This document shows positions 1-64,000 of a stretch of 64,000 nt of DNA, piece by piece. Made by a program: the position numbers and the translations under genes. Numbering within the stretch: position 1 is the stretch's first letter; every line of letters begins with the position of its first letter. The stretch covers positions 148,267 to 212,266 of the forward strand of contig JBGUGD010000016.1 in the NCBI GenBank assembly GCA_041697335.1, written 5' to 3'. Source of the DNA: Vampirovibrionaceae bacterium NZW_1234 (lineage in GTDB: Bacteria; Cyanobacteriota; Vampirovibrionia; Vampirovibrionales; JAGQHJ01). The notes under the pieces were generated by a model. That model searched no databases. It had not been told where the DNA came from and saw only the letters and a list, made by a program, of their open reading frames with translations.

Positions 1-190
1 CGAAGTGATCCCGGGAATGGCCTTTACATTAATGCCCATGATGACACTTGGGCCGACCGGCCAGTGGACCCTTCACGCGGATGGCTGGACCCAAGTGACC
101 CAAGACGGAGCCACGGCTGCTCATATTGCCGACAGCTGCCTTATGACTGAAACAGGTCTGATTAACCTTAGTCGGATTCCTTCGGCCTAG
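1..190 (+). CDS. C-terminal part of a methionine aminopeptidase (M24)-like protein, truncated by the window edge; metal-ligand Glu residues appear substituted
   Basis: PGMAFTLMPM...DGWTQVTQDGATAAHIADSCLMTETG aligns by eye with the MAP C-terminus PGMTFTIEPM...DGWTV.T.D.SLSAQYEHT..VT..G. Confidence 0.7.
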   Translation, partial: EVIPGMAFTLMPMMTLGPTGQWTLHADGWTQVTQDGATAAHIADSCLMTETGLINLSRIPSA

Positions 191-341
191 GAGGGACTAA
201 CTCCAGGATCAAGCCTGGTCGAGGGATTTCTTCCTGAGCTGGTCAGGTCGTGCTTGCATTGGCTATAATAAACGCGTATTCTGGGCTCAGGGACATTGCG
301 AGTATCTTACTCGTGCTGGCTGTAGAGGGAGGCGAAAAACC

Positions 342-485
342 ATGAGTCATAGGAACCATTATGACCCCTTGGCCATCCCTCACAAGAGGGACTCAACTTT
401 TCCAGACAATCGTCGATACCCCCTCCATAGTGATGAGGCTGTCCTGAAATCAAAAACCCGAGTAACCTCCCCAGGACAAGGTTAG
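342..485 (+). CDS. Putative 47-aa small ORF (below the ORF-track cutoff)
   Basis: GGAGG at 328-332, ATG at 342, TAG at 483-485, TATAAT at 264-269; ends 11 nt before the next CDS. Confidence 0.35.
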   Translation: MSHRNHYDPLAIPHKRDSTFPDNRRYPLHSDEAVLKSKTRVTSPGQG

Positions 486-496
486 AGGAAACGCTT

Positions 497-1678
497 ATGT
501 TCTTAGTGAACCAGCCTTACGGACTCGAAATTCCTTGGGAAACCCTTGAAGGAATGTTAAAAGGCATATCGGCCATTGACATGAATCATGTCGGCCACAC
601 AAGCATAGAAGAGGCCGAGCAATTCATCTTGAACTACGGCTATGATTATCATGACCCTGCAGATAGGGACGAATTAACCCGAATCAAAGCCGAAGCCATC
701 TCCTTTATCCAACGTCGTTTTTTAGATGCCGACATTGACTGGCAAGCTCTGGGCGAAGAAACCTTGGATTTAGCCATCCCTCCCTGCATCACTCAGAATG
801 ATGATATCCGAAAGCTCTTGCTTTTGGCTTCCCAAGGTGCCTCCATTGAACAACGCTGGGCCTGTGCCGTACTCAAAGTCATGCATATTATTTCTCATAT
901 TAACAATGCCATCTTGTACCGTTACTTTGAAGCGGCCAAAAGCCAAATATTAAGCCGGTATCAGAAGGTATTGTCCTACACCGACAGCGGCGAACTACTG
1001 CTGGGTAGCTCGGAAGATGTTCAGCTGGCTCTGGCTGGGTTTGAAATCAAGGACGAAAAATCCCGAGACAGTATCTTAATGAAACTCTTGTGCAAGCGTG
1101 AAAACGTGGCTGAAGAGGTCTTTGACATGATTGGGGTCCGTATTATTACCCATACATCGGCCGAAGCCATATTGGCCGTCGAAATCCTACGTCGGGCCAA
1201 AATTCTCCTGTTTCCCAACATCATCCCCAGCCGTAGCCGTAATTCACTCATGGATGTAGACGATTTTAAAATCCAGTACGATGAGGCCCTTGAAAAATAC
1301 CAATGGGGTGAAACCCGGCTGGAAGATACCTTGCAGGCTATTTCACAGATCACGTCAGATACGCCTCCAGAAACGTTTAATCCCCAAAACGCCTCAACAT
1401 TGGAGTCTTACCGCTCAATGCACCTGACGCAACGTCAGTTAATCCGGGTGCGCATGGACGGCACCGAAGAAGAGACTCGCTTTTTCTTCCCCTATGAACT
1501 CCAGATTGTGGATGAGGCCAATTACTTGCAAAACAGTGCTGGCAGCAGTGCTCACAGCCTCTACAAGCAGAAACAACTGGTTCAGGCTCGCCGTCGGGTC
1601 CTAGGCCCCTTGTTTATCGCTCTTCGCAAACAAAACCGCCATGCCACTGCCGATCTTGAGCCCAACGCCACGCCTTAA
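497..1678 (+). CDS. Stand-alone RelA/SpoT-like nucleotidyltransferase (TIGR04552-like, from memory)
   Basis: Motifs KSRDSILMK, DMIGVRII, YRSMHL, ELQI and HSLYK match the (p)ppGpp synthetase domain; no HD, TGS or ACT domains. Confidence 0.75.
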   Translation: MFLVNQPYGLEIPWETLEGMLKGISAIDMNHVGHTSIEEAEQFILNYGYDYHDPADRDELTRIKAEAISFIQRRFLDADIDWQALGEETLDLAIPPCITQNDDIRKLLLLASQGASIEQRWACAVLKVMHIISHINNAILYRYFEAAKSQILSRYQKVLSYTDSGELLLGSSEDVQLALAGFEIKDEKSRDSILMKLLCKRENVAEEVFDMIGVRIITHTSAEAILAVEILRRAKILLFPNIIPSRSRNSLMDVDDFKIQYDEALEKYQWGETRLEDTLQAISQITSDTPPETFNPQNASTLESYRSMHLTQRQLIRVRMDGTEEETRFFFPYELQIVDEANYLQNSAGSSAHSLYKQKQLVQARRRVLGPLFIALRKQNRHATADLEPNATP

Positions 1679-2141
1679 AACGGCCTTATACAATACACTG
1701 GAGACAGAGTCTCCATGGCAGGCAACCTCTGACTGGGGTTGCTGGTACTGGCCTGATACCTTCTCAGGTGCTAGTTTTGCGGTTCGTTGGCAGCCACCCT
1801 CATCTCAACGAGCGCTAAACGCCCAAGGACTGCGTTCGCTGAGCTGGACACTCAGATCGCCAGCGTTTTCGGCTTGGCTTGACCAGAATGGCATTGCCCA
1901 TGGGTATTGGATCATCACCTCAGCCGGCGCGGATGTCCACGATCCTTTTGCCTCATTCAAAGCCCTCAACCAGCTGATTGAAACGGTTTTGGATCTCAAG
2001 CATACTCATTCCATGAGCTTTACGGGTGTTGTTGATACACCGCTAGGCACATACGGCGGCGCCTCCCTCTTCCTGGCCACGGTATGTGACAGCCTGTGGT
2101 GTGATACTCCGACAGATCTTCACCTCCTTGGCAACCATTAA
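1641..2141 (+). CDS. Hypothetical protein with weak similarity to a carboxyltransferase (MdcD/AccD-like) fragment
   Basis: ITSAGADVHD and GTYGGASLFLATVCD resemble carboxyltransferase motifs; short and divergent. Confidence 0.35.
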   Translation: MPLPILSPTPRLKTALYNTLETESPWQATSDWGCWYWPDTFSGASFAVRWQPPSSQRALNAQGLRSLSWTLRSPAFSAWLDQNGIAHGYWIITSAGADVHDPFASFKALNQLIETVLDLKHTHSMSFTGVVDTPLGTYGGASLFLATVCDSLWCDTPTDLHLLGNH

Positions 2142-2176
2142 CACCAAAGCCCGTATCACCAAAACTCAGCTCAAGT

Positions 2177-3772
2177 TCAGCAAACTTGGGGCTGAACACG
2201 CTCCACACCTGCCAAGGCCAAGGGATGTTGTGGCTCCAGCGCCAACGCCTTTTGATAGTAGTCCAATGCCTGGGCATATTGCCCTAAGCCTTCATGGCTC
2301 ACGGCGATATAACAGAACGCCAAACTATCATCACGACCCAGAATGTACATATAGTGTTGAAAAGCTGCTTTGCAATCCTCATAAGCAGCCAGCTCCAGAA
2401 ACACCATACCAAACCATTTATAGAACATAGCTTCCGTTGCTTCAGAAGGGAAAAACAAATTGGCTTCGACCCGTTTCAAGACTTGGACAATGTCCTGCTG
2501 CTGAAACGTCCATTCCACCGTACTGGCATGCTCGAGAATCTTGTCTTTACAGAGATTAAAGACCAAGGGATCCCAATGGCACAGCTTGAGCATACCGATA
2601 CAGCTTTTCAGGATCTCTGCGCCAGGCTCATTGAGCTGGCCTTTCAACAAGGTCTGGGCATGGTAAAGACTGTTAATGGCGTTTTGATCACTCAAGACTT
2701 GTCCAAACGTATACTCGGCACGTTCACAACGTGACTCCGCCTCTGGCCACAAGACCCCCATTGCGGTTTCCAAAAACAATGTATTATCCGCCGTAACCCA
2801 CATCTGGCCGTGCTGGGCTGCCGCATAGCGTTGAAGCGCATCAAAGTTCACCATAAAGGACATAGCCCCCCCATGAATCCCATAGTGATGCTGGCGCTTG
2901 CCTCGAATCAGATCTGGGCTGACAAATCCTTTATCCGTAGCCAGTAAAATGACCCGATTATCCGACAAGCACTGCAAATTCTGGAGGGTTCGAAATGCTC
3001 CAATAGGGAAGATAAAGCTGGCTTCAGGATACGCTCGGGCATAGTCGGCCAAAATCCCATCCAATACTGCATCCTGATAGTAGGGGAGGACAATAGGCAG
3101 GGCCCGCTCTTCTCGGCTCAAATCCGCAATGCGTAAGGTTTCCGGTGTCTTTCCCAAATGGGCAGGGGCATAAAAGTCCAAGCGGATCTCAGCCAACTGC
3201 CCCCCTTCCACACAAAAGAGATCATGCTTCAAGGTATCGAAACAGTAATTGGCCAGAGCCACCACCGGATTTTTTAGCTGCCCTTGGCCCAATGTCTTCT
3301 TGGACCATCGTAAGCAAAGTGACTCTTGATCTTCAGGCCGAAATACAGCGGCATCCAAGAGCCCGGCTTCAAAGTAGGGTTTCAGCTTAGGGTGCTGCTC
3401 CCAAAAGGTCACCAGATTTTCCGTAAAGTCGGTTAAAACATAGCAGAACTTGATGTTTTTAAGGCTCGGCAAACGGGTGTGCTTTTCCGCGAGGGCTTTA
3501 AGCACGTAAAACCCCAGGGTCCCGGACCCGGCAGCCAATTCCAGGAGGTAAACCGGCTCTTGGGACGAAAGCAGATCCCGCTGATCGGCCAGGGCATTCA
3601 AAATCAGATCGGCATAGATGCTTCCCAAGAAGGCATTACTGGTGGGGTAAAACGGAATCTGCTCCTCCCAAGCCCCGATACTCTCCTGATCATAATAAGC
3701 CTCCATCAGGGGCCATAAAATCGACTCGGACAGTCGTGTGTTGTGACTGACACAGACCCGATCAGCGGACAT
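2177..3772 (-). CDS. SAM-dependent methyltransferase (MidA/NDUFAF7-like) with C-terminal TPR repeats
   Basis: LLELAAGSGTLG motif I, ANYCFDTL, C-terminal ALDYYQKALALEPQH TPR. Confidence 0.7.
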   Translation of the reverse strand: MSADRVCVSHNTRLSESILWPLMEAYYDQESIGAWEEQIPFYPTSNAFLGSIYADLILNALADQRDLLSSQEPVYLLELAAGSGTLGFYVLKALAEKHTRLPSLKNIKFCYVLTDFTENLVTFWEQHPKLKPYFEAGLLDAAVFRPEDQESLCLRWSKKTLGQGQLKNPVVALANYCFDTLKHDLFCVEGGQLAEIRLDFYAPAHLGKTPETLRIADLSREERALPIVLPYYQDAVLDGILADYARAYPEASFIFPIGAFRTLQNLQCLSDNRVILLATDKGFVSPDLIRGKRQHHYGIHGGAMSFMVNFDALQRYAAAQHGQMWVTADNTLFLETAMGVLWPEAESRCERAEYTFGQVLSDQNAINSLYHAQTLLKGQLNEPGAEILKSCIGMLKLCHWDPLVFNLCKDKILEHASTVEWTFQQQDIVQVLKRVEANLFFPSEATEAMFYKWFGMVFLELAAYEDCKAAFQHYMYILGRDDSLAFCYIAVSHEGLGQYAQALDYYQKALALEPQHPLALAGVERVQPQVC

Positions 3773-3801
3773 CTAGAAACTCCTACCCGGACGAAACACC
3801 A

Positions 3802-4275
3802 TTAACAGTGAAGCCCCTTCAGCCCGCGTTTTTGAAAGTACTGCTGGTGGTAGTCTTCAGCCGGATAGAATTGGGGCGCAGGCTTGACTTCGGTCACAAT
3901 AGGTTTGCCCGCGTAGCGACTGGCTTGTAACGCGAGAATTGCCTCGTTCACCTGGGCTTGCTGTTCAGGGGCATGGTAAAAGACCGCTGAGCGGTACTGA
4001 TGCCCAATATCCGGGCCTTGGCGATTCAGTGTGGTCGGGTCATGGATTTCCCAGAACACATTGAGCAACACGTCATACGAGACTGCCTGTGGATCAAAGG
4101 TTACTTCAACAGCCTCGGCATGCCCCGTATTTCCTGTACAGACCTCTTCATAGGTCGGATTTTCCTTGTGGCCGCCAATGTAGCCGACTTGCGTCGAAAG
4201 GACACCCGGAATTTCCTGAAATGCCGCTTCCACATGCCAAAAACAGCCTGCCGCAAAGGTTGCTTTCTCACTCAT
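3802..4275 (-). CDS. msrA: Peptide methionine sulfoxide reductase A
   Basis: [24 protein letters not shown] motifs. Confidence 0.97.
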
Positions 4276-4425
4276 CGGTATTTCCTCCATTGGCTATCCA
4301 TCATTACCTACCCCGTAGGTTGCCATTTCTCCATCATACCATTGGTGATCCAGCCTTGCATCGGCCACGCTGATCGCAAAAAGCCTGGCAATTTTTTGGC
4401 TGGCGCGGGTTTAGTATGAGCACGT

Positions 4426-5013
4426 GTGAGGAGGACCCATGCCTTGTTAACACCCGGCCCAACATCCTATACCGCTTTGCCCGGATGGCCTTACATTCCC
4501 GCGCAACCCTACCTGCCCGCCGCTCCCATGCCCTCGACCCAGGCAGGGCCAGCGCCGACATTATCACCGGTGCCCATTCCCTACCCCTACCCTGCCTTTT
4601 TGTTACCAAGATCCCCAATAGCACCTGTGAATCCCTTACCGGTGAATGCCTCCTCAACACCCACGCAATCCAACGTGTCGGCACCACGAGACATTGAAGA
4701 AGTGCGGGCCAGCCATATTCTTGTCAAAACGCAGGCTGAGGCAGCCCAATGGCGCCAAAAGATCCTCTCCGGACAGATTAGCTTTGAAGAGGCCGCAAAA
4801 CAGGTCTCGACATGCCCTTCAGGCAAAAAAGGAGGCGACCTGGGCTTTTTTGATCGAGAGCAAATGGTGGAAGCCTTTAGCAAAGCCGCATTTTCGCTAC
4901 CCAAAGGCCAACTCTCGGAGCCCGTGGAAACGCCCTTTGGCTGGCACCTGATCAAGGTTGTGGATCAAAAACTGGCTAACCCCAATGCTGCTCAGATCGC
5001 TAGCGAGCGTTAG
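4426..5013 (+). CDS. Parvulin (PpiC-type) peptidyl-prolyl isomerase with a long Pro-rich N-terminal extension; start uncertain
   Basis: ASHILVK, SxCPSGKKGGDLG, ETPFGWHLI. Confidence 0.9.
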   Translation: MRRTHALLTPGPTSYTALPGWPYIPAQPYLPAAPMPSTQAGPAPTLSPVPIPYPYPAFLLPRSPIAPVNPLPVNASSTPTQSNVSAPRDIEEVRASHILVKTQAEAAQWRQKILSGQISFEEAAKQVSTCPSGKKGGDLGFFDREQMVEAFSKAAFSLPKGQLSEPVETPFGWHLIKVVDQKLANPNAAQIASER

Positions 5014-6223
5014 GCAGCGGGTAGGCCCGAACCACCCAATCCACCTTCGTGGTTCTGCCATGGGGTAGCACCCGTGGCTGAATGGCAACATAGGCCGGAT
5101 GTTTTAAACCCAGGATTTCAACATTGACCGGATGGCGACGCTCGGGATCGGCGGGTATCAGATAGGCCTCACCCTCTGATGCATCGTTCTGCTGGGGCTT
5201 AAGAATATGGATGTTCCCCTGGGAATCGGTGACCTTCAACCGCACCTGACGGCCCATATTCGTAATTTTGAGCCCGGTATTGAACATATCTTCAATGTCC
5301 CCAAAAGCTTGGGTCCGAATCACGCCATTCATCACTTCAAGCTTGAGATAATGTCGTTCTCGCCCATGATTATCATCATAACGGCCGATGGCCACCTGAT
5401 CGAGGTGATCTGTCTCCTCCCACCCTTCTAACTCATCATGGGTATACCCAAAGGATCGCCGAGAACCGGATTTGGCCAAGCGATCATCGTCGTCCTCCTC
5501 ACCGTCATCCCCACCCCGAGTGGGATCATAGTCCCGATAAGGTAAGAATTTCGAGGAGTCCGACTCTTCATCATTATTGTCAGCGTGATACGACTCATCC
5601 GAAGCATCGTCAAAACGCGCTCCTGTGCTTGAAAGGTCTTCGTCATCCTCCTCATTCACACTCCGGTCATCGTCTTGCAAAGGCATCACAGGCTTGCTGA
5701 TGACCAATTCCCGGCGATCTTTGTTCAAGACCCCATCATAGAAATAACCGGCAACGGCATGAAACAAGGGAATCCGGATCTGGCTGGCACTGGAGACCAC
5801 GAAGAGCTGCCGAAAGGTTTCATCCAAATGTCCCAGTGTCTTTTTATCCCTTGCTGATCCCATTACCTTGGCTTTCACCATCTGGGCACGGGGATCGGTG
5901 TGGAGGAACATCGCAAGTGTCCAAATCGGATCAAGCCCATCCGAGTCGTACCCGATGTGCTTGGCATTGGCCATTAAATGAGCCAAATCCTCAACGTTTA
6001 GCCCCACCGCAGCCATCACTCGTTTTCGCTCAGCGTCAGAGGGCACATTCAGCGGATACTCATTAACCCACGCGTGCCATGAGGGGTAGAGAGCCCCCGA
6101 GAATACAACCTGATCCTGTTTCAAAGCCTGTTTAGACAGACCCACAGGCAGAGTCCCATGGCCAACCTTGAAAGGCGGTCGCTCGAAACGCATCAGCCGA
6201 AGCCCGGAAGCCTGAATCTTCAT
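5000..6223 (-). CDS. Hypothetical protein with an internal Asp/Glu-rich tract
   Basis: Long ORF; GGAG SD before ATG 6223; acidic low-complexity centre. Confidence 0.7.
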   Translation of the reverse strand: MKIQASGLRLMRFERPPFKVGHGTLPVGLSKQALKQDQVVFSGALYPSWHAWVNEYPLNVPSDAERKRVMAAVGLNVEDLAHLMANAKHIGYDSDGLDPIWTLAMFLHTDPRAQMVKAKVMGSARDKKTLGHLDETFRQLFVVSSASQIRIPLFHAVAGYFYDGVLNKDRRELVISKPVMPLQDDDRSVNEEDDEDLSSTGARFDDASDESYHADNNDEESDSSKFLPYRDYDPTRGGDDGEEDDDDRLAKSGSRRSFGYTHDELEGWEETDHLDQVAIGRYDDNHGRERHYLKLEVMNGVIRTQAFGDIEDMFNTGLKITNMGRQVRLKVTDSQGNIHILKPQQNDASEGEAYLIPADPERRHPVNVEILGLKHPAYVAIQPRVLPHGRTTKVDWVVRAYPLPNAR

Positions 6224-6452
6224 AACCGTCTCCAATCACACACAAGGCCGCTACAGGGGCATTCAACCACAAATTCATTTATTTCAAAAGCGTCATTCTC
6301 AGCGTAACCCATGCTTGTTGGAAACAAAATGCATTTTAAGCGTCTTCAGCCATAATAGAGATGTACCGGCCCCGCATTTCGTCCAGCACACGAAATGGAA
6401 CACAGGTTGGCGCAATCTGGAAGTCGACGTGTTGAACAATAGGAGTTCTCCA

Positions 6453-7955
6453 ATGGCATTATTGAATCACCTTCCCCGTATCCTTGCAGCCACTTTGCTG
6501 CTGACCACGGCTGTTTCCTGGGCCTTTCATGAAAGCCCTTCAGAGCGGGATCAACGGCTGAAAGAAGCCTTTGCCGAGGAAAACATTGCCTTAAATCCTG
6601 CCCAGATCAAGGCCATTCGAGATAACGTACGCCTGGGGGTACAAGAATCCTGCCAACACCGGGCCGGGAACAGCAAGGTCAAGTTTACCGCCGTAGAAAT
6701 TGCCCAAGAACTCAGGCTGGATCCTGCCCTTGACACCTCCCTGGTGGATCGCATCAGCCGTGCCCTGGATAAACTGGCTCACCAAAGCGACGACTGCCAT
6801 TTGCAAGTCCTTCGCGAGGACAGTTGGGAGACGTACTACAACAACACCCTTTCATTAACCAACAATGCCGCCTTCTTGACCTTGCTGGAAGACAAGCAAT
6901 TTTTTCCAGTTAAAATCTCCTGGGAAGACATTGGACGATATGAGAACAGTGTCTGGGGTGACCGGATCAGCGATGTGGGTATCTGGGTCCGCAAGCATGA
7001 ACCGGATCCAAGTTCTGCGGAGCTCGCTTTATCCGTCCGACGGGATAGTAATTTTCGGGATAAAGTCCTTGTCGTCCCCGCCAACCAAATCAAAGTCCAC
7101 CTCAACCGAGGAAATCACACCGATGAAGTGACCTTGCCCGAACGATTGGCCCAATTGGGGCTGAGCTCCAACCACCGGGATCGCAATGTCATTGTCTCCA
7201 ACCAGTTCGCCATTGTCCCTGTTCCAGCAAAAACCATGGATGTTGCTCGCAAAACGGGGCAAGCACCGCGAGTCGCCTTTAACTTCAGTATTTACCCTTA
7301 CGGCTCCACCAACTATGTCATCACCGATGTCATTGAAGGCAGTTCAGACGCCATTGTCGGCCCTGGGAACCACCAATTGCTGTTTACCAATATCAACGGC
7401 AAAAAAGCCCCGTTCACTGCCAGCCGAGCCGCAGAGCGCCCGGATCTGTTAAAGCTGGAACGCGATCTCAAAGCCAAGGGCATGGATGTGGATGTGCAGC
7501 GCTATTACTTAATCCAAATTCCGCTGAAGAAAGATGCTAAAGGCATTACCCTGGCCAATATGGGAACGCCACCCGCCATCCGTTACCCCGCCTATGCCGA
7601 TGTAGCTCCCTCTGCCGGTGGTGTGGGCAGTGGCTATGATATGGAAGAGAATGCCCAGAATGTCATGGCTCCGAGTCCGGCCCCTGGCATGGCCAAGAAA
7701 GCCGCTGAATCCCGAGCGAAAGGCCTCAGCAAAGTGGCTATCGGCCATGGAGAGGCTGAAGGCATCTATCGAACAGGAAGCGGCTTCCGAGGTCAGCGGG
7801 CCGATGAACCCATCCGGGTCACCGTGGTCTACTTCGTTACCCCCGTGGGTCAAGTGACTGAAAACGATATGGACACCTTTACCCGAGCCTTTGAAGCCTG
7901 GGATGGCCAAGCCCTATGGAACGGCTCATTTGTGGTTAAAGAAAAAACCATGTAG
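6453..7955 (+). CDS. Hypothetical exported protein (WEDxGR...SxWG..ISD motif)
   Basis: AGGAG at 6441 then ATG 6453; signal-peptide-like N-terminus ILAATLLLTTAVSWA. Confidence 0.75.
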   Translation: MALLNHLPRILAATLLLTTAVSWAFHESPSERDQRLKEAFAEENIALNPAQIKAIRDNVRLGVQESCQHRAGNSKVKFTAVEIAQELRLDPALDTSLVDRISRALDKLAHQSDDCHLQVLREDSWETYYNNTLSLTNNAAFLTLLEDKQFFPVKISWEDIGRYENSVWGDRISDVGIWVRKHEPDPSSAELALSVRRDSNFRDKVLVVPANQIKVHLNRGNHTDEVTLPERLAQLGLSSNHRDRNVIVSNQFAIVPVPAKTMDVARKTGQAPRVAFNFSIYPYGSTNYVITDVIEGSSDAIVGPGNHQLLFTNINGKKAPFTASRAAERPDLLKLERDLKAKGMDVDVQRYYLIQIPLKKDAKGITLANMGTPPAIRYPAYADVAPSAGGVGSGYDMEENAQNVMAPSPAPGMAKKAAESRAKGLSKVAIGHGEAEGIYRTGSGFRGQRADEPIRVTVVYFVTPVGQVTENDMDTFTRAFEAWDGQALWNGSFVVKEKTM

Positions 7956-8002
7956 GTCTCAAGAACTCGGATCCGTTTTTCCACAGGCGAGCCTAAGCCG
8001 GA

Positions 8003-9043
8003 TTGACATCCCTGGAAAAGGTCCTTAGAGTGGATGACAAGACCCTAAGTCTTGTTTCAGGAGTTGTCGTGCTTTTAGGCTCCCCCTTTGAACAGCCTTC
8101 GTTTCAGTCCTGCTGGGTAACCCACTTCACACCCAAATTCGGATTAGTGAGCCAGGTAGGGGACTTCGTGGTTCACCCCGAACGTCGGGCCAAAGGATTA
8201 CTCCGTCTCAGGGCTTTACGCTTGAAAGGCTGGAATGTGGCGTGGTCACAACGACTCAACGAGAACCACTGGACCGCCTTTGATGCGGCGTTAGACCAAA
8301 AGTCGTGGGACTATTTCCGCCTGACCTGTGACACCTCGGAACCGGCCTTAGACGAGACCAAAGCAGCATTACTGGAGCGAAAACTCCTCCTGTATCTATT
8401 TCAAGCCCCAGTTCACTACTCAGTGGACCTGTCAGAAGGCTGGGAAGCGTATTTCAACAGCCGCAGTGCCAATACCCGTAAAAACATCCGAAAAACCTTA
8501 CGCCAGGCCAAGGCCTTTAAGCCACATCGTGTGTTCTTCGAAGGGACTGAGGGAGTTGACGCTTTCTGTGATGCTTTTTTCCCTTTACACCAGCGCTATT
8601 GGCAAGAAAAATCAGGCCAGAGCTATTTTAACGACCCCCAGGAACAAGCCTTTACCCGGGCTTGGCTCAAGCAGCTTCAAGATCAAGGAGTATTGACCCT
8701 GGAAGCCCTACACCTTGACAAAACCCTGGCCAATCTGAGTGCCAGCTTTCAATGGGGAGAGGCAAGTTATTGCCTTTACACCATGAATACCGGCCATCAC
8801 CTGGAGCTTTCGCCCGGGGTGCTCAGCCTCTATCTGCGTTTTCAACGGGCACAGGAAGAGGGCATCACGACGTTTTTACTGGGTCCGGGTGATTATCCCT
8901 ATAAACGCCAGCTGGCCAACCACACCATCGCCCATGAGGACTGGCTTGTTGTTCCTCAATACTCTTGGGCTGGCCGCCTCTATGCCCTTGGTTTAAGCCG
9001 TTGCATGCCCCCAGTCCCCCCCCAGCAAAGCCAGACGATATAA
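8003..9043 (+). CDS. GNAT family acetyltransferase (CelD/BcsL, Acetyltransf_6-like)
   Basis: WEAYF..RS...RKNIR, LSPGVL, FLLGPGDYPYK pattern. Confidence 0.8.
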   Translation: MTSLEKVLRVDDKTLSLVSGVVVLLGSPFEQPSFQSCWVTHFTPKFGLVSQVGDFVVHPERRAKGLLRLRALRLKGWNVAWSQRLNENHWTAFDAALDQKSWDYFRLTCDTSEPALDETKAALLERKLLLYLFQAPVHYSVDLSEGWEAYFNSRSANTRKNIRKTLRQAKAFKPHRVFFEGTEGVDAFCDAFFPLHQRYWQEKSGQSYFNDPQEQAFTRAWLKQLQDQGVLTLEALHLDKTLANLSASFQWGEASYCLYTMNTGHHLELSPGVLSLYLRFQRAQEEGITTFLLGPGDYPYKRQLANHTIAHEDWLVVPQYSWAGRLYALGLSRCMPPVPPQQSQTI

Positions 9044-9132
9044 GGCCTCCGAGAAGAGGGAAGCCGATTGCTGATCCTCTATCTTTGGCGGACAATCAAA
9101 GCCGAGTGGATGATGGTGGATGAGGAGACGCC

Positions 9133-10449
9133 GTGGTGAACCTGTCTCAAATCAAAACGTATTTTGGCATTGATGACGCCCAAACCAGCATCCGGCGTGA
9201 GATTCTGGGAGGCATCACCACCTTTGTAACCCTGGCCTACATTATTGTGGTCAACCCCAAGATCCTGGAGGCAGCCGGCATTCCCTTTGGCCCTTCCATG
9301 GTGGCCACCATCCTCACGGGCTTCCTGGGCACCATGCTGATGGGAATTTACGCCCGCAGGCCCTTCGCCATTGCCCCCTATATGGGCCAAAATGCCTTTG
9401 TGGCTTTTACTCTGGTCAAAATCATGGGTATCCCCTGGCAAACCGCCCTGGGTCTGACCTTTATTTCCGGCCTGATCTTTGCGCTCCTGACCCTCAGCCA
9501 CATTCGTCCCTGGCTGGTGAATGCCATCCCTCAGCAACTCAAGTTGGCATTTAGCGGGGGCATTGGTCTCTTCTTAAGCTTTATTGGCCTCAACATTAGT
9601 GGCTTAATCCGTTTGGGCGTGCCGGATGCCCCTGTGACCTTGGGTTATCTGAATCGCCCGGAAACCCTTCTGGCGGCTCTCGGATTTATTCTCATCAGTC
9701 TGATGATGGTCCGGCGACTCAATGGCGCATTGCTCTTGGGCATCCTCGGCATCACCGGCCTGGGGTTTCTCTTGGGCAAAGTGCCCTTGCCGCCTCAGTG
9801 GATCAGCATGCCACCGGACATTCGTCCCATTCTTGGCCAATTAGACCTGCTAGGAGCGTTGAATCCGGCACTCCTTCCCATCCTTTTGGTGTTCTTGGTG
9901 CTCATCTTTGTCGATACCATGGGCACCCTGATCGGCATTGCCTATAAGGCCAACTTCCTGGATTCACAAGGCCGCCTGCCGGATGTGGAAAAGCCCATGT
10001 TGTGTGATTCACTGGCCACCATGGCGGCAGCAACCCTGGGCACAACCACGGCCGGGGCCTATATTGAATCCATTGCCGGCATTGAGGCCGGGGGGCGCAC
10101 CGGCCTTACCGCAGTGGTCACAGCGTTGTTGTTCTTGTGCGCCTTGTTTTTTGCCCCGCTTTTTTCCAGTGTACCCGCCTTTGCCTACGGCCCTGCCCTG
10201 GTGGTGGTCGGCATGATGATGCTGTCTTCACTCAAAGACCTGGATACTGGGGATCTGACAGAGCTTATCCCGGCATTTACAACGCTCGTGATGATTTGCT
10301 TTACATATAACCTGGGCATTGGCATGGCGGCAGGCTTTATTGTTTACCCGCTGATTAAAACCCTCAGTGGCCGCTCCGGCGATGTTGCCCCGGGTTTATG
10401 GGTGTTAAGTGCCCTGTCTCTGGCGTTTTTTATCTTCTACCCCTATTGA
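9133..10449 (+). CDS. NCS2/AzgA-family purine permease
   Basis: REILGGITTF..LAYII.VNP, APYMGQNAF, YIES.AGI.AGGRTGLT; many TM segments. Confidence 0.95.
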   Translation: MVNLSQIKTYFGIDDAQTSIRREILGGITTFVTLAYIIVVNPKILEAAGIPFGPSMVATILTGFLGTMLMGIYARRPFAIAPYMGQNAFVAFTLVKIMGIPWQTALGLTFISGLIFALLTLSHIRPWLVNAIPQQLKLAFSGGIGLFLSFIGLNISGLIRLGVPDAPVTLGYLNRPETLLAALGFILISLMMVRRLNGALLLGILGITGLGFLLGKVPLPPQWISMPPDIRPILGQLDLLGALNPALLPILLVFLVLIFVDTMGTLIGIAYKANFLDSQGRLPDVEKPMLCDSLATMAAATLGTTTAGAYIESIAGIEAGGRTGLTAVVTALLFLCALFFAPLFSSVPAFAYGPALVVVGMMMLSSLKDLDTGDLTELIPAFTTLVMICFTYNLGIGMAAGFIVYPLIKTLSGRSGDVAPGLWVLSALSLAFFIFYPY

Positions 10450-11156
10450 TAGGCAGCCCGCAGGGCCGCCATATCCATGTGTTGTGGCATTAAGCAATGG
10501 GTTAAAAAAGCTTGCCCTAGACGAATGGCCTCTGGATCAATCCCATGCCCCAACCCTGAAATGCAATGCGTCACCAGGGGCACCCCATGATGCTCCAGGG
10601 TCTGCGAAGCATCCTGCCATTCCGAGAGGGGGATCACCGTATCCTCATCCCCATGGATCAACGCAACGGGGGGCTTGGAGCGAAGCTCATCGGCCAGGGT
10701 TTCAACGCCAGCCAAGCGTCCGGAGTAACCCAAAATCCCAGCACATGGGTGAGGCCGCCGCAGCGCCGTATATAAAGCCATAATGGTGCCTTGGGAAAAG
10801 CCCACCAAGACCAAGCGTGACTCGGGCAAGCCGCGTTGGGTCAATTGACTGTCGATAAATGCGTCCAGAATAGGAGCCACTTCCTGGACCCGTTGCGTGC
10901 GCACCTCCGGCGTAATCCCGTCCAGACTAAACCATTGATAGGCATCGGTCATCCAGGGTATCCCGCCATCAAAAGGATACGGAGCATTTGGAGAAACGAA
11001 TTCGGTATTAGGCAAGGCTGGTGCCCAAAACTCGGCAAGAGAAATCAGATCGGCCCCACTGGCGCCCACCCCATGAAGCAAAATCACCAAGGAGTCGGCA
11101 GCCTGTCCGGAAACAGGTTTTTGGTAATAATCCGGCTGCAATTGGGGTTTTATCAT
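10443..11156 (-). CDS. Phospholipase/carboxylesterase (alpha/beta hydrolase)
   Basis: LLHGVG, GFSQG nucleophile elbow, HGDED, GLGHGI. Confidence 0.92.
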   Translation of the reverse strand: MIKPQLQPDYYQKPVSGQAADSLVILLHGVGASGADLISLAEFWAPALPNTEFVSPNAPYPFDGGIPWMTDAYQWFSLDGITPEVRTQRVQEVAPILDAFIDSQLTQRGLPESRLVLVGFSQGTIMALYTALRRPHPCAGILGYSGRLAGVETLADELRSKPPVALIHGDEDTVIPLSEWQDASQTLEHHGVPLVTHCISGLGHGIDPEAIRLGQAFLTHCLMPQHMDMAALRAAYQ

Positions 11157-11290
11157 CAGGTGTCGATCCTTTTCGTATTAACGTATCTGATTTTAAGCGT
11201 TCTGCTTCTTTGCCATTCTGGACAATAATGTCTTGTTATTGTACCGGCACCCAAGCGCAGTGTCATTGCCTGAAGATTGCGAAGTTCAGT

Positions 11291-12469
11291 TTAAATCCAT
11301 CGCTGAGATCGAAAGTAACCAAGCATCCCTAGAGCCACCAAGATCATGGTCCAAATGGTGAGCCAAAAGCCCCATGGGTTATGCAAAAAAGGCATATGGT
11401 CAAAATTCATCCCATACACCCCGGTAATCACATTGAGCGGCAACATAATGGTGGCCAGCACCGTCAAGAACTGCACAACCGTGTTCACCCGGGCCGCACT
11501 AATCGCATATTGAATCTGCATCGCCCCTTGCAAAGCCTGCTGGTGATGAGCCGTAAAATCCACCACCCGAACCACGTGATCATAAATATCCTTGAATCGT
11601 CTCGCCTGGTCTCGGTCGATAAAAGCCATATCCGAGTGACTCAGTTCATAAAACACGTCTTGGTTTTTCATCGACAGGCGGCGCAATAATAAAACCGCTT
11701 TGGTCAATTGGAAATACTGATCCGATAGAGACGCTTCGGAGGAATACGCTTGAATCGCATCTTCCAGGGCTTCTATGCGGGCATCCATGTCATCCAAAGC
11801 CGGCAAATAACTGTCAATCATGCCGTCCAGGACCTCATAGGCCAACGCGGTTGTCCCGTACATCAAGCGACCTTGCCCTTGGTCCGCACGATGCTTTAAG
11901 GTTTCCAGCACAGGAATAGGCCCGTCATGAACCGTAATAAGAAGCCGCTCACCCAAGAACCCATCCAATTCAACCGGTTGATACTCTGTCTGCTCAAGCC
12001 CCAGTTCTACGCCCAAGACAATAAAAAAGTGGTAATTGCGAAAGGACTCTAACTTGGGCGATTGACGCGGGTGCATGCAATCCTCCACGGCCAAGGCGTC
12101 CAAATGAAAATCGTCTACCAAAACCGCCGAATCCTCCAGCGTCGGGTTGGTGACGTCCACCCAAACATACCAGGTCGGATCGGCTAGCCGACTGAGCACA
12201 TCGACTAACGGCACATTGCGCTGCCATGTGTTTTCGACCGTATTAAAGGCAATACACTCCATCATGGTCTCATTGTCTTGGGAAGAGACTGTCTTGACAA
12301 GCTCTGCCTCTTGAAGCTCGATATCAGGCGATTTAAACGCAACCCAGAATTCCCCATCCAGGGAATGACGTTTTTGACTGGGCATCGTATGCTGAAGATG
12401 TCCCGGAATGCCGAATGTTGCAGTAAGCACTCCGGGACTTTGGCATTTCATGCCCCAAAAAGCGCCCAA
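11291..12469 (-). CDS. corA: CorA Mg2+/Co2+ transporter; true start may be nearer 12265
   Basis: YGMNF signature, two C-terminal TM helices, LAVEDC..PRQSPKLE. Confidence 0.93.
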   Translation of the reverse strand: MGAFWGMKCQSPGVLTATFGIPGHLQHTMPSQKRHSLDGEFWVAFKSPDIELQEAELVKTVSSQDNETMMECIAFNTVENTWQRNVPLVDVLSRLADPTWYVWVDVTNPTLEDSAVLVDDFHLDALAVEDCMHPRQSPKLESFRNYHFFIVLGVELGLEQTEYQPVELDGFLGERLLITVHDGPIPVLETLKHRADQGQGRLMYGTTALAYEVLDGMIDSYLPALDDMDARIEALEDAIQAYSSEASLSDQYFQLTKAVLLLRRLSMKNQDVFYELSHSDMAFIDRDQARRFKDIYDHVVRVVDFTAHHQQALQGAMQIQYAISAARVNTVVQFLTVLATIMLPLNVITGVYGMNFDHMPFLHNPWGFWLTIWTMILVALGMLGYFRSQRWI

Positions 12470-12575
12470 TATCTTGAGCGGAGGTTTAGAAAGCCTTCAA
12501 ATTGGGAATAATAGGCAATAAACGCCCTGAACATATTCCCTTGATAGGATTATAGACCTGAAACTCAAAGACAAA

Positions 12576-12749
12576 ATCGACAAATCTCGACAAAACGCGT
12601 CGAATCGCCCGCATTGATACACAAAAAGCCCGAAAACGCTTTCAGACAGGCTTTTTACGGTTCAGCACAAGCTTAAACGTCGCAAAAAAGACGCGTCACC
12701 ATCGCAAAATATTGCGCAGGCGACGATCTTTTTGTCGACCTTTGTCGAT
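12576..12749. repeat. 174-bp non-coding element bounded by 20-bp imperfect inverted repeats made of tandem TCGACAAA units
   Basis: ATCGACAAATCTCGACAAAA (12576-12595) versus TTTTGTCGACCTTTGTCGAT (12730-12749), 2 mismatches. Confidence 0.65.
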
Positions 12750-12769
12750 CGAGTCGCTATCAATCTTTT

Positions 12770-13306
12770 CTAGGGCATTAATGGCGCACAAAGCACACGG
12801 CCACCAGCATCCCCAGCCGGATCCGTCCGGTAGTCATCGGCTTTTTCATGAACCATCAGTGCTGAACCATTGTCATCCAGAATACTGTTGGGTTTTCCAG
12901 CCTCAAGAGTAACTCCTGGCGCCAGGACATCCACATGGGCTTCGCCCTGGGCATTGGCAAAGACATTGGGCATATCCCCGGCATGGGCCCCACTGGCTTG
13001 AGCAAACCCATGGACCTTTTTATCGGGGTTAAAGTGCCCACCGGCAGCCTTGAAATCCGGGGTCGTGCATTGTCCGGTCTCATGGATATGAAAGGCATGC
13101 CATCCTGGCGTAAGACCCTTTAATTGAGCTTGGATAAGCACGCCATGCGGTGTTTCCCGAAGCGTCGCTTTTCCAGCACATTGGCCCTGGGCATTGATAA
13201 AACCCGCCGTCCGCTCCTGCGGAGTGCTCTGAGCCATGCTGTCCTGGAATTGGGTAAGCAGGGTCACTAAGATCATGGCGACACCGAAGAGATATTCTTT
13301 ACGCAT
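12770..13306 (-). CDS. sodC: Cu/Zn superoxide dismutase, periplasmic
   Basis: HAFHIHE, AGGHFNP, HAGDMPN, GDAGGR; signal peptide. Confidence 0.93.
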   Translation of the reverse strand: MRKEYLFGVAMILVTLLTQFQDSMAQSTPQERTAGFINAQGQCAGKATLRETPHGVLIQAQLKGLTPGWHAFHIHETGQCTTPDFKAAGGHFNPDKKVHGFAQASGAHAGDMPNVFANAQGEAHVDVLAPGVTLEAGKPNSILDDNGSALMVHEKADDYRTDPAGDAGGRVLCAPLMP

Positions 13307-13523
13307 AGCTGTTCCTCTTTCTCTGGATCGGGTTGACGCATATCGCTTTACCCTACCGGGAGCTACAGGAAAAATCAATGCCCCGTGTCATCAAACCCCT
13401 TCTCTGATTACAGCCATTGTAAAATCCGTATGTCACCTTTAAAATATCGGTGAACTTGCCCGGGAAATGTCCCTGTATGGGCACTGAAATCTGTATCAAC
13501 CAGTGATGAAAGAGGGAAGGTTT

Positions 13524-14936
13524 ATGTCCAGCCAAGTTTTAACACCCAACACGGCTACTCGCATCGAATCCGACAGCATGGGGAATATCGAAGTTCCTGC
13601 CGATCGCTATTACGGAGCCCAAACAGCCCGGTCGCTGATTCACTTCAACATTGGTGAGGATATTATGCCACGCCCCATTATTGAAGCCTTTGGTGTTTTG
13701 AAGAAAGCAGCAGCACTGGTTAATCGGGATCTCGGCAAACTCGCTCCCGAAAAAGCCGACTTGATTGTTCAGGCTGCCGATGAAGTCATTGCCGGAAAAC
13801 TGGATGATCATTTTCCGCTTCGCATCTGGCAAACTGGCAGCGGCACACAGACCAACATGAACGCAAACGAAGTCATCTCCAACCGAGCCATTGAGTTGGC
13901 TGGTGGCCAGATGGGCAGCAAAGAGCCTATTCACCCCAATGACCACGTCAATATGTCCCAATCCTCCAACGACACTTTCCCTACGGCCATGCATATTGCA
14001 GCTGCCGCACAAGTGAAAAACGTTCTGATTCCGGCTGTTCAAGAAGTCCGAGATGCCTTGAATGCCAAAGCCCAACAGTATGCCAATGTCGTCAAAATTG
14101 GTAGGACCCACTTGCAAGATGCCACTCCTTTAACCCTGGGGCAAGAGATTTCGGCTTGGGCCAACATGCTCGATCGCGACATTGAGCGCTTGGAAGCCGT
14201 GCTTCCTGGATTGTATGACCTCGCCATCGGCGGATCTGCTGTTGGAACCGGTCTAAATACGCACCCGGAATTTGCCGAGCGAGCTGCAAAACAAATTGCT
14301 GCGCTTACCAGCCTACCTTTCCGCTCGCATCCCAACAAATTTACGGGCCTGTCTTCCCATGACGAACTGGTCTTTGCCAGCGGCGCCGTGAAAACCTTGG
14401 CCGCATCCCTGATGAAAATTGCCAACGATATCCGCTGGCTGGCTTCTGGCCCTCGGTGTGGTTTAGGAGAGCTGACCCTCCCGGAAAATGAGCCCGGCTC
14501 CTCAATTATGCCTGGCAAAGTCAACCCAACCCAAAGTGAAGCGATGACCATGGTGGCTGTTCAGGTCTTCGGCAATGATGCTGCTATTGGCTTTGCCGGT
14601 TCACAGGGGAACTTCGAGTTGAACGTCTTTAAACCGGTTATGATCCATAATTTTCTGCACTCGGTTCGCCTTATCGCTGATGCCTGCCATGGCTTTGTCA
14701 AATACTGCGTAAACGGCATCGAAATCAACGAGGAGCGCATTCAATACTACGTCAACAACTCGCTCATGCTGGTCACGGCACTGAACCCCAAAATTGGTTA
14801 TGACAAGGCAGCTAAAATTGCCAAAACCGCCCACCAAGAAAATCTGAGCTTGAAGGAAGCCTGTCTGAAACTGGGGTACCTGACGGCAGAAGAATTTGAT
14901 GCCATCGTGGTTCCCGAATCCATGACCCATCCTTAA
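13524..14936 (+). CDS. fumC: Class II fumarate hydratase
   Basis: [30 protein letters not shown]. Confidence 0.98.
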
Positions 14937-14960
14937 GAGTCCTGTTTACGCAGGGAATGC

Positions 14961-15929
14961 TCAAATGACCGTTGCCGGATTGGAAGCGGTCATTTGCTTT
15001 TGGAACACACGTTCATAATAGGCCCAGGCAGCTTCCATACCTTGATAGCATGAGGTTAAGACCTGTTTATGCCCGCGACTGACCATATCGCCTATGGCAA
15101 ACACGTTTGGCACGGAGGTCTCAAAGTGCTCATCCACCTCCACATAGCCTTGGGCATCTTGCACCACACCGAGTTGAGCCACAAGCCCGATATTGGGTTC
15201 CTGGTGTAAGGGAGGAATAAATAAAGTAGACACTGGGATACGCTGATTATCCTCGACTATTATTGCCTCCAGATGGTGCTCATGACTCACCACGGTCTTA
15301 ATGCGCTGAGAATAAATGGGGATTCCTGTGTGCTTTAAATGGTTCAGTAAGCGCGGATCATCGCAAGCCAAGACATTGCCATGAGTGAAAAGAGACACCG
15401 TGGGACTGAACCGTCGTAATCGCAGGGCCTGTTCCACAGCATGGGCATCATACCCCAATACGGCAGCAGGCTGGCCCACCGCCTCTTTACCATTACTCTC
15501 CACCGACCAGAAAATAGACTGACCCACCGATTGATTCAGCCCTGGAATTTCAACCCACTGATTGCGCACCCCAACGGCGAGAAACAAGGCCTCGGCCGTA
15601 TAGTTTCGATCTTCTGTAATCACTCGAAACCGGGTATCTTCTCGACTGATGGCGGTGACAGAACCAATATGATAATCACATCCAGCTTGCTGGGCATGCT
15701 GGATGCCCAGCCATTTCAGTTCATGGCGCTCAATGCCATTAGGAAACCCGGGCACATTAGGAAACTGCCCGGGTGTTTCACTACGCCCAGCCCCTTGCTC
15801 AAAGGTTTCTGAGACCAAAACCAGCCGATCCAGAAGGAGGGTCCGGACCAAAAATCGCCCGAGATATATCCCCGCCGTAAAACCGGCTGGGCCAGCTCCC
15901 AGAATAATAGCTTCATAATGATTATTCAT
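14961..15929 (-). CDS. Thioredoxin-reductase-like FAD-dependent oxidoreductase lacking CxxC
   Basis: IILGAGPAG, ETSVPNVFAIGD; WSVESNG at the usual CxxCDG position. Confidence 0.85.
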   Translation of the reverse strand: MNNHYEAIILGAGPAGFTAGIYLGRFLVRTLLLDRLVLVSETFEQGAGRSETPGQFPNVPGFPNGIERHELKWLGIQHAQQAGCDYHIGSVTAISREDTRFRVITEDRNYTAEALFLAVGVRNQWVEIPGLNQSVGQSIFWSVESNGKEAVGQPAAVLGYDAHAVEQALRLRRFSPTVSLFTHGNVLACDDPRLLNHLKHTGIPIYSQRIKTVVSHEHHLEAIIVEDNQRIPVSTLFIPPLHQEPNIGLVAQLGVVQDAQGYVEVDEHFETSVPNVFAIGDMVSRGHKQVLTSCYQGMEAAWAYYERVFQKQMTASNPATVI

Positions 15930-15944
15930 CTGGCAAGAGCCCCC

Positions 15945-16505
15945 CTAAATTTCACTGTCATACTCCGGGGCACGCTGGGTGTCATGGCGGTGAGCTTGAT
16001 CTTGATGGGGATGCCCTGCCCTTCCCATGTGTTGTGTATTTACCGGTGTTTCCTGAGGTTTTTCCATTGATACCAGACGTTCCGCATGGGCTTTGAAGGC
16101 CTGCAAATCCTCAAACAACATCTGCTCCACCCGTTTTCCGAAGAGTTCACCCACAAATTCCCCTGACTTAACGGGCGGATTTAGCATAATCTCAACATGA
16201 AGCCGGGTACGCTCCTCACCCAGCGCTTCAAATTGAATCGCCCCTGACGCATCCACAAGGGCACGTTCAGCACTATGCCAGGAAATCACCCGATCTTCAT
16301 CCAGTACATCCAAGACCGTCTCCCATTGAATCGGTTTCTGCAAGTGGGGATCGGTAATTTGCCATTGCCAGAATGTTTGGTTCCCTCGCGTCAAGGAACT
16401 TTCAACCACCCGAAAAAAAGGGCTGGGGCATTGCGAACAAGTCCACATCTCAAAACACAGGTGGACAGGTGCATCCACCTCCATGGTTGTCTCCAGATAC
16501 CCCAT
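15945..16505 (-). CDS. SRPBCC (polyketide cyclase/dehydrase-like) protein
   Basis: EVDAPV, ISWHS, GAIQFE, EDLQAFK pattern. Confidence 0.8.
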   Translation of the reverse strand: MGYLETTMEVDAPVHLCFEMWTCSQCPSPFFRVVESSLTRGNQTFWQWQITDPHLQKPIQWETVLDVLDEDRVISWHSAERALVDASGAIQFEALGEERTRLHVEIMLNPPVKSGEFVGELFGKRVEQMLFEDLQAFKAHAERLVSMEKPQETPVNTQHMGRAGHPHQDQAHRHDTQRAPEYDSEI

Positions 16506-16898
16506 GTCACTTCCTCCATTACCCAGACCTTAAGTCCCTCATTAGATTTTGCCAAAGCATTCCACCATTTACCATCGCCTAATCAGGGAAAGAGGAGGTA
16601 AACAGACCCATCTCTCTGCTTGGACTGGGAGCGTCCGAATTCTTGTGATCAATCCTGCATGAGACCGATCTGGACACCCCTTTCTGAAACCGGATTCATC
16701 AGAGACCGAATCATGTCAAAACCACAACGTACAGACTCTTCTTACCCAATCCCAGCTTTGTCTCTCACCTGAAGGTAGTACTCCTTTTGACTCATTCCTT
16801 TAGGGGGGTGGTATTTTGACCTCACGACTATCAAGACCTAACAAAAACGGTCGATGCTTTTCTATAACGGGAACCAGAATCATGGGAGACTCGCACAA

Positions 16899-17210
16899 AT
16901 GACTCAGCCCTCTCAAGGATTGACCATCGAGGTGTCCGAAATCCTCCGTCAGAATCAAGCCAAACTGCTTCAAGAACATCTGTGCCACAGCTTGGCGACT
17001 AAAATGCCTTCGAGTATTACATTGGATTTAACCCGGACCACCGACGTGGATATGGCCGGAATTCAACTCTTATTGGGGCTCTTTAACACCTGCCAGGAGC
17101 GTGGTTTAACGGTCCAAATTGACATTGCCTCGCCCAAACTCCGTGATCTGTTCAAGACGTTGGGCTTAACCAAACGTGTGGCCATTCGGGAGGTAAGCCT
17201 CCATGGATAG
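16899..17210 (+). CDS. STAS-domain protein leading the chemotaxis operon
   Basis: ITLDLTRTTDVDMAGIQLL; overlaps the cheA start. Confidence 0.8.
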   Translation: MTQPSQGLTIEVSEILRQNQAKLLQEHLCHSLATKMPSSITLDLTRTTDVDMAGIQLLLGLFNTCQERGLTVQIDIASPKLRDLFKTLGLTKRVAIREVSLHG

Positions 17211-20085
17211 TTTAATGGATGAAAGCCTGATACAAGAGTTTTTAACGGAAAGCCGCGAACATCTCTCATCAATTGAGCCTGACTTGCTGACACTGGAGAA
17301 AGATGGCGCCAATACCGATCCGGAGATTATTAATCGGGTGTTTCGCGCGATTCATAGTATTAAAGGCGCTGCTGGCTTTTTCGGCTTCGAGGCCTTGAAA
17401 AAGTTGAGCCACGTTATGGAAAACCTGCTGATGCAAATTCGTGAACATCGCATCAGCCCTAACCCCGCTGTGATTGAGCCGCTGCTATTGGGTGTGGATA
17501 AACTGAACCTGATGGTTGGCGACATTCAAAACAGCGAAACCGTTCCTTACATGGATGTTGCCGAACGCCTTGAGACAATCCTGGCCAATGGGGGAGCATC
17601 CGACACCTCTGCCCCGTCTACCTCAAAAACGTCCAATAATGCAGCACAGGAACCGCAAACCGCTTCTACCATGTCTGGTCATTCGAACGAATTTTATGCC
17701 GAACCCGATCAGCTAGAAGGGTGCAAGTCCCGAGGACAGTCGCTTTTTGCACTGGAATACCATACGTCGGACTTAACCCAAAATCAGCAATCTCCCTTCA
17801 CTCTGATGGAACAACTCCACTCCTTTGGGGTCGTCCTGGATTGCATGTGGGAAACAGAAACCTTTGGTAATTTGGAAACCTGCCTGGAAAAAGATGGCAC
17901 CTTTCAAATCCTGTTTGCATCGGTTCTGGAAGCCGATCTGTTATCCCAAGCCTTGGGACTTCCAGAAAATCGCATTAAGGCCTTAACCTTTTCGATGGTC
18001 GGTTCTAATCCGCAAACCCCACCCTTAGTCACTGTCAGTGCCGCCTCGACCAATGGCACTATGGCCAATGCCGCTGCCAGTGAAGGGAGCTTAAAAACCG
18101 AAACGGCAGCCATTGGCTCTGTTATGATGGCCCCGGAATTACCAGAAACCCCTTCCCAGGAAAGCCCTCGTGCATCAACGCCGAATCAGCCTCCTCCAAT
18201 GTCCACAGATAATTCATCTGTGCATGAAGAACCCAAAGCCAAAGTCGATCCGCAACCCCAGCGCAAATCCCCCAATCCCGGATCAGAATCCATGGAAAGC
18301 GTGCGCGTTCGGGTTGATTTACTCAATAAACTGATGGATTTGGCCGGTGAAATGGTGCTGTCTCGCAATCAATTGCTACGAACCGTCAGTAAAGACGAGA
18401 CTCAAGGCTCCGGTCTAAGCAATATTGTTCAGAACATCGATTTGATTACCTCTGAGTTGCAAGAACATATTATGCAAACTCGGATGCAGCCCATCGGATC
18501 CGTATTTGGCAAGTTCCCTCGCGTGGTGCGGGATATGGCTCGCCAACTGAACAAAGAAATTGAACTCCAGATGAGCGGCGAAGATGTCGAACTGGATAAG
18601 TCGATTATTGAGAGCCTCTCGGATCCCTTGACCCACCTCATTCGCAACTGTTGTGATCATGCTTTGGAGCCTCCGGAAGAGCGCAAAAAAGCGGGAAAAC
18701 CCACAACAGGCACAATCATCCTCAGGGCATTTCATCAGGATGGCCAGATTAATATCTCCATTACGGATGATGGCCGCGGTATTGATCATCACAAGATCGG
18801 TCAAAAGGCACTCAAGAATAATCTGGTCACGGAAGCCGAATTAAACCGGATGTCGCCTCAAGAAATGGTGAACTTGATTTTCTTGCCGGGATTCTCAACA
18901 GCAGAAACCATTTCTGAAGTCTCTGGCCGAGGCGTCGGGATGGACGTGGTTAAAACCAATATCACCAAATTGGGTGGCCACATTCATACCGATACGGAGA
19001 TTGGCAAAGGCACCACGTTTACCTTGCGCCTGCCGTTAACACTGGCCATTATCCCATCGCTTATTGTGGGTGTCAGCAATCAGCGCTTCGCCATGCCACA
19101 AATCAATCTGGTCGAACTGGTCTGTATTCGGGCAACCGAAATTGCCTCTCGAATTGAGCGTGTAGGCTCGGCTTCCGTTCTTCGCCTCCGGGGCAAATTG
19201 TTACCCCTGATCCGTTTAGCCGATATTCTGGGCTTAGAGCGCACCTATACCGATCCTGCCTCTGGACAGCCGAAACCGGATAGACGGCGCGAAATTGGTG
19301 ACAAACGTAAAGCCACTGAGCACCATCTATTGGAGATGCTGGAAAAACGAGATACCAATCGTCGTCGCCAAAACAGTGATTACAATATTCTGGTTTTGAA
19401 GGTTGGCGTCAACCAATTCGGTCTTATTGTGGATGAACTCTTTGATACCGAAGAAATCGTGGTTAAACCCTTGTCCGGTTATCTCAAGCAATGTAAATGC
19501 TTCTCTGGCGCAACCATTATGGGCGACGGTCGTGTGGCCATGATCCTGGATCCGGGTGGCATTTTGGCATACTCCGGTGTCAGCCTGGAAGAAATTGATG
19601 CCGAAAAACGCCGACTGGAAGAAGCTCAAAACAACAAAGCAGCCAATACGACAAAACGGACGCTGCTCCTCTTCCACAACGCGTTAGATGAAATTTTTGC
19701 CGTCCCGCTTTCCTCCATTCTGCGGCTTGAGAAATTCAACATGGATCGGATTGAGCGCATCGGTCATAAGGAATTCCTGACCTACTATGGTAAAGGCCTG
19801 CCTTTAATTCGATTAGAGCATTATTTATCGGTGAACCCAATGCCACATACTCAAGAAGATGCCTACCTGATTATTCCCAAAGATGGCAATGGTGCAGCCG
19901 GGATAATTGCCTCTCGCATTATCGACACGGTGGAAACCGACGTTGTACTGGATTCGTCACTCGCCACGGATCGCGGTATTGAAGGTTCAGCCATTGTCAA
20001 TGATCATCTCACCTTATTTATTGAACCCAACGGCCTATTGGAACGAGCCGGTATTTCGACACACGGAGGTACTCATGGCCACTAG
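17203..20085 (+). CDS. cheA: Chemotaxis histidine kinase with two CheW-like domains
   Basis: Hpt FRAIHSIKG, HLIRNCCDH, DDGRGID, SGRGVGMDVV. Confidence 0.96.
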   Translation: MDSLMDESLIQEFLTESREHLSSIEPDLLTLEKDGANTDPEIINRVFRAIHSIKGAAGFFGFEALKKLSHVMENLLMQIREHRISPNPAVIEPLLLGVDKLNLMVGDIQNSETVPYMDVAERLETILANGGASDTSAPSTSKTSNNAAQEPQTASTMSGHSNEFYAEPDQLEGCKSRGQSLFALEYHTSDLTQNQQSPFTLMEQLHSFGVVLDCMWETETFGNLETCLEKDGTFQILFASVLEADLLSQALGLPENRIKALTFSMVGSNPQTPPLVTVSAASTNGTMANAAASEGSLKTETAAIGSVMMAPELPETPSQESPRASTPNQPPPMSTDNSSVHEEPKAKVDPQPQRKSPNPGSESMESVRVRVDLLNKLMDLAGEMVLSRNQLLRTVSKDETQGSGLSNIVQNIDLITSELQEHIMQTRMQPIGSVFGKFPRVVRDMARQLNKEIELQMSGEDVELDKSIIESLSDPLTHLIRNCCDHALEPPEERKKAGKPTTGTIILRAFHQDGQINISITDDGRGIDHHKIGQKALKNNLVTEAELNRMSPQEMVNLIFLPGFSTAETISEVSGRGVGMDVVKTNITKLGGHIHTDTEIGKGTTFTLRLPLTLAIIPSLIVGVSNQRFAMPQINLVELVCIRATEIASRIERVGSASVLRLRGKLLPLIRLADILGLERTYTDPASGQPKPDRRREIGDKRKATEHHLLEMLEKRDTNRRRQNSDYNILVLKVGVNQFGLIVDELFDTEEIVVKPLSGYLKQCKCFSGATIMGDGRVAMILDPGGILAYSGVSLEEIDAEKRRLEEAQNNKAANTTKRTLLLFHNALDEIFAVPLSSILRLEKFNMDRIERIGHKEFLTYYGKGLPLIRLEHYLSVNPMPHTQEDAYLIIPKDGNGAAGIIASRIIDTVETDVVLDSSLATDRGIEGSAIVNDHLTLFIEPNGLLERAGISTHGGTHGH

Positions 20086-20557
20086 AAGCTTTGCGACCTT
20101 TTTTATCAATGATCAACTCTTTGGCCTGGATATTCTGATGATCCGGGAAATCAACAAACATCTTGATCTCAGCCCCGTCCCGCATGCGCCGGATTACATC
20201 CGTGGATTGTGTAACCTGCGAGGTCAAATTGTGACTGTCCTGGATCTCAAACATCGATTGGGCTTGGGACATTGCGAGCTCACCAACAACTCACATAACA
20301 TTATTATTAAAACCGATGCCGAGCTTTTGGAGTTACGCAATCGTGATGAATGTGATGACGACACTCATATCCCCGACAAAGTAAGTTTACTGGTTGACGG
20401 CATTGGCGAAGTTGTCTCGGTCAATGACAAAGAGATTGATCCACCACCCCCCAACATGGGCCAAGTGGATGGCAAATATATTGATGGCGTCATCAAACTG
20501 GAAAACACCTTATTAACCATCCTTTCCATGAAAAATGTACTTGAAAACCTGAATTAA
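20075..20557 (+). CDS. cheW: Chemotaxis coupling protein
   Basis: PVPHAPDYIRGLCNLRGQIVTVLDL. Confidence 0.95.
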   Translation: MATRSFATFFINDQLFGLDILMIREINKHLDLSPVPHAPDYIRGLCNLRGQIVTVLDLKHRLGLGHCELTNNSHNIIIKTDAELLELRNRDECDDDTHIPDKVSLLVDGIGEVVSVNDKEIDPPPPNMGQVDGKYIDGVIKLENTLLTILSMKNVLENLN

Positions 20558-20603
20558 TTCTTCGCGTCTCAACTTACGTATTACGTTCTCTCGAGGAAAT
20601 CCC

Positions 20604-21704
20604 ATGGATACGTCCAACCCCATCAAAACGCTTGTTGTGGATGATTCGGTTACATACCGGATGATTATGTCTAATGTCGTTAAATCTATCCCCGGTGCAG
20701 AATTATGCGGCACAGCGGCCAATGGTCGCATCGCCCTGGATATGTTACACCAAAATCCGGTGGAATTGGTTTTAATGGATATTGAAATGCCCGTCATGGG
20801 TGGTATGGAAACTCTTCAAACCATTTTACGAGACTTTCCCAAAACCAGTGTCATTTTAATCAGTGGCGCCAATCGCGATCATGCCGATTTAACGATTAGA
20901 GCACTTGAAGCCGGTGCTTTGGACTTTATTTCTAAACCGGATGAAGGATCCATGACAAATAACATGGATACCTTACGCACACGGCTGAGTAATGTCATGC
21001 AGGCATTTCGTTCCAAGCGAATCCTGCCTCGTTCCATTACGCCCAATCGAAGCGCTATTGCCGTTACACCTGCCACTGCCGAACCTCCAATTCGGACAGC
21101 AAGCTCAATACCGAGCCGCTTCGATGTCATTACCATCGGCATCTCCACAGGCGGCCCAAACGCCTTAACTGAACTAATTCCGGCCTTACCCGCAAATATT
21201 GGCGTCCCCATTCTTATCGTTCAGCACATGCCTCCTATTTTCACAGCATCACTGGCCAGCTCGCTAGATCGAAAATCCGCTTTGCTGGTTAAAGAGGCGG
21301 AAGCGGGGGAAAGAGTGCAACCCAATACTGTATACATTGCTCCAGGCGGACAACACATGACGGTTAGCACAGATTTTTGTATCGGTTTAAACTCCGATCC
21401 CCCGGAAAACAGCTGTCGCCCTGCCGTAGATGTCCTATTTCGCTCCGTTGGCCAAGCCTATAAGCGAAATATCCTAGCCCTCGTCATGACCGGGATGGGG
21501 CGTGACGGTGCAAGCGGTGTCGAAGTTCTCAAAAAAACGACAAACTGCTACTGTATTACCCAAAGTGAACAAAGCTGTACCGTCTACGGTATGCCCCGTT
21601 CTGTAGATGAACTCGGTTTATCCGACGAGCGGGTGGATTTAAGTCAGTTAAGTACTCGGATTCAAACGCTGCTTAAAGGCAGTGGCGTTCGGGTGGGCCT
21701 ATGA
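20604..21704 (+). CDS. cheB: Chemotaxis methylesterase response regulator
   Basis: REC domain plus STGGP, QHMP, MTGMGRDG. Confidence 0.96.
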   Translation: MDTSNPIKTLVVDDSVTYRMIMSNVVKSIPGAELCGTAANGRIALDMLHQNPVELVLMDIEMPVMGGMETLQTILRDFPKTSVILISGANRDHADLTIRALEAGALDFISKPDEGSMTNNMDTLRTRLSNVMQAFRSKRILPRSITPNRSAIAVTPATAEPPIRTASSIPSRFDVITIGISTGGPNALTELIPALPANIGVPILIVQHMPPIFTASLASSLDRKSALLVKEAEAGERVQPNTVYIAPGGQHMTVSTDFCIGLNSDPPENSCRPAVDVLFRSVGQAYKRNILALVMTGMGRDGASGVEVLKKTTNCYCITQSEQSCTVYGMPRSVDELGLSDERVDLSQLSTRIQTLLKGSGVRVGL

Positions 21705-22546
21705 TAGCAACCATTTCCACAGAAGAATTTAAGCAACTGCGAAATTATATCGAGCGCGAGTGCAGCATCGTTATCGGTGATGAAAAAGTTTATCTGATTG
21801 AAAGCCGTCTTGCAAAGCTTTTAGTCCAATATGACTGCAAAAGCTACGGTGAATTCTATCAAAAACTCGTCAGTGCCAATAATGCGAAACTGAAAACCGA
21901 AATTATCGATGCCGTAACCACCAATGAAACCCTCTGGTTTCGAGACGAATCACCTTACCTGGCCTTAAAAGAACAGGTTTTGCCAGAGCTTGCACAACAG
22001 ATTCAACGTGGTCAAAAAAGCAATCTTCGTATCTGGTCGGCAGCCTGCTCGACAGGTCAGGAACCCTACTCTATCGGGATGACCGTCCATGAATTTGCAC
22101 GATTGAATCCAAGTCATCAAACGTTGGTTGCCAAAACAACCATTATGGCGACGGACATTTGTTCATCTGTTCTTGTCCTGGCTCAATCCGGACGCTATGA
22201 CCCCATATCCATGTCCAGAGGTATGTTGCCAGGTTATAAAGAACGTTACTTTGAAGAGCAAGGTCGGGTATGCGCCATTAAAGACAGCATTAAAAGCATG
22301 GTGAGCTTCCAACAGTTTAACCTGCAGCAACCCTTTACCCCGATGGGAAAGTTTGATGTTATTTTTTTGCGAAACGTCGCCATTTATTTTTCACCCGAAT
22401 TCAAAACAGAGTTGTTTCAAAAAATTGCCAATGCTCTGAACCCGGGTGGGTACTTGTTTATTGGTGCCTCTGAAACACTCAACGGCTATAGTACAGACTT
22501 CACGTTACGAGAATATGGCCGTGCTATGTATTATCAAGTGAAATAA
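21701..22546 (+). CDS. cheR: Chemotaxis methyltransferase
   Basis: TTNETLWFRD, WSAACSTGQEPYS, RNVAIYF. Confidence 0.96.
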   Translation: MIATISTEEFKQLRNYIERECSIVIGDEKVYLIESRLAKLLVQYDCKSYGEFYQKLVSANNAKLKTEIIDAVTTNETLWFRDESPYLALKEQVLPELAQQIQRGQKSNLRIWSAACSTGQEPYSIGMTVHEFARLNPSHQTLVAKTTIMATDICSSVLVLAQSGRYDPISMSRGMLPGYKERYFEEQGRVCAIKDSIKSMVSFQQFNLQQPFTPMGKFDVIFLRNVAIYFSPEFKTELFQKIANALNPGGYLFIGASETLNGYSTDFTLREYGRAMYYQVK

Positions 22547-22560
22547 AATAAGAGGGCTCG

Positions 22561-22938
22561 ATGATGAAAATTCTTTCGGTAGACGATTCAGCCATTATGC
22601 GCAAGATCATACGCGGGGCTGTCGATATGTTGGGTCTGGAGTTCCTGGAAGCCGAAAACGGGCAAATTGCCTTAGATATTCTCAATCGAGATTATTTGGA
22701 TATTGGTCTTGTTTTATTGGATTGGAATATGCCGGTCAAAGATGGGTATGAAACACTGGTTGCCATTAAAACAGATCCTCGTCTGAAACATATTCCCGTG
22801 ATGATGGTCACAACCGAAGGGGAAAGGACCAATGTGATTCGGGCTATTCAAGCCGGAGCACAACATTATCTGATGAAACCCTTTACCCAGGAAGATTTGC
22901 TAAAACGGATTATGGAATGCATCGGAACCACCGTTTAA
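22561..22938 (+). CDS. cheY: CheY-like single-domain response regulator
   Basis: VDDS, LDWNMP, MVTTE, KPF. Confidence 0.9.
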   Translation: MMKILSVDDSAIMRKIIRGAVDMLGLEFLEAENGQIALDILNRDYLDIGLVLLDWNMPVKDGYETLVAIKTDPRLKHIPVMMVTTEGERTNVIRAIQAGAQHYLMKPFTQEDLLKRIMECIGTTV

Positions 22939-22998
22939 CCCCATCAGCTCAGTTTTTAACCACTATTACATTAGAACACACGGAGGTATCATCCTGAC

Positions 22999-23514
22999 AT
23001 GTCCCAAACAACACACGAGCCCGTTATTGACGCCCGGCTGGTTAACCCCATTATTGCGGCCACCGTCGAAGTCTTGGGCACCATGGCCAATCTGAAAGTT
23101 GCGTTGAAAAAATTTGATGCCCATACGGATTATCACCCCAATGGGGATATTTCGGCTGTCATTGGTATTCTCGGAGAAGGTGGCGAAGGCATGATTGCCA
23201 TTTCCTTTTCCATTCCCCTGGCGAGCCTTATTGTCTCTCGGTTATTAGGGATGAAGCCGGAACATCTGTCCGCCGATGATCGGTCCGATGGCATTGGCGA
23301 GCTTGTCAACATGATTTCAGGCAATGCCAAAACCGCCTTGTCTCAAGGGGAACAAACACCTTATAAACTCTCTTTGCCGACCATCATTTTGGGTGCCAAA
23401 CATGAAATTTATGCACGTCCTCGCCATGTGCCCTATCTGGTGTTGGAGTTTGAAACAGAAGAAAATCACACGTTTAATGTTCAAGTGGGTTTTAAATCAT
23501 TTCAGGGTCGATAA
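22999..23514 (+). CDS. cheX: CheY-P phosphatase CheX
   Basis: DISAVIG, GELVNMISGNAK (ExxN), LSLPTII. Confidence 0.9.
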   Translation: MSQTTHEPVIDARLVNPIIAATVEVLGTMANLKVALKKFDAHTDYHPNGDISAVIGILGEGGEGMIAISFSIPLASLIVSRLLGMKPEHLSADDRSDGIGELVNMISGNAKTALSQGEQTPYKLSLPTIILGAKHEIYARPRHVPYLVLEFETEENHTFNVQVGFKSFQGR

Positions 23515-23595
23515 AGGAAACACTCAATCCTGATCTCTCCCGTTAAAGGAACACACAACGAGCAGACAAATGAAGAACAGAAGGAATACTTATCC

Positions 23596-24009
23596 ATGAA
23601 AGTACTGGTAGTTGATGACTCAGGCGTCATGAGAAAAATGGTCATCCGGGAACTTCTAAAAATGAATGTCACGGAAGCCATGATTGATCAGGCCGAAGAT
23701 GGAGAACAAGGGCTTCAAAAAGCTCTCATCGGCAATTACGACCTGATTCTGATGGATTGGAACATGCCAGCCATGTTGGGAATTGATGCCCTGAAAGGCA
23801 TGCGCCAAAACGGGGTTACCTCTAAAGTCATCATGGTTACCACCGAGGCTGAGCGCTCTCAGGTCTTACTGGCCATTCAATCCGGTGCCAATAATTATTT
23901 ACGTAAGCCTTTCACGTCTGAGGATTTTTCTGAAAAAGTAACCGCGACAATGGGCGGTCCTGAAGCCTGGAGTAACCTCGTCGGAGCAACACCGACCACT
24001 CACGGGTAA
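23596..24009 (+). CDS. cheY: Second CheY-like response regulator
   Basis: VVDDS, MDWNMP, MVTTE, KPF. Confidence 0.88.
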   Translation: MKVLVVDDSGVMRKMVIRELLKMNVTEAMIDQAEDGEQGLQKALIGNYDLILMDWNMPAMLGIDALKGMRQNGVTSKVIMVTTEAERSQVLLAIQSGANNYLRKPFTSEDFSEKVTATMGGPEAWSNLVGATPTTHG

Positions 24010-24039
24010 GTGCGCCTCTAGAGTCGCTACCTAGCGTGC

Positions 24040-24495
24040 CTATGCCTGGAGTGCTGACGGATAGGTTTTCCAATTCCGTCTGGCATCATACAGCAGGCCG
24101 CCTTCCGGGGTGGGTCTTACCACTTGTGTGACAGCTTCGAGCGGATAGACGTCTTTCATGGCTCGGTAAGTTGTCACCATGGCTTGGTGAAGTTGATCGT
24201 CGGTAAATCCATAGCGGCGAACGCGATCCATGTATTCTCCAACGGAGGCCTCGGTAAACACGCCAACCAAACCACACAACAGGCGAAATTGAATCCGGTT
24301 ATCCGTTTCATCAGGTGTGCTTCCAGGCGCGATGCGCAACGTTTCCAACCAGTAGGCGCGACGTTCCGGAGTCGCCAGCGGCTGAACACTCGGCTTATCC
24401 ACAGTCCCAAGAGAAGCAAATCGGGTCTTTGAAGGATAGCCCAGAGTACTAGGCCGGTAAGATAGGGGGCTGAGCATATTGAAAGTAACTCCCAT
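24040..24495 (-). CDS. Hypothetical protein
   Basis: 151-aa ORF with a purine-rich upstream region; no recognisable domain. Confidence 0.6.
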   Translation of the reverse strand: MGVTFNMLSPLSYRPSTLGYPSKTRFASLGTVDKPSVQPLATPERRAYWLETLRIAPGSTPDETDNRIQFRLLCGLVGVFTEASVGEYMDRVRRYGFTDDQLHQAMVTTYRAMKDVYPLEAVTQVVRPTPEGGLLYDARRNWKTYPSALQA

Positions 24496-24568
24496 TTCTC
24501 ATTCACTGAAATAGATAAACACGGCACAGACCCAAAAGTTGCGTGAACGAAAAATGAGGTTTTAATAA

Positions 24569-24799
24569 TTAAAAACCCGACGTCTCATTGCCGCCTACGG
24601 GCATGGAGACTAGGGTATGCATTGGAATCGTCATTCCTCTGGATGCAACACCCTTGGCAAAGCGTTGTGCATCAGCCAGTTGTGTAAACCACACTTGTTG
24701 AGCCCCGACCAAAACAAACCACTGTGGGGTGTTTTCAATGGCAAATATCGCAACGGCAGGTCCCAGTCGTGTGCGATCCGCATTTATAGGGTCTTCCAT
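24569..24799 (-). CDS. Small hypothetical protein
   Basis: 76-aa ORF with AGGAG upstream. Confidence 0.5.
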   Translation of the reverse strand: MEDPINADRTRLGPAVAIFAIENTPQWFVLVGAQQVWFTQLADAQRFAKGVASRGMTIPMHTLVSMPVGGNETSGF

Positions 24800-24957
24800 A
24801 CTGGATAGGCTCCTTTCCGATTAGTGTGCATTCGGTGCGAGTCTACATGGCATGATATCCATTAATATATCATTCTGTCATCAACTGCATGTGGGAGATC
24901 CTGGAGGTGAGTCTGTGCTGTGCAGTTGAGCAACCTCTTGTATAATAAAGAGAGTGC

Positions 24958-25449
24958 GTGAAGGAGCAACCCGTGATCAAAGAAAACTCTGTCGTCACAA
25001 TGACCTATGTCTTGAGAAATGCACAGCGCCTTATTCTGGATGCCTCTGTGGGACAACCGTTTTTATTTTTGGTCGGGCATAAAAATGTTATTGCCGGCCT
25101 CGAAAAAAACGTCATTGGCCTAAAGCCCGGGGATCGTAAGTCGATCGAGGTGCCTCCTGAAGAAGGCTATGGGCAATACGATCCAAGCCTCCGCATTAGT
25201 ATTCCCACACAACAATTCGGAACACATAACCCAGAGCCAGGCCAACAAGTGCAAATGAAATCCCCTGATGGCCAACCGTTTTTAGCCACCGTCATAGAGC
25301 TTCAAGGTGGCAACACCTTACTGGATGCCAACCACCCTTTGGCAGGTGAAACTCTTTATTTCGATCTGGAAATCTTGGACGTCCGAGACGCCACGACAGA
25401 AGAGATCCGTCACGGCCACCCTCACCACCCAGGCATGCCCGCTCACTAG
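24958..25449 (+). CDS. slyD: FKBP-type peptidyl-prolyl isomerase
   Basis: PPEEGYG, DANHPLAG, His-rich C-terminus. Confidence 0.93.
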   Translation: MKEQPVIKENSVVTMTYVLRNAQRLILDASVGQPFLFLVGHKNVIAGLEKNVIGLKPGDRKSIEVPPEEGYGQYDPSLRISIPTQQFGTHNPEPGQQVQMKSPDGQPFLATVIELQGGNTLLDANHPLAGETLYFDLEILDVRDATTEEIRHGHPHHPGMPAH

Positions 25450-25492
25450 GTTGTCATTAATAACAGCACTGGCAACCTTGTCACTAACCTTG

Positions 25493-26833
25493 CTACGAAT
25501 TACTCTGCTGCTTTAAATGCGTTGAAACCGATTTGGATTTGGGTTTCGGCTCGGTCTTCGTCTTGGCCTGAGACAGATGCCGCATGGCCTCTGTGAGTGA
25601 CACCTTGGCCAGAATCTCCCGACTATAGGGGCGATAAAAAATTAGGTAATGCCGTAAATCGGGACTCATGACGGAAAACGTGGCCTTGCCCGAAAACGAT
25701 TCTTGGGGCTTGAGCTGAAACACAAACATATCTCCATCCCCAAACGGCGATAATGCATACACTTGGTTATACTCATCCATAAGTGCCACATCCAGACTTC
25801 CAAATGTATAGCTGGTCTGATTATCAATGGCCAACTTCAAGACAACCTGGTTTTCGACCTTAAAGGGATCACGGCCCAAGGCCACCCCTTGGACCTGCAC
25901 CTGAAGCCCAGGAACATGGATTTCGGCTTCACTATCCAAAGGCCGCTCAAAAGCAGGCAAATTTAAGGGCTGTTGCAGGGCCACACGAATCTGATCACCT
26001 TCGTTTAAAACCACATGGGCCCCATCCCGACCAAGGCCACGCCCCAAACCCACCACAGCACCAACCCCACCGCCAGCCATGAGTGTCGCCCCATGCGTTA
26101 AGGCAGCAGCACCAAGACCACCAAATTTCAGTCCCAGCAATACGCCTTTAACAGCACCACCTACAGTCCCGGCAAGGCTATTGCCAACGGCCCGTCCAGC
26201 AGCCTGTAGACCACTATCGCCTTTGTTATAAAAAGAATTCAACGGAACCTTACGGCCATCAGGCATCAGAATATAGTCCAATGCCAATGTGATGTGGCCT
26301 CGCTTGGACATAGAGCGTCCTGGCGTATCGGCCTCTTCAATATGACCTTTAATTAAGGCGCCCTTGGGGACAAGCACCTTTCCATCGCGCTGAATTTCTT
26401 GTTTTAACCGGGCATGAAATACATCCCCATGCTGGCTATACCCTGTGGCCAGGGTGTCCATAATCGTCAGCACCAAGACCTCGCCTTTTCCCAAGGTATG
26501 TACATCGTCAAAGACCACATCTGGAACAAATTCCCGCTCTTCCCGGATAGAGCCCTTAAGCACCATCCCCGATGCTTCAGCGCCAGGGTCATGAGATCGC
26601 CTGCTGAAGACAGGTGCTTCAAAATTGGGCCGATCGGATTGCAAGCTTTCTACCCGAACCAAGTCGGGCTCATCGGTCTGAGTATCAACATGTAAAACAG
26701 GCCACTCCAGATTCATCTCTGGAGCCCGACGCTCAGCGTAAGCCAAAGGAGCCATCAGCACAGGACCGAATGCCATGGAGACTGCCAAATAAACTTTCAT
26801 CACCCAAGCACTGGACCTTATGATGATCACCAT
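25493..26833 (-). CDS. Hypothetical exported protein (VirB10/TrbI-like beta segment, glycine zipper, C-terminal beta domain)
   Basis: GDVFHARL..EI..DG.VLVPKGALIKGHI; Gly-rich GGAVKG...GGGVGAVVGLG. Confidence 0.6.
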   Translation of the reverse strand: MVIIIRSSAWVMKVYLAVSMAFGPVLMAPLAYAERRAPEMNLEWPVLHVDTQTDEPDLVRVESLQSDRPNFEAPVFSRRSHDPGAEASGMVLKGSIREEREFVPDVVFDDVHTLGKGEVLVLTIMDTLATGYSQHGDVFHARLKQEIQRDGKVLVPKGALIKGHIEEADTPGRSMSKRGHITLALDYILMPDGRKVPLNSFYNKGDSGLQAAGRAVGNSLAGTVGGAVKGVLLGLKFGGLGAAALTHGATLMAGGGVGAVVGLGRGLGRDGAHVVLNEGDQIRVALQQPLNLPAFERPLDSEAEIHVPGLQVQVQGVALGRDPFKVENQVVLKLAIDNQTSYTFGSLDVALMDEYNQVYALSPFGDGDMFVFQLKPQESFSGKATFSVMSPDLRHYLIFYRPYSREILAKVSLTEAMRHLSQAKTKTEPKPKSKSVSTHLKQQSNS

Positions 26834-27007
26834 TCTCTCCTCGTCATCAGCAATCTATAGCTAGTGTAGTAGAAGTTTTTCCGGCTGTCATCCCTTAAAC
26901 ACGTTAGGTCTTCTGAAAAAACCTCTCAAATCCGTCATACCTATAATACACCCAAACAACAGAAAGGCTTTTTTCAGGACACTCAATGCATATAATATTG
27001 TCAAATC

Positions 27008-27083
27008 TGGAGCGGGCAACGCGGCTCGAACGCGCGACCCCCAGCTTGGGAAGCTAGTGCTCTACCAACTGAGCTATGCCCGC
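27008..27083 (-). tRNA. tRNA-Gly (CCC), CCA encoded
   Basis: Reverse complement GCGGGCATAGCTCAGTTGGTAGAGC...TT-CCC-AA...GTTCGAG...GCCCGCTCCA. Confidence 0.97.
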
Positions 27084-27229
27084 AAGGTCAATGGCATCAT
27101 AGTGTAAATACGGCTTTGTGGCAAGAAAAACCCAGGGAGGCTTTTCTAGGTTCACACAAAAGCCCCGTTGTCTGGAATTCAAACAACAGGGCCAATCTTG
27201 TATTGGGCGTTTCAGCTAATGGCTGCTAT

Positions 27230-27913
27230 CTAAATGACTGAGGGATAATTAAACCCTTGACGCTGTAACCAATCTTGGATGCCACCACCAGCACCCCCAC
27301 TCCAGGGATTGCTATCAAAATTATTCTGAGCCCGCCATTGATTCATACCCATCCCGGCCCAAGCGGGTTGAGCACCCATCATGCTATTGGCAGGCATTTG
27401 GGCTGCCATAGAATTATCTAAACCTTGACCAGGTAAGCTCATGCCATTAGACGCCATCCAGTTTGGCATCCCACCACCAACGCCCCCACTCCAGGGATTG
27501 CGATCAAAATTATTCTGAGCCCGCCATTGATTCATACCACCTGGCCCCCCTTGCCAGGATGAAGCAGCGTTCATCGACATAGCAGCATCAGAAGCCAATG
27601 GACTCATCATAGGACCGGCAATCTCATCTGTGGGAAAAAACATTCCGTTAGCCTGCGCCATATTATTCATAGCCAACGGATTACCTTGCAACTCACGGAA
27701 CTTCGCCATACCCATTCCCGCCCAAGGAGCGCCGGAGCCGGTTGTGAAAGAATCATCTGGGATTTGAGAGGCCTGAGAAGCTATCGAACCAACAGTGCTG
27801 AGCACACTTTGCTGAATATTTTGCGCCATGCTGGCCACATCGGGCCGCATCATCATACCCGCACGTCCTCGATTCATCTCATTACCCATTGCTAGCATAT
27901 CTGTGCTCCACAC
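27230..27913 (-). CDS. Met/Asn/Gly/Gln-rich low-complexity protein with an internal repeat
   Basis: GMNQWRAQNNFDxNPWSGG twice; 56-bp DNA repeat at 27294-27349 and 27483-27538. Confidence 0.7.
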   Translation of the reverse strand: MWSTDMLAMGNEMNRGRAGMMMRPDVASMAQNIQQSVLSTVGSIASQASQIPDDSFTTGSGAPWAGMGMAKFRELQGNPLAMNNMAQANGMFFPTDEIAGPMMSPLASDAAMSMNAASSWQGGPGGMNQWRAQNNFDRNPWSGGVGGGMPNWMASNGMSLPGQGLDNSMAAQMPANSMMGAQPAWAGMGMNQWRAQNNFDSNPWSGGAGGGIQDWLQRQGFNYPSVI

Positions 27914-28030
27914 GTTTGTTGCTCTCTATATCAACAAAAACATGGAAATCTAACTTATTTCCTATTTATATCTATATATTTATCTTTGTAAACAGAAGAG
28001 TCCGTCTTTAACGCCTATCAGTCCCAAGCA

Positions 28031-28070
28031 ATAGGTAAAACTCCCCCTTGAATGAGGGAGTTTTACCTAT
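28031..28070 (-). terminator. Hairpin downstream of the AAA ATPase gene
   Basis: ATAGGTAAAACTCCC / GGGAGTTTTACCTAT, perfect 15-bp inverted repeat. Confidence 0.65.
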
Positions 28071-28086
28071 AGTATACTATTACGCC

Positions 28087-30723
28087 TTAGGAATCCCGAT
28101 GCGCTAAAGCGTGGAAGCCCATTTGACCTTTATCAGGATCGTGATCTTCCTTCTGCATTGCTGCCAGCTCCGCTTCCAGGGCCGACTGAGTCACCACAGG
28201 CAAGGCGGCAACTAATTTATCCAAATCCGGTTCAGCGTGCTGGCTATACTCCTCCAATAAGGACGCCATGGGAGCAAGTGTTTTGTTGATGGCCCGCTGT
28301 AAGAGCATCGCGAGGTCACGACCCACAAAGCCTTCTGCCTTTTTGGCCACGGTCTCGAATTGAATGTCTGGGCTGAAGGGATAGCCGGAACGCTTGGCGT
28401 GTTGGGCCAGAATCTGGGTTTTTTGCTCTAAGTTGGGCGCTTTAAACCGGACTTGCTTGATCTGTCGGCTCTTTAAGGCTTTATCCAAAAGTTCCGGCAT
28501 ATTGGTGGAAACAATGGTGGTAACACCTTCACGCTCGGCAAAACCATCCAGTTCAACCAGAATCTGGTTCAAGGTGCTTTCGACTTCTTGCCCACCGTCA
28601 CTGGCCCCGACACGCTGTTGCGCAACCGAGTCCACTTCGTCCAGGAAGATAATTGAAGGGCCGTTTTCATAGGCATCTCGGAAGATATCACGGACCTTTT
28701 GGGCCCCTTCGCCCAAATACATTTTGCGAAGTTCCACCGCACTCAAGGGAATAAAGTTCACCCCGACTTCATTGGCAAAAGCTCTTGCGGTAAAGGTCTT
28801 CCCAGTTCCAGGATCACCCACAAAGGACATTAATTTGGGCATATCAATTCGGATATTTTTCTTCTGACGAAGCTCTTGCCGCAATTGAGAACTTCTGGCC
28901 AGTGCTGCGAGGGTTCTCAACTCAGTAACCGCTTCCTCTTGGCCCACCACCGCATCCAGTTTCAACGTCGGATCCGGCTTGAATTTAAAGCCTTTCCCAT
29001 CCTTGCCTCCAGTTGCAGACAAGAGATCCTGGATATAAGACTGACGCTGTGAATCGAATTGGGTCACAAAGTCAGATGTAATAACAAACACGCCTTCGTC
29101 CTGGTGCCGTCCCTCAGCACCCTGGTTCAGTGCTTGCGCTTTCTTTGCGGCTTGAGAGGCAACCTTATCCATCATACTGATCATGTGATCCCGGCTGGGT
29201 GCACGGCCGGAAGATTGCATCAGGGTTTTGGCAATCATCGTTACAGCATCGTCTTCAAAGCGAACCTTATATTCTTTTTCCAGGTCTTCGCGCAGACTTT
29301 GTCCCGAGAGCCGGAAATTCATCAGAGCTTCAGACAGAGTCGGGGGTTTTAATTTGATAATAGCCGCAGAATCTTGAATTCCACCGTCTATGTTGGCAGC
29401 AAGTGCCTCCATACCACCTACCACCAGCTTAACATTAGGAAATGCTTTGGCCAGTCGACCCAATTGGTTAAATAACGGCACTTGAGATTCATCCGCCAGA
29501 ATAAAAAGCAAGGCATTTTTGCCGATGGGGGTTTTCTGCTGAATTTCACTCATGGTTTTCTTCAAGGCTTTCAATACATCAGGCTTCTCAGCCGACATAT
29601 AGGAAAAGGTGGTTCGGGTATTCACCTGTAGCCCTTCCCATTGATGGTGAAAGGCTTCATCAAAATCACTTTCAATGACAAAGCTATGGACGTTAGCCTG
29701 ACCATTTACGTCTTTGTCCATTTGCGGATTAACCGCCATTTGAGCAATCAAGCTACGTTGATCATCGACATGCCCCAATATAAACCCGGGCCGGGGCGCG
29801 CGTTCAAACCGATATATCCGGTGATAAACGGCATCGGCAGCCTCCAAATTCATAAACTCCAGGGCTGGTACCATGGACTTGGTAACCACCGCTTTTTCTG
29901 GATTTACAGGTGTTTCTTTCTTCGAAGGCTCTGCTTTGTCTAGTTTCTTGGCCTTCGGTTTAAAGGCGGGTTCCGGAACTACCACTCTGTCTCTGACATA
30001 CTTCTGAGTAATTCGCTCTGGCGCTTTCAAAAACAAGCGACCAAAATGCATTAAGACATCATCATGCGGTGTTTTGGCTTGCTTCATAGCCACTGCACCC
30101 TGGAAAAGCGCACTATAAAGATGGTCAGACTCAAGTGGAGCATCCTGCCATTGGGCGGCACGATTTAAGCTCTTGAGCAAGGCTTTACGATCCGCATTCA
30201 AGGAATTCGGGCCTTGGTAGCGACTCAATTCCGCAAGGTTAATTTTTAAGGCACTAATGAGCTTGAGAAAATACTGATCAAAAGCTGCTAACATCCGGTT
30301 ATCCAAGGCCGTCTTGGGCTCAGCCAAAGGCAATGTCTTTTTTAAGTTATCACGGAAAGCCACCAGGGCCGGACGATTATTGGTCCGATCGTAATACGTC
30401 CATTGTTGAAGTTTCTTGAGCCAGGTTGGTCGATTCTCATAGGCTAAAAACGTGCTGATGTCATGCATCAAATAGGTGCTAAAGCGACGTTGTTCAGGCC
30501 CTAACGCGTGCCATTGTTTTTTTAGTATAGGTCCTAAAGTATTGTCTGCCAGCACGGTCTGGGGTTTGCCTGCATCATGGGCAGGTTTACTCGTCCCAAC
30601 CGAAACTGTGTCTTCAACTGCGTTTTGAGGCGGCTTGATCTGTGGATTGGCCTGAAATCGAATCTGACTCGACAAATTCAAAGCAGCAACATGTGTCGAT
30701 AAAGTCCCAACCGGCATTGTCAT
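28087..30723 (-). CDS. AAA+ ATPase with an FtsH-like module, no protease domain, long N-terminal region
   Basis: Walker A GDPGTGKT, pore loop MYLG, Walker B IIFLDEVD, ESTLNQILVELDGF. Confidence 0.85.
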   Translation of the reverse strand: MTMPVGTLSTHVAALNLSSQIRFQANPQIKPPQNAVEDTVSVGTSKPAHDAGKPQTVLADNTLGPILKKQWHALGPEQRRFSTYLMHDISTFLAYENRPTWLKKLQQWTYYDRTNNRPALVAFRDNLKKTLPLAEPKTALDNRMLAAFDQYFLKLISALKINLAELSRYQGPNSLNADRKALLKSLNRAAQWQDAPLESDHLYSALFQGAVAMKQAKTPHDDVLMHFGRLFLKAPERITQKYVRDRVVVPEPAFKPKAKKLDKAEPSKKETPVNPEKAVVTKSMVPALEFMNLEAADAVYHRIYRFERAPRPGFILGHVDDQRSLIAQMAVNPQMDKDVNGQANVHSFVIESDFDEAFHHQWEGLQVNTRTTFSYMSAEKPDVLKALKKTMSEIQQKTPIGKNALLFILADESQVPLFNQLGRLAKAFPNVKLVVGGMEALAANIDGGIQDSAAIIKLKPPTLSEALMNFRLSGQSLREDLEKEYKVRFEDDAVTMIAKTLMQSSGRAPSRDHMISMMDKVASQAAKKAQALNQGAEGRHQDEGVFVITSDFVTQFDSQRQSYIQDLLSATGGKDGKGFKFKPDPTLKLDAVVGQEEAVTELRTLAALARSSQLRQELRQKKNIRIDMPKLMSFVGDPGTGKTFTARAFANEVGVNFIPLSAVELRKMYLGEGAQKVRDIFRDAYENGPSIIFLDEVDSVAQQRVGASDGGQEVESTLNQILVELDGFAEREGVTTIVSTNMPELLDKALKSRQIKQVRFKAPNLEQKTQILAQHAKRSGYPFSPDIQFETVAKKAEGFVGRDLAMLLQRAINKTLAPMASLLEEYSQHAEPDLDKLVAALPVVTQSALEAELAAMQKEDHDPDKGQMGFHALAHRDS

Positions 30724-30880
30724 TCTTGTTCACCTACTAACCCAAAATTGTAAACATCCCCAACAGAGGGGTACCAAATTCACATTGCCCTTTATATCAA
30801 AAGAGTAATCAAATTACAACTTGTTTAAGAAATATGTCGAGCAGTTGTTCTGAGTTGTCCGAAACACTCGTCCGTTATAC

Positions 30881-31789
30881 CTACGCCCCCAACTGCAAGG
30901 CTATTTGGCTGGCAGAGGATTGCAAGGCCGGAGGTACAAACAACGCTAGAACTTCAGAAGCTTTCTCTCGCTTATCGCCTTTGCAACTAATAAAGCGCTG
31001 AACCGATAAGGAAATTTGGCAGGCTGGGGCGTACCAATGTCGAGTCAATGACGTGTCGTGATTGGAAATGACCACAATAACACCTTGCTGTGACAAGGCA
31101 ATTGCCGTCTCAGCTAACTGTACTTGCTGGTCCTGGCTAAACCCTCCGGCACTGTAGCTGGTAAAATTTGCAGTGGAAGATAAAGGAACATAGGGCGGAT
31201 CACAATAAACCACATCACCGGCTCGGGCTTGGGCCATCACGCTCAAAAAATCCATGTGCTGCCACGTTACCGATACCCGCTGGACTTTGTGATAAAACGC
31301 CAACATCTCCCGCTCGGGGAAATAAGGTTTCGTATAACGGCCAAAGGGGACATTAAACCCCGCTCGACTATTATAACGGCACAACCCATTAAACCCATGG
31401 CGATTGAGGTAGACAAAAGCCATCGCACGAAAATAGCTTTCGGAACTTTCATTGAAAGCATCCCGAAGTGAGTAATAGCCTTCCGGCGTGTTGTTTTGTG
31501 GTGTAAACAACGTTTTACAATCCTGGATAAAGGCTGTTCCATGAGTGGCTAAAGTCTGGTAAAGCCCTATCAAATCTTGATTGCTGTCGTTCAATATGTA
31601 GCGGGAATAGGGTGTATTCATAAATACAGCCCCAGACCCTACAAAAGGTTCAATCAAGCGGGAAGTTTCCGGCCATTTGCCTAACGCATGCTGTAGGGCA
31701 GAAACAATCCTGAATTTATTGCCCGCCCATTTTAAAAACGGTCTCTCTAACGGTTCATCCACAGCTATCTTTGCTGGATGGAGCGCCAT
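30881..31789 (-). CDS. dam: Dam-family DNA adenine methyltransferase
   Basis: FLKWAGNK, EPFVGSG, NGLCRYN, FNVPFG, YCDPPY. Confidence 0.92.
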   Translation of the reverse strand: MALHPAKIAVDEPLERPFLKWAGNKFRIVSALQHALGKWPETSRLIEPFVGSGAVFMNTPYSRYILNDSNQDLIGLYQTLATHGTAFIQDCKTLFTPQNNTPEGYYSLRDAFNESSESYFRAMAFVYLNRHGFNGLCRYNSRAGFNVPFGRYTKPYFPEREMLAFYHKVQRVSVTWQHMDFLSVMAQARAGDVVYCDPPYVPLSSTANFTSYSAGGFSQDQQVQLAETAIALSQQGVIVVISNHDTSLTRHWYAPACQISLSVQRFISCKGDKREKASEVLALFVPPALQSSASQIALQLGA

Positions 31790-31941
31790 CCCCGGTTACC
31801 AAACACCACGAACATCATCGAACAACGATGATGTGTTATAGGCCATTATATCTTAAATCCAGGCTCTGATCAGAGCCTTATGCTTTTTCCAACCACTGGT
31901 CCTGTTTCCCAACATCATCCTGAACCCTGAACGGGTTATGG

Positions 31942-32271
31942 CTATTGTCGAGTGCCGAACTCTTCTTGTGCGGCTTTTTGGGCTTTTTGTGATTGTTCTT
32001 GCTCTTCCTTGTGAATCGCCTCTTGGCGAAGCTGCAGACTACGCATACGGGTATCCAGCAGTTTTTCCGCTTCATTTAACTGGCGGATCCTGGCTTCCAA
32101 CATCTTGTCGGCCTTGGTACCAGGCTCATATTCCACCTTCAAGTTCATAAAGGTACTGACTGCTTTCGCCAGATAATGCTTATGCTGCATCAAGAATTGC
32201 ATCTGAAGATCCAAATCGTACTTCATTGCAATGAGCATCATTAATCTAGGTTGACTGGATGCGAAAGGCAT
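31942..32271 (-). CDS. Hypothetical coiled-coil protein (ASSQxRL N-terminus)
   Basis: 109-aa helical ORF; GGGGGA upstream. Confidence 0.7.
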   Translation of the reverse strand: MPFASSQPRLMMLIAMKYDLDLQMQFLMQHKHYLAKAVSTFMNLKVEYEPGTKADKMLEARIRQLNEAEKLLDTRMRSLQLRQEAIHKEEQEQSQKAQKAAQEEFGTRQ

Positions 32272-32362
32272 TTATTGCGTTCCCCCAAATACCCCTTGGT
32301 TATATAAAACCCCGTTCTACCAGTTTTATGACAAATTATTAACAAATATTTAAGAGTTGGCG

Positions 32363-32602
32363 TTAGAATTTCCGATCAATCTTAACGCCACGATGCGTAT
32401 ATGGACTGGAATTGGTCAGAAACCCTTCCATCCGATTCAGTTGCTGCATGTATAAATTATGCCGAAAGCGGTTCAGCTTGGCGTTGCTTTTGTAGTTTAA
32501 AATCATCGATACAAAGGCGTGAAAGCTTTCAACCATCTCTCCGATGGGATTACTCCGCTGGAATGCTTGAATGGCGAGATTTAAATATACACTTGCGCTC
32601 AT
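32363..32602 (-). CDS. Small hypothetical protein
   Basis: 79-aa ORF with AGGA upstream; C-terminal GVKIDRKF. Confidence 0.55.
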   Translation of the reverse strand: MSASVYLNLAIQAFQRSNPIGEMVESFHAFVSMILNYKSNAKLNRFRHNLYMQQLNRMEGFLTNSSPYTHRGVKIDRKF

Positions 32603-32778
32603 ACACTATCCTAACCACAATTGAGTCTACTACCCCTATTCATGAAAAAACGGCGAAAGGGCAAAAATTGCTTTTTTGTAACAGAAATTTACAGTTTCCA
32701 ATATACTAAAGAAGTGATTTTGATATACAAAACCCTTTTAAAGCCACCCCAATGGATTCCAGAAATCCGTAAAACAAA

Positions 32779-33669
32779 TTAGCCTAAAGGAAAGACTTTT
32801 AAAGGTTTGAGACGTCCAGAAGGCTCCCCAGAAGCGACACCAACAGGATAATCGCCAGAAATTAGAACATAGGTCCGATTTTGCTGTACCGTCCCAACGA
32901 CTTCCTCCTGGAGCAACTTCATCCCATTCGAAAGCTTCCCAAGGGCCTGGGGTGTCACGACTATCGAAGGAATCGCGAGATAAGGCGTCGGGTTCATGAC
33001 ATACGTTTCAGGATGTGGAGAGTCCAGGAAATCATCCAGTGAGATGCTCTGTTCTAAGGTAAATTGGCCATGATGCGTTCGAACAAGACCTGAAAGGTAA
33101 GCCCCATAACCTGTGGCTTGACCCAATGCTTGGGCAATTGAGCGAACATAGGTGCCACTCGCACAGTGGATATCGACAGTAAGTTCAGGATGGTCCGTCC
33201 CTTCTCCCAGAAAGGAGACCAAGGCCATGCGATAAATGATGGCCGGGCGAATGGGTAATTCAACGGTAATTCCCTTTCGAGCATACTCATACAGCTTCTT
33301 CCCATTAACATGCACAGCCGCATGAGGAGGAACCTGTTGCTGGATAGGCCCTTCTAGTTTAGACAACTCTGCGGTAACCTGCTGCTGTGTTAATGCTGCA
33401 GCAGAAACATCGCTTATCCAGTCGCCTTCGGCATCCCAACTGAGGGTAGTCCTTCCAAACGTTATGACAGCACGATATTGTTTGTCGCTGGGAAAATACT
33501 CAATCAATCGAGTTGCCTGGCCAACACAGACAGGCAATACACCTGAAGCCAGAGGGTCTAAAGTTCCGCAATGCCCCACACGCCTTACTCCCAATTTGCG
33601 ACGTACTTTGGCCACAACATCATGAGAGGTTAAGTGCAAAGGCTTATCCATATTAATCACGCCGAACAT
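32779..33669 (-). CDS. truB: tRNA pseudouridine(55) synthase
   Basis: TSHDVV, GHCGTLDPLASGVL, GTYVRS. Confidence 0.96.
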   Translation of the reverse strand: MFGVINMDKPLHLTSHDVVAKVRRKLGVRRVGHCGTLDPLASGVLPVCVGQATRLIEYFPSDKQYRAVITFGRTTLSWDAEGDWISDVSAAALTQQQVTAELSKLEGPIQQQVPPHAAVHVNGKKLYEYARKGITVELPIRPAIIYRMALVSFLGEGTDHPELTVDIHCASGTYVRSIAQALGQATGYGAYLSGLVRTHHGQFTLEQSISLDDFLDSPHPETYVMNPTPYLAIPSIVVTPQALGKLSNGMKLLQEEVVGTVQQNRTYVLISGDYPVGVASGEPSGRLKPLKVFPLG

Positions 33670-33754
33670 CCGGTCAACATCCTAGCCACTGTCTTATGAC
33701 CAGTTTACTGTAAAGACTCAGATGTCACCAATTCATAGCCACGAAACACACACC

Positions 33755-33783
33755 AAAAAACCCGCTGATTTCTCAGCGGGTTT
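33755..33783 (-). terminator. Rho-independent terminator of the 578-aa gene
   Basis: AAACCCGCTGA / TCAGCGGGTTT stem followed by a U6 tail on the minus strand. Confidence 0.8.
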
Positions 33784-33801
33784 AATTCTGTACCTGGGTA
33801 A

Positions 33802-35538
33802 TTATTTACGAACCACCATGGTACTGCTGACAGGACGCGGGGTCTGGTTGTTGCCACCACCTCCGGAAATCGTACCCTGTGGAGAGGTTTTAAGGGTTTG
33901 GACCCGATCGTTCACCGCCTGCTGGGTCTGGTTAATGACCGTTTGGGTGTTGAGCGGTTGCGTGCCTGTATTTTGCATCACAATAGGACGAGTCGTCACC
34001 TGATTTGTTGGCTGGGTTGAGACAGGATTAATGGGCCGAACACCACCGGTAACCGTGGTAGTCTGAGTAACGGTCCCACCTACACCGGTTTGACCTGTGG
34101 TCTGGGTACCCATACCTGTTGGATTAATGACAGTCGTGGTGGTTCCCACACCGGTTTGTTGTCCGGTGGTTTGGGTTCCTACGCCGGCTTGCTGACCCGT
34201 GGTTTGAGTACCAACTCCAGTTGTGGCTCCCACACCGGTCTGCTGACCCGTGGTTTGAGTACCGACTCCCGTTGTGGCTCCCACGCCGGTCTGTTGCCCG
34301 GTGGTTTGGGTTCCTACGCCGGTATTGTTACCAACGGTTGTTGTGGTTGTACCAATACCATTCTGAGTTGTCACTTGAGTACCGTTACCACCACCTTGAG
34401 TGGTTACCTGACCATTGTTGGGATCCACCTGAGTTTGCGTGTTGTTATTCTGGTTCAGATTGGCCAAAGTGGTATTGATTTGATTCAAGGTTTGTTGAAT
34501 CTGAGCCTGAAGAGCGGGATCGGTACCTTGGGTTGCTGTGGTTGTATTGTTTCCGGTCCCTTGGGTAACACCGTTACCATTGGTGTTTGTCACCGTGGTT
34601 CCTTGGGTGTTGGTAGTGGTTCCATTCCCTTGGGTAACTCCATTACCATTAGTGTTTGTCACCGTGGTTCCTTGAGTACCACCGGTACCGGCGCCATTGG
34701 TTGCTGGCTGCTGAGGCTTATCCTTCTCAGCTTTCAGCTTGGCCACTTCCTCGGTCAGTTTGGCAATGGTTTCAGACATCTGTTTTATCATTTCAGCCAA
34801 CTGATTATCGGCCGCAGGTTGATTGCCCTGACCGCCTTGGGTTGTTGCAGTGGTAGCGGTAAAGGTTGTATCACCGGTTTGGCCTACTTGATTAGCACCA
34901 CCATTCGGGGCAGCTGTGCCCGCTTGAGCATCTGTCTTGGGCTTATCTTTTTGATCTGCATCAACCTTAGCATCTTCTTTATCTTGCTTTTGTTGCTCCA
35001 AGACAGTACTAATCAGTTTTGTAAACATGGCTATGCTTGCAGTGTCATTGGCTGGAGAAGCTTGAGGTGCAACTGTTCTTTCGAACTCTTCCTGTCGAGC
35101 ATCGGCACCGAAGATATTGCTAAGCAAACTGAGACTTGCCAAATCAGGACCAACGCCAAGAGGCGAAGCACTTAAGAGAGGATTCTCTAAAGCAAGTGCA
35201 GGAAGACCAATAGCGCCGGTACCAAAAGAGGTGCCTAAAAGACCAATGTCATTCAAGCTTTGGTTAAGCAGCGGGCTCGAAAGCAAAGGAGACGCTGCGA
35301 TTGGCGCAGAAGCTGAATAGTCAAGGGCATAAATTGGAACGGCCACTACCGGGCTCTGAACCTGGGGTAAACTACCCCACATTGCTGCAGAACCATAAGC
35401 GCTGGGCCAAAATGTACCTTGAGAACCTACTGAAAAATTGGGGTTCGAATTTGACGTAAAAACACTGTTGTCAATAAATCCGGAATCCCCGTAAAACCCA
35501 AAGGGCATTGAGGATACACCACCAATACTGTAACTCAT
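33802..35538 (-). CDS. Cys-free Thr/Gly/Gln-rich repeat protein, harpin-like composition
   Basis: GVGTQTTGQQ repeats, TQGTTVTNTNGNGVTQG twice, short coiled coil; strong SD. Confidence 0.85.
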   Translation of the reverse strand: MSYSIGGVSSMPFGFYGDSGFIDNSVFTSNSNPNFSVGSQGTFWPSAYGSAAMWGSLPQVQSPVVAVPIYALDYSASAPIAASPLLSSPLLNQSLNDIGLLGTSFGTGAIGLPALALENPLLSASPLGVGPDLASLSLLSNIFGADARQEEFERTVAPQASPANDTASIAMFTKLISTVLEQQKQDKEDAKVDADQKDKPKTDAQAGTAAPNGGANQVGQTGDTTFTATTATTQGGQGNQPAADNQLAEMIKQMSETIAKLTEEVAKLKAEKDKPQQPATNGAGTGGTQGTTVTNTNGNGVTQGNGTTTNTQGTTVTNTNGNGVTQGTGNNTTTATQGTDPALQAQIQQTLNQINTTLANLNQNNNTQTQVDPNNGQVTTQGGGNGTQVTTQNGIGTTTTTVGNNTGVGTQTTGQQTGVGATTGVGTQTTGQQTGVGATTGVGTQTTGQQAGVGTQTTGQQTGVGTTTTVINPTGMGTQTTGQTGVGGTVTQTTTVTGGVRPINPVSTQPTNQVTTRPIVMQNTGTQPLNTQTVINQTQQAVNDRVQTLKTSPQGTISGGGGNNQTPRPVSSTMVVRK

Positions 35539-35541
35539 GGA

Positions 35542-35670
35542 CGAAAACTCCTAACTCAATAACTCCGAAACTCCCTTGTTTTCAGGGAGTGAGACAACAC
35601 ATCCTATTTATTCTTATATGCATAAAAACAATCATTAAGATTTTATTGATGCATTCTAACAATTTGTAAC
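35542..35670 (-). promoter_or_regulatory. Shared leader/promoter module, copy 1
   Basis: Plus strand CGAAAACTCCTAACTC 35542-35557, ATAAAAACAA 35622-35631, TTTGTAAC 35663-35670. Confidence 0.65.
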
Positions 35671-35895
35671 AAGCAAGATACTAAAAGGCGTCATCGTCCA
35701 AATAGCAACATCGAGCTGCCAATAGGCGTCAAGAGAGATAATAGACTTCCAAAATTGCTGATTAACATCTATTCCAATTTCTGAATAATCATGCCCTGAA
35801 TCACAGGGACATCGGCACTTCACTTCTTAAAGACTACGGAATGATCCCAAGTCATCCAACACCCACATTTTTAGAGTGATAAAGACCCCTTGCAT

Positions 35896-35926
35896 AAAGA
35901 AAAAGCCCGCCCACACGTGGACGGGT
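35896..35926 (-). terminator. Rho-independent terminator about 170 nt after the 604-aa gene
   Basis: Minus strand ACCCGTCCAC-GT-GTGGGCGGGC-TTTTTCTTT. Confidence 0.75.
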
Positions 35927-36093
35927 TAAACGTTAGATAGAGAGAGTTAGAGATGAAGCGATAGGGATAGTGAGTTGAAACATTGGATACATTTTCTAAA
36001 GTGTTCTCGCCAGTTCAACACCTATAGGCATCGCGGTTATTAAGCGAGAGATACACTTCGCAGGATACATGAATTTATAACGACGATATCGTT

Positions 36094-37908
36094 TTACTGA
36101 TCAAAGGCCGTTTGTTTGATTTCATCAAAGCGACTGCGAATATTCTTCTGCAAATCGTCAATGAAGGAACCCACATTCGCACCGAGGGTCGATGCCGGAG
36201 ATGGCGTTGTAAAACCAGTCGGTTCAGAAGATTGGGCCTTAGGCTCAGTCGTCTTTTCCTCTTGTTTTGTTTCGACCTTGGGCGCAGGCTCTGTAACTTT
36301 AGCAATAACTTCTGCAACAGCTACTGGAGCACTTGCGACCTGACTTTTAACGTTATTTTCATTGGATGCCTCGGCCGTATTTTTATTGGTATTCTCAATA
36401 ACCGGGGCACTTACGGACTGATTTTTATTATCGTTTTTACTGGATGCCTCGGCGGTGTTTTTGTTTGTACTATGAGCCACCGGGACATTGGTATTGCGAT
36501 TATCGTTTTCGGATACCACTGTGGTTTCCGTATTCGTGGTAACCACAGGAATATTCGTATTCTCATTCTGACTAAACGTTGTGGCTTTTGCCTCAGACTG
36601 AGTCTGGTTCTTATTGGCATTTTCATTTTTGCTGACAACGTTGGTTTCAGTCTTCGATTCGTTGACGACAACCGGCTTATTAATGTCTTTGTTATCATTT
36701 AAATTGACGTCCTTGTTGTCAACCACGACAACAGGTTTATTATCGTTCTGAACCGTGTTAACCTGAACCGGCTTATTATCATTATTATTGGTTGCCACAA
36801 ACGAGGATTTATCTTCGTTATTGTTATTCACAACAACCGTGGGCTTATTGTCGTTAGTCACCTTAATTTCAGGTTTCACTTCGATTTTCGGATCCACGTT
36901 TACAGTCACCGTCACGTTCGGGGTATTGGTAACCGTGTTTGTATTCGTGTCCTTATCCGTATTCACAAAGCTGGTTTGAGCACCAGGGCTCACAGCCACA
37001 GCCTTGGGGACTCCGGCAACTGGCGAGGTGAAGTAGTTATTAATGACATTATTATTTCCAGTAATCACCTGAACAATACTATCAGCTATATTTTCCAATT
37101 TGGTGGTTTCCACCGTATTGTTGTTGCCGTTCACCGTGCTGGAGACAACAGTAGCAGCACTACTACCCCATCCCGTGGATGCGACAGCACTGGGCTGTTG
37201 TGTCGTCACAACCGTGGAACTACCGGGCCGAGGTTGAATTGCAATGGTAGAACTCGACTTTGAGGGTAAGATGCGTGATACTGGGGAAGGACGTGAAGAA
37301 ATACCGTTACCGGGGCCTACACGACCATCACCAGGGCGACGTCGACTGGAACGATCATCGCCAAAATCAAATAAACTACCTAAGCCATCGCCTCCGGCCA
37401 TCATCAGCATCATCATAATGAATGATAATAAACTGTTCTGCTGCCCTTGCGGTTGCGAAAGGGATGCAAAAGTGGGCGCATAATTTACATTATACTGAAC
37501 CGGGGGAACACCGCTAAAGGAGGGTGCTTTTGGCTGTTGAGGAAATTGATAAAAATTATTGTATTGCGGAAAAGTATACGTGGGTTGCGAGTAGTTGTAC
37601 TGGGGAAACGTATACGTGGGTTGCGAATAATTGTATTGGGGATAGCTATATTGCGGAGAATAGCTATACTGGGGAGAATAGTTATAAGTCGTTTGTGGCG
37701 CATACGTATTATTAGGCGCATAGGTATAACTTTGCGCATACGTTGGGGAATAAGAATAGGCATTTGCGGAATACGCGTTCGCTTCATTTCCTCCGGTGCT
37801 CGGCCAAGCCATCTGCGGCGAACTAGGGTACGCTTGTTGCTGTACCGGTGCCGACTGCTGGCCACCTAGAAATGGCTGCTGTTGAGCAAAGCTGTAATTC
37901 GTCACCAT
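36094..37908 (-). CDS. Cys-free low-complexity protein: Tyr/Gln/Pro N-terminus, Met-rich helix, Asn/Val/Thr repeats
   Basis: QPTYTFPQYN twice, LLSFIMMMLMMAGG, NKNTAEAS twice; strong SD. Confidence 0.85.
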   Translation of the reverse strand: MVTNYSFAQQQPFLGGQQSAPVQQQAYPSSPQMAWPSTGGNEANAYSANAYSYSPTYAQSYTYAPNNTYAPQTTYNYSPQYSYSPQYSYPQYNYSQPTYTFPQYNYSQPTYTFPQYNNFYQFPQQPKAPSFSGVPPVQYNVNYAPTFASLSQPQGQQNSLLSFIMMMLMMAGGDGLGSLFDFGDDRSSRRRPGDGRVGPGNGISSRPSPVSRILPSKSSSTIAIQPRPGSSTVVTTQQPSAVASTGWGSSAATVVSSTVNGNNNTVETTKLENIADSIVQVITGNNNVINNYFTSPVAGVPKAVAVSPGAQTSFVNTDKDTNTNTVTNTPNVTVTVNVDPKIEVKPEIKVTNDNKPTVVVNNNNEDKSSFVATNNNDNKPVQVNTVQNDNKPVVVVDNKDVNLNDNKDINKPVVVNESKTETNVVSKNENANKNQTQSEAKATTFSQNENTNIPVVTTNTETTVVSENDNRNTNVPVAHSTNKNTAEASSKNDNKNQSVSAPVIENTNKNTAEASNENNVKSQVASAPVAVAEVIAKVTEPAPKVETKQEEKTTEPKAQSSEPTGFTTPSPASTLGANVGSFIDDLQKNIRSRFDEIKQTAFDQ

Positions 37909-37912
37909 ATCA

Positions 37913-38013
37913 CGAAACTCCTAACTCTACGATGAAAAGAGAACATTAACTTCTTGTATTTATATAAAAACAATTATTTAATAATTGCTGATACTATGTT
38001 TCTATTTGTAAAC
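37913..38013 (-). promoter_or_regulatory. Shared leader/promoter module, copy 2
   Basis: CGAAACTCCTAACTCTACG 37913-37931, ATAAAAACAA 37964-37973, TTTGTAAAC 38005-38013. Confidence 0.65.
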
Positions 38014-38100
38014 GAAAATATTTAGATTTTATTAATTCGGATAAGATAACGCTAATAGAGGCATACTGCTTTTTTAGCGTTTAATAAAAATGACAAAAAT

Positions 38101-38136
38101 AAAACAGATCTCTTGCATTGCGAAGAGATCTGTTTT
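38101..38136 (-). terminator. Terminator of the 367-aa gene
   Basis: AAAACAGATCTCTT / AAGAGATCTGTTTT, 14-bp inverted repeat. Confidence 0.75.
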
Positions 38137-38171
38137 GAGTTTTATCCGCTTACAATCGGTGCTAACCTTGT

Positions 38172-39275
38172 CTAAGCCTCAAACTGCCGAAGCTTTTCAT
38201 TGGTAGCACTTGTGAAGAGATCGTCATTGATAGTGTAATAATCGTTGACGGTTAGACCTGGAGCAAGGGCCCCTTCACCGGTTCGTTGATTGACTTTGGC
38301 CGGATCAATATCCTTAAAGACGATCGATCCGAGCAACCCTTCAGGCGGTTTATCAGGATCATAGCCTTCGGGAGCTTTAACACTGACATCAAAGTAATGT
38401 TTTCCGGCCGCAATCGTTCGCTTGATATCGCCATCAAAGACATCGGTATCATAGACCATGGTTGCGGTTTCTTTATCCCATTTAACGGAATCATTACCAT
38501 CGGTATACACTTCATCATCCTGAAGTTCACGAACCACCTGGCCATCGTTATCAACCAAGACAGGTTTTTCGTCTATCCATTTGATGCGTGAGTTACCGAT
38601 ACGAACACCAATTTCTGCATAAACAGTTGGGTCTGGCTTTCCAGCACCACCATCGGCCCATTTGCCGAGCTTACCGTTAATCAGAATGTCATCGGTATCA
38701 ACAATACTGGTGGTTTTTCCGGCCGGTGGGTGAATATCCACTGTTTTACCGTTTGCCAGGACAAAGTGGGGATCACCCCATACTTTACCACCTTTACCCT
38801 TATCGATGGGCGGTTTTGGTTTCGGCGGCGGTGGTGGCGGCGGTGGTGGCGGCGGCGGTGGCGGGGGGGGTGGGGTCGGAACCGGCGGTTGAGGAACCGG
38901 CGGTGGACAAGGACAATAATCGTCATACTTAGAGTTATTGGCCTTTTTACCTTTAAAAATTTGCATTAATAACATCATCAACATAAACCCTTGGATACCA
39001 TCACCACCAAAACCGAAGTCTTGGCTGGATTCCACAGAAGGGTTGACGCCACCGATGGAACTGCCAAAGGCAGCACCACCAATAGCACCTAAGGGCTGAT
39101 TGATAAACGTCACAGGGCTGCCACCCAATCCAAAGGTCGAACCAATGATGGGCCCAGATGAGATTAAATTATCCAATCCACCGTTCCACGAAGGTCTTGG
39201 CTGGGGCGCAAATGACATTGCGGATTGCAAGCCCGACTGCAAGCCAGATTGTAAAAATGGAAACAGACTATTCAT
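38172..39275 (-). CDS. Protein with Met-rich helix, polyproline tract and C-terminal WGDPH (VWD-like) domain
   Basis: GFMLMMLLMQIF, CPCPPP followed by a long Pro run, GKVWGDPHF...GLLG. Confidence 0.85.
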   Translation of the reverse strand: MNSLFPFLQSGLQSGLQSAMSFAPQPRPSWNGGLDNLISSGPIIGSTFGLGGSPVTFINQPLGAIGGAAFGSSIGGVNPSVESSQDFGFGGDGIQGFMLMMLLMQIFKGKKANNSKYDDYCPCPPPVPQPPVPTPPPPPPPPPPPPPPPPPKPKPPIDKGKGGKVWGDPHFVLANGKTVDIHPPAGKTTSIVDTDDILINGKLGKWADGGAGKPDPTVYAEIGVRIGNSRIKWIDEKPVLVDNDGQVVRELQDDEVYTDGNDSVKWDKETATMVYDTDVFDGDIKRTIAAGKHYFDVSVKAPEGYDPDKPPEGLLGSIVFKDIDPAKVNQRTGEGALAPGLTVNDYYTINDDLFTSATNEKLRQFEA

Positions 39276-39279
39276 AGGG

Positions 39280-39387
39280 CGAAACTCCTAACTCTACGGG
39301 AAAACACATCACGAAATGAGAGACTTACATACAAATATAAAAACAACCATTTGAACGCGCTGTGACAGATTGTTTCCAAATGTTAAT
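39280..39387 (-). promoter_or_regulatory. Shared leader/promoter module, copy 3
   Basis: CGAAACTCCTAACTCTACG 39280-39298, ATAAAAACAA 39337-39346, AATGTTAAT 39379-39387. Confidence 0.65.
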
Positions 39388-39505
39388 AATTTCTTAAATT
39401 CTCGCCAGAAGTATGTCTGCTCTGTCGGGGGCGACTCATTTGCCTTTCAACACCTATCAGCCTTGAACCAAAAGGAATTGACACTCTTCTCCCAGATCTG
39501 TAGGG

Positions 39506-39913
39506 CTAGCGTGAGCATACAAACTGGTGCCACTCCAGCATCTTGGACCAAGGGTCGACACCGGATGCATGGGTCTGGTGATGGACCAAACCAAGTTGCT
39601 TGCCTTGTGCGTCTAAAACGATGCTGTAAAGCGGTTTATAAATCCCGTTTCGGCAGTCTTCAACTGCAAAGGTCTGAACCGAATCGACCTGTTGGCCGAA
39701 TTGCTGACGAAAGCCATCAGACTCTGAAGTCACCATGGCTTTTTTCCAGTAATAGAGCAGCTCTTTTTCCTTTCGTAAACTTTGGAGATCCAGAAAATGA
39801 ACCTCGCTCGGATCTCCCAAATCAACTAAAAACCACTGCGCAGCTACGGCGAAGCTACTCAACATCACCCCAATAAGCGCCACCGCAAAGATGATCACGC
39901 GCACCGATACCAC
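39506..39913 (-). CDS. Small exported protein (surface-adhesin-E-like)
   Basis: Signal peptide, then W...FLDLQSL...YW...DC...YSxVLDAQG pattern. Confidence 0.55.
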   Translation of the reverse strand: MVSVRVIIFAVALIGVMLSSFAVAAQWFLVDLGDPSEVHFLDLQSLRKEKELLYYWKKAMVTSESDGFRQQFGQQVDSVQTFAVEDCRNGIYKPLYSIVLDAQGKQLGLVHHQTHASGVDPWSKMLEWHQFVCSR

Positions 39914-40009
39914 ATCTCCTCCGTTTCGTCATCAACTCGTCTTCGTTTATTCTAACAGGAGCGAACAATAAAAATGGCCTACAGACCTGCTGTAAGCCGA
40001 ATCAAAAAT

Positions 40010-40082
<73 letters not shown>

Positions 40083-40138
40083 CTATCAAAGTGTTCCCAT
40101 TATAGTGGGAGATGATGAGGACGTCAAAACGTAGCCCA

Positions 40139-40624
40139 TCAATGGGTCTCATGCCCTTTTTGCTGGGTCAGGACAGACGTCATCATCGCCTCATAATGCT
40201 CAGGGTTGGTATCGTTCTCCAGCATGGCCAATGGCATACCATTTAACGTGTTCAGCACCGCAACCAAGCCAGGTCGGTCCAAATGACGTTTGACAAAAGC
40301 ACCACAGTTATAGGCCTGTGCCGTTCGCTGAGCATACTCTCGATCATGGCGGTTGGAGATATCCAGCGTTAAAAACCGAATACGGCGCTTATACTTCATT
40401 TTCAGGTCTTGGATAATCTGGTGAATATCACGGCAAGCTTCACAATCTGAAGCCGTCAACTCAATCACCACAATGCGAAGCTGCTTTCTTGGCATAGAAT
40501 GCTCGGAAGGTTGGGATTGGCAACCCGTGAACACCAGCCCCAGACACCATAGCAATAAAACGCCCAGAAGAATCAAGGCCCATGATTGATGCTGTGACCG
40601 GTGTTGCTTTCGTCGAAGCCACAT
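40139..40624 (-). CDS. Thioredoxin-fold protein, probable lipoprotein
   Basis: Hydrophobic N-terminus ending FTGC; ASDCEAC CxxC. Confidence 0.75.
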   Translation of the reverse strand: MWLRRKQHRSQHQSWALILLGVLLLWCLGLVFTGCQSQPSEHSMPRKQLRIVVIELTASDCEACRDIHQIIQDLKMKYKRRIRFLTLDISNRHDREYAQRTAQAYNCGAFVKRHLDRPGLVAVLNTLNGMPLAMLENDTNPEHYEAMMTSVLTQQKGHETH

Positions 40625-40789
40625 GGTGTTACCCTCTTTGCTGCCTCTTGCTTGATGAGAATGATTCTATCGTAGGACAGCCTCCATGTTTACGATAAAT
40701 GTCATAATCAAACCGGTCTTTTTCACGGCAACCTCCTGCGAATCGGGGTTTCCCCCAACCGAAAACTTGACTACAATAAACCTCAGTGG

Positions 40790-42016
40790 ATGGTTAAACA
40801 CACGGATAAAGTCGAGTTTGTTATAATGAGCCCGCCAGAAAATACGCTACTGACTGAAATCTTGTCACAGCCACATTGCCTGAGACAGCTTTTGGCCGGA
40901 TTTCCTGGACATTTTGACCATATCAACCTGCCTGGCTACTTTACACAAAAACTCATCGGTATTGGGGAAGGCTCCAGTTATAACGCCCTGAAAATTGCAG
41001 CCCCTTTTATTGAAGAATTTACTGGGCTCAACAACTTTACGTTCGATCCGGAATCGTTGGAAAACAAATTCGAAGTCGCAGACTTCGTGAATCATCCCAT
41101 TAAGCGGCTTTTTGAGCGAAGTTATTTCCTGACCGTCAGCCAATCCGGCCAAACCGGCAGTATCTTGTCAATATTGTCGAGCTTACAGAAATGCCTGGGC
41201 TTTTCCGACAAGTATTCTCCCTTGATTTCCTTTACCAACAACCCGGAAGGTACCTTGGCCCAGCGCTTTGGAAACCATTTCTATCTCGAAGCAGGCAAGG
41301 AAGAATCCATAGCAGCTACAAAGTCCATGACTGCCTCCATCATGGCACTGCTTCTTTTTGGCTTAAAACTTGGGCAAAAACGCTCCTGGCTACGCCGTGG
41401 TGTCTACCAAACTCTCTTAAGCACCTTTGAAGAGATTCCCGATCAGCTCGAAGCATTCTTACAAGACCTGGCCATGCGGGACAAGATTGATGCCTTTGCT
41501 GGTCGCCTGTGCGATACAAATCAATTTGTCATCTTGTCTCGAGGACCTATGGCCTCGATTCTGCCGGAAATCGGCCTGAAGTTAACCGAAACCTCTCGCA
41601 ATATCGTCTGGACGGATAATACGGAGAGCTTTAAACACGGACGTAAAGTTATCCTACACGGGGTTAAAGGGGTTCGACCCAATTGTCTGTACCTCATTCC
41701 GCCCAACCTGCCAACCCAAACCGCCGATCGGCTGTTCCAGGATATCTATTCTCACTTTTATTCCACCGATGATGAAGCTCTGTTTAGCACCGACGGGGTG
41801 TTTTTTACGATGTTCGAGAACAGCCCCCCCTTGCCCGAATCACTCAAGAAAGCCTTGAACCTGGCTGAAGAAGACATCCTGGTCCTGCCTCAAAGCCAAG
41901 GGATTGCCAGCTTGTTTCTGGGGCTCATTGCCTTTCAGCTGATATGCTATTATCTGGCCTTGGCCAAAGGGGAAGACCCCAATAATCCGGCCCTTCAAAA
42001 AGCCGTTACTCGCTAG
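40790..42016 (+). CDS. SIS-domain sugar-phosphate isomerase/deaminase (GlmS C-terminal-like, no glutaminase domain)
   Basis: GEGSS, SQSGQT, AGKEESIAATKS, KLTET, FKHG, DPNNPALQKAVT. Confidence 0.85.
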   Translation: MVKHTDKVEFVIMSPPENTLLTEILSQPHCLRQLLAGFPGHFDHINLPGYFTQKLIGIGEGSSYNALKIAAPFIEEFTGLNNFTFDPESLENKFEVADFVNHPIKRLFERSYFLTVSQSGQTGSILSILSSLQKCLGFSDKYSPLISFTNNPEGTLAQRFGNHFYLEAGKEESIAATKSMTASIMALLLFGLKLGQKRSWLRRGVYQTLLSTFEEIPDQLEAFLQDLAMRDKIDAFAGRLCDTNQFVILSRGPMASILPEIGLKLTETSRNIVWTDNTESFKHGRKVILHGVKGVRPNCLYLIPPNLPTQTADRLFQDIYSHFYSTDDEALFSTDGVFFTMFENSPPLPESLKKALNLAEEDILVLPQSQGIASLFLGLIAFQLICYYLALAKGEDPNNPALQKAVTR

Positions 42017-42089
42017 ACTTTTGCGTTCGAAGGGCATATTAAGTAAAATGCCCATAGGACAAACTCAGATCCGAGAAAGGAGTTTTTTG

Positions 42090-42464
42090 ATGACAACACC
42101 CTCCTCGACCCGCCGTGGAAAAACCTTTCAAGACTTAGTTCAGGACGCAAAAAGCCGAATCCAAGAAGTGACGGTTGAGCAACTCAAACAATGGCAAGCG
42201 CAAGGCAAAGCTATTGCCCTGATTGATGTTCGTGAGCCCAATGACTTTGAAGCCGGACATATTCCTGGGGCCATCAATGTTCCTCGCGGCCTTTTAGAAC
42301 TGGACATTGACGAGGTGGTTCCCGATCAGGATGCGGTTGTCGTGGCGTATTGTGGCGGCGGCAGCCGATCGGCCCTGTCCGCAGACACCCTCCAGGTGAT
42401 GGGGTACGCCCAAGTATACTCCCTGGCCCAAGGTTGGCGGGGTTGGAAACAGGCTCAAGGGTAA
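42090..42464 (+). CDS. Rhodanese-domain protein
   Basis: IDVRE, GHIPGA, YCGGGSRS. Confidence 0.92.
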   Translation: MTTPSSTRRGKTFQDLVQDAKSRIQEVTVEQLKQWQAQGKAIALIDVREPNDFEAGHIPGAINVPRGLLELDIDEVVPDQDAVVVAYCGGGSRSALSADTLQVMGYAQVYSLAQGWRGWKQAQG

Positions 42465-43162
42465 TGTCAGAAACACTTGTCACGGTCCAGGACACCTTTG
42501 ATCAGTGGGCGCTTGAAGGGCAAGATGCTCGTATGGAGCAGGGTCACTGGCCAACTGCCAGTCAGCTTATAAAGTGCCTGGACATCAAACCGGGCCAATG
42601 GGTTCTGGACATTGGTTGTGGCAACGGCTATGTCATTCAGTGGGCCTCTGAACAGGTTGGCTCCCAGGGTCGGGCCGTAGGGATCGATATCTCTCCGACC
42701 ATGGCGGCCCATGCCAAATTGAAACTGAAAGAGACAACCAACACCAGCATTATGGTGGCCGATGTGCAAAATATGCCCTTTGCACCGGAATCGTTTCATC
42801 ATGTTGTCTCGGTGGAATGCCTGTATTACACCTCGGATGTTCTTTCTGCTCTTCAAAAGATTGAATTCATTATGGCTTCGGGCGGTCAGTTGGCGGTAAT
42901 GGTGGACTTTTACAAGGACAACCCCTATTGCGCTACCTGGCCCGAGCTCTTGGGACTGCCGATGGCAGCCTATTCAGAAGCAGAATATCGAGATCTCTTT
43001 GAAGCCGCTGGATTTTCACAGGTTGAAACCAAGCGCCTATACAACCCAACACCTGTCGATGCATCGAGTTTTACCCCAGGCTGGGGTTTTAACTCCGTCT
43101 CGGATGTAGAACACTTTCGCCAGCAGGTGGGTTCCTTGGCCATTCTGGGGCGTAAACCTTAA
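42464..43162 (+). CDS. Class I SAM-dependent methyltransferase
   Basis: VLDIGCGNG, GIDIS; TAATG coupling with the rhodanese stop. Confidence 0.9.
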   Translation: MSETLVTVQDTFDQWALEGQDARMEQGHWPTASQLIKCLDIKPGQWVLDIGCGNGYVIQWASEQVGSQGRAVGIDISPTMAAHAKLKLKETTNTSIMVADVQNMPFAPESFHHVVSVECLYYTSDVLSALQKIEFIMASGGQLAVMVDFYKDNPYCATWPELLGLPMAAYSEAEYRDLFEAAGFSQVETKRLYNPTPVDASSFTPGWGFNSVSDVEHFRQQVGSLAILGRKP

Positions 43163-43172
43163 TCGCTTGAAG

Positions 43173-44924
43173 TTATTGCGAATCGATTAATGCCATGGGG
43201 TGTACCGGCCAATCGTCCCCTAAGGAGGCTTGGCATTGCATTACATAGGCTTGAATCTCTCGGGTTAACTCGGAAAAAGGACGGGTTAAATCCCACATGG
43301 TAACCGTATCATCTCGGTCAGGATTACGAAGCCAGGAGGCAATGATGCGAATCTCCTCCAACTCCCGCTGGTGAATGATGTCGCGTTTGGTTTCGGCAGA
43401 AGCTGAAAGCATCCGCTGGATCATGGCCACTCGTTCGGTAATGCTGTCCACATCATCGGTTCTCGGGTCAAAGACCTGCTTTTGGATCGGTCGCCCTTTA
43501 TAGACATACAACAACAATGACCGAGGCGGATCTCGATCGGGCAAAGCCAAGAGCATATGATTTTGGTGAACGGCTTGGGCCAGAAAACGGGTATTGCTCT
43601 GGAGTTTTAGCAAATCCAAGAGACGATCATGAATTTGCTGGGCCTTTTCAAAAGCCATTTCTGCAGAATAAGCCTCTCGTTTGGCAATCATTTTTGCCGT
43701 CAGTTCCGATACCCGCCCCTCCAGAAAATTGACGATCTCCTGTACCTGGGCATGGTAGTCTTCAATCGAAATTAGACTGGCACAAGGGCCGGTGCAAGTG
43801 CCAATTTGATAGGCCATACACGGCACCCCTTTATTTTGGTGGGTATGAAACACTTTGTCAGAACACGCGCGGAGCTGAAACACCTTGCACAAGGCTTCCA
43901 CCATCGTGGCCAGGTGACGCTTGCGCTGATAGGGGCCAAAATAGAGCGCGTCATCGTTTTCAATGTCATAGGTCACGCTTAAGCGGGGGTAAGGTTCTTG
44001 CAGAGTAATCTTTAAAAAGGGAAACGTGCGATAATTCTTAATTTGGCGGTTGTAATAGGGTTGATGGGCCTTAATCAGATGGGCTTCTTCCAACAACGCT
44101 TCCAATTCCGAACCCAGAATACGGGTTTCGATGTCCGTCACCTGTTGCATCAGCTCCTGAACCTTCGCCGGCTGGTTCTGAAACCCCGTAAAATAGCTCT
44201 TTAAACGTTTTCTCAGGTTTTTGGCTTTACCAATGTACAAAATCTCCCCTTGGTCATCGCGCATCAGGTAAACACCCGGTTGCTGAGATACACTGGAAAT
44301 GCGGTGTTCGGGATAAGGGATCTTGTAGCTGCCGTATTTCTTACTACCGCGCTGGTGATAGTTCATCAGACGGCCCATGGTGGTAATGCCTTCCTCTTCC
44401 AGCATGGCCAAAAATGCAATCAGAATCTGTGCCGTTGCCTCGGCATCCCCTAAGGCCCTGTGTCTGTCGTGAATGGTAATGCCAAAATGATCGGACACGG
44501 AGTCCAGATTCTTGCGCTTCAGCGTGGGCAACAGTTTGCGTGCCAGACGACAGGTACACAACTGTGGGTTCGACAATTCATCTCCCAACAGGGACTTGGT
44601 CACCGTGTTCAAGAACTTAAAATCAAAGGGCACATGATGGGCCACAAAGACCCCATCCCCCAAAAAATCCCAGAATGCCGGCATCACCTGATCAATGGTC
44701 GGGGCATCGGCCACCATGTCCGGCCGAATACCGGTTAACTCCTGAATAAACGGCGGAATTGGCTGCTGTGGGTTTACCAGCTGTTGAAATCGCTCGGTAA
44801 TTTGGCCATTTTGGACACGAATGGCGGCAATTTCCGTAATGGCATCGCGTCCAGGCACACTGCCGGTGGTTTCGATATCCACCACCACAAACGTCATTTC
44901 AGCTATGGGAATTGCGGTGCCCAT
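43173..44924 (-). CDS. DEDDh (DnaQ-like) exonuclease fused to a UvrC/Cho-like GIY-YIG nuclease
   Basis: VDIETTG, HRALGDA, PGVY...LYIGKAKNLRKR, Cys cluster, UVR motif. Confidence 0.9.
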   Translation of the reverse strand: MGTAIPIAEMTFVVVDIETTGSVPGRDAITEIAAIRVQNGQITERFQQLVNPQQPIPPFIQELTGIRPDMVADAPTIDQVMPAFWDFLGDGVFVAHHVPFDFKFLNTVTKSLLGDELSNPQLCTCRLARKLLPTLKRKNLDSVSDHFGITIHDRHRALGDAEATAQILIAFLAMLEEEGITTMGRLMNYHQRGSKKYGSYKIPYPEHRISSVSQQPGVYLMRDDQGEILYIGKAKNLRKRLKSYFTGFQNQPAKVQELMQQVTDIETRILGSELEALLEEAHLIKAHQPYYNRQIKNYRTFPFLKITLQEPYPRLSVTYDIENDDALYFGPYQRKRHLATMVEALCKVFQLRACSDKVFHTHQNKGVPCMAYQIGTCTGPCASLISIEDYHAQVQEIVNFLEGRVSELTAKMIAKREAYSAEMAFEKAQQIHDRLLDLLKLQSNTRFLAQAVHQNHMLLALPDRDPPRSLLLYVYKGRPIQKQVFDPRTDDVDSITERVAMIQRMLSASAETKRDIIHQRELEEIRIIASWLRNPDRDDTVTMWDLTRPFSELTREIQAYVMQCQASLGDDWPVHPMALIDSQ

Positions 44925-45123
44925 CCGATTGCAACTGCCACTTCCTCCCCGTCAATCAACAGGGTCCACCATCAGACGCTCGAACGTTTATTCTAGCTTT
45001 TCTCATCATACCGTGTCTTCCCAAAAAAGAAAACGACACCGCGACTCTCAAACTAGCACGGCTCCGTTTCTTTGTGGTATTGAGTATCCAATGCCCTAAA
45101 CGCTATTAGGAAAGGATCACCTG

Positions 45124-45477
45124 ATGCCAAAACTCACGGTCTACCAGAAAAAAACCTGCATCACCTGTAAAAAAGCGATGACCTACCTGGACGATTTGGG
45201 TGTGCCCTATGACGCCAAAGACATTGTCACGGAGCCACCCAGTCGCCCTTTGCTGGAAGCCGCTGTTGATGAGAACAATCTGAAAGCGGCGATGAACAGT
45301 CGCAGCGCCATCTACAAGGAAAAGAACCTGGGCAAGGCAACATTGAGCAAAGCCCAGCTCATCGATCTGATGCTCGCCGATCCGAACCTGATAAAGCGGC
45401 CTCTGATCGTAAACGATACGAAAAAACCGTATTTGGGCTTTGATGCCGATACCTTGAAAGCGTACTTAAAAAACTAA
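45124..45477 (+). CDS. ArsC/Spx-family protein
   Basis: CITCKKA, PNLIKRP. Confidence 0.9.
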   Translation: MPKLTVYQKKTCITCKKAMTYLDDLGVPYDAKDIVTEPPSRPLLEAAVDENNLKAAMNSRSAIYKEKNLGKATLSKAQLIDLMLADPNLIKRPLIVNDTKKPYLGFDADTLKAYLKN

Positions 45478-45490
45478 GACAATAATGGGC

Positions 45491-46378
45491 TTACGCCAAG
45501 CCCTCTAATTGAGGCTTATTCTGAGCAATGGCTCTCGGGTTGGAGCCCCAGCCCAGCTTGCGCTTGAGGATCGCATAAAAACTATCGGCTTCATTGGGGA
45601 AGGTTATCAGCTGAATCCGATGGGACGACTTAAACAGCGTAAACCGCTCACCCGGAGCCAACGTAAACGCATCATCGCCATCCACGGCACACACCAAGTC
45701 AGAATCATTGGTTGGCGCAGAGGCCAGCGTCAATTCCCGATTCGCTGGCAGCACCAGGGGCTTTGCCGACAAGCTATGAGGGCAGATGGGTGTAATAGCC
45801 ACCACATCGGCCAAGGGATCCATAATCGGGCCTCCGGCAGACAAATTATAGGCAGTCGAACCTGTCGGCGTAGCGACAATAACGCCGTCGGCATCATAGG
45901 TCGCAAGCAGTTGAGAGCCCACGTAAACATTGACGGTTGCAAGCCGGCTGGGATTGCTGTTCTTTAACACCACGTCGTTCAAGGCCAACTGATCATCGCC
46001 CCCAACGGCCAGCATCATCCGAGACTCCAAGCACACGTCCCCGGCCAGGATGGCGTTCAAACAATCGTCAATCCGGTTGGCCTCAATGCGTGTTAAAAAC
46101 CCAAGATGCCCGGTGTTAACTCCCACCAGAGGAACCTGATCGGAGGCAAAACATCGGACGGTTCTCAAAAAAGTCCCATCGCCTCCGAGAACAATGATCA
46201 GATCGGGTTTATCGCCTTGGGGAGCAAGCACCGTACACGTCCGAGACGGCAGCACAACGGTTTCCAAAGCAATGCCATGGTGGGCAAAGAAAAGCTCCAC
46301 CTGGGATCGAAGCCGATTCTCGGGATCCGTTTCCTGATTCTGAACCAACAAGACTTTGTTCTTCACGGAAAAATCCAT
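45491..46378 (-). CDS. nadK: NAD(+) kinase
   Basis: GGDGT, GHLGFL, TPTGSTAYNLSAGGP. Confidence 0.95.
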   Translation of the reverse strand: MDFSVKNKVLLVQNQETDPENRLRSQVELFFAHHGIALETVVLPSRTCTVLAPQGDKPDLIIVLGGDGTFLRTVRCFASDQVPLVGVNTGHLGFLTRIEANRIDDCLNAILAGDVCLESRMMLAVGGDDQLALNDVVLKNSNPSRLATVNVYVGSQLLATYDADGVIVATPTGSTAYNLSAGGPIMDPLADVVAITPICPHSLSAKPLVLPANRELTLASAPTNDSDLVCAVDGDDAFTLAPGERFTLFKSSHRIQLITFPNEADSFYAILKRKLGWGSNPRAIAQNKPQLEGLA

Positions 46379-49314
46379 TAGTCCATCTCCATCCAGGTGG
46401 GGCCCTGGGAAATATCAATCTCCAAAGGCACTTTCAGGGGTTGCTCCAAGGTCATCGCCCATGTCACCAGATCACGAACCTGTGTCAGTTCCGGTTCAAA
46501 CACCTCCAGAACCAATTCATCATGGACCTGCAGAATCAACTTGGACTGCAGGTCTTCACGGGCCAAAGCCCGGGCCAGACGAACCATGGCCACCTTGATG
46601 ATATCAGCGGCAGACCCTTGTAAGGGCATATTAAAGGCCGCGCGTTCCGTAAACTCGCGAGTCCCCCGATTGCTGCTGTTAAGGCCTTCTGAAAAATCCC
46701 GGGTCCTGCCACAGATGGTCTTTACCCGGCCTGTGGCTCTTACAGTAGCCTTGGTGGTTTCGATGTAATGTTTCACATTGGGGTATTGCTGAAAGTACTT
46801 GTCAATAAATGCCGCTGCTTCTTTGGGGGGAATCTTCAAAGCATTGGAGAGGCCAAAAGCAGTTTGGCCATAAATAATTCCGAAGTTGACCGCTTTGGCC
46901 CGATAGCGCATGTCCTTGGTCACCTCGGCCAACGGCACGTCAAAAACAAGCGCCGCCGTGGCCTTATGAATGTCCTCCCCCGATTGAAAGGCATGGAGCA
47001 GGTTGGGATCTTCTGAAAAATGGGCTAATAGCCGCAGTTCAATCTGAGAATAATCTGCCGACATCATCAGCCAATTTTCCCGAGCCTTGGGAACAAAGCC
47101 CTGGCGAATCTGGCGACCCAGATCCGAGCGAATGGGAATGTTCTGAAGGTTGGGCTCACTGCTTGAGAGGCGTCCTGTTGCCGCAATGGTTTGATTGAAA
47201 CTGGTATGCAGCCGGTGATCGTACGGGTTAATCAGTTGAGGCAAGGTATCGACATAGGTCGACTTCAATTTAAACAATTGACGATAATCCAACAGCTTCT
47301 GCACAATGGGATAATCGGGCGCGAGGGCTTCGATCACCTTGGCATTGGTCGTGTACCCGGATTTGGTAGGCGTCATCCCCAAGGCCGGAATTTTTAGATG
47401 ACCGAACAAGACATCGCCCACTTGTTTGGGGGAATTTAAGTTAAAGGTCATCCCGGCCTCATCATAGATATCCTGTTCCACCACTGCGAGTTTGGCTTCC
47501 AGGTCTTTACTGAGCGACGACAAGTAATCCGTATCCAGGCTGACCCCCAGGTATTCCATATGGGCCAACACCTGCATGGTGGGTAATTCAACCTCGTAGA
47601 ATAAGGCAAACAAATCGTCGCTTAACTCCGGGGCAAGGCGACCGGCAAGCTCAGCCGTCACATAGGCATCGCAAGCCGCATAGGGAGCAGCTACATCCAG
47701 CGGAACCTGGGTAAAGGGAATTTGCTTTTTTCCCGTCCCGATTAATTCGGTAATTTCCTGCATGGTATGACCCAACACGTCATAAGCCAGAGCCTTTAAG
47801 CCATGACGTCGATCGGGGTTCAACACATAACTGGCCACCATGGTGTCAAAGACCAGCCCGTTGAACCGAATTCCCAGGCGCCGGAAGACGTTCATTTCGA
47901 ACTTGGCATTATGAGCCACCACCACCATATCCGGATCCTGAAGCAGCGCACCGACCTTTTCCAAGACGGCTGCCTCAGGCAGGGCGCCTTCAAAGCCCTG
48001 GTGATTGAGGGGAATGTAAACCGCCTCAATCCGATCCAACAGATGGGGATTCACAGTCAATGTCGTGATTTCTGATGGATACTCCTTGAGGTGCAAAGGG
48101 TTCTGAGTGGGCAACGACTCCACCCCGAAGGCCGGGGAATGCGCGAGGGCAATGCCGGCCAATTGTGCCGAGAAAACATCCAGACCGGAGGTCTCGATAT
48201 CAATCACCATGACCTTTTGGGTCTTGAGCTGAGCTAAAAAGGCGTCCAAATCCGCCATGGATGTTATGACGCGGTGCGGAGGTTGGAAATGGGCCAAAAG
48301 CGCTTCTGCCGATTGGGTGACTGTGGTTAACAATGCAGGGTTGGCTGAAGCCGATGCTGGGGGCAGATCCAACAGCGAGGTTTGAACACCAGCGCCAACC
48401 GGAACCGGCGATCCCACGGCCGCATGGGTTAAAAACGGTTTCAACAAGGTCTGGCTTTGTTGAATAAAGCTGCGAAATTCCATCTCAACCAGAAAGGACA
48501 TAAAGTCTTCGACATCGGGAATCCGTAAATGACATGCCTCATCGGAAAAGGTTACTGGCGCATCGTAGCGAATGGTGGCCAAGTCTTTACTGAGGATGGC
48601 CTGCTCTTTGTGGGTCAAAATGGCGTTTCGGATTTTATTCCCCGAAATCTCCTCGGCATGGGCCAACACGTTTTCCAGCGTCTGGTATTGGGCCAGGAGC
48701 TTGGCAGCTGTTTTATCCCCCACTCCGGGGACTCCTGGAATGTTGTCGGAGGTATCGCCCTTGAGGCCTTTAAAATCGGTCAGCTGGTGCGGGTAAACCC
48801 CCAGCTTTTCAAACACCTTTTGTTTGTCATAGCGGGTTAAGCCCCCTTGAAAGCCCGGCAGAAGAATCGAGATTCGCCCTTCATCATCAATCACCTGAAA
48901 GGAATCCTGATCCCCGGTTAAAATCGTCACGTGAACCCCTTGGGATGCCGCTTGCCGGGCGATGGTGCCGATCAAATCATCGGCTTCATAATTTTCCAGT
49001 TCAAACACCGGGATACCCAACAAATCTACACCCTGGCGGATTCTAGTCATCTGCTCTTTCAAACTGTCCGGCATGGCCTGGCGATGGGCTTTGTACTCGG
49101 GATACATCTCGGTCCGAAAGGTCACACGTCCTTTATCAAAGGCCACAGCCATGCCATCGGGTTCCACCTGGCGCACCAGATCAAACAGCGCTTTAAAAAA
49201 CCCGTACACTCCCCAGGTTGACACCTGCTTCGAGGTTTTCATCTGGGTCCGCTCCAGGGCAAAATACATGCGATACGCCAGAGAGTGTCCATCCACGAGG
49301 ATTAAGCTGTTCAT
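46378..49314 (-). CDS. polA: DNA polymerase I
   Basis: 5'-3' exonuclease LVDGHSLAYR, DIETSG, ADYSQIELR, KAVNFGIIYG, QVHDEL. Confidence 0.97.
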   Translation of the reverse strand: MNSLILVDGHSLAYRMYFALERTQMKTSKQVSTWGVYGFFKALFDLVRQVEPDGMAVAFDKGRVTFRTEMYPEYKAHRQAMPDSLKEQMTRIRQGVDLLGIPVFELENYEADDLIGTIARQAASQGVHVTILTGDQDSFQVIDDEGRISILLPGFQGGLTRYDKQKVFEKLGVYPHQLTDFKGLKGDTSDNIPGVPGVGDKTAAKLLAQYQTLENVLAHAEEISGNKIRNAILTHKEQAILSKDLATIRYDAPVTFSDEACHLRIPDVEDFMSFLVEMEFRSFIQQSQTLLKPFLTHAAVGSPVPVGAGVQTSLLDLPPASASANPALLTTVTQSAEALLAHFQPPHRVITSMADLDAFLAQLKTQKVMVIDIETSGLDVFSAQLAGIALAHSPAFGVESLPTQNPLHLKEYPSEITTLTVNPHLLDRIEAVYIPLNHQGFEGALPEAAVLEKVGALLQDPDMVVVAHNAKFEMNVFRRLGIRFNGLVFDTMVASYVLNPDRRHGLKALAYDVLGHTMQEITELIGTGKKQIPFTQVPLDVAAPYAACDAYVTAELAGRLAPELSDDLFALFYEVELPTMQVLAHMEYLGVSLDTDYLSSLSKDLEAKLAVVEQDIYDEAGMTFNLNSPKQVGDVLFGHLKIPALGMTPTKSGYTTNAKVIEALAPDYPIVQKLLDYRQLFKLKSTYVDTLPQLINPYDHRLHTSFNQTIAATGRLSSSEPNLQNIPIRSDLGRQIRQGFVPKARENWLMMSADYSQIELRLLAHFSEDPNLLHAFQSGEDIHKATAALVFDVPLAEVTKDMRYRAKAVNFGIIYGQTAFGLSNALKIPPKEAAAFIDKYFQQYPNVKHYIETTKATVRATGRVKTICGRTRDFSEGLNSSNRGTREFTERAAFNMPLQGSAADIIKVAMVRLARALAREDLQSKLILQVHDELVLEVFEPELTQVRDLVTWAMTLEQPLKVPLEIDISQGPTWMEMD

Positions 49315-49383
49315 CGTATTTGCTATCCCTATTTCATTCTGTTTGGCAGAAGTTTTGCCCGATATTGCCAGTTCTAGCACAAA

Positions 49384-50511
49384 TTAACCGTCGTTTCTAC
49401 AAAACCGGGCCCCGGGCAGTGCCGTCACCAGCCCGGACAATTCCAGCATGGTGAGGGCAGTTTGCACCTCCATCACCGATAACATCGAACACTGGCTTTG
49501 CACGTAGTCGACTCCCAAGGGATCCATGCCTAAAACAGTATAAACCGCTTCTTCCGAAGCAGACATCGGAGGCAATGCCTTGGCGTCTTTCATGACGGTT
49601 GTTTTAAGCTGGCCGCCAGAAGTCTGATCCCACCCCATGGCCTGACAAATGTCATTGGCGGACTGAATAGGAGTAGCACCTTCCTGAATCAAGTGGTGCG
49701 GCCCCAAGGCAGAAGGACTAAAGATGCTTCCGGGCACCGCCATCACTTGGCGCCCTTCCTCCAGGGCCATCCGAGCCGTAATGAGCGACCCGCTTTTGAT
49801 GCTTCCTTCAATCACCAAGGTCCCTTGGGACAGCCCGGCAATGATTCGATTGCGCTTGGGGAAGGTGTATTTATCCCCAGGTGTTCCCATGGGCAATTCA
49901 CTGACCAGGGCATGACCTGCCTCCAGGATTTGAAGGGCCAGGCGCTCATTTTCCCTCGGGAAAATCCGATCAATCCCCGTTCCAAACACGGCTATGGTGG
50001 GCAATTTGTGATTCAATGCCGCTTGATGGGCCAGAGTATCGATACCGGCGGCTAAGCCACTGACAATACATGGGCGCATGGGGGCCAGTTGTTCTATCAG
50101 GGTAGACACCGCTTTTCGACCATAATCGCTATATTGCCGGGTGCCGACAATCGCAAGCGCGCGAGGCCCCAGTGCAGTCAAGGAGCCTCGAACGTAGAGA
50201 ACAAAGGGCGGATCGTGACTGTGCTTGAGATCGGTGGGATAGGCCGGATCAAAAACAGAAAGCACGTTTATATGGGCCGCATTGTAGGCCTCACAAAGAC
50301 GATCAGGATCCAGGGTTTTGCGAGCCGACAGAAACTTTGTCAGCGAGTCCGCTCGCATCAGCGGCGTCAAAGCGCTTTCCGAGGCTTCCCACACCGCATG
50401 AACCGATCCAAGCTGTTCAACCAAACGCCGCAACACACGACTGGAAAGCCGGGTATGGCTTAGCCCAAGCGCGATGGCCCTATCGGTATCCGAAAGAAGA
50501 CAAGATTGCAT
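49384..50511 (-). CDS. dprA: DNA-processing protein DprA; start approximate
   Basis: AIVGTR, SGLAAGID, FPKRNRII, SGSLITA. Confidence 0.95.
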   Translation of the reverse strand: MQSCLLSDTDRAIALGLSHTRLSSRVLRRLVEQLGSVHAVWEASESALTPLMRADSLTKFLSARKTLDPDRLCEAYNAAHINVLSVFDPAYPTDLKHSHDPPFVLYVRGSLTALGPRALAIVGTRQYSDYGRKAVSTLIEQLAPMRPCIVSGLAAGIDTLAHQAALNHKLPTIAVFGTGIDRIFPRENERLALQILEAGHALVSELPMGTPGDKYTFPKRNRIIAGLSQGTLVIEGSIKSGSLITARMALEEGRQVMAVPGSIFSPSALGPHHLIQEGATPIQSANDICQAMGWDQTSGGQLKTTVMKDAKALPPMSASEEAVYTVLGMDPLGVDYVQSQCSMLSVMEVQTALTMLELSGLVTALPGARFCRNDG

Positions 50512-50612
50512 GGTCGAAATTATATTCGATACCCTAAAGCCAATGCAAGGACTTATTGAAACCATCCCGGGAAGATGCGGGACGGCTTAGCTCTTACAAG
50601 CTACTTCAAGTT

Positions 50613-50978
50613 TCAGGATCGTCGCTGGAACACGCCTCGAAGCATTTGGCCAACACCCCAGAGACCATACAAGCTGTTGGCAAGACCACCAATCAACATC
50701 GGAACCATGACATAGGGATTGGACAGGACGCTTGGAACCATCATGGGCAAGATACCTGCCGCAATCCCAATACCTGTACTGAGCAGGAACTTTTTAGCGC
50801 CCGAACGAATCAACTCCGACCCGGAATCCGGAGGCTGTGGTGCCGATGGCGTTCGACGGATTTGAACGGAATCGTTCGGCATCGCCGAAGCCGCCCTTAA
50901 AAAGGCCTGACGAGCTGGATCCATTGCCATCCCAGAGCTAATACCACCGGGTCGATCCAAGCGAGTTTGAAAATCCAT
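50613..50978 (-). CDS. Hypothetical protein with two C-terminal TM helices
   Basis: GGAGG SD before ATG 50978; two hydrophobic segments. Confidence 0.6.
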   Translation of the reverse strand: MDFQTRLDRPGGISSGMAMDPARQAFLRAASAMPNDSVQIRRTPSAPQPPDSGSELIRSGAKKFLLSTGIGIAAGILPMMVPSVLSNPYVMVPMLIGGLANSLYGLWGVGQMLRGVFQRRS

Positions 50979-51072
50979 GAAAACATTCCCCCTCCAACAG
51001 ATACCCCTATATGGATAAATGCACATGAAGATGGGATTGATGTCAGTTTATGTCAAAGTATTACAAGCAGGC

Positions 51073-51552
51073 TTATTCCGTGGTTTCCGGCAACTGGCTC
51101 ATCTGCAACATGCCTTTCATATCGCTGGGTTGAAAACGAAGGCTGATTGGACCGCCGGGCTGAAGTAAGACAGCCTGCTGGCCTTGGCGACCCATGGGTT
51201 TAAGCTGGGTCTGCGGGTATTTCTGGTTTCCTGAATACATATAATAGGTACGGCCATTGGGAAAATGAACCTGTTCCACCCAAACGTCCCAATGACTGGC
51301 CTTACGCAAGCGGGATTCCTTTTCAACTCGCCCAATGAACTCGGTTCCATCCGGCAGAGACCACTGTCCGTAACGTACAGGCTCAGCCAGGGTGGCATGA
51401 AAATCCAGGGCGGTTTTACCTTCATTCTGTTCCAGGTAAATCCCCGAAATAGCCCGCAATGGCGAGGTTAATGACGGCAATTCCACGGCAAATGCCGCTT
51501 GCAAACCCAGCATCAATGTGAGTACAATCAACGTGGATACTCGTTTATGCAT
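51073..51552 (-). CDS. Hypothetical exported protein
   Basis: Signal peptide ending AFA; FHATLAEPV...LPDGTEFIGRV. Confidence 0.7.
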   Translation of the reverse strand: MHKRVSTLIVLTLMLGLQAAFAVELPSLTSPLRAISGIYLEQNEGKTALDFHATLAEPVRYGQWSLPDGTEFIGRVEKESRLRKASHWDVWVEQVHFPNGRTYYMYSGNQKYPQTQLKPMGRQGQQAVLLQPGGPISLRFQPSDMKGMLQMSQLPETTE

Positions 51553-51648
51553 CGGACCCGACTCCCTTTACTTACGTATCAGTTCGTTACTAACGATTAT
51601 CCATGATTCCTTTTTGAGGTACAGCCCTTAAACAGATGGATTTTCACT

Positions 51649-52485
51649 ATGCAACCGTTCCCTGTTCCTGACTTCTTAAATCAAGAGTTTATTGTGATTG
51701 CCGGCCCTTGTGTCCTGGAAAGCGAAGATGGGGCAACAGCCCGAAAGGCAGCCAGTCACTTAAAAAATGTGAGTGAGCGGCTTTCTATCAAACTTTACTT
51801 TAAAAGCTCTTACGACAAAGCAAATCGGTCTTCCATCCACTCCTATCGCGGTCCGGGTCTTGAAAAAGGGCTGGACATTCTGCGATCCATCCGGGATGAC
51901 TATGGACTGCCCTTGTTGACCGATGTGCATTCGGCTGAAGAAGCTACCGCCGCAGGCCAAGTCGTGGATATGATTCAAATTCCGGCGTTTTTATGCCGTC
52001 AAACGGACATTCTTGTGGCCGCCGGAGAAACGGGAAAAGCCGTCAACATTAAAAAAGGCCAATTTCTAAGCCCGAAAGATGTTCTCCATTGTGCGGAAAA
52101 AGTTCGAAGCACGGGCAATCATCAGATCTACATAACGGAACGAGGCTCTACTTTTGGGTATAACAACCTGGTGGTGGATATGCGGAGCATTCCGATTATT
52201 CAGAGCCAGAATTTACCCTTGATTTTCGATGCCACTCATAGTGTGCAACTGCCGGGAGGCGCAGGAAGCACTTCCAGTGGGGAACGCCAGTATGCACCGG
52301 TGCTGGCCAGAGCGGCTGTTGCCGCAGGATGCTCCGGCTTGTTTATGGAAACCCACCCGGATCCCGAGGTTGCTCTGAGTGATGGTGCCAATATGTTGCC
52401 TCTGGAATGGATTGAGCCCCTGGTAAGCACCTGCCTTTCTCTTCGAGAGGTCTTGAGAAAGCAACCCATTCCGGCGTTGCCGTAA
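51649..52485 (+). CDS. kdsA: KDO8P synthase
   Basis: IAGPCVLE, KANRSS, QIPAFLCRQT, DATHSVQ. Confidence 0.97.
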   Translation: MQPFPVPDFLNQEFIVIAGPCVLESEDGATARKAASHLKNVSERLSIKLYFKSSYDKANRSSIHSYRGPGLEKGLDILRSIRDDYGLPLLTDVHSAEEATAAGQVVDMIQIPAFLCRQTDILVAAGETGKAVNIKKGQFLSPKDVLHCAEKVRSTGNHQIYITERGSTFGYNNLVVDMRSIPIIQSQNLPLIFDATHSVQLPGGAGSTSSGERQYAPVLARAAVAAGCSGLFMETHPDPEVALSDGANMLPLEWIEPLVSTCLSLREVLRKQPIPALP

Positions 52486-52589
52486 TTAAGCCTTTATCCG
52501 AACGGCCTTCAGTCCCAGGCATCCCCTCGGGGGGCGTCTTCGGCTGCAACGGGTCATGGTCGGATCCGAATCGCGAATTTCCGGTCAGA

Positions 52590-52790
52590 AACCTGTCAAA
52601 AACGCGCCAGCAGATCCAAGATGAATGTCATCAACTTCAGAGACTGTTAATAAGCCACCAAAAGCTGAACACCTTTCCAACAGATTTTAAACATCTTGAC
52701 ATCCAGTCACCACAAGGGTTTCAGCCACTTATTGACAGAAAAAACGGTCCCCTATTAAGAAGATGAATGATAATTATTTAAAGATCCGTA
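52590..52790. other. Probable chromosomal replication origin (oriC)
   Basis: Upstream of dnaN-recF; several TT(A/T)nnnACA DnaA-box-like 9-mers; a box followed by GTCCC and CTA-TTA-AGA-AGA trio-like AT-rich run. Confidence 0.6.
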
Positions 52791-52887
52791 TCATAAAAGG
52801 GCAGCTTCCCTTGTCGAAATGGGTTTCTTTTAGTATGGTAGTACCATTCATCAGAACACCAATGCGACAGAGGGAGATGTTTCCGGC

Positions 52888-54003
52888 ATGAAGTTCAGTA
52901 TTCAGCAAGAACAATTTCAACAGGCCATTGCTGCCGTTCAACGCGCCACAGCCAGCCGCGTGATTCAACCGATTTTAGGTCATGTGTTGATTGAAAGCCT
53001 GGGCAGTGATCAATTGCGCTTGTCGGCCACCGATTTGGACTTTGCCATTGAAACAGCGGTCCCGGCCATGGTCTTGGAGCCTGGAAAAACAACCATTAGC
53101 GCCAAGAAGTTGCTGGAAATGGTCAGCAAACTCCCCAAAGACACCGTTATCGTGGAAGCCAACCCGGAAACCCAAACTGCTCGGGTGCAATGTGGTTCCA
53201 GTTTGTTTGATGTCCGGACCTTGCCCTCGGAAGAATTCCCCGTCATTAAGCAGATTGACAAAGAAGAGGCCGTTGAAGTCCAAACACAAGCCTTTATTCG
53301 CGCTGTGCAACACACGGTTTTTGCGGCGGCCAGCTACGAAGCCAACAACGTCTTGGGTGGCGTCTACTTTAAACTCACCAACGGTCAACTGGAAATGGCT
53401 GCAACTGATGGTTCTCGCTTGGCTCGCTGTGTTGAGGCCCTTGAGGGTTCCACCATTACCGAAGGGGTATCCGCCATTATTCCGGCCAAAACCCTGCAAG
53501 AGCTGTTAAAACTGGTTGGGGGCGTCTCTGACCCGACGTTGCGCATTGCCATTCGCGATGGGCAGATTGCGTTTCGGACCGAACAGTTTTACATCCTTTC
53601 TCGCTTGTTGGATGGGCAATACCCGCAGTACGAGCAATTGATTCCCAAAGAGTACAAGATCATTGCCTATGCCAATCGCCAAGCCCTCATCAATTCCTTG
53701 GAACGGGCGGCGGTTATGGCCAACGAGCGCACCAATATTGTGAAGATGACCTTTGATAAGGGCAATTTGAGTTTAATGGCCCAAACCCCGGATGTGGGTG
53801 ACTCCAAAGACAAAGTGGATATTCAGTACGAGGGCGATGAGTTGAACATTGCCTTTAACTACAAGTTTATTCTCGATGCCTTGAAAGTGATTGAGTCCGA
53901 CGATGTTCGGATGGAATTGAACGGCGGCTTAAGCCCCACCTTGTTCAAATCCCGTGATGAAAACGGGTTCTTGTGCCTGGTGATGCCGGTTCAGGTTAAA
54001 TAG
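52888..54003 (+). CDS. dnaN: DNA polymerase III beta clamp
   Basis: ATDLD, ATDGSRLA, SRLLDGQYP, IAFN, LVMPV. Confidence 0.97.
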   Translation: MKFSIQQEQFQQAIAAVQRATASRVIQPILGHVLIESLGSDQLRLSATDLDFAIETAVPAMVLEPGKTTISAKKLLEMVSKLPKDTVIVEANPETQTARVQCGSSLFDVRTLPSEEFPVIKQIDKEEAVEVQTQAFIRAVQHTVFAAASYEANNVLGGVYFKLTNGQLEMAATDGSRLARCVEALEGSTITEGVSAIIPAKTLQELLKLVGGVSDPTLRIAIRDGQIAFRTEQFYILSRLLDGQYPQYEQLIPKEYKIIAYANRQALINSLERAAVMANERTNIVKMTFDKGNLSLMAQTPDVGDSKDKVDIQYEGDELNIAFNYKFILDALKVIESDDVRMELNGGLSPTLFKSRDENGFLCLVMPVQVK

Positions 54004-54031
54004 TTACCTGTGACCCTCGGCTAGCCGCTTT

Positions 54032-55249
54032 ATGTGGGTATCACACAGTCATTTTCGATCGTTTCGTAACTACAGTGATGTTGCTTTAATCTGGTCACCC
54101 CATCAAAATCTGTTTTTGGGGGAGAATGCGGCTGGCAAAACCAACGTGCTGGAAGCCATTTACTTTCTCTCCCATGGGCGAAGCTATCGGACCCGCCATG
54201 ATCGAGAGCTCATCCAGTGGGACCATCCTTTTGCCACCCTCAGTGTGACCGCCCAATCCCACCAGCATGGGGGCACGCTCCAGATTGAAGCGCAATTGAC
54301 CCAAACCCCTGAGCGCGGCTTTAAGGCGGTGTTTAAACTCAACGGCCAGGCGGTCAAAAGCCGCTCCCAGATAGTGGGGAAAATCCCGACGGTCACCTTC
54401 TTTCTTTCCGATCTGGCCATGGTACGGGGGGTTCCGGAAGATCGCCGTACCGCGGTGGATAGCTGCCTGGTGCAATATGATCCGGCCCATTTTAAACGCT
54501 TGGCCCTCTATCAGCGGGTCCGTCAGCAGAAAAGCCAGTTTTTGAAGCAATGCCTTCAAACCGGGGTGCGAGCCGATGTGTCGGTGTTGATGAGCCTGAA
54601 TGAACAGGTGGCAGATGCCGGTGCTGAAGTAATGTGGGCCCGGCTTCAGTATCTTCAACAGATTGAGTCCTTGGCAGAGCTACGCTATCACGAACTGTCG
54701 CAGGGTCGAGAACAGTTGAGTATGGCCTATCAACCATCTTTTTCCCAACCCCTTGCGATGACAACCAAAGAGACACTGCGAGATCAATTGCTGGCTGCCA
54801 TTGAGGCCGTGTCTGGAGATGAACAGCGCCGGGGCCAAGTCCTGGTGGGCCCCCATCGGGATGACATTCGCTTCTGTCTTAGTGGCCAGGATGCGTGTTT
54901 GTACGGCAGTCAAGGCCAGCAACGGAGCATTGTTCTGGCGTTTAAATTGGCGGAAATTCAGATTTTGAAGCAGGCTCTTCATGAGGAGTCCCCGGTGTTG
55001 CTGTTGGATGATGTGATGGCCGAGTTGGACCCCTTGCGCCAGAGCCAATTGCTGGCCCATTTGGACCCCAAAATGCAGGTGATTTTGAGTACCACTCACC
55101 TGGATGCCGGGCTCGAAGCCTTTTTAAGCCAGTCGGTCAGTGCCCAGGCTTTTCATGTGGTCCAAGGCCAGATTACGCCAAAGCCCTTGAGCCAGTTTAC
55201 CCAGCCTTCCCATCAACCGATGGTCTCTTCGGAGGTGCCCCATGTATAA
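54032..55249 (+). CDS. recF: DNA replication/repair protein RecF
   Basis: GENAAGKTN, GPHRDD, GSQGQQR, LLLDDV. Confidence 0.96.
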   Translation: MWVSHSHFRSFRNYSDVALIWSPHQNLFLGENAAGKTNVLEAIYFLSHGRSYRTRHDRELIQWDHPFATLSVTAQSHQHGGTLQIEAQLTQTPERGFKAVFKLNGQAVKSRSQIVGKIPTVTFFLSDLAMVRGVPEDRRTAVDSCLVQYDPAHFKRLALYQRVRQQKSQFLKQCLQTGVRADVSVLMSLNEQVADAGAEVMWARLQYLQQIESLAELRYHELSQGREQLSMAYQPSFSQPLAMTTKETLRDQLLAAIEAVSGDEQRRGQVLVGPHRDDIRFCLSGQDACLYGSQGQQRSIVLAFKLAEIQILKQALHEESPVLLLDDVMAELDPLRQSQLLAHLDPKMQVILSTTHLDAGLEAFLSQSVSAQAFHVVQGQITPKPLSQFTQPSHQPMVSSEVPHV

Positions 55250-55589
55250 GCCTCCCAAGAAACCGAAGCGGGCAGGTCTGATGAGCTCCGTTTCCCAGGT
55301 CTTGCCGCAGGTGGGAAAAGATCTGCGCCTGGATGAACGGGCTCAGGAGTGGGCTGTTTTGTCCTTGTGGTCTCGAATTGTGGATGGGCCGTTTCAAACC
55401 ACCACTCGCGCCAGTCGACTTCGCCCAAAAGGGGGGCAAAACACCTTGACCGTCCAAGTAAACTCAGCCACCGTCGCGGCGGAACTGAGCTTTTATCTCG
55501 AGCAGTACCGCCAAAAACTCAATGAATATCAACCGCAAACGGGTTTAAATGTCCAACGCATTGAAATCAGAACCGTTTCCCGGTTGTGA
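55242..55589 (+). CDS. dciA: DciA (DUF721) family protein
   Basis: Directly after recF; W..IV...TLTVQVNSATVAAELSF pattern. Confidence 0.75.
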   Translation: MYKPPKKPKRAGLMSSVSQVLPQVGKDLRLDERAQEWAVLSLWSRIVDGPFQTTTRASRLRPKGGQNTLTVQVNSATVAAELSFYLEQYRQKLNEYQPQTGLNVQRIEIRTVSRL

Positions 55590-55685
55590 GTTGAGATTCC
55601 GCTAAAGGATGGAAACAAAGTCGTCGAAGGAAAGTCTATAATTGAATAGGTTACCCATGTGCAATGCCGAAGGGTGGAACATTCC

Positions 55686-57020
55686 ATGAATCAACACAAA
55701 CCTGGTCGTAAGTGGCTCTACTCGTTACCCGTACTGGTTGGGCTGCTGTTTTTCTTCTTTACAGGGGTTGGTTTTGCCAGCCAGTCACCGCAAGCGCTGT
55801 ATGATGAAGTCTGGAAACTTATCAACACCCGCTATGTGGATGGTGAGAAGAATGGTCAGGACTGGAATATCTGGCGTCATCGGTATGACGATAAGCTGAA
55901 AACCTCCGAAGATGCCTATGTGGCTATCGATACCATGCTCAGTAGTTTGAACGATCGCTATACGCGCTTTTTGAACCCTGAGGAATTTGCCGATGAAGGC
56001 AATTCCATTCGGGCCACCTTGTTTGGCATCGGCATTCAAATTGGGATCCGCAATGATCAGATTGTGGTGATTGCCCCTATTGAAGACACACCTGCCGAGA
56101 AGGCCGGTTTAAAGTCCCAGGACTTGATTCTGGAAATTGATGGGGAGAGCACCAAAGGCATGTCGGTGAAGGATGCTGCCGATCGAATCCGCGGTGAAAA
56201 GGGCACTTCGGTGAAGCTTCTGGTGAAACGGGGTGAGAAACCGGCGAAGATGTATAGCGTCATGCGTGACGAGATCAAGCTCAAATCCGTGAGCAAAGAA
56301 CCGCCGATTCCGGTAAAAGAGAATATCGGGTACATTCGCCTTAGCTCCTTCTTGAGCAAGAAAGCTAGCGATGAGCTTAAAGAAGCCTTGAAAAGCGAAG
56401 CTGGGAAGCAAGGCTACATTATTGACCTGCGCGGCAATCCGGGTGGGCTGTTGACCAATGCCATTACCATTGCCGACTACTTCCTTGATCATGGCGGAAT
56501 TGTCAGCACCGTGGATCGCGATGGCTATAAAGAAACCAAACATGCCGTCAGCGGTGTGCTGACCAACAAGCCCATGGTGGTCCTGATTAATGAAGGCAGT
56601 GCGAGCGCCAGTGAGATTTTGAGTGGCGCCCTGCGTGACAATAACCGGGCCATTCTGGTGGGCAAGAAGAGCTTTGGTAAGGGACTGGTGCAAGAGATTA
56701 ACTCCCTGCCCGATGGCTCCGGGGTCAATATCACGACCCAGAAGTACCTGACCCCCAACGATACGGATATCAACAAGGTCGGCATCATTCCGGACATTGA
56801 GGTGGAAATGCCGGAATTGAAAGATGACGAGTCCTATGATCCCAAGAAACATGGGGATCCTCAGCTAAAGGCTGCTCAGGATGCCCTGCAAGACCTGATT
56901 TCTGGAAAAAGTCTGAAGTACCTTCAGGCCCGGAGCTTGATTCGAGAAGCTCAAGTGGCCAAGACGAATGGTACCAGTGCTGAAAAGCCTGCTACTCCCT
57001 TAAACAAGCAAATTCGCTAG
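55686..57020 (+). CDS. ctpA: S41 carboxyl-terminal processing protease
   Basis: PDZ GIGI, DLRGNPGG, SASASEI, FGKG. Confidence 0.93.
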   Translation: MNQHKPGRKWLYSLPVLVGLLFFFFTGVGFASQSPQALYDEVWKLINTRYVDGEKNGQDWNIWRHRYDDKLKTSEDAYVAIDTMLSSLNDRYTRFLNPEEFADEGNSIRATLFGIGIQIGIRNDQIVVIAPIEDTPAEKAGLKSQDLILEIDGESTKGMSVKDAADRIRGEKGTSVKLLVKRGEKPAKMYSVMRDEIKLKSVSKEPPIPVKENIGYIRLSSFLSKKASDELKEALKSEAGKQGYIIDLRGNPGGLLTNAITIADYFLDHGGIVSTVDRDGYKETKHAVSGVLTNKPMVVLINEGSASASEILSGALRDNNRAILVGKKSFGKGLVQEINSLPDGSGVNITTQKYLTPNDTDINKVGIIPDIEVEMPELKDDESYDPKKHGDPQLKAAQDALQDLISGKSLKYLQARSLIREAQVAKTNGTSAEKPATPLNKQIR

Positions 57021-57054
57021 GGGTTAGTCTTTCAGGTCTTTTTATCCCTTCTTT

Positions 57055-57089
57055 GAAAAACACGCCGCCATCCCTGGGGGCGTGTTTTC
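57055..57089. terminator. Bidirectional terminator between convergent genes
   Basis: AAAACACGCC / GGCGTGTTTT. Confidence 0.7.
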
Positions 57090-57114
57090 GCATTCCTAAA
57101 GAATGCACAGGTCC

Positions 57115-57846
57115 CTAGCGATCAAACAGGTTGAGCAGCAGTTGCGTTAAGGTCGGTTTTACCGGTGGCGGGTCTATGGGTGGTTTGCCGGGAGATCGGA
57201 TTGGCGTTGCCTGCACCGGGTTTTTGCCAGAGGCGCTTTGCAAGGCTTCCAGTTCGGCTTCGTACAAGCGGATCCGGTGGGTTGAACTCATCAGGCGTCG
57301 CTGGTATTTGTAGTCCGGAACAAACTGCTTGACCTGCTGCCAGAAGGCCGGGGAGTGATCGGGTACGTTGAGGTGGGCCAGCTCATGAATGATCAGGTAG
57401 GTCAGTGCCGACTCCGGGACTCGGGTCAGGGAGTGGCGTGACACGGTCATCATCTGGGTGCGCAGGTTCATTTGAGCCAGGCGGGTATATTTGGCATGGC
57501 CGATGCGAACCCCTTTTAAGGGCACCCGTAACGTGCGTTCGTTGAGGTCGGTGACCCATTGCTGAAGGTCCTTCGCATGGTCAAAGGTAACCAGGGGGCT
57601 GGTGGTTGTGGCCAGGAGGTCAAAGTCCCGCTCAAATTCGCGCTGAATCCGCTGACTGAGTTCTCGGGTGACCTTCTGTTGGTAGTCTTTTCTCCAGTGC
57701 CTGGGCATTACAATCTCGATGGCGCCCTGGCGAATCTGGGCGGATGCGGTTTTTCGACGTGTCACCTGCTCTATTCGTATGGGAAGCTGAGGGGCTTCAA
57801 CGACCGGGGTGAACTCTCTATCCAGATGGGTTTCCATAAAAACCAT
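57115..57846 (-). CDS. YgjP/M48-like zinc metallopeptidase
   Basis: YLIIHELAHL...HSPAFW. Confidence 0.85.
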   Translation of the reverse strand: MVFMETHLDREFTPVVEAPQLPIRIEQVTRRKTASAQIRQGAIEIVMPRHWRKDYQQKVTRELSQRIQREFERDFDLLATTTSPLVTFDHAKDLQQWVTDLNERTLRVPLKGVRIGHAKYTRLAQMNLRTQMMTVSRHSLTRVPESALTYLIIHELAHLNVPDHSPAFWQQVKQFVPDYKYQRRLMSSTHRIRLYEAELEALQSASGKNPVQATPIRSPGKPPIDPPPVKPTLTQLLLNLFDR

Positions 57847-58802
57847 TAACGGGGCCTGCTGCTGGGCAGAGGTTCCTCCGAGCTAAGATATTGTCGAGCT
57901 TGAATACAATCCAATTGGACTTGTTGAATCAGGGCATCGACACTGGCGAAGGTCTGCTCGTCTCTCAACCGAATCAAAAATTCAAAGGCCACCGTCTGGC
58001 CGTAGAGATCGCCCTCAAAGTCCAACAGATGGACTTCGACACGGGGCTGGGTCTGATCGCCAAAGGTTGGGGCCAGGCCGATGTTGCAGACGGCTGCGTG
58101 GCGCTGTGGCGTTTCTCCAATCTGTGCAAACCCGGCATAAACGCCCTTGGCCGGAACCAGGCGATCGCCTTTGGGATGAATGTTGGCTGTCGGGAAACCG
58201 ATGGTTCGGCCCCGCTCCATGCCGGATTGGACCAGCCCGGATAAGCGGTAGGGTTGCCCCAAAAGTTGGTTGGCCTTAGCCAGATCGCCGTAGCTGAGAA
58301 GCTTGCGGATTAACGTACTGCTGACAATCTGTTGATCCACGCGAACAGGTTCAATGATGTCGACATCAAAGCCCAGGGTGGCCCCTTTTCGTTTCAGAAA
58401 ATCGCCATCCCCTCGTCGGCCTTGGCCAAACCGGTGATCGTAGCCGATGCTGACGGCTTTCACCTGCAATGTGTCCAGCAAGATGGTTTGAACAAAGTCA
58501 TCGGCGTTCAGGTCCCGAATGTCTGGGGTGAAGTCCAGAACCAGGGCCGCATCGAAGCCCATCTGAGCAAAGGCAGCCAGGCGCTCATCCAGGGAGGATA
58601 AGAGCTGGGTTGGGGTTTGGGAGATCACCGATTGTGGGTGATTGGCAAAGGTAAAGACCACGCTGTTCAGGCCCTGGATTTTACTGACCCGAAGGGCTTG
58701 TTCCAGCACCATGCGGTGGCCCGCGTGGATGCCATCAAACATGCCAATGGCACAGGCCGAAGGGCCAAGCTTTACTTCTGTTAATTGACGAAAGCATTTC
58801 AT
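57846..58802 (-). CDS. ribF: Bifunctional riboflavin kinase/FAD synthetase
   Basis: GMFDGIHAGH, SSTLIR, GRTIGFPTAN, EVHLLDF. Confidence 0.96.
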   Translation of the reverse strand: MKCFRQLTEVKLGPSACAIGMFDGIHAGHRMVLEQALRVSKIQGLNSVVFTFANHPQSVISQTPTQLLSSLDERLAAFAQMGFDAALVLDFTPDIRDLNADDFVQTILLDTLQVKAVSIGYDHRFGQGRRGDGDFLKRKGATLGFDVDIIEPVRVDQQIVSSTLIRKLLSYGDLAKANQLLGQPYRLSGLVQSGMERGRTIGFPTANIHPKGDRLVPAKGVYAGFAQIGETPQRHAAVCNIGLAPTFGDQTQPRVEVHLLDFEGDLYGQTVAFEFLIRLRDEQTFASVDALIQQVQLDCIQARQYLSSEEPLPSSRPR

Positions 58803-58931
58803 AGGGGTACGTTGCAATTCGGGATACTACGCTTATTTTACACAGATAACAGTTTCAGGTCATCCTCATTGGGAATCAAACCCAGACCCGGGGGAAAATT
58901 GTGTGCCCGACATGTCGGGGTTGAGGTGGTG

Positions 58932-59143
58932 GTGAGTCAAAATGACCTTTGGGGTTTTGCCTCGTTTTAGCTCACTTTTGCTCAGGTGAGTAATTTTTGT
59001 TTGAGGTTTTGCCTCGTTTTAGCTCACTTTTGCTCAGGTGAGTAATTTTTGTTTGAGGTTTTACCTTGTTTTAGCTCACTTTTGCTCAGGTGAGTAATTT
59101 TTGTTGGGGGTTTTTGCTTCGTTTTGACTCACGTTGACTCAAG
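58932..59143. repeat. About 3.6 tandem copies of a 52-bp unit, bounded by 11-bp inverted repeats
   Basis: Units start at 58953, 59005, 59057, 59109; GTGAGTCAAAA 58932-58942 and TTTTGACTCAC 59122-59132. Confidence 0.9.
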
Positions 59144-59441
59144 GGTGTCTTGATTTAGGGGATTGGGTTGTATGGACCCTGGGAGGAGATGGAATCGGAA
59201 ACGGGAATGGATTTATATCTTTATTATATCATTAAAACTGTTATGGGTAGCCAATCTTAAGGATTTTTTTGGCTTTTGGCTTGTCTCTGTCAGCTTCTCG
59301 GGGATCGGGACAACGGGGTGAGGGTAGTAATTTGGACTCAAATTTGAATCTTTAGAAATACGTTGAACAATGGAGCCTCGATTTTGAATCCATTCGTATG
59401 ATGGCCTTAAGAGTGGTATTGCTGAATGAGAGAGTTAGACA

Positions 59442-60281
59442 ATGGTTGTAAAAACTGCGCCCCAAAAACAGGCCCCCAAACAAAAGGCCTATAACGATAT
59501 TGATTTGAACCGTTGGAAAGAGTATGACGAGATCCTCACCGACAGTCTCTGGACCATTCCGTCCCGGGAGCGTTCGGCGGGTCATCAACTGGATTACCAT
59601 GGCAACTGTGTCCCCCAGATCCTGACCCAGATGTTGCAGCGCTACACCCGCCAAGGCGACACCATGGTCGACTTCTTCCTGGGATCTGGGACCTCGGCCA
59701 TTGAAGCCCATCGCCTGGAGCGCAACTGTATCGGGGTGGAAATCCAACCGGCCATGGCCGAATACGTTCAGGACAAGATTGATACTTTAGGGGCCACCCA
59801 GACCACCCGCATTATCAACGGCGACAGTGCCGATAAAATCTGGACCGGCAAAAAAATTCGGGATGCCTTGGCCACGTTTAACCTGACAAAGAGCCATTTT
59901 GCCTTTTTGCATCCTCCCTATGCCGATATTATTCGCTTTTCCCAGCTTGAAAACGATCTGTCCAACCAGGAGTCCACCGAAGGCTTTTTGGATGGCTTTG
60001 AGAAAGTGGCCGCGCTGGCTTATGACACCCTGGAAGAGGGTCGGTTTGCAGCCCTGGTCATTGGGGACAAGTATGCCAATGGCGAGCTGGTGCCGCTGGG
60101 CTTTTACTGTATGGACCGCATGAACCGGGTGGGCTTTAAAACCAAGTCCATCATCGTTAAAAATATGACGGGCAATGAGAAAGGCAAAGGCCGGACGGCC
60201 AACCTGTGGCGCTATCGGGCGCTGGCGGGAGGGTTCTATCTCTTCAAGCACGAGTATGTCATTGTCTTTCAAAAACCCTAG
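59442..60281 (+). CDS. Orphan amino (N4/N6)-type DNA methyltransferase
   Basis: DFFLGSGTS motif I followed by HPPY catalytic motif. Confidence 0.85.
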   Translation: MVVKTAPQKQAPKQKAYNDIDLNRWKEYDEILTDSLWTIPSRERSAGHQLDYHGNCVPQILTQMLQRYTRQGDTMVDFFLGSGTSAIEAHRLERNCIGVEIQPAMAEYVQDKIDTLGATQTTRIINGDSADKIWTGKKIRDALATFNLTKSHFAFLHPPYADIIRFSQLENDLSNQESTEGFLDGFEKVAALAYDTLEEGRFAALVIGDKYANGELVPLGFYCMDRMNRVGFKTKSIIVKNMTGNEKGKGRTANLWRYRALAGGFYLFKHEYVIVFQKP

Positions 60282-60323
60282 ACAGCTTCCCCCTCTAAAT
60301 TCCTATCCAACCTATCACTACAG

Positions 60324-60353
60324 AGACTCTCCGGCTTTGACCGGGGAGTCTTT
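60324..60353 (+). terminator. Terminator after the methyltransferase
   Basis: AGACTCTCCGG / CCGGGGAGTCT followed by TT. Confidence 0.65.
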
Positions 60354-60374
60354 CGCTAAAAACCCCTTCCAAAG

Positions 60375-60512
60375 AAAAAAGCCTCTGGCTTTTTGCCGTT
60401 GGCTTAGTAGGAACTGCGTTGGATATGTAGGTTACTAGGTGAGGTTTAAACTTGTCTTTGCGGGGGAGTGGTGGGACCCAGATATCCGATTCAATGAATC
60501 AACAAGTCCCTA
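60375..60512 (-). ncRNA. Candidate small RNA
   Basis: TATACT at 60525-60520, 5' hairpin GGGAC...GTCCC, terminator AAAAAGCC-AGA-GGCTTTTTT. Confidence 0.4.
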
Positions 60513-60638
60513 TAGTTTTAGTATAGATATGAAATAGCCCATTTCTGGAAAACCACCTAATTTTTTAACCACTGTAAACAAATGCTTTAGGCGGGCAGAA
60601 ACGGGCTTTTGATTTTCTAAAGACTCGTAAAGAGGAGA

Positions 60639-60929
60639 TTAAGAGACGCCGTCGGGTTTGCCTAACTCGGACAGCGCCATGAGAATCTTTTGCAAGGCAA
60701 CCTGGCCAGCATCAATAATGGCAGCAGAGCCTTTTTTGCGAACCAAGTCCTCATTCATCGGTTCTTCCCCAGGTGTCAGTTGACCCTGTTGTTCCAGATT
60801 GCGCAAGATTTGTGCCACCCCGGAAGTCCCAAACACGCGTAAGCCCTCATGGGCAACATCCGTATCGGTATTGGTTTCTTTCTGGGGGCGTTGGGTCGTG
60901 GTGCCAAAGGTAACGGCGCGAAGCTGCAT
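60639..60929 (-). CDS. Small hypothetical protein (MQLRAVTFG N-terminus)
   Basis: AGGAG SD before ATG 60929. Confidence 0.6.
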   Translation of the reverse strand: MQLRAVTFGTTTQRPQKETNTDTDVAHEGLRVFGTSGVAQILRNLEQQGQLTPGEEPMNEDLVRKKGSAAIIDAGQVALQKILMALSELGKPDGVS

Positions 60930-61178
60930 ATAAAGAAATCTCCTGTATGGGTTCGATTCTGAGGTCAAGTTTCAATATCTTGTATTGTATAAACCCCTCA
61001 AGCCTGATCATTGCCTAAGGGTAGTAAAATGTAAAGTGTTCGTAACCTCACCTTCATAAGGCCATCCCTTGGGATGCTCGGATGAGGCTGTCGCACTCTC
61101 ATGTGGTTTCAGGATGCCGGGGTCAAGGGCAAGGGCGTATAATAGTCTCAGCATACGGTAGACGACGAGGGTTCTTCG

Positions 61179-61940
61179 ATGGCAGGTCATTCTAAATGGG
61201 CCAATATCAAGCATCGTAAAATGGCGCAGGACGCCAAGAAAGGCCAAGCCTACGCCAAATTCACCCGGGAAATCATTATGGCTACCAAGCTTGGCGGGCC
61301 GGATGTCGCGGGTAATTTTCGTCTGAGAACGGCCATTGAGCGGGCCAAAGCCTCCGGCTTGCCCAATGACACTATTGAACGGGCCATTGCCAAAGGGGCC
61401 GGGAAATTGGCCGCCGATCAGGTCGAAGACTTGACCTATGAAGGCTATGGGCCTGGCGGGGTGGCCATCCTGATTGAAGCCGTTACCGATAACCGCAACC
61501 GGACGGCGGGGGACATTCGCAGTTACTTTAACAAGTATCATGGCAACCTGGGTGAAACCGGCTGTGTGGGTTGGATGTTTGAAGCCAAAGGCCAAATCCA
61601 TGTGCCGGCTCAAGGGGTCACCGAAGATAGCTTGCTGGAAATTGCTTTGGACAGCGGTGCTGAGGATGTTCATTTTGACGAAGAACAACAGGTTTTTGAA
61701 CTCTGGACCCAGCCGGACAGCTTGAACGCTGTTTGCCAAGCCCTTCAAGCCAATAGCATCACCATTCTGTCGGCCGAAGCCACCCGGATTCCCCAAACCA
61801 CCGTTTCGGTCACCGACCCTGAGCAAGCCAAGCCTTTACTCAAGCTCTTGGATCTGATTGAATCCCATGATGACGTGCAGAACGTCTATGCCAACCTGGA
61901 CATGGATGAGGCTTTGCTCGAGGTATGTTCCCCGCGTTAA
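61179..61940 (+). CDS. yebC: YebC/PmpR family protein
   Basis: MAGHSKWANIKHRK, YEGYGPGG, TDNRNRT. Confidence 0.96.
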   Translation: MAGHSKWANIKHRKMAQDAKKGQAYAKFTREIIMATKLGGPDVAGNFRLRTAIERAKASGLPNDTIERAIAKGAGKLAADQVEDLTYEGYGPGGVAILIEAVTDNRNRTAGDIRSYFNKYHGNLGETGCVGWMFEAKGQIHVPAQGVTEDSLLEIALDSGAEDVHFDEEQQVFELWTQPDSLNAVCQALQANSITILSAEATRIPQTTVSVTDPEQAKPLLKLLDLIESHDDVQNVYANLDMDEALLEVCSPR

Positions 61941-63355
61941 CCCCGGAAAACCTGGCCCGGTTCCGATCGCTCTACACCCGATTGGCCCCGGATTATCCCC
62001 ACAGTGTGCTTTTGGACTCCTGTGGCTGGCAAGGCAAAACCGGTGGCTTTTACCTGATGGGCTTTGAAGCCCAGCGCGTCATTCAGCTTCAAGGCCAGCA
62101 GCTTCTGGTCAATGGTCGGCCCTGGAAGCGGGTGGAGGATGCTGCTTCTCTGTGGATGAGTCTTGAGAGCCTGTTTCGACAATCCCACCCTACCCTCGAA
62201 GAGCCTCCGATCTATCGTGGCTTTCGTCAAGGTTGGGTTGGGGCACTGGGCTATGAGTTAAATGCTCTCCTTGAACCCTCCCTTGCCGCCCGCGCGTGCC
62301 AGAACCCCATGGGTGAAGCTTACTGGGTGGATTTTCGCCATCGCATCTGCTGGCTTCCCGACGAAGGGGTGTTTGACATTCTGTCTCCCGATCCCCATTG
62401 GGTCGCTCGGGTCAAGGCCATGGTGGCCGAGGTGGAGCAGCTATCCGATGCGGCATTACTTCACCCCCAATGGTCTCAAGAAACACGGCCTCCTGTGGGT
62501 GAACCTCAGGTTTCCATGACACCCGAGGCCTTTGCCCAAGGGGTGATGCAGATTCAGGAGCATATTCGCCAGGGGAATCTCTACCAGGCCAACTTGTCCT
62601 TGCGATTCTCAGTTGCAGATGTCTCACCGTCCCAGCTGATGCCCCTCTATCATGCGCTGGTGACTCAGAACCCCTCGCCTTTTTCAGGTGTCTTCTGGAC
62701 CCCGGAGGGCGTTATTGTCTCTAATTCCCCCGAGCGTCTCGTCAAGGCCGATGCTCAAACCCAGATCGTAGAGGCTCGTCCCATTGCCGGCACCCGAGGC
62801 CGGGGGAAAACCGAGGCTGAAGACCAGGCCATCGCCCATACTTTGAATACCGATGTCAAGGAACAGGCCGAACACTTGATGCTGGTGGATCTGGAGCGAA
62901 ACGATCTGGGCCGGGTCTGTGTGGCCGGTTCCGTCCATGTGCCTGAACTGGCTGTTTTGGAACGCTATTCCCATGTGACCCATATTGTCAGCCAGGTGGA
63001 AGGTGAGAAACGGCCTGAGGTCACCCCATGGCAGATTCTGGATGCCCTGTTTCCGGGTGGCACCATTACCGGGTGCCCGAAAATCCGCTGCATGCGTATC
63101 CTCCATGATCTGGAACCGGTGCCGAGAGGCTTTTATACCGGAGGCCTTGGGTATATCGATGTGAGCGGCAATCTGGATGTCAACATTTTGATTCGAAGCC
63201 TGTTTCACTGGCCAAATGGGCAGTTGCACTACCATGCCGGGGCGGGCATCGTTGCAGATTCCGTGCCCGTGTGGGAATATCGAGAGTGTTTACGAAAGGC
63301 CCAAGTCATTCAAGGAGTGTTACGCCATCATGACCACCTCACCGGCACCCCATGA
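61925..63355 (+). CDS. Chorismate-binding enzyme component I (ADC synthase PabB or anthranilate synthase TrpE family)
   Basis: SPERL, PIAGTR, AEHLMLVDLERNDLGRVC, PGGTITGCPK, AGAGIV. Confidence 0.9.
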   Translation: MFPALTPENLARFRSLYTRLAPDYPHSVLLDSCGWQGKTGGFYLMGFEAQRVIQLQGQQLLVNGRPWKRVEDAASLWMSLESLFRQSHPTLEEPPIYRGFRQGWVGALGYELNALLEPSLAARACQNPMGEAYWVDFRHRICWLPDEGVFDILSPDPHWVARVKAMVAEVEQLSDAALLHPQWSQETRPPVGEPQVSMTPEAFAQGVMQIQEHIRQGNLYQANLSLRFSVADVSPSQLMPLYHALVTQNPSPFSGVFWTPEGVIVSNSPERLVKADAQTQIVEARPIAGTRGRGKTEAEDQAIAHTLNTDVKEQAEHLMLVDLERNDLGRVCVAGSVHVPELAVLERYSHVTHIVSQVEGEKRPEVTPWQILDALFPGGTITGCPKIRCMRILHDLEPVPRGFYTGGLGYIDVSGNLDVNILIRSLFHWPNGQLHYHAGAGIVADSVPVWEYRECLRKAQVIQGVLRHHDHLTGTP

Positions 63356-63872
63356 AACCGTCATTTTTACCCAGGACGACATTGAGCGGACCCTGAAACG
63401 GCTCACCCATGAGTTACTGGAGGCCAACCAAGGGGCGTCGAACCTCGTATTGATTGGGATCTTAACCCGGGGGAAATACCTGGCCCAACGGGTCGCCGCC
63501 TTGATTGAATCCTTTGAAGGGACCAAAGTCCCGCAAGGGGTTGTGGACATTACCCTGTACCGTGATGATGCCGATAAAACCTTTAAAAATGCCCAACAAA
63601 GCCAAATGCCCGTCGATATTACCGGCAAGACCGTCATCCTCATCGATGACGTGATCTTTAGCGGCCGCACCATCCGGGCTGCCCTCGATGCCTTGAACGA
63701 CTACGGCCGCCCGGCCTCGGTCCAATTGATGGTCCTTCTCGATCGCGGCCACCGGGAACTGCCCATCAGCCCCAACTACGTCGGCAAAAACGTGCCGACC
63801 TCCAAATCCGAACGCGTCAACGTCTCCCTACGCGAAATCGACCACGCCGAGCAGGTGACGTTGTCTAAATAA
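63330..63872 (+). CDS. pyrR: PyrR uracil phosphoribosyltransferase/attenuation protein
   Basis: DITLYRDD, DDVIFSGRTIRAA, DRGHRELPI, VGKNVPT. Confidence 0.96.
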   Translation: MTTSPAPHETVIFTQDDIERTLKRLTHELLEANQGASNLVLIGILTRGKYLAQRVAALIESFEGTKVPQGVVDITLYRDDADKTFKNAQQSQMPVDITGKTVILIDDVIFSGRTIRAALDALNDYGRPASVQLMVLLDRGHRELPISPNYVGKNVPTSKSERVNVSLREIDHAEQVTLSK

Positions 63873-64000
63873 CCCGTTTTCGCTCTCAATAAATGGGGGC
63901 GTTCCCCCAAAACCCCCCCAAAGGGCCCCCAGGGCCCAAGGACACCCCCTCGGGGTATTTGGGGGGGGGCCATTACCGAGCCAAAGTTATGGTTCAATAA

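Follow-up and report, generated by a model that had tools for sequence, protein, structure and literature searches.

Three low-complexity proteins of a Vampirovibrionaceae bacterium as candidate substrates of a second, flagellum-derived type III export apparatus

The window analysed here, a 64,000-nt stretch from the genome of Vampirovibrionaceae bacterium NZW_1234, carries on its minus strand three co-oriented genes, A (33802-35538, 578 aa), B (36094-37908, 604 aa) and C (38172-39275, 367 aa). As a preliminary description of this DNA had reported, each has its own terminator-like hairpin 3' of the gene (minus strand; A, 33758-33783; B, 35906-35925; C, 38101-38136) and an AT-rich leader (upstream GC of 0.33, 0.24 and 0.37, respectively, vs 0.50 over the window). 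Codon adaptation of the three genes (0.68-0.73) falls inside the 5-95% range of the genome (0.66-0.80). An identical 13-nt extended ribosome-binding sequence precedes all three on the minus strand (A, 35545-35557; B, 37915-37927; C, 39282-39294) and has five exact copies genome-wide, every one before a low-complexity gene that bears a promoter-like motif. This motif, two boxes at fixed spacing, is common to A, B, C and about 175 genome sites. On the minus strand it lies at 35615..35651 before A (matrix score 35.4; -10-like box 35622-35629; predicted start near 35615; first box one base off the strict pattern), at 37957..37993 before B (score 35.7; 17-nt spacer; -10-like box 37964-37971) and at 39330..39367 before C (18-nt spacer; -10-like box 39337-39344), where it meets the strict pattern yet scores 15.2, just below the threshold of 16 set for motif sites. 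Beyond truB, a fourth member of the putative regulon occupies 31942..32333 of the same strand: a gene for a 109-aa helical hairpin (31942-32271), preceded by a motif of its own (32297-32333, score 21.1). The hairpin belongs to a multi-copy family present in 52 of 61 genomes, and a Foldseek search with it returned zero matches at E<=0.001.

All three products had been taken for orphans. This holds for A and B, for which no homologue was found in any of five relatives searched, nor for B among 7999 scored candidates, but not for C, which has matches in 42 of 61 genomes, part of them driven by its Pro-rich region. Protein A is T/G/Q-rich and disordered (pI 4.66, 13.8% Gly), with internal repeats, a short predicted coiled coil and a Met/Leu helix at aa 168-180 (nt 34999-35037, minus strand). 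Protein B (pI 5.21, only 4.3% Gly) runs from Tyr/Ser/Gln repeats through a hydrophobic Met/Leu helix (aa 158-173, nt 37390-37437, minus strand) into an N/V/T-rich stalk, and C (pI 4.75, 12.0% Gly) from a disordered N-terminus through a Met/Leu helix (aa 94-107) and a poly-Pro stalk into a C-terminal domain of VWD fold. The Met/Leu segments noted earlier are therefore present throughout, but clearly amphipathic only in A (moment 0.58, mean hydrophobicity 0.22), those of B and C being more uniformly hydrophobic (moment/hydrophobicity 0.34/0.59 and 0.45/0.53). It was also rightly observed that two of the three proteins, A and B, are Cys-free (C has 2 Cys) and that none has a Sec-like N-terminus, here by heuristic.

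The VWD-fold domain of C (38175..38810, minus strand) was recognized from a predicted structure (pLDDT 78.8) and structure searches, with a best match to the VWD fold at Z 14.4 (rmsd 3.1, 162 residues aligned). All 19 structure rows at Z>=9 were VWD-type or related, the next standing at Z 3.8, and Foldseek returned a VWD match at E 1.3e-5, whilst the Pfam VWD model weakly matched 9 of 11 aligned members and not C itself. The domain opens with a GDPH motif (aa 167-170, nt 38766-38777, minus strand), invariant in 11/11 aligned C-type domains; the domain profile matched 1871 cluster representatives, and 140 of the 150 best-ranked carry GDPH. The alignments with FCGBP (8qci_B) and RGMB chains start at model residue 14, which is the Pro of GDPH, and in the modelled structure the motif stands in register with the Asp-Pro cleavage site of both proteins. 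By analogy with FCGBP and MIIA, C would cleave itself autocatalytically at this Asp-Pro bond, and since its domain contains no Cys, no disulfide would hold the fragments together. Neither C nor the 11 aligned domains matched PF07481 (MIIA/DUF1521). As a separate observation, MIIA/DUF1521 came up for C as an atlas lead only (score 0.81). The GDPH domain, the common motif and the extended ribosome-binding sequence were all absent from the preliminary description.

Genome-wide, the 10-mer core of the motif occurs 134 times vs 24 expected, and the first box is coupled to the core at spacers of 17 (n = 72) or 18 (n = 28), with at most 3 occurrences at spacers 10-16. Although long ORFs make up 74% of the genome, only one of 175 sites lies inside one, and the next long ORF is co-oriented at 110 sites vs opposite at 19. 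The motif is enriched across the order Vampirovibrionales: 6-47 matches were counted in each of its remaining 48 genomes, vs 0-7 with the pattern reversed and 0-9 with a spacer of wrong length, and at the syntenic locus of genome G004 other low-complexity genes lie behind the same motif. Sites fall into two subclasses with coupled boxes (33 class b sites vs 3 mismatched; class a first box with class b core, 0 occurrences). The motif is very probably a promoter. The co-regulation proposed for A, B and C has strong support from this shared motif, at a scale well beyond that envisaged.

Products of this regulon depart from the genomic background, whose counts carry noise from wrong-strand ORFs in a mechanically made ORF set: Sec-like N-termini by heuristic were found in 0/94 vs 513/2553, absence of Cys in 62/104 vs 362/2553 and a Met/Leu hydrophobic island in 11/83 vs 18/1960, 72 of the 83 regulon proteins being without an island. 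No Pfam family was assigned to 67 of 78 scanned regulon proteins. Domains of extracellular type nevertheless occur among regulon products (VWD/GDPH, collagen repeats, EF-hands and DUF4214), and three C39 peptidases were found among the 78 scanned.

A candidate reader of the motif is a divergent FliA-like sigma factor encoded directly after flhB2, a gene of a second type III export set, in 14/14 loci. It passes the sigma-70 superfamily model with FliA/WhiG as best subfamily, scores below the FliA/WhiG cut-off (74.8 vs 189.6 bits) and has an altered region 2.4; a canonical FliA is also encoded. Its closest named homologues are from Vampirovibrio and Vampirovibrionales, in agreement with the lineage surmised earlier. 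The sigma family was found in 59 of 61 genomes and is absent from the same two that are without FlhA. Close orthologues (54-82%) occur in families f1-f4 and f7, in which the hairpin family and, weakly in f7, the motif are found as well, whilst f6, f8 and f9 keep FlhA2 with a distant sigma copy (30-39%) and show neither motif class above control. This co-distribution tracks the FlhA2 tree and probably the species tree, and is therefore not independent evidence. The sigma has one paralogue, and the two sigmas match the two promoter subclasses in number; in G000 and G004, but not in G005 or G022, a class b site was seen some 300 nt before the second paralogue. The -10-like box begins with G at about -14, as sigma-28 promoters do. 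It is likely that the flhB2-linked sigma family reads the motif.

The search for export machines that the preliminary description had called for revealed, besides a complete flagellum, another full set of type III export genes (system 2), with two copies each of FlhA, FlhB, FliP, FliQ, FliR, FliI, FliF, FlgB and FlgC, and also of FlgF/G. Non-Sec export of A, B and C is plausible; a suitable machine is encoded. The export gate and ATPase of system 2 are complete (FlhA2, FlhB2, FliP/Q/R2, FliI2, FliH2), and the system was found in 59 of the 61 genomes sampled from the class. In a quick tree with few outgroups (13 FlhA2 and 3 SctV rows), FlhA2 grouped by itself (support 100), separate from SctV and from flagellar FlhA, with a possible sister relation to SctV at a support of 64; against the SctV model TIGR01399 it scored 585.9, below the cut-off of 692.25. 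FliP2, which has the short length of SctR, passes the SctR as well as the fliP model, and SctQ is the best-scoring match of the C-ring protein. System 2 retains flagellar FliF, FliE, FliO, rod genes and a lytic transglycosylase. FlhA2 is kept in 6/6 sampled genomes of f7-f9, none of which has a flagellin match. FlgH was found in 0/4 and FliG_C in 0/2 flagellin-less genomes tested; G000 has no second L-ring and a single, flagellar copy of FliG_C, the system-2 gene in FliG position belonging to no NCBIfam family and giving weak FliG_M/N leads. No Pfam family of needle subunits, translocon proteins or class I chaperones turned up in the 78 regulon proteins and 15 locus proteins scanned, and a CesT chaperone search was blank, as were its controls.

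Taken together, we lean slightly towards the reading that A, B and C are late substrates of system 2, expressed under the flhB2-linked sigma for a structure that contacts prey or host. The lineage-specific, FliA-derived sigma would transcribe the motif-bearing genes, A, B and C among them, and it is reasonably likely that the products of the regulon leave through system 2 with their disordered N-terminus as type III signal. Outside the cell, the short hydrophobic helix could make chains associate or adhere to membrane, with the repeat or poly-Pro region as spacer, and the C-terminal domain of C may cut itself at Asp-Pro so that its N-terminal part is released or covalently anchored; in FCGBP, the GDPH anhydride is hydrolysed rather than cross-linked, which counts against covalent anchoring. 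We tentatively suggest that the proteins in this way form an adhesive pad or translocation aid, comparable to the pad and spikes seen on V. chlorellavorus cells beside their single polar flagellum.

An unlikely alternative is that the same sigmas direct a programme for one stage of life (dispersing, resting or stressed cells), with A-C as disordered cytoplasmic or envelope proteins that system 2 does not export. The adjacency of sigma and flhB2 could then be a relic, since in flagellar clusters fliA often lies downstream of flhB/flhA and the arrangement could be inherited; its retention in 14/14 loci speaks against the alternative, as does a strong motif site directly after fliI2. The structural operons of system 2 have no motif before them, as expected for a late sigma and equally if the two are unrelated, and system 2 occurs in f6, f8 and f9 in the absence of the motif. 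Neither type I repeats nor Tat motifs suggest a different export route, a result with which cytoplasmic residence agrees just as well; the extracellular-type domains of the cargo, with its Sec-like N-termini at 0/94, do not sit easily with it. The same alternative gains from the outer-membrane exit: no outer-membrane ring or dedicated secretin for system 2 was found in this genome (94.75% complete), the gene context of the two secretins of G000 placing one in a Tad locus and the other in a pilus/type II locus, so export past the periplasm is not accounted for.

The missing secretin and L-ring would also suit a system 2 that delivers only to the periplasm or cell surface and builds a self-made matrix (holdfast, sheath or biofilm) without a role in attack. 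The mucin-like VWD fold, collagen and Pro-rich stalks fit such a matrix, and DNA of the stretch was found in microbial-mat and hot-spring metagenomes (4 of 13 rows with half the words or more). We consider it rather improbable in view of the C39 peptidases, of a regulon that is largest in the order with a known epibiotic predator and of the complete cargo turnover at the syntenic locus between genera, as expected of interaction proteins. The route first proposed, export through the true flagellum under flagellar FliA, is less probable still. A complete flagellum and canonical FliA are encoded, the -10-like box has its sigma-28-like G, and a search with C found the C-type domain in 0/2 f7 genomes, both without flagella; however, the three flagellin genes and other scored flagellar operons have no motif (scores below 0), a separate flagellum-derived apparatus adjoins the candidate sigma, and the hairpin family and a close sigma orthologue persist in f7 genomes without a flagellin, FlgH or FliG_C match. 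That A, B and C are true or horizontally acquired harpins has next to no probability and membership was largely rejected, for although all three are acidic, A is Gly-rich and Cys-free and the Leu/Met-rich helix resembles helical stretches quoted for HpaXpm, no harpin family matched in Pfam (E<=1; the library has no separate HrpN model) or NCBIfam (E<=0.1), PF04877 was not found in this genome, B is poor in the Gly that PMC6945534 describes as abundant in harpins, C has Cys and a VWD domain, and FlhA2 lies under the SctV cut-off.

If true, export of A, B and C through system 2 would reveal a means of contact with prey or hosts that has been overlooked in the algae-eating Vampirovibrio and related bacteria, which are non-photosynthetic and belong to the sister group of oxygenic cyanobacteria. 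A T4SS was proposed for the way in which Vampirovibrio attaches to algae and drains them (PMC4451040), but a VirB4 match was not found in this relative, vs system 2 in 59/61 class genomes. For the partial flagellar gene sets of gut Melainabacteria, earlier readings were genome reduction (PMC3787301) and, in looser terms, a link to secretion (bioRxiv 10.64898/2026.04.24.720558), and the V. chlorellavorus gene listing puts both sets down as flagellar, although the cells bear one polar flagellum besides pad and spikes. In the present genome both sets coexist complete, where earlier papers called the duplicates flagellar or decaying. It is conceivable, if somewhat doubtful, that system 2 is a third, independently evolved type III branch, rod-bearing, motorless and secretin-less, with a FliA-derived sigma pair and well over 100 dedicated substrates, that builds the pad and spike of predatory Vampirovibrio instead of a plasmid-type T4SS, and that the "decaying flagellar genes" of flagellin-less gut Melainabacteria are a working exporter. 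The motif provides a ready list of candidate substrates for any Vampirovibrionales genome, including cultured V. chlorellavorus, and a rod-bearing, motorless exporter outside the SctV clade is relevant to the origin of injectisome-like systems from flagella.

Compared with known systems, system 2 is flagellum-like in its component families, gene order, sigma downstream of flhB and sigma-28-like promoter register, but is encoded alongside a complete flagellum and is retained where no flagellin, L-ring or FliG_C is found. Unlike a sigma-28 system, its sigma lies under the FliA/WhiG cut-off with an altered region 2.4, and the sites precede mostly family-less genes. Injectisome-like are the full export gate, ATPase and stator, the likeness of FliP2 to SctR and of the C-ring protein to SctQ, and the lack of a torque-domain FliG; unlike an injectisome, it has FlhA2 in its own clade, flagellar parts retained, no linked secretin and no needle, translocon or CesT family found (CesT controls blank). 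A secretin-less injectisome form is used in predation by Myxococcales. Harpins (HrpN, HrpZ1, HrpW1 and Hpa1 groups) are, like A-C, acidic, largely disordered and Cys-poor, with no Sec signal and a short Leu/Met-rich helix, Gly-richness being shared by A and C and freedom from Cys by A and B. They are co-regulated by a dedicated alternative sigma, HrpL, as is proposed for A-C, and the plan of C recalls the helix, linker and folded domain of HrpW. Unlike harpins, A-C match no family of Pfam or NCBIfam, B is not Gly-rich, C combines Cys with VWD and the linked machine is no Hrp injectisome; the likeness comes down to a disordered acidic chain that contains one short helix rich in Leu and Met. With the GDPH-autoprocessing VWD domains of FCGBP, MUC5AC and RGMB, C shares the fold and GDPH at the processed position, although its domain is Cys-free and its cleavage is predicted by analogy. 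GDPH-cleaving type III substrates are known among MIIA/DUF1521 domain proteins (NopE1, VIC_001052), and C, albeit without a DUF1521 match, has the GDPH motif in common with them.

The three minus-strand genes A (578 aa; window 33802-35538), B (604 aa; 36094-37908) and C (367 aa; 38172-39275), located between truB and the gene of a small exported protein close to tRNA-Thr, are a small sample of a larger arrangement that comprises a promoter class found across the lineage, the sigma pair that likely reads it and a further exporter derived from the flagellum. In agreement with the preliminary description, the three genes are real, a terminator-like hairpin is present at each and the leaders are AT-rich. 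All three products are acidic, and codon usage is ordinary for the source genome, in which the window spans C10:148267-212266. A conserved gene of that genome has its nearest named homologues in Vampirovibrio and Vampirovibrionales, so the order is probably Vampirovibrionales. The description of all three as orphans stood for A and B, for which searches with length-limited, low-complexity queries found no homologues, but not for C, which has homologues. Four DNA runs at the locus gave fragmentary contigs with no substitutions and one 3-base insertion, and no RNA data sets are listed for the window's DNA. The wider region, flanked by tRNA-Gly (27008-27083) and tRNA-Thr (40009-40083) genes, also encodes on the minus strand (28087-31789) an AAA+ ATPase of 878 aa, whose N-terminus is long and lineage-specific, and a Dam-like methylase, the latter syntenic in relative G004.

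When the leaders of A, B and C were aligned, all three proved to share a core, TTGTTTTTAT, and the same 13 nt at the ribosome-binding stretch. In the source genome this core is found 134 times compared to 24 expected, with one-base variants mostly near expectation. Upstream of it lies a first box, TRDCA, at a spacer of 17 nt in 72 sites and 18 nt in 28, while spacers of 10-16 nt occur at no more than three sites; 12 sites with a 25-nt spacer and 8 with a 20-nt spacer form minor peaks genome-wide. A weight matrix trained on this same genome returned 175 sites at 16 bits or above, A and B scoring 35 and C 15.2, and its count of 187 sites versus 0, 1 and 1 in shuffles is partly circular because of that training, a circularity from which the spacer and cross-genome tests are free. 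One motif site falls inside a long ORF, and the nearest downstream long ORF is co-oriented in 110 cases and opposite in 19. A pyrimidine-purine step found 5 nt past the core (233 of 434) may be read as the start site, which would place the core at -14 to -7, the register of sigma-28 promoters. A sigma-70 promoter scan detected 9 sites against 11.4 expected; the housekeeping sigma was set aside as reader given a core without A at -11 and a misfit in spacing, as was sigma-54 given the absence of its conserved -12 box; group 2 sigmas, also considered, may conceivably read the motif. Motif sites are preceded, about 35-55 nt ahead of the predicted start, by words of the type TTGTTACA/GTAACA that recur at ~10-bp periodicity and resemble an OmpR-family (RpaB HLR1-like) site; RpaA/RpaB are retained in Melainabacteria.

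The motif comprises two coupled classes. Class a, which includes the motifs of A, B and C, has a TRDCA-type first box and A or G, never T, after the core, while class b follows the form GCAAT-15-GTTTTTATT (33 sites, against 3 with another last base). Among the 61 sampled Vampirovibrionia genomes (families f1-f9), the strict pattern matched 100 times in the source genome, 6-47 times in each of the other 48 Vampirovibrionales genomes (reversed pattern 0-7, wrong spacer 0-9), 41 and 54 times in f4 (controls 9-17) and 22 and 10 times in f7 (controls 5-7), with no excess over controls in f5, f6, f8 and f9. Class b numbered 24, 49 and 4 sites in relatives G004, G022 and G005 and 0-2 in 12 genomes outside the order, and was not found in f6, f8 and f9 (0-1 per genome). 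At the corresponding position beside truB in G004, different low-complexity genes, including those of GDPH proteins, follow the same motif; the promoter is conserved as its cargo changes.

An ORF of at least 60 aa lies downstream of 160 of the 176 motif sites. Among regulon ORFs of at least 150 aa, 62 of 104 are Cys-free compared to 362 of 2553 others, and the N-terminal fraction of S, N, P, G, Q and T has a median of 0.50 versus 0.35. By heuristics applied to mechanical ORF calls, a Sec-like N-terminus was detected in none of 94 regulon proteins (513 of 2553 others), type I repeats in one and a Tat motif in none. A Pfam scan covering 78 of the 160 ORFs, picked by locus convenience, assigned no family to 67; the remainder comprised C39 peptidase (n = 3), EF-hand (n = 2), collagen (n = 2) and single pentapeptide, DUF4214, SprA-related and M16 matches. 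The Met/Leu helix reported for A, B and C is real and recurs across the regulon, albeit in a minority: a hydrophobic island in polar surroundings, defined post hoc with membrane proteins removed, marks 11 of 83 non-membrane regulon proteins versus 18 of 1960 others, B and C being among the 11 and A, whose helix is amphipathic, not being counted. An earlier, strict Met-helix rule gave 10 of 133 versus 88 of 2553 (p = 0.03), a weak contrast because membrane proteins satisfy the rule. The regulon might instead be a life-stage programme whose products are not exported, an unlikely reading. Contig C9 (87249-100569) of the source genome carries an array of ~10 paralogous regulon genes, collagen and DUF4214 members among them, with a common N-terminal 100-aa segment.

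Homologues of C follow a plan of disordered N-terminus, Met/Leu helix (35 of 126 full-length representatives), Pro or repeat stalk and a domain opening with the self-cleavage motif GDPH. The model of this domain in C, from an 11-sequence alignment (pLDDT 78.8; one row, L007, of GDPH alignment A2 is mis-trimmed), matched von Willebrand D (VWD) domains with Z 14.4 and rmsd 3.1 over 162 residues, Z falling to 3.8 after VWD-type rows; Foldseek was concordant, and FCGBP and RGMB chains align to the model starting at the Pro of GDPH. As modelled, the C-terminal domain of C is a VWD fold. On GDPH cleavage a reactive Asp-anhydride forms, through which ITIH3 becomes linked to chondroitin sulfate and which is hydrolysed in FCGBP (PMC8267560, available part), and type III-linked MIIA proteins undergo Ca-induced GDPH cleavage (PMC6506597, available part). 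From these precedents, C is predicted to cleave at GDPH; subsequent cross-linking is speculative. A self-made surface matrix formed by the regulon products is improbable. Two more tandem-GDPH proteins are encoded at C14:20539-23436, with a class b-like site, and C23:2064-4454. Four regulon paralogues (C9:140335-143547, C7:83464-84948, C29:119516-120697; L030, L033) have the N-terminal plan of C with a different C-terminal domain, which aligns end-to-end but weakly (E 0.13) with the FrpC self-processing module and has Ser or Thr in place of its Asp.

The source genome encodes two copies each of FlhA, FlhB, FliP, FliQ, FliR, FliI, FliF, FlgB, FlgC and FlgF/G. FliG, FlgH and flagellins belong with set 1, the true flagellum, whose FlhA scores above the cut-off of the flagellar model (862.9 > 772.1). 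Set 2, a second flagellum-derived type III export set (system 2), is located on contigs C32, C8, C29 and C30; its FlhA falls under both FlhA and SctV cut-offs, its FliP passes both models and its C-ring protein is closest to SctQ. This set also has FliE, FliO, rod genes and a lytic transglycosylase, its fliG position is held by a gene without assigned family, and FliG_C and FlgH are single-copy in the genome. A quick tree built on 29 of 30 rows (L064 left out) placed FlhA2 in one clade (support 100), separate from Vampirovibrionia flagellar FlhA (support 98) and SctV (support 100) and without a well-supported sister group. The clade divides into f1-f4 with f7 versus f6, f8 and f9. FlhA-family genes were found in 59 of 61 genomes and flagellin in 53 of 61, all six f7-f9 genomes having FlhA2 and no flagellin match. 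Export of the regulon products via the flagellum is highly improbable. A VirB4 search returned no match, a CesT search was blank, as were its controls, and two secretins sit in a Tad locus and a pilus/type II locus. The Tad locus with its secretin (C2:140972-150242) adjoins a regulon gene; predation by Myxococcus reportedly pairs Tad with a type III system that is atypical. Genomes of f4 and f7 also encode stand-alone proteins of ~500 aa that resemble the cytoplasmic domain of FlhA (G052:C6:10760-11788, G058:C15:12305-13324, G049:C7:59407-60495).

Directly downstream of flhB2 lies the gene for a 242-aa sigma factor, an adjacency found at 14 of 14 loci, all in f1 and f3. Its single close paralogue matches at E 2e-56, whereas flagellar FliA is only weakly similar (E 7.6e-11); the sigma passes the sigma-70 superfamily model only, with FliA/WhiG as best subfamily. 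The 59 genomes (of 61) that have FlhA also have the sigma family, close orthologues being found in f1-f4 and f7, and f6, f8 and f9 having distant copies only. The motif is absent from flagellin genes and system-2 structural operons, and precedes the gene directly after fliI2. From these sequence relationships we infer that the flhB2-linked sigma family reads the motif, the best internal argument being the presence of two sigma paralogues and two motif classes. That the regulon products are late substrates of system 2 under this sigma is moderately probable. Once system 2 is built, the sigma would activate late genes in the way that FliA activates those of flagellins, and the gate would export the disordered, signal-less products by threading. 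Chains would then associate, or touch a membrane, by way of the hydrophobic helix, with the stalk as a spacer and C cutting itself. Outer-membrane passage is the step that this mechanism leaves without explanation.

A candidate filament, tip or translocator subunit is a 109-aa two-helix hairpin protein whose turn carries an invariant Pro and whose minus-strand gene (window 31942-32271) has the motif. The family is present in 52 of 61 genomes (f1-f4 and f7), with 5 matches in the source genome and up to 12 in f4; one copy in G052 lies ~5 kb from fliE2-fliF2-flhA2. No weighty Pfam or PDB sequence match was obtained for it, and the top Foldseek row, an IpaB coiled coil, was not significant (E 0.1). 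By the harpin criteria in the available part of PMC6945534, it is barely credible that A, B and C are true harpins: A and B are indeed Cys-free, as first described (C has 2 Cys), and A and C contain 13.8% and 12.0% Gly, while B contains 4.3% and Pfam and NCBIfam searches of the three found no family.

A literature search, conducted mostly outside subscription papers, returned no description of a second export system, its sigma or its promoter in Vampirovibrionia. PMC7203096 yielded no relevant match in its available portion, and 10.1101/2021.09.03.458937, as far as accessible, deals with another structure. In the accessible parts of PMC4451040, a T4SS was proposed for the pad and spikes and both gene sets were entered as flagellar in Table S3, with 'type III' absent from the main text to that extent; the accessible text of PMC5877343 treats the gene sets as partial flagella. 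Trees in PMC3787301 were built from a conserved gene set, missing filament and ring genes being ascribed to genome reduction, and the gene order of that set, where accessible, matches system 2. According to the available text of a recent preprint (bioRxiv 10.64898/2026.04.24.720558), ~75% of Gastranaerophilales retain flhB, fliI and flgG with a 'postulated' role in secretion, a partial anticipation of system 2.
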